NCBI RefSeq assembly: GCF_002113885.1
Contig: NW_018408382.1
Location: forward strand, 189,693 to 253,692
Origin: Mizuhopecten yessoensis
Lineage: Eukaryota
Length of the DNA: 64,000 nucleotides
Direction of reading: 5' to 3'
A program made the translations under genes and the position numbers. Shown here in pieces: positions 1-64,000 of this stretch. The notes under the pieces are model-generated. The model did no database searches, was not told the origin of the DNA, and was given only the letters and a program-made list of their open reading frames with translations. The number at the start of each line of letters is the position of its first letter. Within the stretch, counting starts at the first letter, position 1.

Positions 1-1078
1 AGTATGATGGTTTTACTTTTAAGTTACATTTGTAAGGATACATGTGCTTATTATTACTATTATAACCCATTATATACCCAGGAATGACTTACGGTTTCAA
101 GGCACAGTAACGTACGTACACCATTCGATGAACATTATAAATTACTTTCAGTTTGATTGGCAATCATTATAAACCCAGCGATCTGATTAGGGATGACCGT
201 AAAATTAAAGTAGTCTTTTATCGACATAATTAATTGATCAAATGAAATTACATCAGTAGGTGGGCTTTCCTCTTAAAACATAAGCAATCAGCCATAAAAC
301 GTAGACTTCATTCCACGGTGACGATCAGGACATGGTTATCGTAACGGAGGAAATTTATATTTCACACGGAAATAGCACTTTTTACAACAACACAAAAGAA
401 ACATGGCGACTCATATTGAAGTCTACCTTGAAACATGCGAATATTGGCTGTACATATTTAATTTTCCATTGAATTATTCGCTTGTATGTCAATTCAAAAT
501 AATCGCACGTGTAGACCATTGGCCATTAGGATACTATCAACAAACCTCTGTGATTGAGAAGAACTTGAGAAATTGGTTGGTCAATGCAGGAGCCAGTGAG
601 ATTTCAGAGACTGCCAGCCACTCAGCAGAGAATGTGACATTCGATGGCTGTTAAGTTGACTGTCTTGCCCTACAGAATCTTTTAGCAAATTTAATAAATT
701 TGCGGATACATGAATTATTTCAGGTATCATACGAGAATCACATATGTTATTTTTTGCAGTCGTACAATTAATTGTATTACATACCGGCTATAATAAACAT
801 GTAAATGACATTAAAAATTACTTCATGACGTATTTGTTTAATTAATGTAACAGCCTAGCCTGCTTGCGTTTTTGTACACATTAGGAGCCTTGAAATATAG
901 GTCTATTTAAAACAACTTTGTTATTGTAATCAAATCAGCAGGTTAATGATGTATCCAAAATCAACTTAAAATAATCACTATTTGAATGATTATGAAGCAA
1001 AAGGTAAACCGGTCGAGCAAAGGATGATAGAATAAATATTGTCCATATATCAATGCGCTGGTTCCGTCGAACATAAAA

Positions 1079-1090
1079 CGGAAGTGACGT
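1079..1090 (+). promoter_or_regulatory. ETS-CRE composite motif (CGGAAGTGACGT) in the UBL4A proximal promoter
   Basis: Exact CGGAAGTGACGT about 45 nt upstream of the UBL4A ATG. This overlapping ETS/CRE half-site motif is known from housekeeping promoters; function here is inferred. Confidence 0.5.
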
Positions 1091-1135
1091 ATTTTTGGGA
1101 AATCCCTTGTCAAAACCCATGAGTGACCTGCTAAA

Positions 1136-4100
1136 ATGCATATTTACGTAAAAGTCTTGAAAGGAAACGAAATAGAAGTAGCAGTAAGTATGTTTTAAGG
1201 CTAAACATGAGCTGTTTTCACTTAAACGGTTTATTGTAAAGAAACCAAAACCATGATAATAAGATAAGCACGTTTCATACCGTAACACACGCAAAAAACA
1301 TGACCATGAATAGCAGGATCAACTGTTACACCGTCAACAACATTGGATATCATTGTCACCAGATATTAGATACACACAGTACACTATGAGTGTTTTAAAG
1401 CACATGTAATTAAAACCATGATAAAGAAAAGAGACCGTCTTTATAAGAAATATCAAAAGACTGGCAGTCAAATACAAAACCAACTGAGGCATACTTATTG
1501 GAACTTCATAGAAGACATTGTCTCTCCCAAAGCTGATACCAATTAATTCAATCTTATGAAAAGGTTCTGGACTTAAATAATGCCCAAAGATAGCATTTTT
1601 TTACCAGTCATGTGGATAAAGCTAACATCCAACACTGACAATTTCAGTTATTTCTATTTCTGATAGTTCTGATTAGTTCAAAAACATTCGACCAAGACTA
1701 TCCAATATATGGTATTATTACCCTGAAATTTCTCATTTCCACATAACAACTAAGGGTATTGAAAAGCTACTCCTCAAGCTAGACAACAAAGTTGCAGGAC
1801 AAGATCTCATCAAGCCTTAAGTCCTCAAGAAGTTAGCTACTGAAATATCTCTCATCCTCTGCCTCATCTTCCAACGATCCCTGGTTACCAGTCACGCTCC
1901 ATCTGACTGGAGGACGGCAGATATTGCCCCTGTATATAAGAAAGGCCCAAAATACAACCCAGTATATCTGTTGCAAGCTATTAGAGCACATCATTGTCAG
2001 TAACATCATGAACCATGCCGATACACATCAGATGCTTTACCACCTTCAGCATGGCTTCAGACAATCCAGATCATTTGAGAGTCAATTAATTGAGTTCATT
2101 GATGACATCACGAGTAACTTAAAACAGGAGAAGCAAACTGATGTTTTCAGATCATGGACTTCAGTAAGGCATTTGATAAGGTGAGCCACCCACTTTTTAA
2201 TCTACAAACTTGGGAGCTATGGTAGATAGGGGGCAAAGTCAACACCTGGATTCAAGTGTTAATTCTGTTCCTTTCCTTTTCATGCAACAACCATTTATGA
2301 CAAAATCTTCAACCAGTTGAAGTAGGGGTGTTGATAAACATATTCCAGTAAGTAAAGGAGCCCAACAATCTAGGATGAAAAGTGAAAGTTATTGTCCGCT
2401 GAAGGATGTTGTGAGATCCAAAATTATCAGAAAATAGGGCATGGCAAAGGTATATGGAAATACGAACAGAATTCAAGTACTGTACTTAGGTTCTGTATAA
2501 ACCTAAGAAATTAAGCGAAGGGTATGATGCGAAAAGCTCGAAAGGAAAATGAAAAATAAATTGCTTTAAAGGCCAAGTTGTACCCAAAACAATTTTGAAA
2601 ATATTTTAATTCATAACAAAAGGTTAAAACCGGAATTTCAGACTTGAAAGGTCTAGATGGAGAAACATCTAAAGTTTCATCAAAGGACAAGACTTTAGAT
2701 GATGTTTTGGCCAGTATTTTAGCAGTGTTTTCACAGATGAACCTTCGGGAGACATACAAATAATTGAAAAAAAAAATCGACTGAAGAGTACCTTTTATGT
2801 AAGACGGTATAATAAATCTCAAGATCCAGACCAAATGAACCCAAAAGTTAACATATCCCTATAGGACAGCATACATTGTTTTACCATCTGCATGGAAAGA
2901 AGCTGACATCAAAGCCAAATTAAAAAAGGAGCAAAATCAGACCCAGGAAATTATCAACCAATTAGACAACGGAAAAGATAGTGCAAAATGCCATTGAAAG
3001 CATATGAGAAACTCTTCGGTATCAATCAAATTAGATTTATTGGGTAGAAAACTTTCTTAATCAAAGGAAACAAAGGCAGGTCCAGTACACTCTGCCAATT
3101 GAGCTATATAGCTATGAAGACCTATATAGCTATATCCAGCTATAAATTATAGCTGTATTGAGCTATATTTTCTCAGATTTCAAATTTCATTAAATTAAAG
3201 CAGTCGCATAAAACAATAAGGTTAATGGTAATGTTGACTACAAAAAGCATACAGTTAGATGTTTATTTTCATTTTTCATAAATGTAAAATTTCCGATTTC
3301 TTTACATCATTTTTTTTAAAAAAGAATACTTATATTTAATGTCTTTTGTTATCAACCTAATGATACAATCTTCATTTAAATGCGGCTTTGTTCCGTTTTC
3401 CTTAAAAAAGAAAATCACATGAAAATAGCTCAAAAGACCTATTTCAGATAGGTCAATAGAGCTATTATAGGTCTTTACAGCTATATAGCTCAATCGGCAG
3501 AGTGTACTGGACCTGAAAGGGTAGCAGTAAATGGAAATTCATTAAAAGACCATTTCATTTGAAGCGGAATCCCTCAAGGTTCAGTTCTAGGTCCAATACT
3601 ATTTGTAATCTACATAAATGACCTGCCAAAATAAACCCTGTTGAATACCTTCTTGTTTGCCGACGACACAAAAAAAGCTATAGAGAAAATAGGTGGATTT
3701 AGGATAAAAAAGTGATTCAACATGACCTTGATAATTTACAGGTCTGGTTCAATATATAGACATGGCTTTTGAAAATCTACCTTCTTAAATGAAAACTACT
3801 TTCAGTAAAAGGAAAAGAAGTAAGAAGCTACCACATGGCTAAATTAGGAAGATATAAATTAAGCTAGGCTGGAAAAGACTCATCTTAAAAAATCATCGGA
3901 AGGCAAACAGCATTGTGGGGCTTAGTATGTTTGGACAAACATTTGTATGTTTGGATGAACCAGGTCACTTTTAAACAACTGTTTAAGGTGCTGGTCCACC
4001 TACACCTGGAATACTTGTGGCAAGTGTATGGATCCAATACAAAATGAAGAAAATTGAGAAGGTACAGTGAAAGGCAACAAAACCATGGCTGAATGATCTA

Positions 4101-7100
4101 TATAATTATGAGATATTTTCATGTCATCAAAGTTACTGCTGGTATCAATATCTTTGATAAAGATTCAACATCCAGAAAGAGGGGACATGCACAAAAAATA
4201 TAGAAAAAACATTGTAAATTAGATATTAGGAAGTTTTCCTTTGGCTACAGAACTGTTGATATATATGTAGCAGTCTTCCTCAAGTGGTCATACAGGCTAC
4301 AACAATTAGAGACTTTGGAATCAGTAGGAACTATCATTGGAAACATCTTGAACTGAAATTGAATCACCTACATGTGCACTAGCCTACTACAAATCTACAC
4401 CAACAGGAGTGACTTTTAAATGAAATTGTTATTTGATATGATATGATATGGACATAGAGGCAAGTAACTGCTTGCGTCCTTCAATGCATGTAGCCTAAAT
4501 CCTATTTAGGAAATAGTAAACAAATTACCATCTGTCATGTTTGAAAAGATGATAATACTCCTGTTATATTAAAGCCAATATTTCCATTTCTAATCCATGA
4601 TGCATGCAATGGTAAACCAGTTTCTTGTAACTATGAAGTATACACATAATTGACAATGGATGAATACCTGTCATCTGTACATCTCAATCATGAAATATTC
4701 ACATTAATGTTCATTGTTGAAATTGGAATGGGAAATGACTGATGTAGGTTTTGCCTGTTGTCACATCCTTTTGTTTTGAAACAATGAAAAATCTTGTAAA
4801 TCAAATAAATTATAATTTGAAAAAGTACTCGACAATGTGAGCTTGCAAACAGTGTTTTTGATTGGCAAACAGTCTTGCCAATCAAAAAAACCATAACTCA
4901 ACAATTGCTGATTTTAACTGATTTTGTTGGATTCAGGAAAACCTCTGTATCCTAGTTGTTTCGCCCCAGATCCTGTTAACATACTGTACATGTTTTTCGC
5001 CCTGAATCCAGTTTGTCCAGGGTTTTTCCCTCCTAATTTATATTATGTTTTGCAAACAATTATGGGAAGAAATTCAGGAATGCTGTGTGGAAATCTGGTC
5101 TATTATGTATGAGTCCAGAGTCCTAAATATTACATCTCTCCGAGTATAATGACCGAGAAGACTAAGACGTTCGGTTTGGTTTGTTTGTGTTTAACGTCCT
5201 ATTAACAGCTATGGTCATTCAAGGAGGTGCCAGGTTTTGGTGGTGGAGGAAAGCTGGAATTCCCAGAGAAAAACCACCGACCTACAGCCAGTACCTGGCG
5301 ATTGCCCCACGTAGGCCTTAAACCAGCAACCCAGTGGTGGAGGGCTAGTGGTAGCAGAATGATGGAGGCCTTAATCACTTAGCCACCGTGAGACTAAGGG
5401 AAAGTTTAAATACGACTATAAGCTTTGAACTAATAAACATGCCAGAAAAAATTGTCCTACAAATTCTTTTTGTGGTTAAACAACCAAGGATGAACATACA
5501 CGACTTGCGGTGAAACCACCAAAGACCAACCAGTCGGTATTTTGATATTTAAACAGCAATATAATCCAGTATGTGTTCACCTACATTGTATACAAAGCCG
5601 TACACACATGTTACACCCTGTAAAACTTGTACCTGTACATTGTGATAATTACATTTATCCTATAACTACCGGTATGTTGTTTTCCATACATCGAACCGAG
5701 ACTTGTGTAAAGGTGTATGATAGCTATAGTCGTACAATCAACATATTGTCTGGCATGGCATACTTTAGTGTTTTTAAGGATATTACCTGACAATGCTTTG
5801 TTAACTGTGTAGATCAATACACACATGTGACACTCCGTCATCTATAAAAATTGAATTCATCCCATCTTGTTTAATGTTTCACATATCAAACTGAAATTTT
5901 GTCTGTTGGCATATTATAGTCATTCAAATAACATTCTGATGTTGCTTACTTTATTTAGTATTTTTAAACATTTTGTCTACTTACATTGCCCCGCAACTTT
6001 TTACAACACAGATGGTCTTATAAACATGTACAAATTACTAGGATTGCTTTTAACACTAGCCAGATTTGAAAACCAACATATCTCATGATCATCGATCAGT
6101 TGTTTAGTGTTTTCATGCTGCAATGATGTTAGTAACTATGATTTCAAATTGTTAAAGGTATCCCCAAGTCATACCATAGAAGATGTAAAAGCCATTTTGG
6201 AGATGCAATTTTGTATGCCTGCCGCTCAGCAGAAACTGGTATACAAGGGGAAGACACTCACAGGTAAACAAAATACATTATTTTATTATTTTTAAAACAG
6301 AGTTTTGAGTTCTTGACTCATCATTTTTAGGTTGGAACTCAACCTGTTTGGAAAAACCTCACAAATATATACAAAAAGTAGCACAATAAGTTTCAAAACC
6401 AGTTTTGTCTGCCATAATCGCCTAGATCTATATTTAGAAACTTAATCAAGTCTGTGAAACGTGCTAGCTTTTGATTACAGCCATTAATTCATCTGTATTT
6501 TGTTAACACTTACAACCCTATGTAACTTAAGTAGACTCAACATTGCACTGATTTGGATGAGTCCATTATTGTCGTAAGTGTTGGAGGGGTTAAACTATTC
6601 ATTGAGGGTACAATTATAACATGTAAAATATCTAGGCTAAAAGAAAACATCAGTCAACTGTACTCTTGTTGTCTCCATTTCTATTTCTTCTGTCGACTCA
6701 ATTATAATTACAGTGCCAGACAACTTATTCAGGTCAGGTAAAAACTAATAAAACAAAAAAAGAAAAATGATAAAATATCAGTAATGGAGTTACCGGTATT
6801 TACTCTTAAATCGTAGACAATGTGTTCAGATATCTCACCGATTAATATGCATACTATATTCTGTATACATAACACTCATTTCTAGATAATATACCAGATA
6901 TTCCTACCAAAACAATTGAGTAATTTAGAGGCAAACATGCAACATTTCATCTGAAAATATTGATGTTTTAAAAACTTCCATTTCAAATTTCCTACTTGAA
7001 TCACTATATTGTACTCTGTTGATGAAAAATCAAAATAAGATAGTGATTGCTGTTATTTCAGATGGAAAAAGACTCTCAGATTATCACATTTCTGATGGCG

Positions 7101-7850
7101 ACAAACTGTTTCTTTTCCAAAAGAAGGGTGATATGTCTGGTGCGAGTACACCCATAACACCAGGCCAGACATCTGTAGGGACACCCATCCTACCAAGTGA
7201 AATGGGGTCCTGCACCACCACAGTTCTATGGGATAAACTTTATGAATTCCTTCAGAGACATTTTACTAAATCAGATGCACGGAAGGTCCTATTAGAATTT
7301 CAAAAGGTGAGAAAATCCTCTGGTATTTTGTGTAATGTGTCATATTTTGATTATATAAATTTAATATTTGTGAAGTATTTGGAAACAATTTTCTTGACAT
7401 CTCATTCATAGAATTGTATCTAAACAATTTTTATAATGAGAAATATCTATTTCTTAAAACAAAGATAAGCTGCAAAGTTTGTGGTTATAAATAAATCTGA
7501 AAAAGCTGTGATTTTATGATATTGGTTATAACATATGCAGAATTGTTAAAGATTTTTTTTGTATAATAATATAGACACACAAATATTGCACATTAAATAT
7601 ATAAACACATGACACTAAAACATCCAGGAAACACTTTCAGTGCTGATTTTTCAATTGACATTTGTTTTACATAAGAATACATTGAACAAGTATAAATAAT
7701 TTAATTTACATACTGACATCTGCTTTAATCTTTCAGGATTTCTATGGGCAGCTGAAAAATTTAAGCCTGGACGATATAGAGAGACTAGCAGCCAGCAAGC
7801 TACGTGTGAATGCTAACGGAAATGTAAACGGACATGAGCGAATGACTTGA
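1136..7850 (+). CDS. UBL4A: Ubiquitin-like protein 4A (GET5/BAG6 complex subunit), 4 coding exons, 170 aa
   Basis: Exons 1136-1183 (MHIYVKVLKGNEIEVA), 6158-6263 (VSPSHTIEDVK...QQKLVYKGKTLT), 7062-7306 (DGKRLSDYHISDGDKLFL...VLLEFQK), 7737-7850 (DFYGQLKNLSLDDIERLAASKL...T*). All introns are GT-AG and the phases join. Has an N-terminal ubiquitin-like domain plus the C-terminal LSLDDIERLA (TUGS) motif diagnostic of UBL4A. Confidence 0.92.
1395..2262 (+). mobile_element. Decayed CR1/L2-type LINE ORF2 fragment (N-terminal part of RT) in UBL4A intron 1
   Basis: Frameshifted translation includes VLKKLATEISLILCLIFQRSL, DWRTADIAPVYKKG, CKLLEHII, QHGFRQSRS and MDFSKAFDKVSH, typical non-LTR RT motifs. 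Confidence 0.85.
2330..4505 (+). mobile_element. Second decayed CR1-type LINE (RT core to 3' end), interrupted by a MITE
   Basis: RKQR/VAVNG (split by the MITE), SGIPQGSVLGPILFVIYINDLP and FLFADDTK at about 3560-3670, followed by degenerate CR1-like C-terminal motifs. Many stops and frameshifts. Ends are approximate. Confidence 0.8.
3077..3515. mobile_element. Non-autonomous DNA transposon (MITE), 439 bp, CAGG...CCTG termini, 5-bp TSD AAAGG
   Basis: TIR CAGGTCCAGTACACTCTGCC(A/G)ATTGAGCTATATAGCT at both ends, continuing imperfectly inward. AAAGG at 3072-3076 and 3516-3520. Removing the element restores the LINE frame NQRKQRVAVNG. Confidence 0.9.
5173..5390 (-). mobile_element. tRNA-derived SINE copy
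   Basis: Minus strand begins CGGTGGCTAAGTGATTAAGG (A-box-like), has a GGTTTTTCTCTGGGAATTCCAGCTTTCCTCC core and an (AAAC)n-type tail. A related copy lies at 53281-53460. Confidence 0.65.
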
Positions 7851-9316
7851 CATTTAATTACACTTTATTATATCTTTGCAATTTTATCTTTATTATGTGT
7901 CATCTGGAATGGTCTAAAACTAACATGATTAGGAGTTGATATACATATATATATAGGAAAGTTGTGAAAATTCCTTGTTTAGTGAATTATTGTAAACTTT
8001 AATTACCAGCTGTAGTTTTTTCTTTTCTTTTTTTTTTAAATTTTCAAATTCAGTAAGTTAAAGAGTGTGGAACTAACTGTTAACTGGTTTCATGTCCAAG
8101 TTCTATCAAGGTAGAGTCTTTGTCAGATATTGGGTGTTTTAAATTCAAACATTTTAAAATTGCTATGGGGTAGATTAAAGAAAGGATATGAGAACACAAG
8201 ATGCACAGTATTTTTAACAATTTCCTGGTACATGTAATACACCTATGTAAAACAATGAATACACTTTGAAAGTAAATTACTATTACAGTTTACTTCATAT
8301 TTTCCACCCAAAGTAAAGCCATTGAAGAAAATTTCCCAACACTCCACTTTTATATTGAATGTTTTTTTTTATGTCAACCTATATGATGTGTTTATGTGAA
8401 AAGAGTTTGAAATAATTTGTCATAAAATCTGGAAATAAACAATGTCCACCTCAAGAGCAATAGAATTTCATAGAGATACTGTTACATAGTCACATTTTGA
8501 CTCAAATTAATTTTATTATAAAGGATGGATATATTCTGTTTTGTGTTAATTATTTATTCAGGTTTTCAGTGAATCAATTACAATATATAGATTGCATATA
8601 TTTTATCGTTCATAACTTTGCAAATTTCATAGGATACTTGAATTTGTGATCAATGCTTATTACATGAATTTTATTAATATCATGACATATATAAGTAAAT
8701 CTAAATGTATTATTAAACCTTTTTTAATGATTTGTTTCGTCTGTTTTATATGAACATGTACATTGTATGTTGAAATAATTGTGTACTGATAATTATGACA
8801 GCAAGTTGATTTTCTGTGGGAGTTCCAAATTTTGCTGACTGTGATAAAGGCACATTGTTTATACATGCGTTGTATGACCTGGTGACATAACTGGTAGAAA
8901 TATCCGACCAAGTGAATGTGGACTAGAAGTGTAGGATTCCTAGGAGTCTGAAACTATATATGTTCATCGTCACTTTTTACTAATAATTGACTTATGTGTC
9001 TTTGATATCCATTAAAGTATTTGAAATCATTTTACGTTTTATGATTTTATTTTTGTACTGGTAAAGGTGGCTGAAAGTTTACATGTTTTCGTACCTCTGG
9101 CGTTGGTGAAGCATACATATATATGCTTGAAAGAAAAAGCATACACTAAAATCACAACAAGAGGCCAGAAGGGCATGTACAACTAACCAGGTTATATGCA
9201 AACAAAGCAAAATATTCTCATTAAAATTAATATTGAGTATAAGTTGCCAGGGGTGCTACTGGATCCAAAGATTCATTCTGAAAGCATTTATGTTTCAAAA
9301 TCTTCTTTCTCAACAG

Positions 9317-10340
9317 TTATTAGCTTACCGGGTCTGAAGGATCAAGGTGAGCTTATGCCATACCGTGGCGTACGTTGCAAATTTCTTCAAACAACTTCTC
9401 CTTAACCACTGATTTGAATTTAACTAAATTCAACTGGAAGCATCCATAGGTGGTGGGGATTCAAAATTGTACAAATGGTGGGGCCGAAAGGGGGTTATTT
9501 GGCTTTATTGCTATAAACGACTACTTACGTAGAACTATGCACTGGATATCAATCATATTTGGTAGGAAGAATTCATGGGAGGTGGGGATTCAAAATTGTA
9601 CGAATGGTGGGGCTGAGGGGTGGGACCAAAAAGGTTTTTTTGGCTATATTCTTTAGGCGATTTCTCTGGAACTATGATCTGGATATCTACCATCTTCTAC
9701 TGAAAGAACCCCTAGGTAGTGGGGATTCAATATTGTACAAATGGTGGGGCTGAGGGGCAGAGCCAAAAGGGGGCAATTTGGCAATATTGCTATAAACGAC
9801 TTCTGTAGAACTAAGCACTGGTTATCAATCATATTGGTTGGATCCATGGCCACACCCCTAGGGACCTAGTTTTTGAGTCACAACTTGGAAACAGTTGAGA
9901 TACCCACCCTATAAGGATACAAACAATTGCTGAGTACAAAGAGACGAATGCACATATGCTTCCAGGATTGGCGCGGGGGTCTTGCCCCACCCTTGGAGAT
10001 TTAACCCCTGGGTCATAACTTTGAAATGGTTGTGATCCCTACCCAAAAACTATATATATACAATTGCTGGGCATAAAGAGAAGAATGCAGTCATGATATT
10101 AGAATTGACCCTTGGGTCTGGCCACAAACCTAGTTTCTGGAACACAACTTGGAAACAATTGAGATCTCCGACACAATAACCATACATACAATTGCAGGGG
10201 ATGCAAAAATTTAATTTTAGATATTCTACAAGGATTGGCCTTGGAGTTTGGCCCTATCCCTGGGATCTTATTTGGAAAATATTTTGCGATGATTTCTTAG
10301 ATATCACGATGAGTGATACAGGCCCTCAGGGCCACTTTTT
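9317..10340 (+). mobile_element. Helentron-type non-autonomous element (HINE-like) with diverged internal repeats
   Basis: Starts TTATTAGCTTACC...GGTGAGCTTATGCCAT, contains about 3 repeats with GTGGGGATTCAAAATTGTAC, and ends GATACAGGCCCTCAGGGCC. Same architecture as 47174-48379. Confidence 0.6.
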
Positions 10341-10482
10341 TCCATATATATGTTACACAATGTGTGAATATAAAGGGAATTGTATTACTTGCGATGCCTT
10401 GTTAATACATTTTGAATGCTCCCACCTGAGAATGCCTTCAACCATATAAGATCAATATCATCTCGTAGCTTTAGAGAAGGAG

Positions 10483-10776
10483 TCCCTAGAAGCAATAAGG
10501 TAAAATTCTCCCTTAACCCTGTGGGGTCAGCCCCTCCTTTTCTAAGGTAAAACTCTCCCTTTTTCCGTGTGGGGTCCGCCCTTCCTTTTCTAAGATAAAA
10601 CTCTCCCTTTTTCCGTTTTGGGTCAGACCCTCCTTTTCTAAGGTAAAACTCTCCCTTTTTTCGTTTGGGGTCAGCCCTTCCTTTTCTAAGGTTAAACTCT
10701 CCCTTTTTCCATGTGGGGTCAGTCCCTCCTTTTCTAAAGTAAAACTCTCCCTTTCTCCCTGTGGGGTCAGCCCTTC
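10483..10776. repeat. 48-bp minisatellite, about 6 copies
   Basis: Unit TCTAAGGTAAAACTCTCCCTTTTTCCGTGTGGGGTCAGCCCTTCCTTT. It produces the repetitive ORF 10513-10803. Confidence 0.9.
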
Positions 10777-11499
10777 AAACCAAATTTGGTTGATATACAT
10801 CACATAAATTTCAGATAAATTGCTAAATGCAACATGGCCATGTTATCCATTTTGGCCTTTTCTGTCTTTCCATTTGGAGGTCATTCCCCTTTACATTTCT
10901 GTTTTGGAATCCTAACCCGAGGATTTATCCAGAGTGATATTCCAATCAGCTGTTCAGAAGAACTATTTTGTTGATGATGGATGTCACAGTATTGCTTGAG
11001 GATTTTAAGTGAATAAAAAAAGACAAAAAACAACAACCAAGAATTCCTTTTCTTTATTGGATATCGGTGTAGGCAAATGGTAAATGGTTACAAAGTCCTG
11101 CACCAATATTTGTTTACATGATATTGGAAAGTGCATTACAAGAAGCATGATTAGTAATCTTTTTCAACATAACAATACATCAGTTGTATTATACCGCTGA
11201 AGACTTAAAACATTTAAGTGAAGCTGAAGTAACGTGCCTATACTGGTACTCTTGGCAGGATAATGCCCACATCATGAAAATGGTCGTTCACATTTTTTCT
11301 CCAAAATTAATCATTTAAAATCCTTTCAAATATTTGAACATTACTATAATTGCTATTGTTTATCACAAATATTATTTGCCCTCAAACAATGGATGGTGTA
11401 CATTTATATAGACATTCATTGTATATTAACATATACAACATAACAATTATTGCAATACAGTACAATAACATCTTTTTCTCACAATCTGATTCTCTAGGT

Positions 11500-12150
11500 C
11501 AAACTTATGCAGTGTAATGTTCTAAAACATCGTTGCATTTAAAAAAGGATACATACATTCTTTAAGATTACTGATTCTCTCCCAATCATGCAGTGTAATG
11601 TTCTAATACATTCACTTTTAAAACGAAACATTCAATACCATTTGTGGTTCAGTCACACTCGTGCAGTGTAATGTTTTAGTTAAAACATTGTTGCATTTAA
11701 ACAGATACACTACGTACCATCAATGATTCCCTCGCAATCATGCAGTGTACCGTAATGGTCTGATCATTTTTAAAGGATACTTTCCAGACCATTCCTGATT
11801 CTCTCTCACAATCGCACAGTGTAATGCTCTAATCACGTTTAAAGGATACGTTCCATACGATTTCTGATTCACCCAGTCAGACTCATGTCATGTAATGTTT
11901 TAAAACAACAGCATTTTAAAGGAATATATTCATACCATTTCTTACTCTCCCAATCCCAGTCCTGTAGACTATTGTTCTAAAACAATCATTTTTAAAAGGA
12001 CACATTCCCGTAACATTTCTCATTTTCTCAGTCACAGCCATGCTGGGTCATGTTCTAAAACATCTGTGCTTTTAAAATGATACATTCCATACCATTTCTG
12101 ATTTTCTCAGTCACACTCATGCATACTTGAATGTGTAATGTTCTAAAACA
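11500..12150. repeat. Diverged tandem repeat of about 75 bp, about 9 copies
   Basis: Recurring CATGCAGTGTAATGTTCTAAAACA...TTTAAAGGATACATTCCATACCATT. Confidence 0.75.
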
Positions 12151-12695
12151 AAATCTTTTTTCCATTCTTGTTGTCACCTGGTTCATATAACATTTCATGT
12201 ATACAACTCATCTATCAATGACAATTGTGGAATATTTATCTACTTTCTTACTTTTACAGTCAATTAAATGATGGTTTTCCAAGCAATGATTTCCAATACT
12301 TAAAGTGTTATCATATTTTACCATACAGTATAGAATTAAATATTAGAGAATATATTATGACGAGAGTGTGATACTTAGGACGATCTTAAATAATAATAAG
12401 CCAGCTGTACCATAGCTAAGATATTTCTATGAATGGATACAGAATGAAGCTACTTCAACTTTGACAAATGCGGTTTGATAGGTTCCGTAAATACAAACAT
12501 AGGTTAATATAACTTAATATTTGAACTTAATTTGTGACTGGATCAAACTGAGCGAAAAATTCTAAAACTCATCTTTTAAATCATGTTTCACAAGTGACAT
12601 TATTGGCAAGTTTAATTCCTTGATTACCCATCCTTAAAATTATCTCACTTTGTATGTTTGAGAATTCGAAATTACAAAAAAACCCTAAACAGCTT

Positions 12696-13544
12696 AACAA
12701 GAGGCCCATGGGCCTTAACGGTCACCTGAGTCCTACAATATTTATTTTTGTTGTTGAAATATGTACCAATTTGAGTAAAAAATAGTATAATGTTAACTTA
12801 ACTTTGTCAGGACCATGAGCTGATCATTCCTAGACCAATTTTAAGTGAGATCGGCCTATTAGAACTTAGTAGCAAAATAGCGGCCATGGCAGCCAAATTG
12901 TATTTCTGATTGACCCGAAAAATAACAACACTTTGTCAGGACCATGAGGCGATCATTCCTACCAACTTTCAGTTCAATCGGTCCAGCAGAACTTGACTTT
13001 AAGTTTGAAATAGGTTTTCAAAATGGCGGCCGTGGCGGCCATATTGGATTTCTGATCGACCCGAAAAATAACAACACTTTGTCAGGACCATGAGGCGATC
13101 ATTCCTACCAACTTTCAGTTCAATCGGTCCAGCAGAACTTGACTTTAAGTTTGAAATAGGTTTTCAAAATGGCGGCCGTGGCGGCCATATTGGATTTCTG
13201 ATCGACCCGAAAAATAACAACACTTTGTCAGGACCATGAGGCGATCATTCCTACCAACTTTCAGTTCAATCGGTCCAGCAGAACTTGACTTTAAGTTTGA
13301 AATAGGTTTTCAAAATGGCGGCCGTGGCGGCCATATTGGATTTCTGATCGACCCGAAAAATAACAACACTTTGTCAGGACCATGAGGCGATCATTCCTAC
13401 CAACTTTCAGTTCAATCGGCCCAGCAGAACTTGACTTTAAGTTTGAAATGTAAAATGTTAACGGACGACGGACGACGACGGACGACGACGGACGAAAACA
13501 GATAGCAATAGGTCACTTGAGCTAAAGCTCAGGTGACCTAAAAA
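12696..13544 (-). mobile_element. Helentron-type non-autonomous element (HINE) carrying a 146-bp tandem array and GAC microsatellite
   Basis: One end AACAAGAGGCCCATGGGCC...GGTCACCTGAG, other end GGTCACTTGAGCTAAAGCTCAGGTGACCTAAAA. Near-identical 146-bp units (GTCAGGACC at 12935, 13081, 13227, 13373) and GACG/GAC repeats near 13463-13493. Matches the described bivalve HINE layout. Confidence 0.8.
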
Positions 13545-14432
13545 TACAGTTGTGGGTTACAAAGTATACTTAATAACTGAATGAATAGAATATACATGTG
13601 GTTTAGAAATACAATGGTTTGTGGGTCTGTAGTAAGCTGCCATGATAAAGATAGGATTCCCAGTGACTTTAATTCTTATAATGAAACACTGATATAATTT
13701 GCACCTGTTACACATTTTTCTACAATAAACTGAAGTCAACAAACTGAATTTATCAATTCTCAACCTAATACTTCAAATAATCTTTAAACACAAACATACC
13801 AATTTGATGACCATGAAGCCAATATGTAAGCTATTTCCCCATTCATGCTCCAGGAATACTTCAATCGAAACAATCTTATCAAATGCAAATGTTTTTGTGG
13901 GGAAAAGTAGTAAAACAAGCCATTTACTGCAACCTAGCAAATCTGCACAGGACACACAGCATTTACCATGAATAGATTAAAACTAAGACTAGTTTTGTTC
14001 TGAGTTGATGTCATTTCCAGCAATATCATTGAATTCTAAACAACCTCTAATCTCAGTAACAATACATAAATTCAATTTTGCATGAAATGTTATCCTTTTA
14101 AGAAAGTGAATACAACTTGATAATTTGTGATTATTTTTATTTATATGTTAATAGATTTACAAGGTAACGACCATGTGATACCAATCATTCATTTTGTATG
14201 TTACTCTGGGTATTGCTCTCTCTCTATCTTGCCCCCCTCCCTTCTCTCTCTCTCTTTCTCTTCTCTCTCTCTTTCTTGCTCTTACATAACATCAGACACA
14301 TACACATAGAAGAATCACTATATTACGTGAGCATGGTTAATACATATCTACAAAACATTATGTAATAACAAATATATAATACCACCTTCCACATTAAAGG
14401 TAAAACACTCCATCCCTGTCTGTTGACATTTC

Positions 14433-14560
14433 ATATACAATGTACATACAGTGTTTGCCCTTGTATACAATGTACATACAGTGTTTGCCCATGTATACAA
14501 TGTACATACAGTGTTTGCCCGTGTATACAATGTAAATACAGTGTTTGCCCATATATACAA
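14433..14560. repeat. 30-bp minisatellite, 4 copies
   Basis: ATACAATGTACATACAGTGTTTGCCC(A/T/G)TGT repeated. Confidence 0.9.
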
Positions 14561-15382
14561 TTTACTTACATCGTAGTTGATCAAATACATCATAACACAT
14601 TGCATGCTTATACAATGCTTTTACATAATAGTTTTTCAAAAACAATGTAATGTAGTTTACATCTATTTATGTAATGTATTTCCATTGTAGTTGTTTAGAT
14701 ACAATATATTGAGCGCGAATATTCATACATTGATGTTTTCTATCTACTTTAATGAACATACAATGTAATCTTTAATAAACTATTTACTATGTACCAAATT
14801 GGTGATATTTTTTTTCATTAACAAACATTGTATTTTCAAGCACAGGACTGTACATACATTGTATATTTTTATTAATGGAGAGGTTATTTTCCTTTTACAT
14901 AAATTGTGATTTTACATAACATCATACATACATTATAATTGTTTATGTATACATATATATTGTAATCAGTTTGGCTTGTAAACAATACAAAATATAAATA
15001 TATAAATTTTCACAACATTGAAGGCAGTTGTTTTCTGACAGTGTATTTCTCATTATGTTATAATATCCTTTTATCTTTGAACAAAATTATATCAATATTT
15101 AATTTGAAATGATTTATAGTGCATTCTCATTTTTTTCATCTGTTTTCATTTGTTTCATTAATGCAACATAATTTGATCAGTTATATTAACCTGATATTAA
15201 AAAGAAAACTTCTTCTAAACTCTCAATATATCATGAATATTTTTAATACAATTAGACAAACAATCTCATGCCTTGATTCAACTAAAATATAACAGTTCTA
15301 ATTTCAAAATAATCTTAGGATGCAAATACTTTTTGAAAAATAAATAAAAAATATCTTGTTAGTGATGTACTTTTTTTGTCGT

Positions 15383-16143
15383 ATAACTCATGTGAACGCC
15401 CCTCTAGCCAAGTTCTGGCTTGGACCAGGAAGGGAGATAACCCATGTGAACGCCCCTCTAGCCAAGCTCTGGCTTGGACCAGGAAGGGAGATTACTCATG
15501 TGAACGCCCCTCTAGCCAAGTTCTGGCATGGACCAGGAAGGGAGATAACTCATGTGACCACCCCTCTAGCCAAGTTCTGGCTTGGACCAGGAAGGGAGCT
15601 AACTCATGTGAACGCCCCTCTAGCCAAGTTCTGGCTTAGACCAGGAAGGGAGATAACTCATGTGAACACCCCTCTAGCCAAGTTCTGGCTTGGACCAGGA
15701 AGGGAGCTAACTCATGTGAACGCCCCTCTAGCCAAGTTCTGGCATGGACCAGGAAGGGAGATAACTCATGTGCACGCCCCTCTAGCCAAGTTCTGGCTTG
15801 GACCAGGGAGGGAGATAACTCATGTGAACACCCCTATAGCCAAGTTCTGGCTTGGACCAGGAAGTGAGATAACTCATGTGAACGCCCCTCTAGCAAAGTT
15901 CTGGCTTGGACCAGGAAGGGAGCTAACTCATGTGAACGCCCCTCTAGCCAAGTTCTGGCATGGACCAGGAAGGGAGATAACTCATGTGCACGCCCCTCTA
16001 GCCAAGTTCTGGCTTGGACCAGGGAGGGAGATAACTCATGTGAACACCCCTATAGCCAAGTTCTGGCTTGGACCAGGGAGGGAGATAACTCATGTGAACA
16101 CCCCTATAGCCAAGTTCTGGCTTGGACCAGGAAGGGAGATAAC
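15383..16143. repeat. 54-bp minisatellite, 14 copies, with one fully open reading frame
   Basis: Unit GAGATAACTCATGTGAACGCCCCTCTAGCCAAGTTCTGGCTTGGACCAGGAAGG translates as EITHVNAPLAKFWLGPGR. Confidence 0.95.
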
Positions 16144-16993
16144 CAAGTAGTCCTATAATATGATCTGGTCTAGTTTATATGTTAGTCTGTAACATTATAT
16201 TACCTGTGTCTATATCATATTACCTCTTATATACTAGTAACCTCAAAAGGCTTTACAGCAGAGCAATACTCCATTTCCAGATTGAACCATTAGAATACAC
16301 GTCTAACTTCTATGTAACAAGTCAAAGAACGTTGATGTCCACCTATCGTATTGTGTGTGGTATTTGACATGTGCTATAAACACACTGAAGAACACTGACT
16401 GTAAAATACAGTAAAGACAGAAGCAGGAGCTGTATCACATTTTACAGAAGAACAATTGCATAAAAGCTGTAAACACACGTTGGACAAATATATCATGAAT
16501 GATGACATAATTTTTCAAAATGGAAAAAAACATGAGAATGTCAAAGTAAAAATGAACTATCTACAAGTAAACTTAATCAAACTTCAGAATCAAAACGTTA
16601 TTTTGAAAATCTTCAAAGTTCAGTAGAGTATAATTTTGTGACCAGAGTGATTTTTGAAGATGCTACATATAAAATATAAAACTGACCTTCATTTACTTTT
16701 TTATGACACTCAATACAGATGTCTCAATAAATACTACACACTCCAACTGACTAAATATTCTTACATTATCAATATTGGTAAATTTTCAAGGTTTCATTCA
16801 TGCAGACATTTTTGTAAACCAATTCTTCTAAAGCAAAAAAACATGCGGAACAATGATAAGAAATCTTCAAAAAAACACGACCTAAATTTATTTGGAGGCT
16901 TGGCTGCATATCTGACCAGCATGGAATGGAATAAAGACTAAACTTGCCTTAGTTCAAGGTCATGTGCTTAAGCACTTATAAGTACAATACATA

Positions 16994-17090
16994 CACATGT
17001 ACATTACGGTAAACTACACATGTACATTACGGTAAACTACACATGTACATTACAGTAAACTACACATGTATATTACGGTAAACTACACAT
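16994..17090. repeat. Minisatellite of about 23 bp, 4 copies
   Basis: ACACATGTACATTACGGTAAACT repeated. Confidence 0.85.
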
Positions 17091-17724
17091 ACATACTAGG
17101 ATTAACTCAGCATATTCAAATTTTCATGTGAAATTTTCCTTTTATTCTGACTGTTCATGATTTCTATTTTTTTTTTAATTTTCTAGGAAAGACAGCATTT
17201 AGGTAGGTAAAATCTGAAAGACTACATTTTAGTGTCTTTAAAAAATCTTCAATAAAAAATATTTTGACTACAAAATCTCTTATTTATGATAATAAAATGT
17301 TTTTTAAAAATTATATATTTTTATAAGCACTTTCAAGTGAATTGTTTTGGTTAAACATTAAAATTGTAGGCCTAATAACCTGTTAACAAGAAGAAAAAAA
17401 CTTTGAAACATCAATGTCATTTTAAAATATGTATGATAAACATGGCACATGGCATGAGGTCAAGGATTGCATGGAAACTGGGCATGCATAGATAAATTGT
17501 ACAGTACATGTACATATATTTAATTGAACACCTGGAAATCAATGGTTCAGACAACCCATCTAAGGTATGAGGAATACCCTTTAACCCTCTTGGGCAGCAG
17601 AGTAATACAAATTGTAAGCTAGTGTCACCATATGTATGAGAAACAAAATAAACAAGCGAAATCAACACAGCACAAACAAAACTACAACAAAGTTGACAAT
17701 GTTTTTCCCGATATTATGCTTGGT

Positions 17725-17972
17725 CATCCCAATGACTTCCTTCCCTTGCGATATATTCTACAGTTACCATAGTAATAGTGTTATGACTATCCCAATGACT
17801 TCCTTCCCTTGTGATATTCTACAGTTACCATAGTAGTTGTGTTATGACTATCCCAATGAATTCCTTCCCTTGTGATATTCTACAGTTACCATAGTAGTTG
17901 TGTTATGACTTTCCCAATGACTTCCTTCCCTTGCAATATATTCTACAGTTACCATAGTAGTTGTGTTATGAC
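17725..17972. repeat. Minisatellite of about 62 bp, 4 copies
   Basis: TCCCAATGACTTCCTTCCCTTGTGATATTCTACAGTTACCATAGTAGTTGTGTTATGACT repeated. Confidence 0.9.
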
Positions 17973-18503
17973 AATTCAAGAATGTTAATTAGATAATACT
18001 ATACACATTATGGCAGCAATGTGAGAAACGAGATGTTCTGTTTCACAATGCAATTATTGATAATTTATGTAGAGAGACACAATATTATATACCTGGTACA
18101 TTCCATCTTCAGGATGTTACAACTAGATATGATACTAAATTGCAAAATTCTGTATTTATTACAATTATATGTAGTCTGCATTTCCTTTAACTGTGTTATT
18201 TCTTGTGGCATGTTATTTTATGTGACAGTAGTGCTGTCAGCTTTAAGCAGTTTGACTAAGTATTACCGAAGGTTATTGTTTGTCATAGCTTTCTTTATTG
18301 ATAACTAGAAATTCTTTACAAATGTTATCTCACTTTATACAGCTATCTCAGATTTAATAATTCTGACATAGCAAAGTGAAATGATTTTTTTTACCAGAGA
18401 AAATCTGAGAAAAAAGTCCCCCCCCCCCCCCCCCCAACTACTATTTATTAATTGCAGAGTTAACTACCTTATGTATGTATTGATTATCATCTTATCATGT
18501 CTT

Positions 18504-18722
18504 AGGGCCTGTTCGTTCAAGCGGAACAACCGATTTGTCTGTTTATAAATGTAACAATTTCGGGTAAAAATCCTGGTGGACCTGCAAATGTTTATGCAGG
18601 TGGCCTTGCAAGGTTTTGTCGAGGTTCGCCTGAAACCAGCATCAGATTACTAGTTCCAACCTTATTTAATAAACCAACAACTGTGGTCCGATCGGTTTAA
18701 CCGTTTAAACGAAAACGGCCTT
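18504..18722. mobile_element. Short dispersed repeat/MITE with GGCC termini; second copy at 29510-29700
   Basis: Both copies share TTTGTCTG..TT.TAAATGTAACA.TT, AAATCCTG..GACCT.CA, GTTTATGCAGG..CCTTGCAAGG and CTGAAA.CAGCATC. Imperfect inverted termini. Confidence 0.6.
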
Positions 18723-19439
18723 GGTGTCTTGGGACATCAGTCTGTAAAGGTTTGAGAGTACCTTAGTTTTATTTCACTGAGCATGTGTGGCGACTACTAT
18801 ACTCCCGTCATATCATATCTACGCTTCCTCAGTTACCAGTAGGTGGTGTATAAACAATGGCATGCAGTTGTTCTTAAGCAAAATGAAATCACTCCTCTCC
18901 CATAACTCTCAAGAAATAAATTGGAACGTGTAGTTTCCTAGATAACAATAAACTAGATTCAAATATGATCATGTAAAATGAGGTATGGTTTCTACTGGTT
19001 TCTAGATAATTTTATGTCGCAAGTCAAAAAGCTAAATCGCTAAATGACAGATCTATAGTATACAAGATCGGACTGATGACCTCATACAAATGTAACCAAT
19101 AACATGTTCAGGGCAGACTAGAACACTAAAACGTATAAAATAAACAAATGAATGAGCAAACGTATGTAATATAACATGTTATAAGTATATGCACAGCATA
19201 AAACGTAATAGTTATCGCCCTACATTCGGCTGAGTATATCATCGTGCTACACACGCAAAACAAAATCAGAAACACCAAACCAACAGTCAAATGATAAAGT
19301 CATATAAAATCATAGTTAAACAAAAAACTTCAATTAGAATGTTAAACTTGGTTAAATAAGGATTTCTCTAAATCAACATTATGGGTAAAAGTGGAATAGT
19401 CTTAACAATAATAGTTTTAATTATCAAACAGCTACATCA

Positions 19440-19782
19440 TAGCTGTCAACCCTCCCTCATTAGGAGGGAGACTCCCCAATTTTGACCAATATCCAATATT
19501 TACCAATCTCCCTCAAATCTCCATCATTCAAGTCCAAACTCACACAAACTCAAAATCTACATCCTGTGGTCAAATGATTCCCTAGTAACTGCAGGGTGTG
19601 TAATGATCATTACAGGTGTGTCTGAAGCAAATAAATGCTTTTTGGAGTTACTTTTATACATAAAATGGGAAAGATAAATTGAGCAAAGTAGTTTCAGTCA
19701 CGTTTCACGTACTTACTCCCTCATTGGAAATGTAGAATGAGGGAGATCTCCCTAATTGGAGGTTTCAGAGGCTGACATCTAC
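19440..19782. mobile_element. Short non-autonomous DNA-transposon-like repeat; partial second copy at 52765-52965
   Basis: Termini GCTGTCAACCCTCC...GGAGGTTTCAGAGGCTGACATCT. Internal GTGTAATGATCAT.ACAGGTGT..GAA and ATGCTTTTTGGAG.TAC are shared with 52765-52965. Confidence 0.55.
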
Positions 19783-21571
19783 GCTACATGTGGCATGTAG
19801 AGTAAGTATTCAAGTTACATGATGATTCTAACAAGTCCATTGTTTTGATCCAAATTTTTACCAATAATTCGGCCAATTCCGAAACAACAATTAAAATGTC
19901 TTCATTGTGAAACTGAAGAAGATAAGAAAATGTTATAAATTGACATTAGAATAAGCCCTATAAACGTATGGAGATATCTGATGGAAAATAATATTCATGA
20001 AAGGATAACATGCTACATTTTATGATAAAAAAAAGAAAAATGCAATGAAAAAAGTAAATATCTGGTCAAAAATCAAGTCAAAAGCTTTCAAACGAAGAAT
20101 TCATACTATCTACAGCTACTTACACTTCACAACGGGGCATAAAACATGAAATGTAACATTTTAGATTAACAATCGAGTAAAAGTTAACAATATGTAAACA
20201 AACTTTATCAACATGCAAGTTTGCCAGGAAGCTCAAGGACTGGATTATCTCAGGCTCCACAATAAAGCCAGGTTATATTATAGTAGATTTGAAAAGGAGA
20301 TACTCTTAATATTGGTTGATACAAAATTGTAGGAAACGAAACAAATTAATCAATTCTCATGTTACTGTTATGTGGAAATATTTCTGAAAATGATCATTTT
20401 TGTGGTACAACACTTGATTTGTCTTCCCGCAAAAAACTATTATTGAATCTGTCAGTTTTGTAAAAGAAAAAGCTAAGGAATATGTAAGTTGGGAACTACA
20501 GTACAAGTACTCGTTATTTCAATGTAGGAACAGAACTGTTAAATAAGAAGTCAAGCTAACCAGTTCTACTGGATAAGTTAATGAAGTCCAAAAGAGATTT
20601 TTTTGTCCTATTACTTTCAAATTCATTTTCAAGTGATTTTCCCGTGTAACGAGTGAAGTGAAAACTTCTGTGAGATCTAGTGATGACTAGAATTTTACAA
20701 CACAATATCATGGTGTAGAATTTCACAACACGATATCATGGTGTAGAATTTCACAACACGATATCATGGTGCTACGTTTATGATGATGTCATCTAAAGTG
20801 TCTAATGTCTATGTAACTACTGGTATGAAAATATATCAGAAATGTGTATCGTAAAAATTCAGAAATGTTTCGTAAAAATTCTTCTGACACCACAACACTT
20901 ACTCTCCAAGTTTAACCTCCATATATTCATCATATTTTCCTAACTATGGCCGAGATAAAGTTCTTTTGCACCAAACTGAACCAATGAATAATGAGATTGA
21001 TTTTATATTGCTTCAAAAGTTTAGCTACGTATTTCTACGAATGAAGGACTTATGTCTGATTATATTGCATGTTCCTCGTTAACATGTACTGTTGTCATTA
21101 ATTTCTTCTTGACATGGAAATGATTTCTTATCAATGAGAAACAAATGACATTCATATGAAGATAATCTACCATGAAAACTTTTCCAGTTATGGAGCTGAA
21201 AATGTTGATGAAAATTTCCTCAACTATTACCGGGATATTTTGCACATTAATATTCTCCCTCGTAAACAGATGATCAGATCATCCCAGAAATTGACAACAA
21301 AAAAAATGTCAATGGATTTCCCCTACATATATGTGATACAAATGTGAGAATGTTACGAAATACTTTACTGCACTGGACATGAGTTACTGGTAGTTCAGAC
21401 CCTTGTTATTGTGAACAAGTTTCCGTCAATCAGATTAAAAACTGCAGATGACATTGCCTGAAAATTATGAGGTAGGCCAGTAGCGGTCAACAACAAAATA
21501 TGACATCACATGTATGTAAAATGTGTTATGAAAGACTTATATGTGTGGTGGCAGTAATACAGAGCCTGTTG

Positions 21572-24500
21572 TTATGACAACCGATCAACAAAGTGCATAG
21601 GTACACCGAGACCTAAAAGATTCTTCTTGTCCTGCTTGAATTTCACAACATCCATCTTCCTACACATGTAATCCCAACACAGTTCATCGAGTGCAGGTAC
21701 TCGAAGCCAGATTCTCTGGACGGCATTGGTCCTGATGGTGTCAATCCGTGAGACACCCCCGAACACATACATACAGCCCTCCTGTAAGTGTAAATACAAA
21801 TGATATAAACAAATGTATTTGTTAATTTCATTAAATTTGAAAATCTGAAGGTATGTAATTTAAAGATACAGTACTGATATACCGAAACTACCGGTACACG
21901 CATATATGTTTGTACATTAAGTGCGTTCCTTATACATTCAGTTGGTTCCACTTATGATTTTTTTTTTAAATTGTAGTAATTACACTTGCCCAAGCCTTGA
22001 AACAATGAATTAGATTTTTATATTTTCTAATAGTTTTATATACATACAAAAAAACATAACCATCAGTCGCACATCATGGAATTATGATTATATCACACAC
22101 ATTAATCATGAAACAATCCCAGACTTCAGTATTAAAATTTCAGTTGTTGCTTAACAATATTTTTTTAAAAATCAATTCAAATCTGGTGACAAAGTATTTA
22201 TTAACAATATATATACAGTGTATATATGTACACGTATAAAAATATTATCTGATACATAAGGAACAAAACAAATTAAGGATAATTCTAATTTGGACTTGAA
22301 TCTTAATTAATTTTTTCATGATCTCGAGGGACCGATCATGAACTTATACATATCAAAAAATATTTCTAGAAAAATACATAAAGGAAAAATAATAAAAGTT
22401 AAATACCTTGGTGACATCAGCTGCATGGAAGTAAACAGGTATGTGGAGACTAGCAGACAGCTTTGTCCAGGTATACGTCACCAGACACAACTTCCATATG
22501 TCACTGAAAATCTCATGGGAATCAAATCCACCACATATGTAAGCGCCTGAAAATGAGGATACAGGGTTTCATGAGAAGACTGATTCGGAATCATTTTTAT
22601 TATTTTATTTCTCAACTTTCTGTATAAAAGTTTTATTTCACAAGCAAAACTTTAGTTGTTTGTTACAGCCCATATATATATAAACAGTAAACTAAAATAC
22701 TGTGAAATATTATCACAATACAGTGTATGTAAGCTCTTGAATTCAGGATACAGGGTTTCACCAGAAGATTACAATTTACAACTGAATCGTTGTAATTTTT
22801 TTCATTTCTAAACTTTCTGTATAAAAGCTTAATTTCACTAGTAAGACTTTGGTAGTATGATCCTTGAATTTTTTTTCAGGCGTTGTAATAATAAACAATA
22901 TACAGTAGAAATTTGAAATGGTAAAAATGTCATGTCTCAACCTACCTTTTTCATAATACACACAGCTATGACACTTCCTTGGAGTAGGGTAACCTGCAAA
23001 AACAAACCGAAATTTCTACCCAGAACGACAACAAATTCCTTCAACCTTCATGTATGATGTTGCATTACAGACCAGGTAATGTACTCGATGTGAGCATGGA
23101 AGCTCAAGAGTATATTCTACATGTTTATATCTTGATCTAAAATTGTTACTTTACATAAAATCTTAATACAAGTTTTTTTTAGTTTACATACATATGAATA
23201 AATCACTCAAAAACATGTATTATCAGATTACTAGATCTATTACTATTTCTGACTTGTAGTACAGCAATTTTGCCAATTACAATATCATATAAAAGTAATT
23301 ATTTTTTTAGTTGAAATGAAATGTACTGTCAGACCAAAATTACCTCCAATTATATATATACGTAATTACCACACTGAGAGTTAAAGGTAAACAGTCAAGA
23401 TGACCAAATCAAACTTTTTGGAATGTTGGGAAGTTGTGGGGGCGGATTGGGAGGGGGATGTCAGTCCCTTTTTTTAATAAACAGTTGATTATCATTTATC
23501 TAAGGATTATTTCATGGAATTTTGGTGAAAATCTACCATTTCCATTCAGATGAGATGTCATTTCAAGGTTTTGTACTCTGTGACCCCTTATGGCTATGAC
23601 CTATAGCTTACTAGCGGGTCAGCCTTTTCTTGATTATATATTATGATCCCCACAACCAATGATTAACATTTTCTTTCATCAAAATTTGGCAAATGGTTTC
23701 TTAGAATTAAAAAAATATATTGTGACATAATTAAGAACAAAAGGCAACCATCATAGATCACCTGAATAATCCAGGTTGCCCAATACATATATATATATTT
23801 CATCGACAGGTCATTTCTGTCCAGCTAATACATCCAATGTTATGTCATAACGTATTACTAATGGTTATAAGTTATAACAGAACTTTCATGGAAGACAACC
23901 AATGGGAGTTATCTACCCCTCTACCATATTTTGGCCCCATATGATCTATGATAACGTACCATTTTTGGGATCTGGCTTTGTCTTTATTTCGTCCCACATA
24001 CATCTTTCAAAATGGAATGCTGGCATCTGCAACACACATTATTAAAACATTTAATAAAATATAACTGTTGAAATTAATCAGTAGAAATTTTCTCTCAAGA
24101 AATTTCATATGAAAGTGCTTAAAATGTTATCATTATAATTTTATTAACAACATAAATAATTGTATTTCAAATTCAGAAAAAGGAATAATACAAATATCTG
24201 GATGTTTTTGTCAAGGACCTTAATTAGAATACCTGTAGTTTAACTGTAAATATTCACACTGATCTCTAATTATAATCAAATAAAGAAACAATTCAATTCC
24301 AGCATTTTGAGATAATGTCAAGAAGTCAGATTGAAAGTTTCTATATCCTTCAATGTACCTTGTCAAATCCAAACGAGGTGGAGGCAGTGCCACCTCCGAA
24401 CAGGTAGAGCCTTGTCCCGTCACTGGCTACCTCATGTCTGTACCTACAAAATCCACAGATTAACACAAATGTTAAAATATTTGATGGAGTAACTTAGAAA

Positions 24501-27500
24501 TTACTAACAAATTAAAGACAGTGTAATATTGATGTCAAAAATACTGACGAACTGATTGAAATGATTTTTTACTGAAGGTGATCATTGGAAGCACACCTGG
24601 ATATTGATGTCGGAGTTAGGTTCACAACTTTATTATTCTTAATAACACGCACTTTTAACACACAATATATCCTTTTGGGTTTGTTCGCTCTATGTATTGA
24701 ATTGATCATTAAATCCAGGGTTCTACTGTACACAAAGGATCTGTGAGCTGTATAAGGAAGTATACTACGAACCTGCTCTCTGGGATGTACTTTTGGTTGT
24801 CGGCTTCAAGGTGTGTCCATGTGGCCGTCCGTAGGTCCAGCTGGTGGATGTCCATGTTGTAAACAAACCCTGACGTCCCCCCAACAATGTACAAGTAGTG
24901 ACCTACTACATTCATGGACTGAAAGTAATCATAACACAAGTTAGCAACCGGACATAAATACATGTACACACAATAAGTACTAATTTGTTAATTAAACATA
25001 CTGAACAGGGGCAAAGATAATGGAAATAGCAAACATGGGACAAAATATCACAACTTTTAAATACTATACTTATTAACTTAGAGGTCACATAAATAAATAA
25101 ACTGGTAAAATTTCAACCGATCTGACCCAAACCACTCTATTTATATAGATCATGACATGTTATCCAGTCAGAAGATATGTATTTTAGGTGGTCACCTTTG
25201 GTTATTATATTAGTTAGAAGTATTGAATATTCATGAAGTCACAACAGAATTGGAGTTTACAGCTTATAATATGCATCAGATAATCAGAATCTGTGGTGGC
25301 CATCTTGAATTTGAGGAGAAGATTAAAAATGTTCGTTTTTAACAAATAACTTTTGCTGTATTTTACACTGATCTGTAAGCTGATATGACTGTTAATACAT
25401 ATTTGCTGTAAATTATCAATTTTTAATAGTATGCATGTGTACAGTCAATTATATGACCATTGAACTGATGTTATTTAAGAAAGTTTCAAACATAATAGGA
25501 ATCACCATATTTTAGACTTCGGTGCTATAACTATACTTTGTAACCTCAAATTCAAATAAAATAATAGACATTTTTGAGTACAGGTACAATTACAATAGGA
25601 TATCTATTTAGACCATGGTATCAATATTACTCACAAAAGTTAGTATATAGTGCAATTAATAATAGTTCTCAAGAACAACCTATATCTGATTAAAAGAGAA
25701 AAAAAATGGTAATATTTTTTATAAAACGACTGAACATTTCATGCATACCTCTTTGTTAGACAATTTAAAAATTGAAGGGCACTTTGGATTATTTCCATTT
25801 TAAATTATCTTAGGTTGTTGAACCCTGCAGGGCACAACCAACATTTTTTTTTTCTTTTTTCTTTAAACGTGATATAAATTTTGGTCAACAGGCCCGGACA
25901 AGGTAACAACCTTTTCAAGTCCATTTATATGGTGCTATTTTTATGACATTGATAGGTTGACACAGGGCAGTGTGATCCTAGCCTGAGGGTAAATCACAGG
26001 TGTAATCACATGTATCATTACAGGTGTACTAATCTCAGGTGCAAGACGATAACACCAGGTAACACACATGACCCCTCTGGGCACTTTCACACGACTTGTC
26101 CTGGGCCATACTAGGTTACTACGGCCATCATGCTTCACTAACTTTGATATAGTTCAATACAGTTTCTACCAAACCCAAATATATATATGTAAATAAACTT
26201 GAAAAATAGATCTTGTTCTTTCTTTGTTCACAATACTAAATATTTTATTTCAAGAATTAAATTTACAGTCAAACAATGGATTAATACTCTATCATTTGCT
26301 CAAAATCTATGGTGTTTGATTGAAATTGGCCAATATGTCAATTTCAATCATTTCAGCAGCCATTTTATGGCAGCTACAGTACGCTTCAGGTTCTTGTCCA
26401 AATGGAAAATGATGTTGCGGTAGTTTGCAGTGTCAAAATACACCTATGGATACATAATAAATTTATTAAAATCAGAAACACTGACTGGACAGAAAGGAAA
26501 ATTTTCAATAGAATATCTTGTCCGTCCTTTTAATAGTGACCTTGACCTTAGGAAATTGTTAAATTTCTTATGTACAAGTACATAGTCTAAAAGAGGGTAT
26601 CAACAGGTGAAATTTAAGAATATTTAGACTGCTGGATTATGAGATAATCTCAGGAAATAAAAGTGTGGACAGAGAGACATACAGAGAAGGAATATGAGTT
26701 ACCAAAAACTTACAGATCGAGAGCCGTTTTAATACATGTTGTATTATTCAGGTTAACTAACTTGCTTTAAGGTTTAAAGACACAAGAACCACTCCAGCAA
26801 TACTGGAGTACCAACTGTTTTACTTGGTACCTACACAGATGCGGAATATTGTGCTTTCGTTACTTTTTTATCACTTTTATCTGACAATAAGGCCATGCCT
26901 GGTAATATTCCAGTGGATATCTATTTCTAATGAGGTTTGGTAAAAATGCCATCAAATATTGATGTTTCATTGTCATATATTAAGCCCTCCACCCTACTTG
27001 AGTCAGATTATCTGTTATAAAAAATATAAACTTCATTTATTTTACAACAGTTATGAAACAAGTTATTTCAACTTAAATATTAATCATTGGTGTTGGTCTG
27101 GATTTGTAGTGTGTTGGGTGTCTTAATGTTGGAGGAAACCGGAATAACCAAAGAAAACCCACTGCACCACCCAACCACCCAGAATATCTGTTAGCCCATT
27201 GGGTTTGTTGCAGGAAGAGTATTTAATTAAGTCTTTTTCTGGTTTCCATATGAAAATATAATTCACTACTGACTACCAACCTCACATTAGATGTTAACTC
27301 TGTGATCTCAATTACAAGTTTATACTGATATTTGTACTATAGTGTTTGGTTTAACAAAGTCACAAACTCACATGGCCATATTTTTTCTGTGGGTGTTCCC
27401 CAGTACAGTTGAGCTGACGCCATTTGAGTGTGTCCAGGTTACAAATATGTAGTTGGTTACTGCTACACTCCCCAAAGGGTACACCTGTTCCACCAAAACA

Positions 27501-30500
27501 CAGCAGGTTCCGACCACACCTCACAGCTAAAATCATACACAATACAAATATTGTACAGAAAATACGAAATTTTGCTGAAACCAAAGTATCAATTTCATTG
27601 TCCTACCTATTAAGCTATATATATAGCTACTGAACAGAAAAGTACATATTCTAATGATTTTGTTTTCTGATATGCAACATTATTTTTGTCAGTCTATTTT
27701 TTTTCTATATTTATTATTTTTGACATCTATAAGACAATGGAATCTAACATATGTTCTACTTTATTCGATGACACACATTTTGCCTACATCCTCATTGGTT
27801 GGACCATAATCAGGTGGAGGTTGGTAGTTTGTGATATTGATTCGGTGTTACTTTGTTTACAAACAGCAGGTCAATATTCTATTTACGAGGTCGTTTCAAT
27901 TGTAACATAACAATGCTTTCTGTCAAATGCAGAACTTTCCCCTGAACAATTTCTATATGCTCCATATTGTTTGCGACTTAAACTTTACTTAGCATCTAAC
28001 ATAATTAAGAATTTTGAGGTTAATAAAACCACATATTCACCTCAATAGAATTCCATAACTGTTAAAAATAAGCAGGTTTCCATGTTAGATTTGATTATAA
28101 GCAGAACATAATACATCTGATATTATAATAAGTAAGATCCTCTTTATAAGAACATGTGTATAAGATTGTAAAATTGGTACCAAAGTCTGCATATTAAAAT
28201 ATTCATATTCACATCAAGTAATATTGAAATTTAAAATTAATTTTCAATATTGATCAACTTCTTTGGTTTAAGATTTTTTTTAAAAGAATCCAATTTCCCC
28301 CCAATAGATTCAATTTCTTTGGTTTAAGAAATTTTTAGATGCATAAAAGAATACAATTTCCCCCCAATATATTCAATACAATAACTTATTACAGGCCAAC
28401 GTTACTCACCAGTGTGAGAAGCCAATTCAATAGGCATGTTTCCCTCTGTTTGTAGTAATGTCCATTTCTTCAGAGAAAAGTTGAATTGCCATAGCTAAAC
28501 ACAATAAAAAAGACTTGTTAATGAAAAACAATACAAACACAATTGATTTTCTCCAACAATATCAAATCAGTATCTACAAACATGTATAGAGAATTAGTAT
28601 GTTAATATCTATTGATCAATATATGTGTAAACTTTTACTATTTTGTTGATAACTATATCCTCAAATAACAATGACAAATTACATTTCTTTGTAATAAATC
28701 AAAGTCACTGACCATTAATTGTTTTATCGTTTCCACCTTGTAACCTCGTTTTTCAGATCACATGTTTGAGGAAGATGACCCATATACTTTTCAATCATTG
28801 TGAATTTGTCCTTATGTTAATTCATTAAACTACCTGAGGTTAACCACTAACCTATAAAATGCTCTTGAAATAGCATATCATCATGTACATGCATGATGTA
28901 AATTACAATGCGACTACTGGTATAGCAAAGAATATAGACAGCAAGTTCCCTCTCGTCTAGATATGAAGCTAGGTGACATTCATGTACTAGGCACATTTGT
29001 GATTATACCTGGACTATTATTTCAGGTTCATAATAACCCCTGCGTGCGGAAAAGNNNNNNNNNNNNNNNNNNNNNNNNNNNNNNNNNNNNNNNNNNNNNN
29101 NNNNNNNNATAATTAAACTTGAAAAAAAACCCACTTTATAATCTTAAAGTTAGAGAAAATGGTTACCTCTTTAAAGAGAGGGTAGTAAGTATCCTCTGTA
29201 TTTTCTACGTCCCAGAAACGAGGATTGTACCCTCCCAGCACGTACATGTTCTTCTCGTCGACAGCCACGCGGTGACCACTTCGGGGGTACAGGAAGTCAT
29301 AGTCTGTACACAAATAAAACACAATCATCCTAAAAGACATTTTTTTTTTGCAATTTTATTATCGTTTCTTCTTTCAGTGACAAAAACCTTCAAAAGAATA
29401 AACAGAAACCCTAACTAGTTAGGACCTGGACAGATAAACATTGAGCAGGCTATTGCTAGTTGTTGCTTTTACCATAACATCAGTTCAAGATTTTGACACG
29501 TAAATATCAAGGCCCCTTTCGCATATCCGGTTGAACCGGTTTGTCTGGTTTTAAATGTAACATTTATGGGTATAAATCCTGACAGACCTACACAGGTTTA
29601 TGCAGGCCTTGCAAGGCTGTGTTAAGGCTCAACTGAAAGCAGCATCCAAACTTATTTCATAAACAAACAACTTTGGACCAACTGGTTCAACTGTTTGGGT
29701 CGCAATAAATAAATGCGACCACAGTAACATGGTAAGTTTCTACCACAGATCCCAGCCTGATCAGCTAAGTTGATATTGATCCAACCAAACTAATTGGCTT
29801 TATTTAATTTTATTTACCAAACTATTACCATTTTGATAAGTAACCTGGAAAATGTTTGCATCATCTGCTTTTGGTTTTAAACTTTATCCAGACGTTGCTG
29901 CAATATTAAAGATGGCACATTGTTAGCCTACAAGACATCTAATTATAAGTAACTCAAATTTAGTGTCTATCCAGGTGGTGCTTGGTCAGCTTTATATGAT
30001 AGATAGCTTCATCTTATCTGAAACCTCAATTGTAACTTTGAACAAGAGGATAACAAGTGATTGGTTACGTCCGACTGATCACCTGATTCAGCTAGAGTAA
30101 CTTGCTTCACACATGGTCTAATTGACAATAGGTATAAGATGGTTGACTGGCACAGTAACGCACCCTCCTTTCACCAAGTCAGTCGGGGGGCCAACAAGAG
30201 GGAATAATATAAGTGGAAATTACTTGTTTCGTAATTGTTGTAGAAGTCTGAATAAATTTAAAATTAGGCAGTGCCTGTCTGCCTGAAGCCTAATTATAGT
30301 AGCCTGATCTGGCACTTACAAACTTTACATGTACTAGTGCTACATTTAAGTTTGTCCAACAACGTGACCAGACAGTGTCTAATTAATGAAGTTATGAAAT
30401 ATGAAGTAATAACAAAAGATTGTACAGTACCAAGATTGTGAGTTTATATATGCATATATGGAAAAATGTATAGCCTCAGATTATGAAACTCCTGCTCAGA

Positions 30501-31341
30501 TGGTGATTGTGAGAGTTGGCAGGATTGGAGTGAGTGAGTGTTGACTACTTTTAAAACAGTATCTATGTAAAATGCAATGAAGAACAGTATTATACATATT
30601 ATTACATTTTTCTCCCCCTGCTTCACATAGCATAAGATCATTGTTATAATTAATTCCTGTAGGAACTCTATCTAAATCAGAGATTTATAACGATAGAAAC
30701 TCTATTGTTACAAATCTCTGATTTAGATAAAGTTCCTACAGGAATTACCTTAGCTTATAACTAAATAAAACAGTATAAATATACATGCTGAACCAGATTT
30801 TTTACTAGCAGGAGTTAAGAACACGAATTAGTAACATACATATATACTGCATAAAACTCGATTTGCGCTCATAACATTATGAATGTTGAAAAATGGGTTT
30901 AATCCTTATACGATAGAGTGTCCACTAATTAGGTTTCAACTACTGTAGTTATTTGATATTTTTTTCCCGTTTATTTAAAATTTGGTAACATTTCTTTTCC
31001 ATATAATCATGTTATAAACGGTGGATGAATATAAACTTTCTCTGCATCATTTTTTTTCAAATAAGTGTTAGAGATACGGATGTCAATAACTGGGGTGACG
31101 CCTGGCTATTTATGGTAATGTTGACATCTCGGATCAGCTGGGTCGTTCTCAATCCCCCAGGCAAGGGCAAATTTCCGACACGAAATAAACTTATAATTGT
31201 CGTCTAGAAAATGCATCCAGTGGAGAAATAGACACTTAATAATGCATTCTTACCAACATTGTGTTCGACCAAATTTTCAGACGACTCGTCGTCATATTGC
31301 GTTGGTCCAAATCTTTGGAAAGCCAACAAGTTTCCTGCCAT
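21572..31341 (-). CDS. KLHDC10: Kelch domain-containing protein 10 (CRL2 substrate receptor), 10 coding exons, 386 aa
   Basis: Exons (minus) 31341-31254, 29303-29167, 28494-28410, 27526-27372, 24918-24773, 24443-24359, 24026-23960, 22993-22946, 22546-22407, 21781-21572; 1161 nt, all GT-AG, phases join. Motifs PRSGHR, LFKELWQF, MPIELASH, FGGTGVPFGE, GGTSGFVYNMDIHQLDL, PESRYRHE, PRKCHSC, PVYFHAA, EGCMYVFGG, plus C-terminal BC-box VPALDELCW and Cul2-box-like LLGLGVP. Confidence 0.93.
29055..29108. other. Assembly gap (N run) in KLHDC10 intron 2
   Basis: Run of n characters. Confidence 0.99.
29510..29700. mobile_element. Second copy of the GGCC-ended short repeat family (see 18504-18722)
   Basis: Direct similarity to 18504-18722. 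Confidence 0.55.
30651..30747. repeat. Near-perfect 97-bp hairpin (47-bp arms, 3-nt loop)
   Basis: 30651-30697 is the reverse complement of 30701-30747 at 44 of 47 positions. Confidence 0.9.
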
Positions 31342-31504
31342 TATTTTGGTTTCATTCCAAGCGTCTACTTTGACAGCAACAGTCGAAACGTTTTCTGGAC
31401 TCGGATTCAGTGGTCCTTGCGAAACTCGTCACGATTGGTTAATGTTGAAAATATGAGCCAATGAACGAAAGCGTAACAGTAATACCTTCGGCTGTGTTCA
31501 CAAA
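31342..31504. promoter_or_regulatory. Compact bidirectional promoter shared by KLHDC10 and ZC3HC1
   Basis: 163 bp between divergent ATGs, CpG-enriched relative to the surroundings. Oppositely oriented CCAAT boxes (ATTGG 31434-31438, CCAAT 31458-31462) and YY1-like CAAAATGGC over the ZC3HC1 ATG. Confidence 0.75.
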
Positions 31505-34500
31505 ATGGCTACTCCTGAAAAAGTCACACCAGAACGTGTCAAGAGACTTTTGTCATCATTTTTAGTCCCAGAGACTCTCGACTTTGAATATGAAAGGTAT
31601 TAATAATCAATGAAATCATTGACGTTAACACGTATGTGAACATATAGCAGAATTTTGCCAATTTTACAGCGAAATTCTGTTGTGCTTTCACTTTCAGTTT
31701 TGAAATAACGTCACGCTACCACAATTTGTACAATTTTGACTTCAGTGATATTTAAAAAATCAGATCTTGTATCTGGATTGTTTCTTGATTCTCTACAAAG
31801 ACTACCTATGGTGGTTCATTTTCAGAAAAAGTTTTAATTCTAAGTAATTTGTTTTTGAAAATAGAACGCTAAACTCGCAGTAATATTTTGTCCGTTTTTC
31901 GGACGTGATTAGTGCCAAAATTGGTTCACATATCTTTGGAACTTGCTATTATTTCTACTGGTTAATGTTCCGATTGTTACAAAATATATCGCTTTTATAA
32001 ATACCATTCTGAACTACAATTGTATATAAAGGACCGAAGCAACTCTAAAACTTACCGGTAATCGTGATGCAGTCTAGTTCTTATCCTGAAATAAACTCTA
32101 AAACTTACCGGTAATCGTGATGCAGTCTAGTTCTTATGCTTACTCAGTCAAACAGTCTTTGGCTGCATCAGTCTGACGCGTCTCGCCCAGCACGTGCCCA
32201 AATATTGCAGTCTCTCATTCCAAGGTTTCACACCACCATTACTCACACACAATGGGGACCTCGGACCAACAATCACAACATATATATACACTTTTATATT
32301 ATCTGGTTATAAACATTTAAACATGCTTATCTTTAAGCCCTTCGAAATTCTGCAAAATTTCGTCGACGTACATTGCTTTTACTGGTTTTCTGATACTTTG
32401 AAGTCAATGTTTACTCTTAAAATGTTCATGCAAACAAAACTTTTCGATGGAAATGCTGATAAATATCTCTTTTGTTATACTGTAAAAGGAAAATGATCAA
32501 ATTTAATTTTTAAGTACTATTTGAACCATTTTCTGACTGTGTACCTATTTGGGTAGTGTACCAATTGTGGTAGCGTGACGTTACTGATTACACTGAGTCT
32601 GACATTTCATCAGTATAACTATAACAATCTGTATATGAAGAAGTACCCCCTTATACTTTAGTATCAAGTTTTTTCAGTGTTTTTTTTTTGTAGCGTAAGG
32701 GGTATTTTCCATAAATAGATTGTTATAGTTATTCATAAAACATCACAGTCAGATTCCTGTGTACTAAGCCTAATATAGAAAGTATTTTAATTCAGTATTT
32801 CAGGTATTCATGGACTTTCATGTCTGCATGGTAAACATTTCAGAAAAAATATCTATTTGTGCACACTCACAGCCTTCAACATTTTGTGTTGATATACTTC
32901 TTTGGATTTAACCATAAACTAATATATTTCCATTTGCTCTGCATTGTCACTATATAACCTTACCAAACAAAATAGAAAGATATCAGATCATAATTCTGAC
33001 ATAATTCCCATTGGTGTAGTGGTATGAAAAACATGTTTGTGACTTAATGACGTCGTTTTTACCGACGTCACTGTATTAAGTGTATTATTGACTTCACGAA
33101 AAAATTGTTGGCAAATTTTGCATTAACAATTCCTGACCTCTTAAACAACGAAGAAGAGTCTGATGAGGGAGATATCAACAGTACCAATATGCGCATTATT
33201 TATTATTCAATTTGTTTGCATTGAATCCTGTGAGAATTATAGGACAATAACTTTCCAAAGAAGGCAGTTGAATGCTTAAATAATTCATCTGCTGAATTTT
33301 CAATGAATGAAGAAAATGATAGTTTGGTGATATGTTTGTCCTCCTGGTAAAATACTAGCGGCTTTTTACCAACTTTCTTAGGGAGATTTTCTCTTAAGCT
33401 CATTCATAAGAGTTTAAGACTAGTAAGCCAGATATATAAGGCGACTCCTAGCGGACAAATTGAAAACTTGTGACTTCTGTTACACAATTTTGGATTGGCG
33501 ACCCTTTGGGCCCCTAATCTATAGGTGTCATGCTTTCACACCAAATAAACACCTATATTTTCTTGTCGTTGATTTATTCATCCGCAAAAAATCCAACAAA
33601 ATGTTCAAAGTGGGTTTTCAAAAATTCGTGAATAGCTGTTTGCAAAGTACCAAATTAAAATATTCTTTTTGACGTTAATACAACAGCACCAATACAGCTA
33701 TTCATGTTTATAATCGGCGTAACTGGAGTTCAAAATAAAGGCCTATATTTCTAAGTGGGTTGCTCGCTGCAGATGAATACAAATTTTCTTTTTTCGCCGG
33801 AACCATTTGTTGTCTCTTTAGGTCATGTTGTAGCTTAATATTTCTCAGACATAGGCTCACAATGTCGGTAACAAAAGTAGCCATTGGTTATTTCAGTTTT
33901 TTACTGAGTCCGTACGTACTAACTTAAAAAAATAGAAGACAATCTGCAAAAAAGTCCCAGAAAAACAGTCTGTCAACTTTTGTGTATTATGGCCGACACC
34001 AATGGGGTACATGATCAGGCTAAAGCTGACACAGTTCAGTGTGCGCTGTACAACTGCAAGCTATTGTGTTTGTCAAGTTGTCAAGGCAAACTAGACGACC
34101 GTAGATGCTTTAATTGATGTAAATGGGCCGATGTATGTAATGTTGCAGCTGTTTTTAGAATTGGGGAAACTACTTCTGTTTTGCCCTCCAATTTGTCTTT
34201 CAGATAAGGTAATACCAGCAGTTGCTTAATGGTGTCGTATGGTAGCATGGGCGTTCTGGTGGATGTTTGTGCAACACTCTTGAAAGTGCTTCAGACCCCC
34301 CCTTTTATGTATGGAATAGTGACCATGCCATTGGTTTTTCTCTCTGTGTTTGTACTTCTTTGTTGGTTGGGGCCATTAGCATTGCTTTCATTTTCTATTT
34401 GTTTCTGTACTTTACTTATAGACCATTCAGGGTATCCACATGATGTCAGGGCCTGTCTGATATGTCGCTTTTCGATTTCCATGACTTCCTGTTGAGTTAC

Positions 34501-37500
34501 AATGTTCATGCGTCTCTCCAGGAGAGTGTAAACTACACCCCCAACTTCTGATGCAATAAATGGTGTGAATAGAATTTGAGGTACTAGTCTACGAGTGTTT
34601 TTCCTGTTTACCAGCTATTTGATGGAACCGCCAGCTCTTCTTACGATAGCGTTTTTTCCTGCCTGTGTCTTCTTCTGATGTGTATTTTATGGAACCTGTA
34701 TCATCTGCCTGGTTATTTTTCTGTATAAACGAATAGTTAACAATCTTTTGCCATTCTTTAATGATTAAATCAGAAAGAGCAAATGACATTATCTTGTACA
34801 TAGTATAGTAAAGTTACAGTAAGTAATATTACTGTCGTGAATTCGGTGTGTGTTTGTTACACACCGTCACAACAAGTAGTTGTAACTGCTCTTAGCTCCT
34901 GAAATCAAGTACAAGGTGGAGGAAAATCACACACCCGTTGTCTGTTGGATATCTAGATGTAAAGAGACCGCGCCAATACATCCCAGTGAAGCTAGTGTCG
35001 CGTAGCTCGACGAGATCTCGTGTCGTCACTGTCCAAGGGAGATAACTCTCCCGAAATTCACCACATTACCAAGAAAGGAACAAAACTAACTTGGAATTGA
35101 ACCCTAAATACTTAAATCAATGTAGATGTCTGTAAACTAGTACTCTTCCAACTGAAAAATCTGTCCATCGATGAGTTCGGACAACATCTCCTGCACTTTA
35201 CCAATGTTGAAATCTTGAGTTTAAGCCAAAGTCAACAAACACTTGGGGCTGAAGATGTTTTTTTTTTTTTTGGAATATTTGCTTGTTCTAGTTCTGTGCA
35301 GTAGAATTTATTAGATATAGATAAGCATAGAAAAGAAAATTCGGTTTAAAAAAAGCGGTATTTAACTAAAAATTTGTACTTTGTTTTTAGAAACCCTGCG
35401 ACTCCTGCAAAAAATGAATGTGACAAAGAATCTCATAACAAAAGTAATGGACAACAGCAGACATCTACAAACAAAGAAGATGCGTCTCCGGCACAGAAAG
35501 GTCCACATCCACGGAGCAGGGAAGCTTATTTCCAAAGAGTCCACACCTTCACTGTATCCTTGAACACACATCCAATGTCAGGAGAGTTTTGTGAAAGAAA
35601 AATATGATGACAGTGCTTTTCTGCATCACTGTAGTTGGTCAGGATTTGTAGCATTTAACATTTAAAGGTTAATCAATCAGCTGTACATGTCAGGATATAA
35701 AATTACACGTGTTTATATATTCATGAAATGCTGTGAATATGAATACTTGTATAATATCGGTAATTAATTAAGAAATGACTTGTATGATTTTAGTCTATTG
35801 AGAAACATGCATAAACTAACAGCTTGGTGTCAAATTGCACATCTTTTTTTTTGGTCAATATCTCCATAGTCAAAAGTTATTTTGCCTCTTCCTCAACCAA
35901 TGTCCAACAGCAAGGGGCTCAAGGGGTTAACAGGTATATTCACACCTTTGTCGTCTAAGGTGGACCTAGCAGGCCTAGAAACTGATTTTGAAATCCACTA
36001 GTCCATTAGGGAAGGAGTTTCCAATGGTGCAAATTCCATTAACCCCATATTGTTCAACATGATAAGCAATATCAAATTTTGACTAGTCAATCCGGCTAGC
36101 AGATTTTAGAACCACTTGTCCTGCAGCAGGAGATTTCACTAGTCTCAGACTATCGGGCTACCCATATTGTCTACCCCTGACCTAGTCTAGCCCCCATATC
36201 TTTTTAATTCTGACCAGATTTGTCCATCTTAGAGTGTAATTGTTGTTTGAGTGGTTTTATATATATTTGCTTCACTGTGGGAAGCAGATGTAGAAGACGG
36301 ACCATTGCTTCCTAACACGGACAACTCTAGTCAGAATTATAAGATAGCAGGATCACACCGAGTCCTTTGCCTTCATAGGGGTCAAAGGGTAAATATTTGG
36401 GTCAGAGGGACAGTCCCTCTCAAACAGGGATAATTGACATGTATTGTAATGAGTCACCACCATTGCTTTTAATTGACAGGATTATATTATTAAAGTTTGT
36501 TTTCTTCAACCCTTTATCAGACTTTTAATTGGTTTGCTAAACCAGTAGATTTATCTCCCCTTGTGTGTGCACGGTATGGTTGGCAGGTGATCGAGACTGA
36601 CATGCTAGGATGTGTGGGTTGTAAAGCCAAACTAAGTGGACAGCTCCCAAAAACAAGAGACCAACAAATATGTAAGTAGGAAAAGCTTTTTATTTAGCAA
36701 GGGTGGTGGAAGATGTAAATAAAACACTTTTGAAAATAAAATCTTTTGAAAAGAAGTTTCAGAAAAGAAAAAAAATCACATACACATACAGTACGTATAC
36801 CAATATCAAACCTTACAAAATTAAAAAAAAGTTTCAAAACTTGCATTGGCAAATTGTCACAAAGAGATAAAATGTCAAGTATGGCAAAAATACTTTTAAT
36901 ATGTGTGAATTCGAAAATGACATGCAGTACCTATATATATTTTGATTTTTTTGTATACTGGGACATTTTCGCCACAGTTTAACTTTTGCCTTTTTCACCC
37001 TTCCCAATGGGCGCATATTTATCATTGCAGCTAATATTAGCAACCAATGTATAGTAATTACATGTGAAGGGTGACATTAACACTATAAGTGAACATGGAG
37101 TTTATCGGCTAAAGGCAAATATCTGCTAGGGCAAAAGTTTCCCGGCATACAGTATGTTCTCAAAGTTCCTGTGACATCCCTGAAAACAGAAAATTTGTTG
37201 TCATGAGATTTTAATGTTAGAATACATAGAATATAAGCTTTGATGATTTGTATATGTTGTTTTATCAAAAAGTATACCAAATATGCAGAAAAAAATGGCA
37301 TCATATGACACAGATATTTTTATGTCAAATTAGCAAAGTTCATTAAAAAATCACTCAGTCCAGAACATGTACCACGTAGATTCTATGAATTGCAGATGTC
37401 ATTTTGCTGTATGAACCTAACCTAGTAGTTTAAGTATGTAATTTATTACGCTTAATCTTCCAGCATTGCTACTGTATTGTAATGTGGGGTACAGAATCAT

Positions 37501-40500
37501 TGGCTAATCATGTGATGTCAATGTCTTGATGTATCATAACATATGTTGCATTTGTATACTGGGAAATGTTTGCTTCAATTAATTTAGCCTTTTTGCCCAC
37601 TGTAACGAGGGTGATTTTATCATTGCAGCGAACATTTGTTAACATTATAATGTACATAGTAATTAAATGTGAAGGGCCAATTTAATATTGGTGAAAATAG
37701 ATTTTTAGGCGAAAAGTGGAGATTTCCAGGTATGCAGTAGTATAATGTACATGGTATCATTTTTCAACGTTCAGATCCAGATTGCTGCAAGAAACTAAAG
37801 CATGGTCTGACTTGGTCACACAAGAAATCCTGTTCGTGGTCATCAAATCCTAGTCCAGGTTTGTAACTTAACACAAGGTCACTCCAAAAGCTCTAAATCC
37901 TAGTCCAGGTTTGTAACTCAACACAAGGTCATTCCAAAATCTCCAAATCCTAGTCCAGGTTGTACCTCCAAACAAGGTCATTCCAAAATCTCTAAATCCT
38001 AGTCCAGGTTTGTATCTCAACACAAGGTCACTCTAAAATCTCTAAAACCTAGTCCAGATTTGTACCTCAACACAAGGTCACTCTAAAATCTCTAAATCAT
38101 AGTCCAGATTTGTACCTCAACACAAGGTCACTCTAAAATCTCTAAATCCTAGTCCCGGTTTGTACCCAACACAATGTCTAAATAATAAGACAAAACAAAA
38201 GAATAAAGCAAAGGTATCCTGAATCAAACAAATGTAATGTGTAGTTATTTTAGACCAAACAAATATATTGTGTAGTATATTGAGGCCAAACAAATTAAAT
38301 GTTTATTATCTTGAGGCAAAACAAATATGATGTGTAGTATAATAAGGCAAAATAAAAAAAAAAAATCAAGGGTAAGATATCCTTAACCACACCAAACCAA
38401 ACAAATATAATAACAAATTAAAGCTTAGTATCTTGAGGCCAAACAAATTTAATGTTAAGTATCTTGAGGCCAAACAAATTTAATTTTTATTATCTTGAGG
38501 CCAAACAAATATGATGTGTAGTATCTTGAGGCCAAACAAATTTAAAGTTAAGTATCTTGAGGCCAAACAAATTTAATTTTTATTATCTAGAGGCCAAACA
38601 AACTTAAAGTTAAGTATCTTGAGGCCAAACAAATTTAATTTTTATTATCTTGAGGCCAAACAAATATGATGTGTAGTATCTTGAGGCCAAACAACTATGA
38701 TGTGTAGTATAATAAGGCAAAACAAAAATTAAAAGCAAAGGATAAGGTATCTGTAACCACACTAAACCAAACAAAAAAGTGCAACATCATCAGGACAAAA
38801 AATCAGGTCGTAACCTAAGGCCAAGCAAAATTAATGTATAGTATCGTAAGGCTAAACAAAATAGATTGTACAAGAAGTTGAATACAAAGGCCAAACAAAA
38901 TTAATTTAACAAGAAATTGAATACAAAGGTAAAACAAATTAATGTATAGTATCCGAAGAGCAATATGAAAGAAAAGGAATACAAAGGCCAGCAAAAACCA
39001 TTTGTAATATCTTAAAGCCAACAAAATATGAAATACTAATGTATAAAGTATCCTAAAGCAAAATGAATCTGATATATTGAGGCCAAACAGATATGAAGTG
39101 TTAGATAAATTTTTGTTAGGCCAAGAAAAATATTTATGCCTGATTCTTATGTTTCCAGTAATTTTAGGGTAGGCATCAAAATCTAAGTAGTCTTCCTGGA
39201 AACATAGATATTTAGATATCAGTGTAAGGATTTCTGATACAAGATGCTGTTGTTCTGTTATAATGCGCTTTTTATGTTCTTTATACGGACATTTTTTATG
39301 ATCAGAGAATGATTACCAGTGATATTTTCAGTGGCATGATTTGATGCCTAGGCAATATTTTAACGGCCGGTAAAGGAAAGGTCACATGTTGTGACAAGTG
39401 GGGCATTGTTGATATTTTCCTGTCATGTGCTCCCTCCACCCTGGGTTCATACTAACAATCCCCCTAAATCCTTGTAGAAAGTATCGACATTCTAAGGGAT
39501 GTATTTGACGACATGAATGTTTCCATCCCTCTGTGTGACCCACATCCAGTTTAAGCCATCAATACCAACAGCAGTCGGATGTGTCAGTCCATTTTCTTCT
39601 CTCATCAAGAACTTGTGGAATTTCCCCTCAGGGGTGAGCTGGTGTATGGCATGGTTCCAGTAGTCGGATACGATGAGATGGTCATTCTGGTCCTTACATA
39701 GCCCTTTTGGATGAAATGTGAGTTCTGGGTTTGATCCTATACATCCCTTATATGTTTTGCTTATATCTTTGAAGTTCATGATAGTTCCTGGTTCACATGA
39801 ACTCTCTGGAATTCCTGGTTCACATGAACTCTCTGGAATATCTTTGGGTGTGGTCTGAATGTAGACATCTGATGCTGTTTGAACACTTTCTGGAAACTGG
39901 TTTTTAAAGAGAAAGTGGTTTTGTTCGAAAGTTTGAGAGAATATTACCTTTTCTCTAATTCCATGTTTGTTGTACTGCATCATCTTTAGTGTTACATTCC
40001 TGGGTGTTTGCCGGTTGTCAACAAATTTTTTTTCTGTGATTGAAATAACCATACCAGTGTCAGAAATTCGTATGGTTTGCCAGGATTCATCAGAGGCCTC
40101 AGGTTTTAAGTCAGCAAAGCGGTATATTAGACCTGCTTCTGTAACCCGATTGACCACAGTGCGATCTTTCTGCTGTACATAGATGCCCTGTTTTGTGACC
40201 GGAGTGATGTACACTACCCCCTTCATCAATGGTACCAGGTCTTCCTGCTTGTACTTGGCTTTAGTCAAGTCCACTAAGTACAGCAGCTCTTCTGTGACCA
40301 CAAAAGCTCTTTTCTCGTCCAAGGGAGAAATGCAATCTACTTTTGATTCACAGAATTTTATTTTTTTTGATATCTTGCCCGGATTGTCCACAGGAATGAT
40401 TCCATTAATCTGTCCAAACCAGATATCCATCTTTTCTGTATTTCCCTCTCCTTTTGTGAAAATTAATTCTTTCTCTCCTTCAGAAGCCTCAGACTTGTCC

Positions 40501-43500
40501 TTGGCTTGTGCTCCTGTGTTGTTTTGGAGGAGCTCCAAAGCCTGTATCAGTTTTATCCCATCAATTGTTTCACCATAGTTTGGATTTTGTTTGAAAAGTT
40601 TCAGATTTGCTTGACATGTGTCTGATTCTGCCTGAAGGCCATCAAGCCTCTGAAGGCGTTTTCTCTTATGTTCTCTTACCATCGATTGCAAATTTATACC
40701 CCAAGCTTCCGCTTCTTGTAACATTACAGCTTTCCTATCATCAATTTCTGCAGAAACAATTTTGCAGTTGTCCGAGACATTTTCTCGCTGTTTGGTGATG
40801 ATTTTGATATTCTGTTGTAAGCTTTCTGTCATGCTTTCCTTTGCATCTCTGATCCGATCATCCAGTTTTCGCTTCTTTGTAATAACAACATCATCAATTT
40901 TGCAGAACTTGTGGTTGCCATGGTTTCCATCTATGAAACAGGATGTACATACCAGTCTGTCACATGATTTACAGAAAAGGGAGATTTCTGTTTCCTTGTG
41001 AACGAGACAGAATGTCGGTTTGGTCTTTAAATTATCCAGAACAGTTTTCAGTTCTTCCTCAGATATCAAGTGTACGGTTTGCTGATCGTCAGATTCTGCT
41101 CCCCCTTGATTCTGACTTATCATGTTTTCTGTTGCTTCAGGGTCTGTTTTCTGATGTTCGTCCTTCTTCAGTCCCACTTCCTGTTCTCTTTCTTCCATCA
41201 TGACAACTTCCTGTCAGGTGTCGTGGCGACGTGGCAATTGATCAGTGTAGATAGACTGATGAGGCAGGTCTTAATTAACTGGTTTCAACCTGAAATACAG
41301 AATCAGCTTATGATTATGTGGCCATTATAAAGAGTTGAAGATATACATAGTATGTGTATAACCATCTTTCACATTCACCGGGGCTGGCAGTGCCTTGCTT
41401 TACCGCTGAAATTTAGCAAAAAAGTGCTTAATTTTCCCAAAATGAAGAATAAATGAGGATTATCTTTCCATTTCATAATTTTATCACTGAATTTTCCCAA
41501 TTCATGTAGGCCCATGCTGCTGTAAAAATGAAGGTAGGAAAATGTACCAGGGGTCAAATGTGTTTAACTTGGATAAAAAATGTTAAAATGTTCTAACAAC
41601 TTCTGAATAACTCAAACTGTTTTCTTATTTCCTGATGGGTAGGTGGTTGGCACGGTGGATAGTGCACCCCCCTTTCATTAAGGTGGCCAGGGTTCCATTC
41701 CTCAACCGTGCATGAAAACGTGGGGGCGGGGGGGCACTTGCCCGACCACAGTGTCTTTCTCGGGTACTCTGATTTCCTCCCACATTAAGACCCCCCCCCC
41801 CCACGCAGGCTAACATCCAGGTCAACAAGAGTGATTGATATATAAATACAAAGGATATATAAGATTGAGCATCAACATCTAGATTCTGTGTTTTATTAAC
41901 GGCTTACATGTTTCAGCTAGCTAGGCTAGCCATCATCAGAACACATATATGTTGTAAAGTGGATAAAGTTTACATTTACAAGGATCATCAGAAGGAATGC
42001 AGTCGGAGTCCCAGATCAATATGTTGGCAATCTCAGACCTTGCAACGTTATAAAATAATGTTATAAACTTGGATAATTCCAAAGTGTTGGACAGAGTCTT
42101 CACTCTACACTCAGATTAGTTTGCCTAACTTATGACATTAAATTAATTCTAAAGAGAAATTACTTCATGAGACATTTCAAAAGATACAATATTTTGGGAG
42201 GGAAAAGGTCTGTAATGGGATGTTGCTCTATGTAAGAATAACAACAGTGGAATTATATAGTGTTTCGCCTGCAGTGGTCGCAATAAACAATGTCTTCCCT
42301 TTGAAAGAAAACACTCAAACACAGCTGTTACTATTGCATTTACTATTGACAAGACTATAAATCCAACAGATAAGAGAAAATAAGAGAAAGGATCAAACTT
42401 ACATGGAACTTGTGAAGTTCTTATAATGGTGGACACAAAGATCCCTCTATGATCTTTTGTTAACAGAAATATTACTTCCTTTACCACCATTGATTTGAGA
42501 GTAACTCGTTGAAAACAGATCTGTAATCTAGCCTTTTCTGTGTAAACACAAGAGCTTGAAAGAAAACAAATTACCACTGTGTAGGAGTGTATGTACACAT
42601 GGTATGTTACTCTGAAATGTTGTTTTATACAAACCCAGCACTGTTTCAAAATTAGCTAATCTTGTGTCCTATGCAGAATACCGGTACAGATATAGACAGG
42701 TCCTGGCTGTGTAAACTTCCTGGCTGTAACCTTAACGACTGCCAGAGCATGCCCAGTGTAATATTTGTGTTTCCTAAAATTCGCTTCTACTTTCACTTTC
42801 ACATTCTCTAGAAAAGGTTTCACTTTCACTTTCATTTCTATGGCTGGGTGCATATCAAGTTTGGTTTTGAACATGAAATTCCTTTAGTAACTTGGTATCA
42901 AACCACAATGACATTTATGAGATTTCATAACAGTAGATTTTTCGCCCACCATCTGATACAAATCACCTGTGGCCCGTGATCTGTGGTCCGTCCATAAACA
43001 ATTCTTCATATCGCTATTTCTCAGAAAGTACCAGAGGGATATTTCTCAAATTTCATAGTTAGGTCTCCCCCCCGCCCCGGTCCCTAGTTGTGCTTATTTA
43101 TTTTTGAGACTGATGGGATAAACAAAATGGCCGACAAGCGGCCATCTTTAATTTTAACAGTGAAGGTTTGTTCTCGCTATTTCTCAGAAAGCACATGAAG
43201 GATCTTTTTCAAATTTGATATGTAAGTTCCCCTCGCTCCCTTGTTGTGCATGTTTACTTTTGCGACTAATCGGATAAACAAAATGCCTGACAGGTGGCCA
43301 TCTTGGATTTTGACAGTGAAGGTTTGTTATCACTATTTCTTTGAAAGGAAATGGAGGATCTTTCTCAAATTATATATGAAGGTTCCCCTTAATCCTTAGT
43401 TTTGCGTCATGTGTCATATTGAGATTTATCTTAAAAACAACATGGCTGTTTCTCAAAAAGCGTTTGACAGATATTTCTCAAATTTCATTAATTATGAAGG

Positions 43501-46500
43501 TTCCCCTAGGTTCATAATCATGCATGTATTATTTTAAAGCTGATTGAAAAGAAAAAAAAGACGGTTGCAGCAGTTATCTTGGATTTGGACATTTCAAGAA
43601 TATTATCACTATTTCCAAGTACAATGATCAGTTCTATTTCTTTCACATTGAATTACTGTACAAGTAAATATGTGAAACAACAAACTCACTTTGAAGGTTA
43701 TCTTCTATACACAGCAGTATGAAGTTGAACAAGGCCTAGACTCATGATAAATTCCTAGAGAGAGCTGACAAAATTTGCAAACAAGAATGACCTTGAGTTA
43801 TTTTTGAGGTCACAGGGGTCGTATGTATCAAAAATTTCCAACAACTTCTCCTGAAGAAGCTCATCAAAGATTTTCATAAAAATTACCTTCACTTATTTTC
43901 AAAGTCACAAATATGACAAAAATGTCATCCAACTTCTTCTGAGTCATAGCATGGAAACATTTTACATCCCCTCCCTTTAACCATATAACCATATACAATT
44001 TCTAGGCGTGAAGAGATAAATTCATTCATGCTACCCAGGGATCCAGCCCTACCCATACATTTGTGTCCTTATAGTCTTTCCTGCCCCAAGGGATTTAGTG
44101 CTTGTTTCAGCCTATATTTCTTGCACTTTCTGATGAAGTGTACTGTAGTATTCAACAGGTTTTGATTTAAAATAGAAAATGTCCAGGTGAGCTATGAAGG
44201 CCCCTGTGCCTCTTGTATATAATTGGTTTGTTGGTTTGGCCCAAAGCCTACAAGACAATGTTTCCTAAGTACATTTCTAAATAAAACCTGCTTATAGTAT
44301 AATATCCTGTTTGCTAGATAGTAAAGACAGTCAAACTTCCATAAATCGAACTTGGAAGATTAAAATTTCTCATGTGTAGAGCTTACTGCAAAGTCTGGTT
44401 GTTGTGTTGGCAAATTTCAAAGCAAATTGCATTTTATCATCATAATGATTAGCATGTAATTTCTACTTTTAATGTACTTTTTAAAAAAATTGTTCTGTTA
44501 TATTTATTTTCCATTTTGCAGCAGATAGCTAGTAAAATTAAGGTATGTTTACATTGTGACATCCTACAATGGACATGTATTAAAAAGAAGGACAACTCTG
44601 TAATTACTCAAGTCTGATCATTTTTACCTTAATGTTCATTGTATAATGCCTAAAACAGAATATATATATATGTCAGTGATTATTTTACATTTTTTTTTAT
44701 AATAATAGATAAAAAATATATCAATTTTAGAAAAAAAATGTTTTTGTCTCTACATATCAATAAGAACAAATGAATGTTTTCATCCCCAGAATCTTTTGCT
44801 GTGATTCCACTCTACAACATCAAGGAAATAAGGCAAAACTTTGACACAAGGTTAAAGATCTTACAAGCGTGCGACTCCCAGCTCCCTGTGGTGACCAACA
44901 GGTCAATGGTGAAACAGGTAAGAAATCGACTCTTTGTGCCATAGCCAAAAGGAAAAAAGGAAAAAATGGTTCCTGTGAAATCTAGGATTTGGGCAAATTT
45001 TTTACTTGATGTCATGCTGGAACGGACTGGTTTGGATCCTAATTTTGTGGATAAAATGTACTAGAACTTTAAACATGGTATTTAAGGATCCCTGTACCAC
45101 TACCAAAATTGAAGTATTGGAAATTGATTGTCCGGCAGGACTGTAACTTTAATATTTATATCTGAATGAAAAGAAAACCATACTTTCAGGATATTTCTGA
45201 AAAATAATGAAGATGAAATAAACAAAATATTATAAATAGTGTTACAAGTGTAAAGCTTCTGTGGGGTAGATTGGGATTCGAACCCTTGATTTCAGATTGT
45301 TATACTATCCCTCTCACCGATTGAGCTACCTGGTCAACAGGAGTGTCCTGGCCCAGCTGTGCTAGAGTTATATCCAAACGAAAGTTACAGAGATGTTATT
45401 GTATAAAGGGGGAAAACACTGTTCAGTGGGACAGAGATCCTTAAGTTAAATTCTAGATATTGTTTTATTCCGGGACAGACATCGCTGAACGTATTAATTG
45501 TCCGAATCAAATCAACTGTTAAATAATATGTGATAATGCTTATAATGGTGATGTACTAATAATGTAGTAATAATGGCATTATGATGATGATGATGATGTA
45601 ATGATGTGCTGATGAAGAGGTGTGTTCAGTAAAATATCATAATGATGATGGAAAAGGAGGAGGATGTGCTGATTTGAATGTGGGGATGCAAGTGTCATGT
45701 GTGAATTTCATATTTCTTTACATTTGTATACGTAAAATATTCTTGTGAACAAAAATAATTGAATAAACAGAAGAAAAAAGAGAAATGTATCATTTATAAT
45801 GAACTACAGTGTATTTATCATTCTGCAGGAGATACCAAGATTTGTCCATCGCCAGCTTCCGTCTCACAAATCTTCATATCTCCCTTACTCATGTACATTA
45901 TGCATACCATTACGTGTAGCTTTAGTAATCCATGTCTAGGGTAGAATAGACATTTCACTGAATTGTTTCTATGTTTTTACTTCAGGGATTGGACGAGGAA
46001 ATTATCGAGGACATTGTGAACTATTTTCTCAGTGATCGTGATCAGCCCGTTACAGAAAATTCCAAAGCTGCGTTTTTACTTGCTCTCTGTGGCTGGAACC
46101 TAAGGTTTGTTCACTCTATCTCTCCGTTTATTGGTGGATTTATAGAACAAAATCTGCTTGTTTAGACCAAAAAATGTGATGAATAGTTGAAAGAGGATTA
46201 TGGTTCAATAAAGACAACAAATGATATCATTTCATTCTTATACGAATTCGAAGTAGTATATTATTCAGTAGGCTAATTCATCATGATATGTTGTTGTGTT
46301 TCCTTGAAAAGAATTTTGATTCAACAGTTCAAAAGTTATTGCCCTTTGTTTATTTCAGTATTTGATTTTTGTCCGGCAATCTCCTCCTACATTTTTCAAC
46401 GAATTTCTTTGAAACTTGGTATACTTTATAATCATGATATGAAGTTGTGTCTCCCTTAAAAGAATTTCGATTCGACGATTTTTGCAAAAGTTATTGCCAT

Positions 46501-49500
46501 TTGTTCATTTTCTCCTACATTTTTTGACGGATTTGTTTGAAACTTACTAGGCTAAATAATTATGATATGTTGTTGTGTTTCCTTGAAAAGAAAAGAATGT
46601 CAGCTTACCACTCTTAGAATGATGCAGATCTTATTTCAATGTAAGAATGTATGTAACACTATATGGCATTCGACGGGCGTATATTGTTCCGCCCGCTGTA
46701 CTCTTGTTTTTATTGACTCGAGAAGAAATATCATCAGTCTTTTATTGTCTACAAGGAAAGAACTTGTAATATATACAATGGTAGTACCTGTGCATATGCT
46801 ATTTAAGCATTAAGCATAAGGAGGCATAAGTAGTCTAGTGGTAGGACGCCAGGCTCGTGACCGAAGGGTTGCAGGTACGCGGCGCGGCACGGCACTGTGT
46901 ATCTTTGAGCAAGATACTTTACTCCGCTTGGTCCAGTCTACTCAGCTGTAAATGAGTATGTGGTTGGGCAGTGCTAGAATTGTTGAATGTTAGCTGTGAG
47001 CGCCGAAATGGCAGCACCGGCTGTATGCTCCCCAGGGAGTTGAGAAAGATATTGGCTGGTTGCAAAGACCCTATAATCACGGATAATAATTTGTGAACCG
47101 CTGTGAGACGACCTACGAACTAGGTTGTGAGAAAGCGGTATATAAGAACCTCAAATTATTATAATTATTATCATTATTAGCTCACTTGGCCCTTCGAGCT
47201 TATGGCATGGTGCGGCGTCCGTCGTCCGACCGGTGTCAACTTTTCACTTTAAACAACTTCTTCTCAGTAACCAAAAGGCCTAGGGTGATGATATTTGGCC
47301 AGTAACATGCTTGGATGAAGGGCTACCAAGTTTGTTCAAATAAATGACCTTCATCAATTTTAAAGGTCACAGGGGTCAAATATGTAAACATCTTTAAACA
47401 ACTTCTTCTGAATAACCGAGAGGCCAAGGATGATGATGTTTGGCCAGTAACATGCTGGGATGAAGGGCTACCAAGTTTGTTCAAATAAATGACCTTGCCT
47501 TATATTCAAGGTCACAGGGGTCAAATATGTTTAAAACATTTAAACAACTTCTTCTGAATAACCCAGAGACCTAGGGTGGTGATATTTGGCCAGTGACATG
47601 CTGGGATGAAGGGCTACCAAGTTTGTTCAAATAAAGTACCTTGATTAATGTTCAAGCTCACTGGGGTCAAATATGTTTAAAACCTTTCAACAACTTCTTC
47701 TGAATAACTGAGAGGCCTAAGGTGATGATATTTGGCCAGTAACATGCTGGGATGAAGGGCTACCAAGTTTGTTCAAATAAATGGCCTTGATTTATATTCA
47801 AGGTCACAGGGGTCAAATATGTAAACATCTTTAAACAACTTCTTCTGAATAACTGAGAGGTCTAGGGTGATGCTATTTGGCCAGTAACATGCTTGGATGA
47901 AGGGCTACCAAGTTTGTTCAAATGAATGACCTTGACTTATATTCAAGGTCACAGGGGTTAAATATGTTAAAAACATTTAAACAATTTCTTCTGAATAACC
48001 AAGAGGCCTAGGATGATGATATTTGGCCATTAACATGCTGGGATGAAGGACTACGAAGTGAATGAACTTCACCCATATTGAAGGTCACTGTGGTCAATAT
48101 ATGTTTAAATCTTTAAATGATTTGTTCCGTATAACCAAAAGGTCCAGGGTAATGATATTTTGCCAGAAGCATGCTGGGTTGGAAGACTATAAACTCTGTT
48201 CAACCTAATGTCCTTGTTTGACATTCAAGGTCACAGGCGTCATATGTTTAAATCTTTTAATAGGTTCTTATGAATCAAACACTGATATACTGCCTGTAGC
48301 TGTATTTCAGTCCACTTTTAAGATTACAAGTGTGAGATTAATACCAGGTGAGCGATGCAGGCCCATTGGGCCTCTTGTTATTAAACTGCTGTCATTCTGC
48401 TGTGTGGTTCATAGGCAATACGAACGCTCACTGCATTACAAGAAAATGACATGAACCACGTTAGCTTAACCACTTGAAATTAAAAGGTGAAACGGCAGCA
48501 AAGATTTCCTGGTATACAGTAACGCCGCCTAAATTTTAAGACTACATAATGGACAGGAAGATAATGTTCCATCATGTTATGTTTCTTTCTGTGTCATTTA
48601 GTGACAAAGGCAGCACCACCCTAGAATGTAGCTTCTGTCAGCGAACCATAGGCTTGTGGAACTACAAGTCCTCTGGTGGGACTCAAACAACCGAGAATGA
48701 GCAAGAGCAGTCTGGAGATGGTCCTGTAGCCAAAAAGTTTAAAGTTGTAAGTATTATTGAATAGCTTCGTAAGATTTCATGAAAGACATCATACGCATCA
48801 ATTCTGCCTGAAAAAATGTTTTTAAGAAATCAATGACATTCTAATAGATAAGTATGAGAATCAAATCTATGAAAAGTTAAGGCTTATATTTCTTAGAAAA
48901 GCTGTCAGAAAAGTCAGATTCTTTAACAGTTTATTTGGCCAAGTGCTGGTAATAAGTAGTCTAAGATTATTACTAAGTAATTCAAGTATGACTCATACAT
49001 CAGTAACTACCTGTAGTAAGTAGAAAAAATATATAAATGATTTACCATACAAGGAAATGTTGGTGTTGTGACTCTTCAAACTAATCGCCAAATCTAAATT
49101 TTGTGTGTGGATATTTTCCACTGTAAATGTACTAAGCATGAAAACTGCAAGCATTTGCACACCACAATAATTGCCACTGTTACAGAATACAGTACAAGTG
49201 TAATTATTTTATGGTATTTCATTCTCAGACAGAGAAGGACAACTTTGACCCTATAGCAGAGCACAGGTACTGGTGCTCATGGCTGGTGGATCTGTCTGCC
49301 CCTAGAGATGTATCTACACCTTCCAAAGGTTCCCAAGGGAGCCAGTACAGCTCCCCAGTGTGTAGTCCCTCCACCCCAAACAGTAGCAGCTTTAATAGCA
49401 GTTTTGGTGAGGGGTCCCCAGGGACCAGTCAACTGGACCTGACCACCAGGCCCTGGTTCTCTATGCTAAAGCTGGTCTGTCCAGGCAAGGTGATGGACAC

Positions 49501-50050
49501 AGAGCCTACTATGACTGACCGTTTCAAACAGGTGATTGACTCCAGGTTCTTAATGAAATGGCTGACTTAAAATTTATATCTATTTTATTGGTATCAAACA
49601 TTTAGGCAGCTTTGTTAATCTGAATAATTTCCAAGTTAATGTCTCTGCCCTTATATGGTAAGCAGTGTTATTCTTTCTTTAAGTTAATGAGTTTTCTTCA
49701 TAAAATACCGTGGAGCCTGTGAGTAATAATGCAAATTTGGTGTGTGAAAATTAGATATCTTTGGAATAAAATGTTGAATTGAATAGGAAGTGACTGTAAA
49801 GTAAGTTAGTTACGATTATTCATGTTCACCATGTTAGTGTTCTGGTACATTGTATTTCCCAGAAATAATTAGCAAAGTTCAGCTGTGGTGATGATAAAAA
49901 CTTTCCCAACTTTATTTTTTAACTATTTTTCTTAATTTATGATTTTAACAAATGTTTCAGAATTCTCCAACTGCTGGTCTAAGACAGCTTCGGAGGCTGA
50001 TGAGGGGGTGGTCTTCTGCATACATAAAATCACCGGACAAACCATCGTGA
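31505..50050 (+). CDS. ZC3HC1: Zinc finger C3HC-type protein 1 / NIPA, 9 coding exons, 424 aa
   Basis: Exons 31505-31596, 35391-35553, 36521-36671, 37775-37858, 44790-44917, 45986-46104, 48602-48746, 49229-49531, 49961-50050; 1275 nt, phases join. Motifs SREAYFQRVHTF, WFAKPVDLSPLVCARYGW, CVGC...HKKSCSW (zf-C3HC), LALCGW, CSFCQRTIGLW and FDPIAEHRYWCSW (Rsm1-like). Confidence 0.92.
31708..32581. mobile_element. MITE with about 25-bp TIRs and TA TSD (Tc1/mariner-type) in ZC3HC1 intron 1
   Basis: TA|ACGTCACGCTACCACAATTTGTACA ... TGTACCAATTGTGGTAGCGTGACGT|TA. Internal 44-bp direct duplication at 32041 and 32094. Confidence 0.8.
32616..32732. repeat. Short inverted repeat / MITE relic
   Basis: ATAACTATAACAATCTGTATATGAAGAAGTACCCCCTTA versus TAAGGGGTATTTTCCATAAATAGATTGTTATAGTTAT. 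Confidence 0.7.
34150..34720 (-). mobile_element. Decayed Penelope-like retroelement fragment (RT C-terminal/thumb region)
   Basis: Translations DDTGSIKYTSEED, GVVYTLLERRMNIVTQQEVMEIEKRHIRQALTSCGYPEW and MVTIPYIKG resemble the Penelope-like RT/linker region. Multiple frameshifts. Confidence 0.75.
35554..36520 (+). other. U12-type (minor spliceosome) GT-AG intron, ZC3HC1 intron 2
   Basis: 5' splice site GTATCCTT at 35554-35561 and branch-like TTCTTCAAC about 10 nt before the AG. The protein reads continuously ...RVHTFT|TFNWFAKP. Confidence 0.8.
37845..38175 (+). repeat. 50-bp minisatellite (7 copies) containing the ZC3HC1 exon-4 end and donor site
   Basis: AAATCCTAGTCCAG|GTTTGT...ACACAAGGTCACTC.AAAATCTCT units at 37845, 37895, 37945, 37994, 38044, 38094, 38144. 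Confidence 0.92.
38210..39125. repeat. Diverged tandem repeat of about 31 bp
   Basis: TATCTTGAGGCCAAACAAAT... recurring many times. Confidence 0.85.
39492..41201 (-). CDS. RING-less TRIM-like protein (B-box, coiled coil, C-terminal NHL/beta-propeller), 569 aa, single coding exon, nested in ZC3HC1 intron 4
   Basis: B-box2 CLVH...LFCKSCDRLVCTSCFIDGNHGNH, followed by a helical region, and C-terminal PKGLCKDQNDHLIVSDYWNHAIH...GLTHPTAVGIDG..WMWV. An intact 1710-nt ORF. A probable acceptor TTTCAG at 41290 implies a 5' UTR intron. Confidence 0.88.
   Translation of the reverse strand: MMEEREQEVGLKKDEHQKTDPEATENMISQNQGGAESDDQQTVHLISEEELKTVLDNLKTKPTFCLVHKETEISLFCKSCDRLVCTSCFIDGNHGNHKFCKIDDVVITKKRKLDDRIRDAKESMTESLQQNIKIITKQRENVSDNCKIVSAEIDDRKAVMLQEAEAWGINLQSMVREHKRKRLQRLDGLQAESDTCQANLKLFKQNPNYGETIDGIKLIQALELLQNNTGAQAKDKSEASEGEKELIFTKGEGNTEKMDIWFGQINGIIPVDNPGKISKKIKFCESKVDCISPLDEKRAFVVTEELLYLVDLTKAKYKQEDLVPLMKGVVYITPVTKQGIYVQQKDRTVVNRVTEAGLIYRFADLKPEASDESWQTIRISDTGMVISITEKKFVDNRQTPRNVTLKMMQYNKHGIREKVIFSQTFEQNHFLFKNQFPESVQTASDVYIQTTPKDIPESSCEPGIPESSCEPGTIMNFKDISKTYKGCIGSNPELTFHPKGLCKDQNDHLIVSDYWNHAIHQLTPEGKFHKFLMREENGLTHPTAVGIDGLNWMWVTQRDGNIHVVKYIP
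41636..41840 (+). mobile_element. tRNA-derived SINE copy
   Basis: GGTTGGCACGGTGGATAG...GGGTTCCATTCC (A/B-box-like) and core TTTCTCGGGTACTCTGATTTCCTCCCACA. Confidence 0.65.
42938..44216 (+). mobile_element. Old HINE-like element(s) with diverged internal repeats
   Basis: TTTTCGCCCACC...GTCCGTCC start, recurring CGCTATTTCTCAGAAAG...CAAAATGGCCGAC units, and CCAGGTGAGCTATGAAGGCCCCTGTGCCTCTTGT end. May be composite. Confidence 0.55.
45263..45336 (-). mobile_element. tRNA-like SINE head / tRNA pseudogene
   Basis: Minus strand GACCAGGTAGCTCAATCGGTGAGAG...AGGGTTCGAATCCC has A and B boxes but poor acceptor and anticodon stems. Confidence 0.55.
46820..47173 (+). mobile_element. Near full-length tRNA-derived SINE with conserved central domain and LINE-like 3' tail
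   Basis: TAGTCTAGTGGTAGGACGCC...GGTTGCAGGT head; GTGTATCTTTGAGCAAGATACTTTAC...CAGCTGTAAATGAGTA and GGCTGTATGCTCCCCAGGGAGTTGAG core (Deu/Nin-like); AAAGCGGTATATAAGAA..ATTATT tail. Confidence 0.75.
47174..48379 (+). mobile_element. Helentron-type non-autonomous element (HINE) with about 7 tandem units of about 146 bp
   Basis: TTATTAGCTCACTTGGCCC...GCGTCCGTCGTCC start, repeated AAACAACTTCTTCTGAATAAC...GGGCTACCAAGTTTGTTCAAAT...CAAGGTCACAGGGGTCAAA, and CAGGTGAGCGATGCAGGCCCATTGGGCCTCTTGTT end. Confidence 0.8.
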
Positions 50051-50566
50051 CACAAACTTAGGTCAGCATGCTGTGCTCAAACATCACAGTCAAATCTACC
50101 TAAATGAACTGGTATACTGTTGGTGCACAGTTTGGAATGGATTTCTTTACACTGAAATCATAGACTGAAATCTTTTTTTCTTCATTATAACACAAAAGTA
50201 ACTTTAGAAAACGTCACTCTTTGTTGTTTCACTCGTTCAAAATCAGTAGTAGAAATAGTAAAAGTATTGGGAATTCCATTAATAAATGATAATTTTGGAT
50301 CTGACTTTCCACACATAATGTTATAAAACTGTTTGGTTATACATATGTAGCTGTTGAAAGTGAAATAGTGGGAGTGCTAGAATAAATTTTTTTGGTGAAC
50401 AAACAGAGGTGAAGACAAAACGATGGACAAATGGTGTTGAGAACGTACAAGCTTTGTGCGTGTTGATAACTGATTGTACTGTGAGGATGACTGGACGTGA
50501 GTGAGATGTTCAAGGAGAATTCTAATGGATGATTATACTGCTGGCAGCGACAGATCAAAGGACTAG

Positions 50567-50670
50567 TGCCATAAAGGTCAAGGTTATGGTCATAAAGGTC
50601 AAGGTTATTGTCATAGGTCAAGGTTATTGCCATAAAGGTCAAGGTTTATTACCATAAAGGTCAAGGATTA
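50567..50670. repeat. Minisatellite of about 20 bp (CATAAAGGTCAAGGTTAT), 5 copies, in the ZC3HC1 3' region
   Basis: Direct inspection. Confidence 0.8.
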
Positions 50671-50980
50671 TACTCTCATTTCCATAATCACATAATTATA
50701 TTCATGTCATAGATATGAGTAACCATTTAAACCCCATGATCAATACTCTGGTTAGTTTCATGGAATTTAAAATTGGCCACAGTACCTGATAAAAAACTAG
50801 AGTTGATGAAAAAATATTGACCAATAGTGGTGGCTGAAGACCCAGTTATTCAAATACAAAATAAAGAGTCTGCATTTATCACTTTTCAGGTAAATGTATA
50901 TATATATATATGTTAAAAAATTATTTGAAGGCTTCTATTTTGTATTTTAAATCTGTTAATCTAGTTGCATTTCTTATTCC

Positions 50981-51069
50981 TGACTCATTCACCCCTGAAG
51001 ACACATTTGAACTCTTCCAATTCAAAGGTTGGAATACTTCATTATAATAATCAGGGATGAATGAGTTAA
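50981..51069. mobile_element. Tiny MITE-like inverted repeat
   Basis: TGACTCATTCACCCCTGA ... TCAGGGATGAATGAGTTAA. Confidence 0.6.
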
Positions 51070-53280
51070 ATTCAGATAATATCCATGTCATTTACAAAGA
51101 TAAAACGGAAATATTTAAATAGTGTATATGTAAATGTACATGTCTTTTTCATATTATGATACCACACAATTAGACTATATCTGTGTTGGTACATTGTATT
51201 GTGTTTTTTTTCTTTTTCATCAACTCTGAACTGCAGCTAAACTAAGTATTATATGAAACAATCTCATATTTGTTATTGATGCTTTCAAATGTTTCTTGTC
51301 ACAAAATATCTTTAGTATAGAATTAAACACAATGGGCTGTTTAAATTTAATAAAAGTAAAATATGTTAATTTAGAAATATCCTGCTTAATTGTATTTGTT
51401 GTGATCTCATAAATAAGTCTGTTTGATATTTTGCAATCTTTTGTATTGTTATGAGCTTGTTATGAGCGTATTACAGTAGGGTTTTGTCATATTTAATATG
51501 AAAATATATAGATTGTATGGTCAGACAGTCAACTAGGTTATAAACATGTTTTGACAATTTACAAATTCAATTTTGAAGAAAAAAAGTTGAGTTTGATTGT
51601 GTGTATTATCGTAAGGTGGTTATTTTGAATTCCAGGTCACTCGTGTTGTTTTCAGTTTTGATATATGTGGAAAAGTTGAAAATTTACTTTCATGTTGAAG
51701 CTTAAGATTGTTAGAAAAGGAGGCCAGATTGGGTAACACATTTTATTCTCGTTTAGTTGAAGTGGTGTTGTAATGCTGCTCCCTGATGATTGGTTTATAT
51801 CAATTTCACCAAGGTTACAGAATGGACACACATGCACTCAGCTTTTTTAAATGTCTTAAGTCTATAGAAAAGACCACTTGTTATTAGAAATAGAAGATCT
51901 GCTGCTTTTGGTAAATTGTCCACACTGGGTAGTTTTCACCAAAATAACTCAAAACAAAACAATCAAAAGATAATTCTAGTCCCCTGGAAACAAATATTTC
52001 ATAGAATTTAATCACTGTACATGTTTTAATCTTTTTTCTCTCTCTCACTCTCTCTCTATTTGGAAGCTCATAACTTTAGCAGATTTGCTAAAATGGACAA
52101 TTTTGTGGTATCTGTTACCTGTGGATTTCAGATCTAGTATCTGTAACGCCTTGCCATGGTAACGATGTTATTTGCTATTAATTTTGTGGAATGTATTTTT
52201 CACAGAGGAAATACTACCATGAAAAAGTTTGAACCAAGCTAGAAACACCACCTTAGCATATTTAAAAGAAAATTATCATTATATATCTCGTAAAAGAAAT
52301 ACTACAACTACAAAGAGTATTAAAGCTTTGATAATCTATTATGAGGCTTTAAAATATGATTTTTTACTACAACGTTTCAAATTTCTGGTATTTATACAGA
52401 GCAGAATTTTGAGAAATGCATTTAGAAATACAGCAACAGAAAAAAAGAACTTGCAACATATGTATTTCTAAATTTCAAAAATCTATAATGTTGGGTAGTA
52501 TTGGGTGTTATTGGTGCATTGTAAAATTGTAATGTTGAGCATATTTTGTTGTAGTTTTTCAGATGGCAACTTGGTATTAAGCAATGTCTATTTAAGATTT
52601 TTGGAGGGTTCTTCGTGTTTTTGAAAATTGTTTTATAGTAAAAATTATTTGGTAGTACCAATGCTTGTTGTCTTATAACTAACATGTGACTTTGTTCAAT
52701 GATGTGCAATTAAATCTCTCTTCAACTCAAATGTTTGGTTCTATTATTTTTAGACAGAGAATTACTGTGGGGTGTGTGTAATGATCATAACAGGTGTCTG
52801 AATCAAGAGAATGCTTTTTGGAGCTACATTGTATTTTGATACCAAAAAGGGGAAAGATGAACTGAGCAAAACAGTTTCAGTCACATTTCACACAATTTCC
52901 CCCTTATTGGAAATGTGGAATGAGGAAGATCTCCCTCATTGGAGGTTTCAGAAGTTGACACCTATGACAGTGTCACAAGTTACTCACAAGTTACTTGATC
53001 ATGTTGATTGATGTTGGGCGAGATGAAAGTCCTAGGGCTATAGTTTGTCTGCAACCACTAGCAAACAAATGATCTTGACACAATTTCAAGGTCACTGAGG
53101 TCAAAGGTGATAAAACTTTTTTAAACAACCTTTCGGAATAATCCGTTGGTCGTGACCAGGTCATTTTGACCAATATCATGCTGGGGCGATGAGTTATCTA
53201 GATCTTGGGTCACGTTTGTCTGTTGTGGGTCATACTTCTGTAAGCAATTTACATTTTTGACCATGTGGTTAGACAAATAT

Positions 53281-53460
53281 TGTTTGGTTTGGTTTGTGCT
53301 ATGTCCTTTTAACAGCTATGGTCATTTAAGAATGTGCCAAGTTTTGGTGGTAGAGGAAAACAAACTTGCTGGTAGTACCTGGCAACTGCCCCATGTAAGC
53401 CTCGAACCCGTGACCCAGTGTTGGAGGGCGAGTGATCGTAGATTGTCCGACACCTTTAAC
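53281..53460 (-). mobile_element. SINE copy related to 5173-5390
   Basis: Shares GTTTGGTTTG...TAACAGCTATGGTCATT.AAG...GTTTTGGTGGT.GAGGAAA and AGTACCTGGC.A.TGCCCCA. Confidence 0.65.
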
Positions 53461-55549
53461 TACATGTATATGGATCCCAACCATGAGGGGTCTAGCCAAA
53501 ATGTGAAATTAGCTAAAATTTTAACAATGTCCTTCACATATTTGCTAGACTCAAATACCAGTACTCTTGATGGATGGAAGGGCTCTATATTACCCTTTGG
53601 GCAACCATTCCCCCTTAGTCCTCGAGACAATGCCTTGGGTCGGACCCAGCATGCTAATAGGATGGTGGGCTACAAATTTTGTTGAAATGGCATAAACTGG
53701 TGACTCCAGGTGAGTAGTACAGAAGATACGCCCTGGACGAAATCTTTGGACAGACAGACGGATTGAGTATAAAACTTTATAGTCCCCCCCCCTCACCTTA
53801 ACTGGTGGGCGACTAACATTGAAAGCTGAATGGATATTACCATGTAATTATGATTCCACGGAGATGTAGGCCTACATCAACTTTCATCATTTGGCATTTA
53901 CCTTGGCAGAAGAGTTCAGAAAACAGTACACAAAACACCTACTGGTGTCACTACGACCGATGCAAATGAAGAATAGAAAGCTGTATACAGAGAACCGAGA
54001 TACATACCAAAGAGACACAGTTTTAGGATTTAACATTTTTTATTCATTTCCTTAAAGAATAAATACATATTGATCTAGTATAATGTGCTAAAATCATTTA
54101 TCTCAGTCTACAAATTACATGTACTGGTAAACAGATGCCACATGCATGCATTATCAAAATGAGGTGCAGAACGATAACAAATGATAAGTTCAGGGGTATC
54201 TATACAGTGAAAAAAATGCTGGTCAACCAAGAATTCTAAACTAATGACCTACCCGCAACAAATTCTTGGCTTCAAATTTCCGTCATGGTTTTCTAATTGG
54301 TTGACTGGAAAGGTTTAAACTTCCACTGCTTTGATCAAAAGTGACTAGATTTGTATTGACAAGGGCCAAATTTGTTTAGTACATCTGGAAGATTAAGGTG
54401 AGAATTAAGTTTAGGAATGTGTGTTTAAACAAGACATACATGAACATATGATGTGCAATGTTGTTGTTTTTTTGTTCAATTAAAAGCTACAGTACATGTG
54501 CTGATCATGAAATGTAGTACTCCATAATGATGCATTCCTGAAGAATGAACATGAAATCTTTAACGAAGTAGATTATCTAGGAGCTTTAAGGTTTAAAAAA
54601 AAAAAAAAATCTCGATGAATTTCTAGTATTTTTATTACCAGGAGGTCTCATTGAATTGTTTTTCCTTTTAGAATCCTGAATTGGAGTGCAAGAATTTGGG
54701 TGGTATGTTACAAATTAATGAGGCTATTTTTAGAACTGCTGGATACTTTTAAGTAAGTATATCCTGAGGATACCCGATGGTTCACAGGTACAACTTTACA
54801 TAACAACAGTATCCAATTACATGTACCAAACAATTCAGAAATAATTTTCACAAATGAATTCAACAATCATAATCCCTTGGTTTATAAACTTTACAAACAA
54901 GATTACAATCCGATGTCTATATCCTTAGTCCAACCTAGTCAAAAATTTTAAGAATGGTTTTCCATGTGATCTGCACCAGCTATATATTTTCAGTAACAAT
55001 ATTTTTCAGTGCGTGTACAATTTAAGTTAATTCACTTAATCAAACTTGCAACTTGCTATATTTTCTAAAAGATTTCTTTTTTAATTACTTATTGTATGTT
55101 TGCTACAGGTCGACATGAAAACAACCCAGTGAATTTACTATCCAGCACAGTAATAATTTCCAAAGCATATATTCCATCTTAAAATACAAATGACACTGAC
55201 AAATATTTTGCCTTATATGCAACACGTCATAATATATACTTCACATTGTTTTATACTGAGTATACAATGGAACATTGTCCGGACAATAAGTTTCAGATGA
55301 AAGTCTGGCATAACAATTTTTTGGGGAATAATGAAACATGAATTGTCAACAAAATGTGATCACTTACCAGTATCCTGGTAGCAAGTAGCAAGTAGCTATT
55401 AAAGCGTGCAAGACAATTCAAGATTCCATCATATACAGGTTTCTTGGTCACACAAATAGACCTAATAATTAACATGTAGGTCTGACCTTAGTATTACTGG
55501 TTTGAAATTGGTACAATGCTTCGACCATTTTTAAGACAAATTTGATGCA

Positions 55550-55872
55550 AGTAACACATATTTGACCTTGGTAGCTCAGATTTGACCTTGGTAACACATG
55601 TTTGACCTTGTTAATACATGTTTAACCTTGGCAACACTGTTTTGACCTTGATAGCTCATATCTGACCTTGGTAACATTTTTGACTTTTGCAACAGGTTTG
55701 ACCTCGGTAATACATGTTTGACCTTGGTATCACTGTTTTCACTTTTGTAGCTCATATTTTACCTTGGTAACATGTGTTTGATCTTGGCAACACTGTGTTG
55801 ACCTTGGTAACACATGTTTAACCTTGATAACGCTGTGTTGACCTTGTTAGCTCATTTGTTTGACCTTGATAA
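55550..55872. repeat. Diverged 20-bp minisatellite (TTTGACCTTGGTAACACATG), about 15 copies
   Basis: Direct inspection. Confidence 0.85.
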
Positions 55873-58800
55873 CTACTAAGTCTATTACATAACTATAACC
55901 CCAGGACACATTAACAAATTAAGCAAAAAACAAATCACAAATGATATATATCAACATAGGTTAATTATCAATACATATAATGGGTAAGTAGCATTAAAAT
56001 AAATCAACAGGAAAAATCAATACATTCAAATGTCAATGCTATTTTCCCACATTTAAGAACTTGTGTATAACATCTTTTGAACAGAATTAACAGGTTTTGG
56101 TACATTTTTTCTGTGATGGTTTCGAGAATTGAAAAATGAAAGAAAACTTGAAAAAAATCTTACAATACATGACATTCCTTCATGGAAATAGGTTTTTGTA
56201 TCTGTGAAATGTAAAATTTCATTAGAAGATTGCTTTAATTGTGCACTTTTAAAATGACTTAAGAATCAGTGCATGCTTAAATCTTTGTGAAATCCATCAG
56301 AACAAGCTCAACAGTCAATGTAAAATGCTGTGTTTTCAACAATGATAATGACTTCAAGAAGATTGATAATGTTTGTTTTCTTCATTTTAGTACTGTGTTC
56401 ATACATTTAAATAATGAAAATGACATGACTGACAATAGTTTAATATCCTACTAGAACAAAAATCACCACATGGGGAAAAAACTTCTATAAATTTGATGGT
56501 CAGATGTTACTCTTTGATATGTAGACCCTAATATCAGTACTCAATGCCTTACATAGCCGAGTATTGGAGATTCAAATGTAAATTCATTGTCTTCAACAAA
56601 TTTACAAAGTATGAAAGTTATACGCCATACAGAATGTTGCAGAAAGTGTTTTTTTAGTTTTTTTTATTAAAACCAGTGAATATGAAATGAAAGTGATATA
56701 GGACAATAATTTAATCCTAAACACCTAAACAAGTTGAATATTCTTTTCAATATCTTTGAAAACCATTTTATCAAATGAAAACAATTAGAAATATCTTACT
56801 GATATCAGAAAACAGTACGGAAAACCTGGCATACATGTATACAATCAAACGTAACTATTGTCTGACAGAAAGGATAGTGCGACTGAATTCTTTAAAGTAA
56901 AACATAACAGGGAAATGTAGCAAAACAAAGATAAAATGCATTGTACTATTAAAAGCTGAAAAATCACTTCGGCATCCATAACCAGGTTCTCACACACGAC
57001 ATGCAATCCTTTACACCCCTATCGCTCATACACGCACCACACATCAGGCACAAATCACGCGAACAGACACAAGTTTATCATTCAAATATATATATATGTT
57101 AGAAAATTCAAGATGCAATAAATTCTCATCAAAATCTCTTTCTATGCCAAATATCATTTTCATTTACCCAAAATTCATCTGAAACAGGTAGTTCTGTCTG
57201 ACTTTTCTTATCTCATCTAACACATGCCTCCAGACAAACAATTTTTGATCTTTAAAAGAAATGTAATTCATTTTATCACAAAGAATGATTTTATCTTATT
57301 TTTTGCTATTAATTAACTTAAACTAATTCCTCCTACTTTTTCTAAAGGAATGTAATAGAAGTAATTTCCAAAATTTAAAAAGTCAATTCAAATCTTGACA
57401 GAATAAATTTGCATATAATTTCTTTTAGTGATGTTTCATTAAGATAATTGAATTTGTAATTCCTCCGTTATTTTATTACTAATTAAGAAATTCGAAGTTT
57501 GATTTCCCTAATCATTTTATTTTAAAATGTAAAAACAAAATTGCACGTAACAAATACTAATATCTTTTGTGTTGTTTAAAGATATTAACGCCTAAAACAG
57601 TGATCACAATCAATTGGATAAATCAATATATTTTTCAACTATTAAAATCACATTAAAATTGATATTTCTTGCATATCAAAAACATTGTGTAGAGTCTTGT
57701 ATCTACATTACATCAAAACACATTTGCAGGCATATTGCATTTTGGATTTTCCTAAACAACATGATTAATAATCAATGATACACTACATGAACTCCGTTGG
57801 GAGAAGACCAGGGGATGGCTAACGTTGGTTTTAATTCCACACAAAGGGTCAACTTTCATGAATCCTCTATATCAACACAATATTATACATAACCCAACGA
57901 CACTTGCAGCAATGTTTCAACATTAACGAGGTATCTTTAGTCAGTGCTACAGGTACCTGTAATCTTAACAGGGCATTTGTTTAGAATAAACCAATCTTTC
58001 TTCAAATTTTTACCTTTTCTCTCTTCAAAGCATAAAAACAAAATGTGATGCTTATCTTTTCTTAATTTACTCTGTCTTTAAACAAATTTAACACTTGTGA
58101 AAGGAGTTTCTATGATAATATTTGAGTACAAAGATCAATAAACTATTCACTGTTCCTTTTTTTTTCTCCGTGTCTTTAACATAATCACTACATACAATGA
58201 AAAATCAAGCAAGAACTTGCATGTTGTGCCAACTCTGGTTTTAATATTATATTGACTTTTCAAGAATATTTCTGTTTCTTTTAATGGGACATAACTTTTA
58301 TAATTACTATAAAAGATACAACTGGTCTTAAAATGCATGTCCCCGGTAACTGAATAGCTGCACAAAATATTTTCATAAACATTGTCCCATTTCTACTTTT
58401 CAGCTATGTCAATGTATTATTTAAAATAAAATTACTTGACATTTTCGTTTTATTTAGAAGTTGGGCCATATTTGTTCCAAATATAGTTATTGCTATGTAT
58501 AACTTCATAATGATTTCGAAAACATTTGAAACAGTTTTTTTCCCAAAAAGCTTTCTGAAGGCTTCATTTGTAAGAAAGAAAGTCTGAAAGACAAAATGGG
58601 TAGAAAAACAGATTTGTAGCACTGTGAAATGACTGAAAGACCAGACAAAGAATCAATCTGTTTGAAAGTCAAATTAAGGTAACAATAAAATACATGTCGC
58701 CTTGTTAGCTGTTCCTTAAAAAGACAAGATATAACATTTCAACAATTCCAAACATCTATCATCTATTGTGATTAAAATTATTTTTTTAAATAAATGTGTC

Positions 58801-59775
58801 TTTCAAATAAAATTCTGAAGTGCATATTAAGCATATGCAACGAATGTCATAAATTTCTCGTAAGAGTATTGAACTTTGAAATGTACTCGAGAATGAAATA
58901 TTTTAAATTTCTTTTTTGTAAAATAATTAATTTGAATCCAAGTCCATAGGCATGCATCAGCATACCATACAATTAAGCTATGAACATATACAATACAAAC
59001 TCAACACAAGCTTAAGTTGTATCAATCTAACATCTCCTCTGGAGTAAAACCCTTAATACAGCAAGTATGGTTTCTTATACAAAACACCTGTTTCCACTCA
59101 GTACCCTATGAAGATTATTATATTTATGGACTTTTCTTCACCAACTAAAACCATTTCATGCAAATAAACCACAGATAGATCTGACTAGACAAGGAAAGTC
59201 TACCATTTTGTCAATACAATCAACAACAGGTACCCTGAGCTTTCACTGGAAAATAAAACTATTTCAATGGAACACATTTTGTATCAGATTTGACCTCTAA
59301 AAATACCTACTGAAATAACAGAGAATTTTGATCAGATCGAAATTGCCTTCGTGGATGTTGATTTGATAAAAAAATATCCCTGAGTTTATATTGTGATCGA
59401 CAGAGGATAAAGGAAAGCATTATCTCTCTTCAGCATTTAGCAGTCATAAAAAGGTTTACATTGTCTTTTCATTTGAACTAGCTTCTTGCAAAACAATCTT
59501 CATCTGAAGGCAATATGGTATGAAAAGTGAAACTAATCAATCTGATAGATCTCATGTGGCTTAAAAGAACGAAATGGCTCAACTTAATACAGAAATTTTG
59601 ACAGAGACAAATCCTGAACTCTGAAAATAAACATGAAGTCATATAACAACAGACTGGTCCAGATCTCAGACGTCCCTGTAGCAACAGACAAGTGTCGCAC
59701 AGTCACTGATCCCCATGGTCGGTGAGAGGATGATGTACTTGTATGTACAGATGAGAATGTCTAGTGTACGATGTG

Positions 59776-62700
59776 TTATAGCTCCATGTCCTGTGCCTCA
59801 TCCTCGGAGAAGTCACTCATGGAGCTCTCACTAGACGATGACTGATGCTCTTGTTCTCGAAGGGCCTCTTCTGTTGCATACTTTCTAACATACTCTGTCA
59901 ACATAAAAAACAGCACCATTTTGTTTAGTTACACACTTCCTAACATACTCTGTCAACATAAGAAACAGCCCCATTTTGTTTAGTTACACACTTCCTAACA
60001 TCCTCTGTCAACATAAGAAACAGCACCATTTTGTATAGTTACATACTTTCTAACATACTCTGTCAACATAAGAAACAGCACCATTATGGTTAGTTACATA
60101 CTTCCTAACATACTGTATCAACATAAGAAACAGCACCATTTTGGTTAGTTACATACTTCCTAACAAACTGTATCAACATAAGAAACAGCACCATTTTGTT
60201 TAGTTAAACACTTCGTAACATACTCTGTCAACATAAGAAACAGCACCATTTGGTTAGTTACATACTTCCTAATTAACATACTCTGTCAACATAAGAAACA
60301 GCACCATTATGGGTAGTTACATACTTCCTAACATACTGTATCAACATAAGAAACAGCACCATTTTGGTTAGTTACATACTTTCTAACATACTCTGTCAAC
60401 ATAAGAAACAGCACCATTATGGTTAGTTACATACTTCCTAACATACTGTATCAACATAAGAAACAGCACCATTTTGGTTAGTTACATACTTCCTAACATA
60501 CTCGGTCAACATAAGAAACAGCACCATTTTGGTTAGTTACATACTTCCTAACAAACTGTATCAACATAAGAAACAGCACCATTTTGTTTAGTTACATAAT
60601 TCCTAACATACTCTGTCAACATAAGAAACAGCACCATTATGGGTAGTTACATACTTCCTAACATACTGTATCAACATAAGAAACAGCACCATTTTGGTTA
60701 GTTACATACTTTCTAACATACTCTGTCAACATAAAAAACAGCACCATTTCATTTAGTTACATACTTCCTAACATACTCTGTCAACATAAAAAACAGCACC
60801 ATTTTGTTTAGTTACACACTTCCTAACATACTCTGTCAACATAAGAAACAGCCCCATTTTGTTTAGTTACACACTTCCTAACATCCTCTGTCAACATAAG
60901 AAACAGCACCATTTTGTATAGTTACATACTTCCTAACACACTCTGTCAACATAAAAAACAGCACCATTTTGTTTAGTTACACACTTCCTAACATACTCTG
61001 TCAACATAAGAAACAGCACCATTTTGGTTAGTTACATACTTCCTAACATACTCTGTCAACATAAGAAACAGCACCATTTGGTTAGTTACATACTTCCTAA
61101 TTAACATACTCTGTCAACATAAGAAACAGCACCATTTTGTTTAGTTACATACTTCCTAACATCCTCTGTCAACATAAGAAACAGCACCATTTTGGTTAGT
61201 TACATACTTCCTAACATACTCTGTCAACATAAGAAACAGCACCATTATGGTTAGTTACATACTTCCTAACATACTGTATCAACATAAGAAACAGCACCAT
61301 TTTGGTTAGTTACATACTTCCTAACATACTCGGTCAACATAAGAAACAGCACCATTTTGGTTAGTTGCATTTTTTCTAACATACTGTATCAATATACCAA
61401 ATGGCCCTATTTTAATAAAGTAATATATTACATCATAGAGGTGCACATTTTATAATGTAGTAATTTCAATTATTTTTGTTTTAAAATTGAAATTAATTAC
61501 CTGAAATGACAATCTTTATACTAGAGGACATACCTGAATAAATATATGGGGAACAGGTAGACATTTTTTATGACATCTGCCTTCCACATATTTATTCTGG
61601 CTGGGTCCCACTTTATAACCTTATAAATGTTAACCCCCCCCCCCCAATGATGTACATTGTAAATTTGTACACTTATTTTTTTGGTATTATCAAAATTATT
61701 CTATCTGGAATAGCCATTAGCATATATATATAATGATGATGCCACATTAATGCAACGTTGGTTTCAAGAAGCTGAGTTTGTTTAGGGCCTTTCTTTTATT
61801 AGATAAACATGAAAAATACAACTTTTTTCTTCTTCCAACAAAGGTGTTTCTTGTTTCTATACCAAGAGTTGAACAGTGGCAATTTACTCTCATTTGTGAT
61901 TTGAACATATTTTACGAAATAAGTGTAATCCCTATTGGAACTTAAATTTTCATCATCATTCTTCTATCTCTTTTCATACAAAGTCTCATAAGTCTGTTCA
62001 ATATTTCATAACATCAGTATTTCTATACTAATCCATATGATATTTTTTCTTTTATCTCCAAACCATGACTTGAGATATTTTGGCTGTTAGCTGACATCCA
62101 GATATTTGTATCAAATATAAACATTTACCTTGTACTTTCTTTTTGTAGTCCTCTGGCTTGTGCAGGTACATGGCAGCTGCGTCTCCATTTAAAGGATCTA
62201 TTGGGTTAGGGTAGGTCAGGAGCTGGGGCAAGAAAGACTCAAAGATGTTGGACAGGTCTGCAACACATTAGGCTTACGTGTTAACACATTTATATCCCAA
62301 ATCAAATCATGTATATTTTAATGTAAACTAATTTGTTTTTACATACATAGTGCTTTTGGTGTATAAAGTCTTAATAAATCTGTTAAATCTATTATAATAT
62401 ATAAGTAAAAGTTGTTGTTTTCCAACGAAATGTAACATGAAACAACAGATATTATTTACTTGGCCCGAGAGTGACTGTTAAGACAAAACAAACAAATATT
62501 GCTCTTTTCCATACATTCTTACCTAAATCTTCGCTATATATATTCATATCAAATAGAATTCTAAAACTTTGAATATTGATATGTTTTCAATCTTGAACAC
62601 CTACATATCGAAAAATTAACTGGTAATTAATATATATTGCAAAAGAAATCAAACTTCATGAAAATAATACAATGTACCTTCGTCTTTATTTTAAACAATA

Positions 62701-63516
62701 GATATTCCGCATTAAATACTTGCCATACAGAGCTGTCCATGCTTGGTTGATGACGTCTAAACACACTGTACCCGACCTGTAAGAAAAACACTCGAAATAA
62801 TACGTGAACATTTACAATAAAGTCATCAGGGATACAGATGCTAAGTTGCACAACACAATTTTCAACTTTTTGGGGCATTGTGTTGTATCTGAAATTAAAT
62901 AAACTGTAAAATCTCTACAAGCATATGGAAATGTTCTTATACATACATTTTGTGACAATAAAGTTTACATATCCTCAGTGTGATTACCACATTAGTGGTG
63001 TTTCACAAAATTCTGATAAAAAAATATTTTCTGACTGATAATCTTATTTCAGTCTATCCTTCCTGCTAATTTTATTAATTTTATTAGCAGGGATATACCT
63101 GGGTAAAAAGAAAAGTATGGACTTACACTTCATCTATGTTAGGATGGAAGATCCTATTCATGAAACCTAGAAATGGAAATAAAGGCATCATTCACATGAA
63201 ACCATTCACTCAGGTTTTACATTTTTACTATTTTAACTTGTTTAATTTCAAGAACACATTCACCAATTACAGTACTGTGAAAACATGATCATCTTATTTA
63301 ATCTTTCTTTTACTTGTTGGATAGCAACTCATCACCAGGATTGATTTATATATGAAATTGGAACCATTGACGTCATAACCAGTGATTGGTTAGGATGTTA
63401 ACACAACTGTTATGCAGATAAATTTCTAAACAGAAGCAAACCTATGGAAGGTGACTTGAAAGGGTACTTCTCGGGTAAATCCACCCTAACTTTCCACACA
63501 CCTCCTTCATATGGAG
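59776..63516 (-). CDS. UBE2H: Ubiquitin-conjugating enzyme E2 H, last five coding exons (5' part lies beyond the window)
   Basis: Exons (minus) 63516-63442 ([25 protein letters not shown]), 63166-63127 ([13 protein letters not shown]), 62776-62724 ([17 protein letters not shown], catalytic Cys), 62257-62129 ([33 protein letters not shown]...), 59894-59776 ([12 protein letters not shown]...[19 protein letters not shown]). The acidic tail is diagnostic of UBE2H. Confidence 0.96.
59878..61395 (-). repeat. 55-bp minisatellite (about 27 copies) made of the UBE2H last-intron 3' end plus the start of the terminal exon
   Basis: Plus-strand unit CTAACATACTCTGTCAACATAAGAAACAGCACCATTTTGTTTAGTTACATACTTC. 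The first unit overlaps the real acceptor at 59895. Confidence 0.95.
62258..62723 (-). other. Non-canonical GC-AG intron in UBE2H
   Basis: Exon ends ...CTG TAT G|GCAAGT. The conserved ALY-DL junction requires this donor. Confidence 0.85.
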
Positions 63517-63596
63517 CTGAAATAATAAGTCAATATTCATCATTAACAAACAAGGCATTGCAGGCTATACGGATGCCCTTGTGAAATGCAAACTGG

Positions 63597-64000
63597 AACA
63601 AGAGATAATTTTGTGAACATGTTTTTGAAGTTTCATGCAACCAGATAAGAAATGAAGTCTGTAGAACAGTTTCTATCAAATTCTACTCATAGTAAAATAA
63701 CAATGACCTAGTTTGTGACTGCAGGAGGTTGAAATGTCAATTCAAATATGGGATGATGTTTATGAACATGTGTGTGACGCTTCATGACAAATCGAAAAAC
63801 AAATGAAGTCTGTAGTGCAATTTCTATCAAGCTCTATATTTACAGTAACAGTGACCTAGTTTTTGACCACAGAAGGTCAAAACACAATCTGGTACAAGAG
63901 GTGATGTTTGTGAACCCGTGTGAAGATTCGTGGCAATTGGAAAAGAAATAGTCTGTAGAGCAGTTTCATCCAAAATTTCTATGTATCTATCTATAGCTTA
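63597..64000. mobile_element. Probable HINE-like element with diverged internal repeats, truncated by the window end
   Basis: Begins AACAAGAG; recurring GTGAACATG..TGAAG.TTCATG.CAA...AAATGAAGTCTGTAG...TTTCTATCAA and TGACCTAGTTT. Confidence 0.45.

What the first reader, a model, noticed from the sequence alone, without database searches (positions are those of the whole stretch)
59878..61395. About 27 tandem copies of a complete 3' splice-site module upstream of the UBE2H terminal exon
Seen: on the transcribed (minus) strand each 55-nt unit reads ...GTAACTAAC-CAAAATGGTGCTGTTTCTTATGTTGACAG|AGTATGTTAGGAAGTAT. That is a branchpoint-like TAACTAAC (TAACTAAAC in some units), the same acceptor as the true exon, the first 17 nt or so of the exon (EYVRKY), and GTATGT donor-like hexamers. 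Only the last copy continues into the real tail. Use of the adjacent upstream acceptor gives [21 protein letters not shown], which deletes the acidic [19 protein letters not shown] tail. Established: that tail is phosphorylated and mediates UBE2H pairing with the GID/CTLH E3. Inference: because this is the terminal exon, such isoforms would escape junction-dependent NMD, so the array could act as a copy-number-tunable splicing switch. Otherwise the spliceosome must skip about 26 near-identical decoys, possibly by recursive steps. Some units carry a GATACAG|TATG variant that shifts the AG by 2 nt.
Basis: partly seen in the sequence, partly recalled or inferred. Interest (0 to 1): 0.8.

Follow-up and report, generated by a model that had tools for sequence, protein, structure and literature searches.

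The report
Silent splice-site minisatellite in scallop UBE2H
The last intron of a scallop UBE2H gene holds 26 head-to-tail copies of the gene's own final splice acceptor, but RNA reads from three samples splice only at the genuine last copy, so this is a harmless "mirage" minisatellite of a known kind and not a splicing switch.

Summary
A 55-bp unit is repeated 27.6 times at 59873-61396 (minus strand) and occurs nowhere else in the 988-Mb genome. Each unit is 33 nt of intron 3' end plus the first 22 nt of the terminal coding exon of a UBE2H orthologue. There are 26 decoy acceptors: 17 in register (CAG|AG) and 9 with the AG shifted by 2 nt. One decoy is identical to the real acceptor from -154 to +10.

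The proposed copy-number-tunable splicing switch is not supported. In raw RNA-seq reads of three samples, the only junction listed is 62129 to 59894 (61 reads). Depth inside the array is 0-1% of exon depth, like the rest of the intron. No AG|GT exists in the array, so zero-length recursive splicing is impossible, and no 1-nt or 13-nt insert products were listed.

This is a "mirage" minisatellite, a tandem duplication of an exon-intron boundary. The kind is described in amphioxus (Adh3, globins, TnC, PGBD5) and in human F7 intron 7, where the exon-proximal copy is likewise the only one used. The scan has already met it in other windows of this genome, and a donor-side array lies in this window at 37845-38178.

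The finding is a new member of a known kind. Its modest value is as a natural experiment that places the acceptor-choice signal at exon position +11 or beyond.

The parts
59873..61396 (-). 55-bp minisatellite, 27.6 copies. Unit = 33 nt of intron 3' end (branch-like motif, pyrimidine tract, AG) plus 22 nt of exon start. A further degenerate partial unit reaches about 61412.
   Evidence: TRF; unit table; sequence
59895..62128 (-). Last intron of the UBE2H orthologue (GT..AG, 2234 nt). Its 3' two thirds are the array.
   Evidence: Joint 59894/62129 'skips 2234, CT..AC', with 16, 28 and 17 reads in three RNA-seq runs
59776..59894 (-). Coding part of the terminal exon, (E)[38 protein letters not shown] plus stop TAA at 59778-59776. 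This is the only acceptor seen in use.
   Evidence: Translation; match to UBE2H 8pjn residues 144-183 at E = 9e-12; RNA joint
58800..59775 (-). 3' UTR, covered by RNA reads at least down to 58800. Its true end was not determined.
   Evidence: Depth table
62129..62257 (-). Penultimate exon (…[42 protein letters not shown]), with its donor at 62129.
   Evidence: Translation; PDB UBE2H hits at E = 7e-21; joint and loose ends
62724..62776 (-). Antepenultimate exon ([17 protein letters not shown], holds the catalytic Cys motif). The following intron 62723-62258 begins with GC (GC-AG intron).
   Evidence: The loose-end consensus at 62258 matches 62725-62754 exactly; sequence
60768..60931 (-). 164-nt stretch around decoy 11 that is letter-for-letter identical to 59885-60048 around the real acceptor (-154 to +10)
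59949..61330 (-). Span of the 26 decoy acceptors; the coordinates are the first 'exon' base of each in the real acceptor's register. The 17 in-register decoys are at 61220, 61165, 61110, 61052, 60997, 60942, 60887, 60832, 60777, 60722, 60612, 60392, 60282, 60224, 60059, 60004 and 59949. The 9 decoys with the AG 2 nt further on are at 61330, 61275, 60667, 60557, 60502, 60447, 60337, 60169 and 60114.

Best explanation
This is a 'mirage' minisatellite. A 55-bp piece straddling the boundary between the last intron and the last exon of UBE2H was duplicated in tandem. It then expanded by unequal exchange of one to several units, always on the intron side of the one copy that continues into the real exon.

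The 26 extra acceptors are silent. The spliceosome pairs the donor at 62129 only with the copy that is contiguous with the genuine exon body. Since one decoy is identical to the real site from -154 to +10, the choice cannot lie in the branch site, the pyrimidine tract or the AG. It must come from exon context at +11 or beyond. The likely sources are the purine-rich sequence from +23 (…CAGAAGAGGCCCTTCGAGAACAAGAGCATCAG…) acting as an enhancer, and/or the intron-like content behind each decoy (a GTATGT 14 nt after the AG, then the next branch/pyrimidine module) acting as a silencer.

Shown: the array, its junction origin, its restriction to this locus, and exclusive use of the last acceptor in three RNA samples. 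Inferred: the mode of expansion, the exon-definition mechanism, and selective neutrality.
For: - Structure: TRF. The unit is 33 nt of intron plus 22 nt of exon, and the authentic copy sits at the 3' edge.
- Multi-unit exact repeats of 116-164 nt inside the array (units 9-11 = 25-27, 1-3 = 16-18, 13-14 = 19-20, 17-18 = 23-24) show growth by block exchange.
- The 5'-most unit keeps the exon states AGAAA and GCAAC that the interior units have lost. This is the edge effect typical of homogenised arrays.
- The unit occurs at one locus only in the genome.
- RNA: the only listed joint is 59894/62129, with 16, 28 and 17 reads. The bin 59970-60086, which would be exonic in transcripts from decoys 1-23, has depth 0, 2.2 and 0 against exon depth of about 21, 46 and 29. 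Non-array intron bins in X23 show the same depth of about 1.
- The only listed loose end at the donor reads AGTATGTTAGAAA, which fits the real exon.
- Predicted local RNA accessibility of the real acceptor (0.41) lies inside the decoy range of 0.20-0.46.
- Precedent: amphioxus mirages duplicate splice sites without disturbing splicing (PMC3087553; PMC3902484). In human F7 IVS7, only the exon-proximal of 5-9 identical donors is used (PMC1557585).
Against: - Only three RNA samples from one study were read, about 19% of each run, and the tissues are unknown to me. Junctions with fewer than 3 reads are not listed, so a leak of a percent or two cannot be excluded.
- The discriminating exon element is not identified. 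Purine content differs only slightly (0.62 against 0.55).
- Decoy-spliced RNAs might be made and then degraded.
- Copy number and the order of variant units rest on a single assembly that has gaps (54 N in the window). A few intronic reads fit the array only with 4 or more differences, so either individuals differ or the assembly is imprecise.
Confidence: 0.8

Rival explanations
1. Regulated or copy-number-tunable switch. In some tissue, stage or stress, decoy acceptors are used and give tail-less UBE2H that cannot pair with the GID/CTLH E3.
For: Every decoy would truncate the protein before the acidic tail, with the stop in the last exon. The 17 in-register decoys have acceptor signals as good as the real one, and decoys 8, 11 and 12 are identical to it from at least -27 to +3.
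Against: Across three samples, 61 junction reads went to the real acceptor and no decoy junction was listed. Array depth is at intron background. The same kind of array is silent in amphioxus and human F7. Such arrays are reported in many unrelated genes of this genome (unchecked notes; one more in this window), which argues against a UBE2H-specific design.
Confidence: 0.06
2. Decoys are used, but the products are removed by RNA decay, so steady-state RNA shows only the correct junction.
For: Decoy use would lengthen the 3' UTR by up to 1.4 kb, and long 3' UTRs can trigger junction-independent decay (general knowledge).
Against: A stop in the last exon escapes junction-dependent decay (general knowledge). 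With 26 competing sites, nearly complete removal would be needed to give zero depth next to the exon in two of three samples. It would also waste most of the gene's transcripts, which is unlikely for a conserved E2.
Confidence: 0.05
3. The array is crossed stepwise by recursive or nested splicing.
For: Each unit has an acceptor and two GTATGT donor-like motifs.
Against: There is no AG|GT anywhere in the array. Re-splicing from the A|GTATGT or GAA|GTATGT motifs would leave 1 or 13 extra nt, and via the GATACAG variant would lose 1 nt. No such insert, deletion or joint is listed (tables 4, 5 and 5c).
Confidence: 0.03
4. The decoys act as a sink for U2AF/U2 that slows removal of the last intron and so tunes UBE2H output (the decoy-exon type of intron retention).
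For: Twenty-six complete branch/pyrimidine/AG modules could bind splicing factors unproductively (inference).
Against: Intron depth is only about 0-2% of exon depth in all three samples, so there is no sign of retention.
Confidence: 0.04
5. Assembly artefact. The array is real, but its length and unit order are wrong in this assembly, or, in the extreme, the array does not exist. This is not exclusive of the best explanation.
For: Tandem arrays longer than a read are hard to assemble. The exact 116-164-nt internal repeats could come from gap filling. Some RNA reads fit only with 4 or more differences. An amphioxus mirage was mis-assembled in its draft genome (PMC3087553).
Against: 150-nt reads from other animals lie wholly inside the array, and 60-67-nt contigs of an unrelated run span more than one unit. 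Eighteen runs from 10 studies hold part or most of the stretch, up to 0.77 of its words. The patterned variants are typical of real minisatellites.
Confidence: 0.25

Closest known systems
Amphioxus 'mirage' minisatellites (Adh3, globins BflGb6/BflGb9, troponin C, PGBD5)
   Same: Both are tandem, minisatellite-like duplications of an intron/exon boundary with the authentic copy at the edge of the array, spare AG/GT signals, and normal splicing. BflGb6 is the same acceptor-side type (3' end of intron plus 5' part of exon). Both show homogenised interiors and divergent edge units (PMC3087553; PMC3902484).
   Different: The host here is a mollusc, not a cephalochordate. The unit is 55 bp with 26 spare copies, against 3-6 copies of 150-160 bp in BflGb6. 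It abuts a terminal coding exon. Length polymorphism and somatic instability, shown for Adh3, were not tested here.
Human F7 intron 7 37-bp VNTR (Borensztajn et al. 2006, PMC1557585)
   Same: In F7 the first element of the minisatellite spans an exon-intron boundary, giving 5-9 identical splice sites. Only the exon-proximal one is used, although the pseudo-sites are functional when tested. No secondary structure explains the choice.
   Different: F7 is the donor-side mirror image, explained there by 5'->3' scanning from the exon. Here the sites are acceptors and the most downstream one is used. That is the opposite of what 5'->3' scanning from the donor would choose.
Engineered tandem duplications of acceptor sites in globin genes (cited in PMC1557585; the role of exon sequences in choosing between duplicated sites is from my memory of Reed and Maniatis 1986)
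   Same: The question is the same: which of several identical acceptors is chosen. Exon sequence next to the site matters.
   Different: Those constructs had two copies and gave conflicting results. This is a natural 27-copy case in an invertebrate, with only 22 nt of exon per decoy.
Recursive splice sites and decoy exons
   Same: Both involve intronic 3' splice-site modules far from the exon.
   Different: Recursive sites need AG|GT, and none exists here. Decoy exons promote intron retention, and none is seen here.

Membership tests
Mirage minisatellite (tandem duplication of an exon-intron boundary) | Head-to-tail array of short units | tested here: met
   Period 55, 27.6 copies, 91% matches
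Mirage minisatellite (tandem duplication of an exon-intron boundary) | The unit contains both intron and exon sequence of the host gene's own junction | tested here: met
   33 nt of intron end plus 22 nt of exon start. The units differ from the real junction at 3-16 of 83 positions, apart from the two units shifted by an indel.
Mirage minisatellite (tandem duplication of an exon-intron boundary) | The authentic junction is the edge copy, continuous with the exon | tested here: met
   Unit 27 runs on into the coding exon and is the acceptor used
Mirage minisatellite (tandem duplication of an exon-intron boundary) | The spare splice sites do not disturb normal splicing | tested here: met
   The only listed joint is 59894/62129, with 61 reads in 3 samples. 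Array depth is at intron background. Limited to three samples of one study.
Mirage minisatellite (tandem duplication of an exon-intron boundary) | Length instability or polymorphism between alleles | tested here: inconclusive
   A few intronic reads of other animals fit with 4 or more differences. Array length was not measurable with the single reads call.
UBE2H / Ubc8 ubiquitin-conjugating enzyme | UBC core with the catalytic Cys motif | tested here: met
   Exon 62776-62724 reads [17 protein letters not shown]. The next exon matches UBE2H chains 2z5d and 8pjn at E = 7e-21. Exons were searched one by one. The joined protein was not built.
UBE2H / Ubc8 ubiquitin-conjugating enzyme | C-terminal acidic Ser-rich extension | tested here: met
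   [21 protein letters not shown] aligns to the end of human UBE2H, 8pjn residues 144-183, at E = 9e-12
Recursive splice site | An acceptor AG directly followed by a donor GT (AG|GT) | tested here: not met
   0 AGGT in the 1502-nt array
Alternative 3' splice-site switch | More than one acceptor seen in mature RNA | tested here: not met
   One joint only in three RNA-seq samples

The most novel reading that the evidence does not exclude
In a tissue, stage or stress not sampled here, or in animals with much longer arrays, a share of transcripts uses decoy acceptors and makes a UBE2H without the acidic tail. Such a protein would be uncoupled from the GID/CTLH ligase, so a hypervariable minisatellite would set the dose of active E2.
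Probability: 0.05. Interest if true: 0.6.

Novelty: new member of a known kind. Interest (0 to 1): 0.25.

Why it matters
The finding is mostly ordinary. It is one more exon-boundary ("mirage") minisatellite, in a genome where the scan has already met many.

Its value is as a clean natural experiment on acceptor choice. Twenty-six complete branch/pyrimidine/AG modules, one identical to the real site over 164 nt (-154 to +10), are ignored in favour of the copy that touches the true exon. This places the deciding information at exon position +11 or beyond. It also argues against simple 5'->3' scanning or first-come-first-served choice of acceptors in this animal.

Practically, such arrays can mislead gene predictors into calling truncated UBE2H isoforms, and they are likely to be mis-sized in short-read assemblies.

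Tried and rejected
- **Recursive splicing.** Rejected: no AG|GT in the array and no insert products.
- **RNA structure hiding the decoys.** Local unpaired probability is the same for the real and decoy sites.
- **Dispersed repeat or transposon origin.** The unit occurs only at this locus.
- **Structured RNA gene in the intron or array.** No Rfam family reaches its gathering score anywhere in the window.
- **Other assemblies of the locus.** A look-up of the 47-aa genomic ORF that covers the acceptor and the tail exon found nothing on record.
- **Full-length protein searches.** Not run, because the spliced model was not joined. Exons were searched one by one by reference. For the same reason no orthologous intron of another scallop could be fetched.
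- **The big protein searches.** Not used, because the protein is not in doubt.
- **Papers not held.** The primary paper on the UBE2H tail (PMC10843684) and the Adh3 mirage paper (PMC117041) are not in the library. Both are cited only through papers that cite them.
- **Organism name.** A paper search to confirm it from assembly statistics found nothing. 'Yesso scallop' rests on my memory of the assembly size (987.6 Mb, 82,659 pieces) and on earlier notes of the scan.

Full report
**Observation**

On the minus strand, 59873-61396 is a tandem array of a 55-bp unit: 27.6 copies, 91% matches, TRF score 2465. Splitting it on the pyrimidine-tract anchor gives 27 acceptor modules. The 27th runs on into the coding sequence (E)[38 protein letters not shown].

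The unit is 33 nt of intron end (TAACCAAAATGGTGCTGTTTCTTATGTTGACAG) plus the first 22 nt of the exon (AGTATGTTAGAAAGTATGCAAC). In the decoys the exon part carries C>T at +19 in all 26 copies and A>G at +11 in 23 of them. The branchpoint-like TAACTAAC is therefore a product of the unit junction.

Seventeen decoys keep the in-register CAG|AG. Nine have the AG 2 nt further on: seven GATACAG|TATG and two GACCGAG|TATG. The in-register decoys would give EYVRK…VC*-type endings of 4-21 residues. The shifted ones would give VC*.

The unit is found only at this locus in the window's own 987.6-Mb assembly.

**Gene**

The two exons upstream were fixed by RNA reads.
- Exon 62257-62129 translates to [42 protein letters not shown]. 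It matches solved UBE2H chains at E = 7e-21.
- The tail exon aligns to the last 40 residues of human UBE2H in entry 8pjn at E = 9e-12.
- The loose ends of reads at 62258 match 62725-62754 exactly. This defines exon 62776-62724 with the catalytic-Cys motif.

The exons were searched one at a time by reference. I did not build the joined protein, so searches that need the full-length product were left out.

That the tail governs pairing with the GID/CTLH ligase rests on Chrustowicz et al. 2024. I could see only its title, in a reference list (PMC12687426), because the paper itself is not held.

**Test of the splicing idea**

Raw reads of three RNA-seq samples of the same species were laid on 58800-62300. 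At least 85% of the laid reads in each run were 99% or more alike. The listing thresholds were set as low as allowed.

- The only joint listed is 59894/62129 (skips 2234, GT..AG on the minus strand), with 16, 28 and 17 reads.
- The one listed loose end at the donor (7 reads) reads AGTATGTTAGAAA. That is the real exon's version, not the AGGAA of most decoys.
- A transcript spliced at any of decoys 1-23 would carry the bin 59970-60086 as exon. Its depth is 0, 2.2 and 0, against about 21, 46 and 29 in the neighbouring exon bin.
- The bin that contains decoy 26 shows no excess over what its 42 exonic bases predict.
- Over the whole array, depth is about 0-1% of exon depth. In X23 it equals that of the non-repeated part of the intron.
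- Zero of 61 junction reads gives an upper 95% bound near 5%. The depth argument puts the bound nearer 2%.

I could not test dependence on array length. The samples come from one study, and I do not know the tissues.

**Recursion and structure**

The array holds no AG|GT, so zero-length recursive sites are absent. Re-splicing from the A|GTATGT or GAA|GTATGT motifs would leave 1 or 13 extra bases. Passing through a GATACAG variant would lose one base. No such product is listed (tables 4, 5 and 5c).

The predicted unpaired probability of the region from -35 to +3 is 0.41 for the real site and 0.20-0.46 for the decoys. Local folding therefore does not single out the real site.

**Where the choice must lie**

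Decoy 11 (first base 60777) is identical to the real acceptor from -154 to +10; the stretch 60931-60768 equals 60048-59885. Decoys 12, 18 and 24 are identical to it from +1 to +18, with 27, 12 and 12 identical bases upstream. Branch site, pyrimidine tract and AG therefore cannot explain the choice. The signal is at +11 or beyond, and mainly beyond +22, where the real exon goes on and the decoys return to intron-like sequence.

I infer exon definition. Factors bound to the true exon body recruit U2AF/U2 to the nearest upstream acceptor. The decoys are followed 14 nt later by a GTATGT and then by another branch/pyrimidine module.

The enhancer is not identified. Purine content differs only slightly (0.62 against 0.55).

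Use of the most downstream copy runs against simple 5'->3' scanning from the donor and against first-come-first-served choice.

**Origin**

Exact internal repeats of 116-164 nt show expansion by exchange of multi-unit blocks: units 9-11 = 25-27, 1-3 = 16-18, 13-14 = 19-20 and 17-18 = 23-24. One of these blocks reaches the real junction. The 5'-most, degenerate unit keeps the exon states AGAAA and GCAAC, as expected if the interior is homogenised and the edges are not.

The window is rich in minisatellites (41 TRF rows). It holds a second junction array on the donor side of another gene at 37845-38178: the exon end …TCAAATCCTAGTCCAG|GTTTGT followed by about six more copies.

**What is known**

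This kind of array has a name, 'mirages'. [quoted passage not shown] They carry spare AG/GT signals yet do not disturb splicing (PMC3087553; PMC3902484).

The human F7 gene has the donor-side equivalent: 5-9 identical donors, of which only the exon-proximal one is used although the others are functional (PMC1557585).

Earlier notes of this scan report the same kind of array in several other windows of this genome and call the animal the Yesso scallop. I did not check those notes. I reached the mirage literature independently through.

**Verdict**

The switch interpretation is not supported. The array is a new member of a known kind. Interest is low to modest. The useful points are the direct RNA test and the very tight sequence control, identical over 164 nt, that it offers for studies of acceptor choice.

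The copy number should be treated as provisional until long reads confirm it. An amphioxus mirage was mis-assembled in its draft genome.

Noticed in passing
window 37845-38178 (+ strand): Second junction minisatellite. A 50-bp unit occurs 6.7 times. The first copy looks like an exon end plus donor (…TCAAATCCTAGTCCAG|GTTTGTAAC…), and the later copies repeat about 15 nt of exon plus 35 nt of intron. This is a donor-side 'mirage', like human F7. I read the sequence only and made no RNA test.
   Followed up: partly
window 62258-62723 (- strand): The intron between exons 62776-62724 and 62257-62129 begins with GC (…CTGTATG|GCAAGT…) and ends with AG, so it is a GC-AG intron. The junction is supported by the loose-end consensus of 18, 50 and 21 RNA reads, which matches 62725-62754 exactly.
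   Followed up: partly
whole window, e.g. 12873-13449, 15383-16143, 47247-48260, 55551-55873: The density of minisatellites is very high: 41 TRF rows in 64 kb. It includes a 54-bp unit x14 at 93% and a 146-bp unit x4 at 98%. This high background rate of local tandem duplication makes junction-spanning arrays less surprising.
   Followed up: no
window 59970-61913, run X2: A run filed as metatranscriptomic RNA holds short contigs from the array and the unique intron (depth 3-60) but none from the exons or the 3' UTR. It probably carries genomic DNA of this animal, or the exon contigs were removed by the tool's filter. It says nothing on expression.
   Followed up: no
window 58832-59758 (3' UTR): Several differences from the assembly are shared by reads of the RNA samples. 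Examples are 59016 G>T in all reads of X23 and X24, a 1-base deletion at 59368 in three runs, and a cluster at 58852-58888. They look like ordinary allelic variation.
   Followed up: no
window 59970, 60002, 60790, 60853, 60885: The few intronic reads inside the array differ from the assembly exactly at unit-specific variant positions (for example GGG>GGT and GAGGATG>GAGTATG on the minus strand). Either the order of variant units differs between animals or it is imprecise in the assembly.
   Followed up: no
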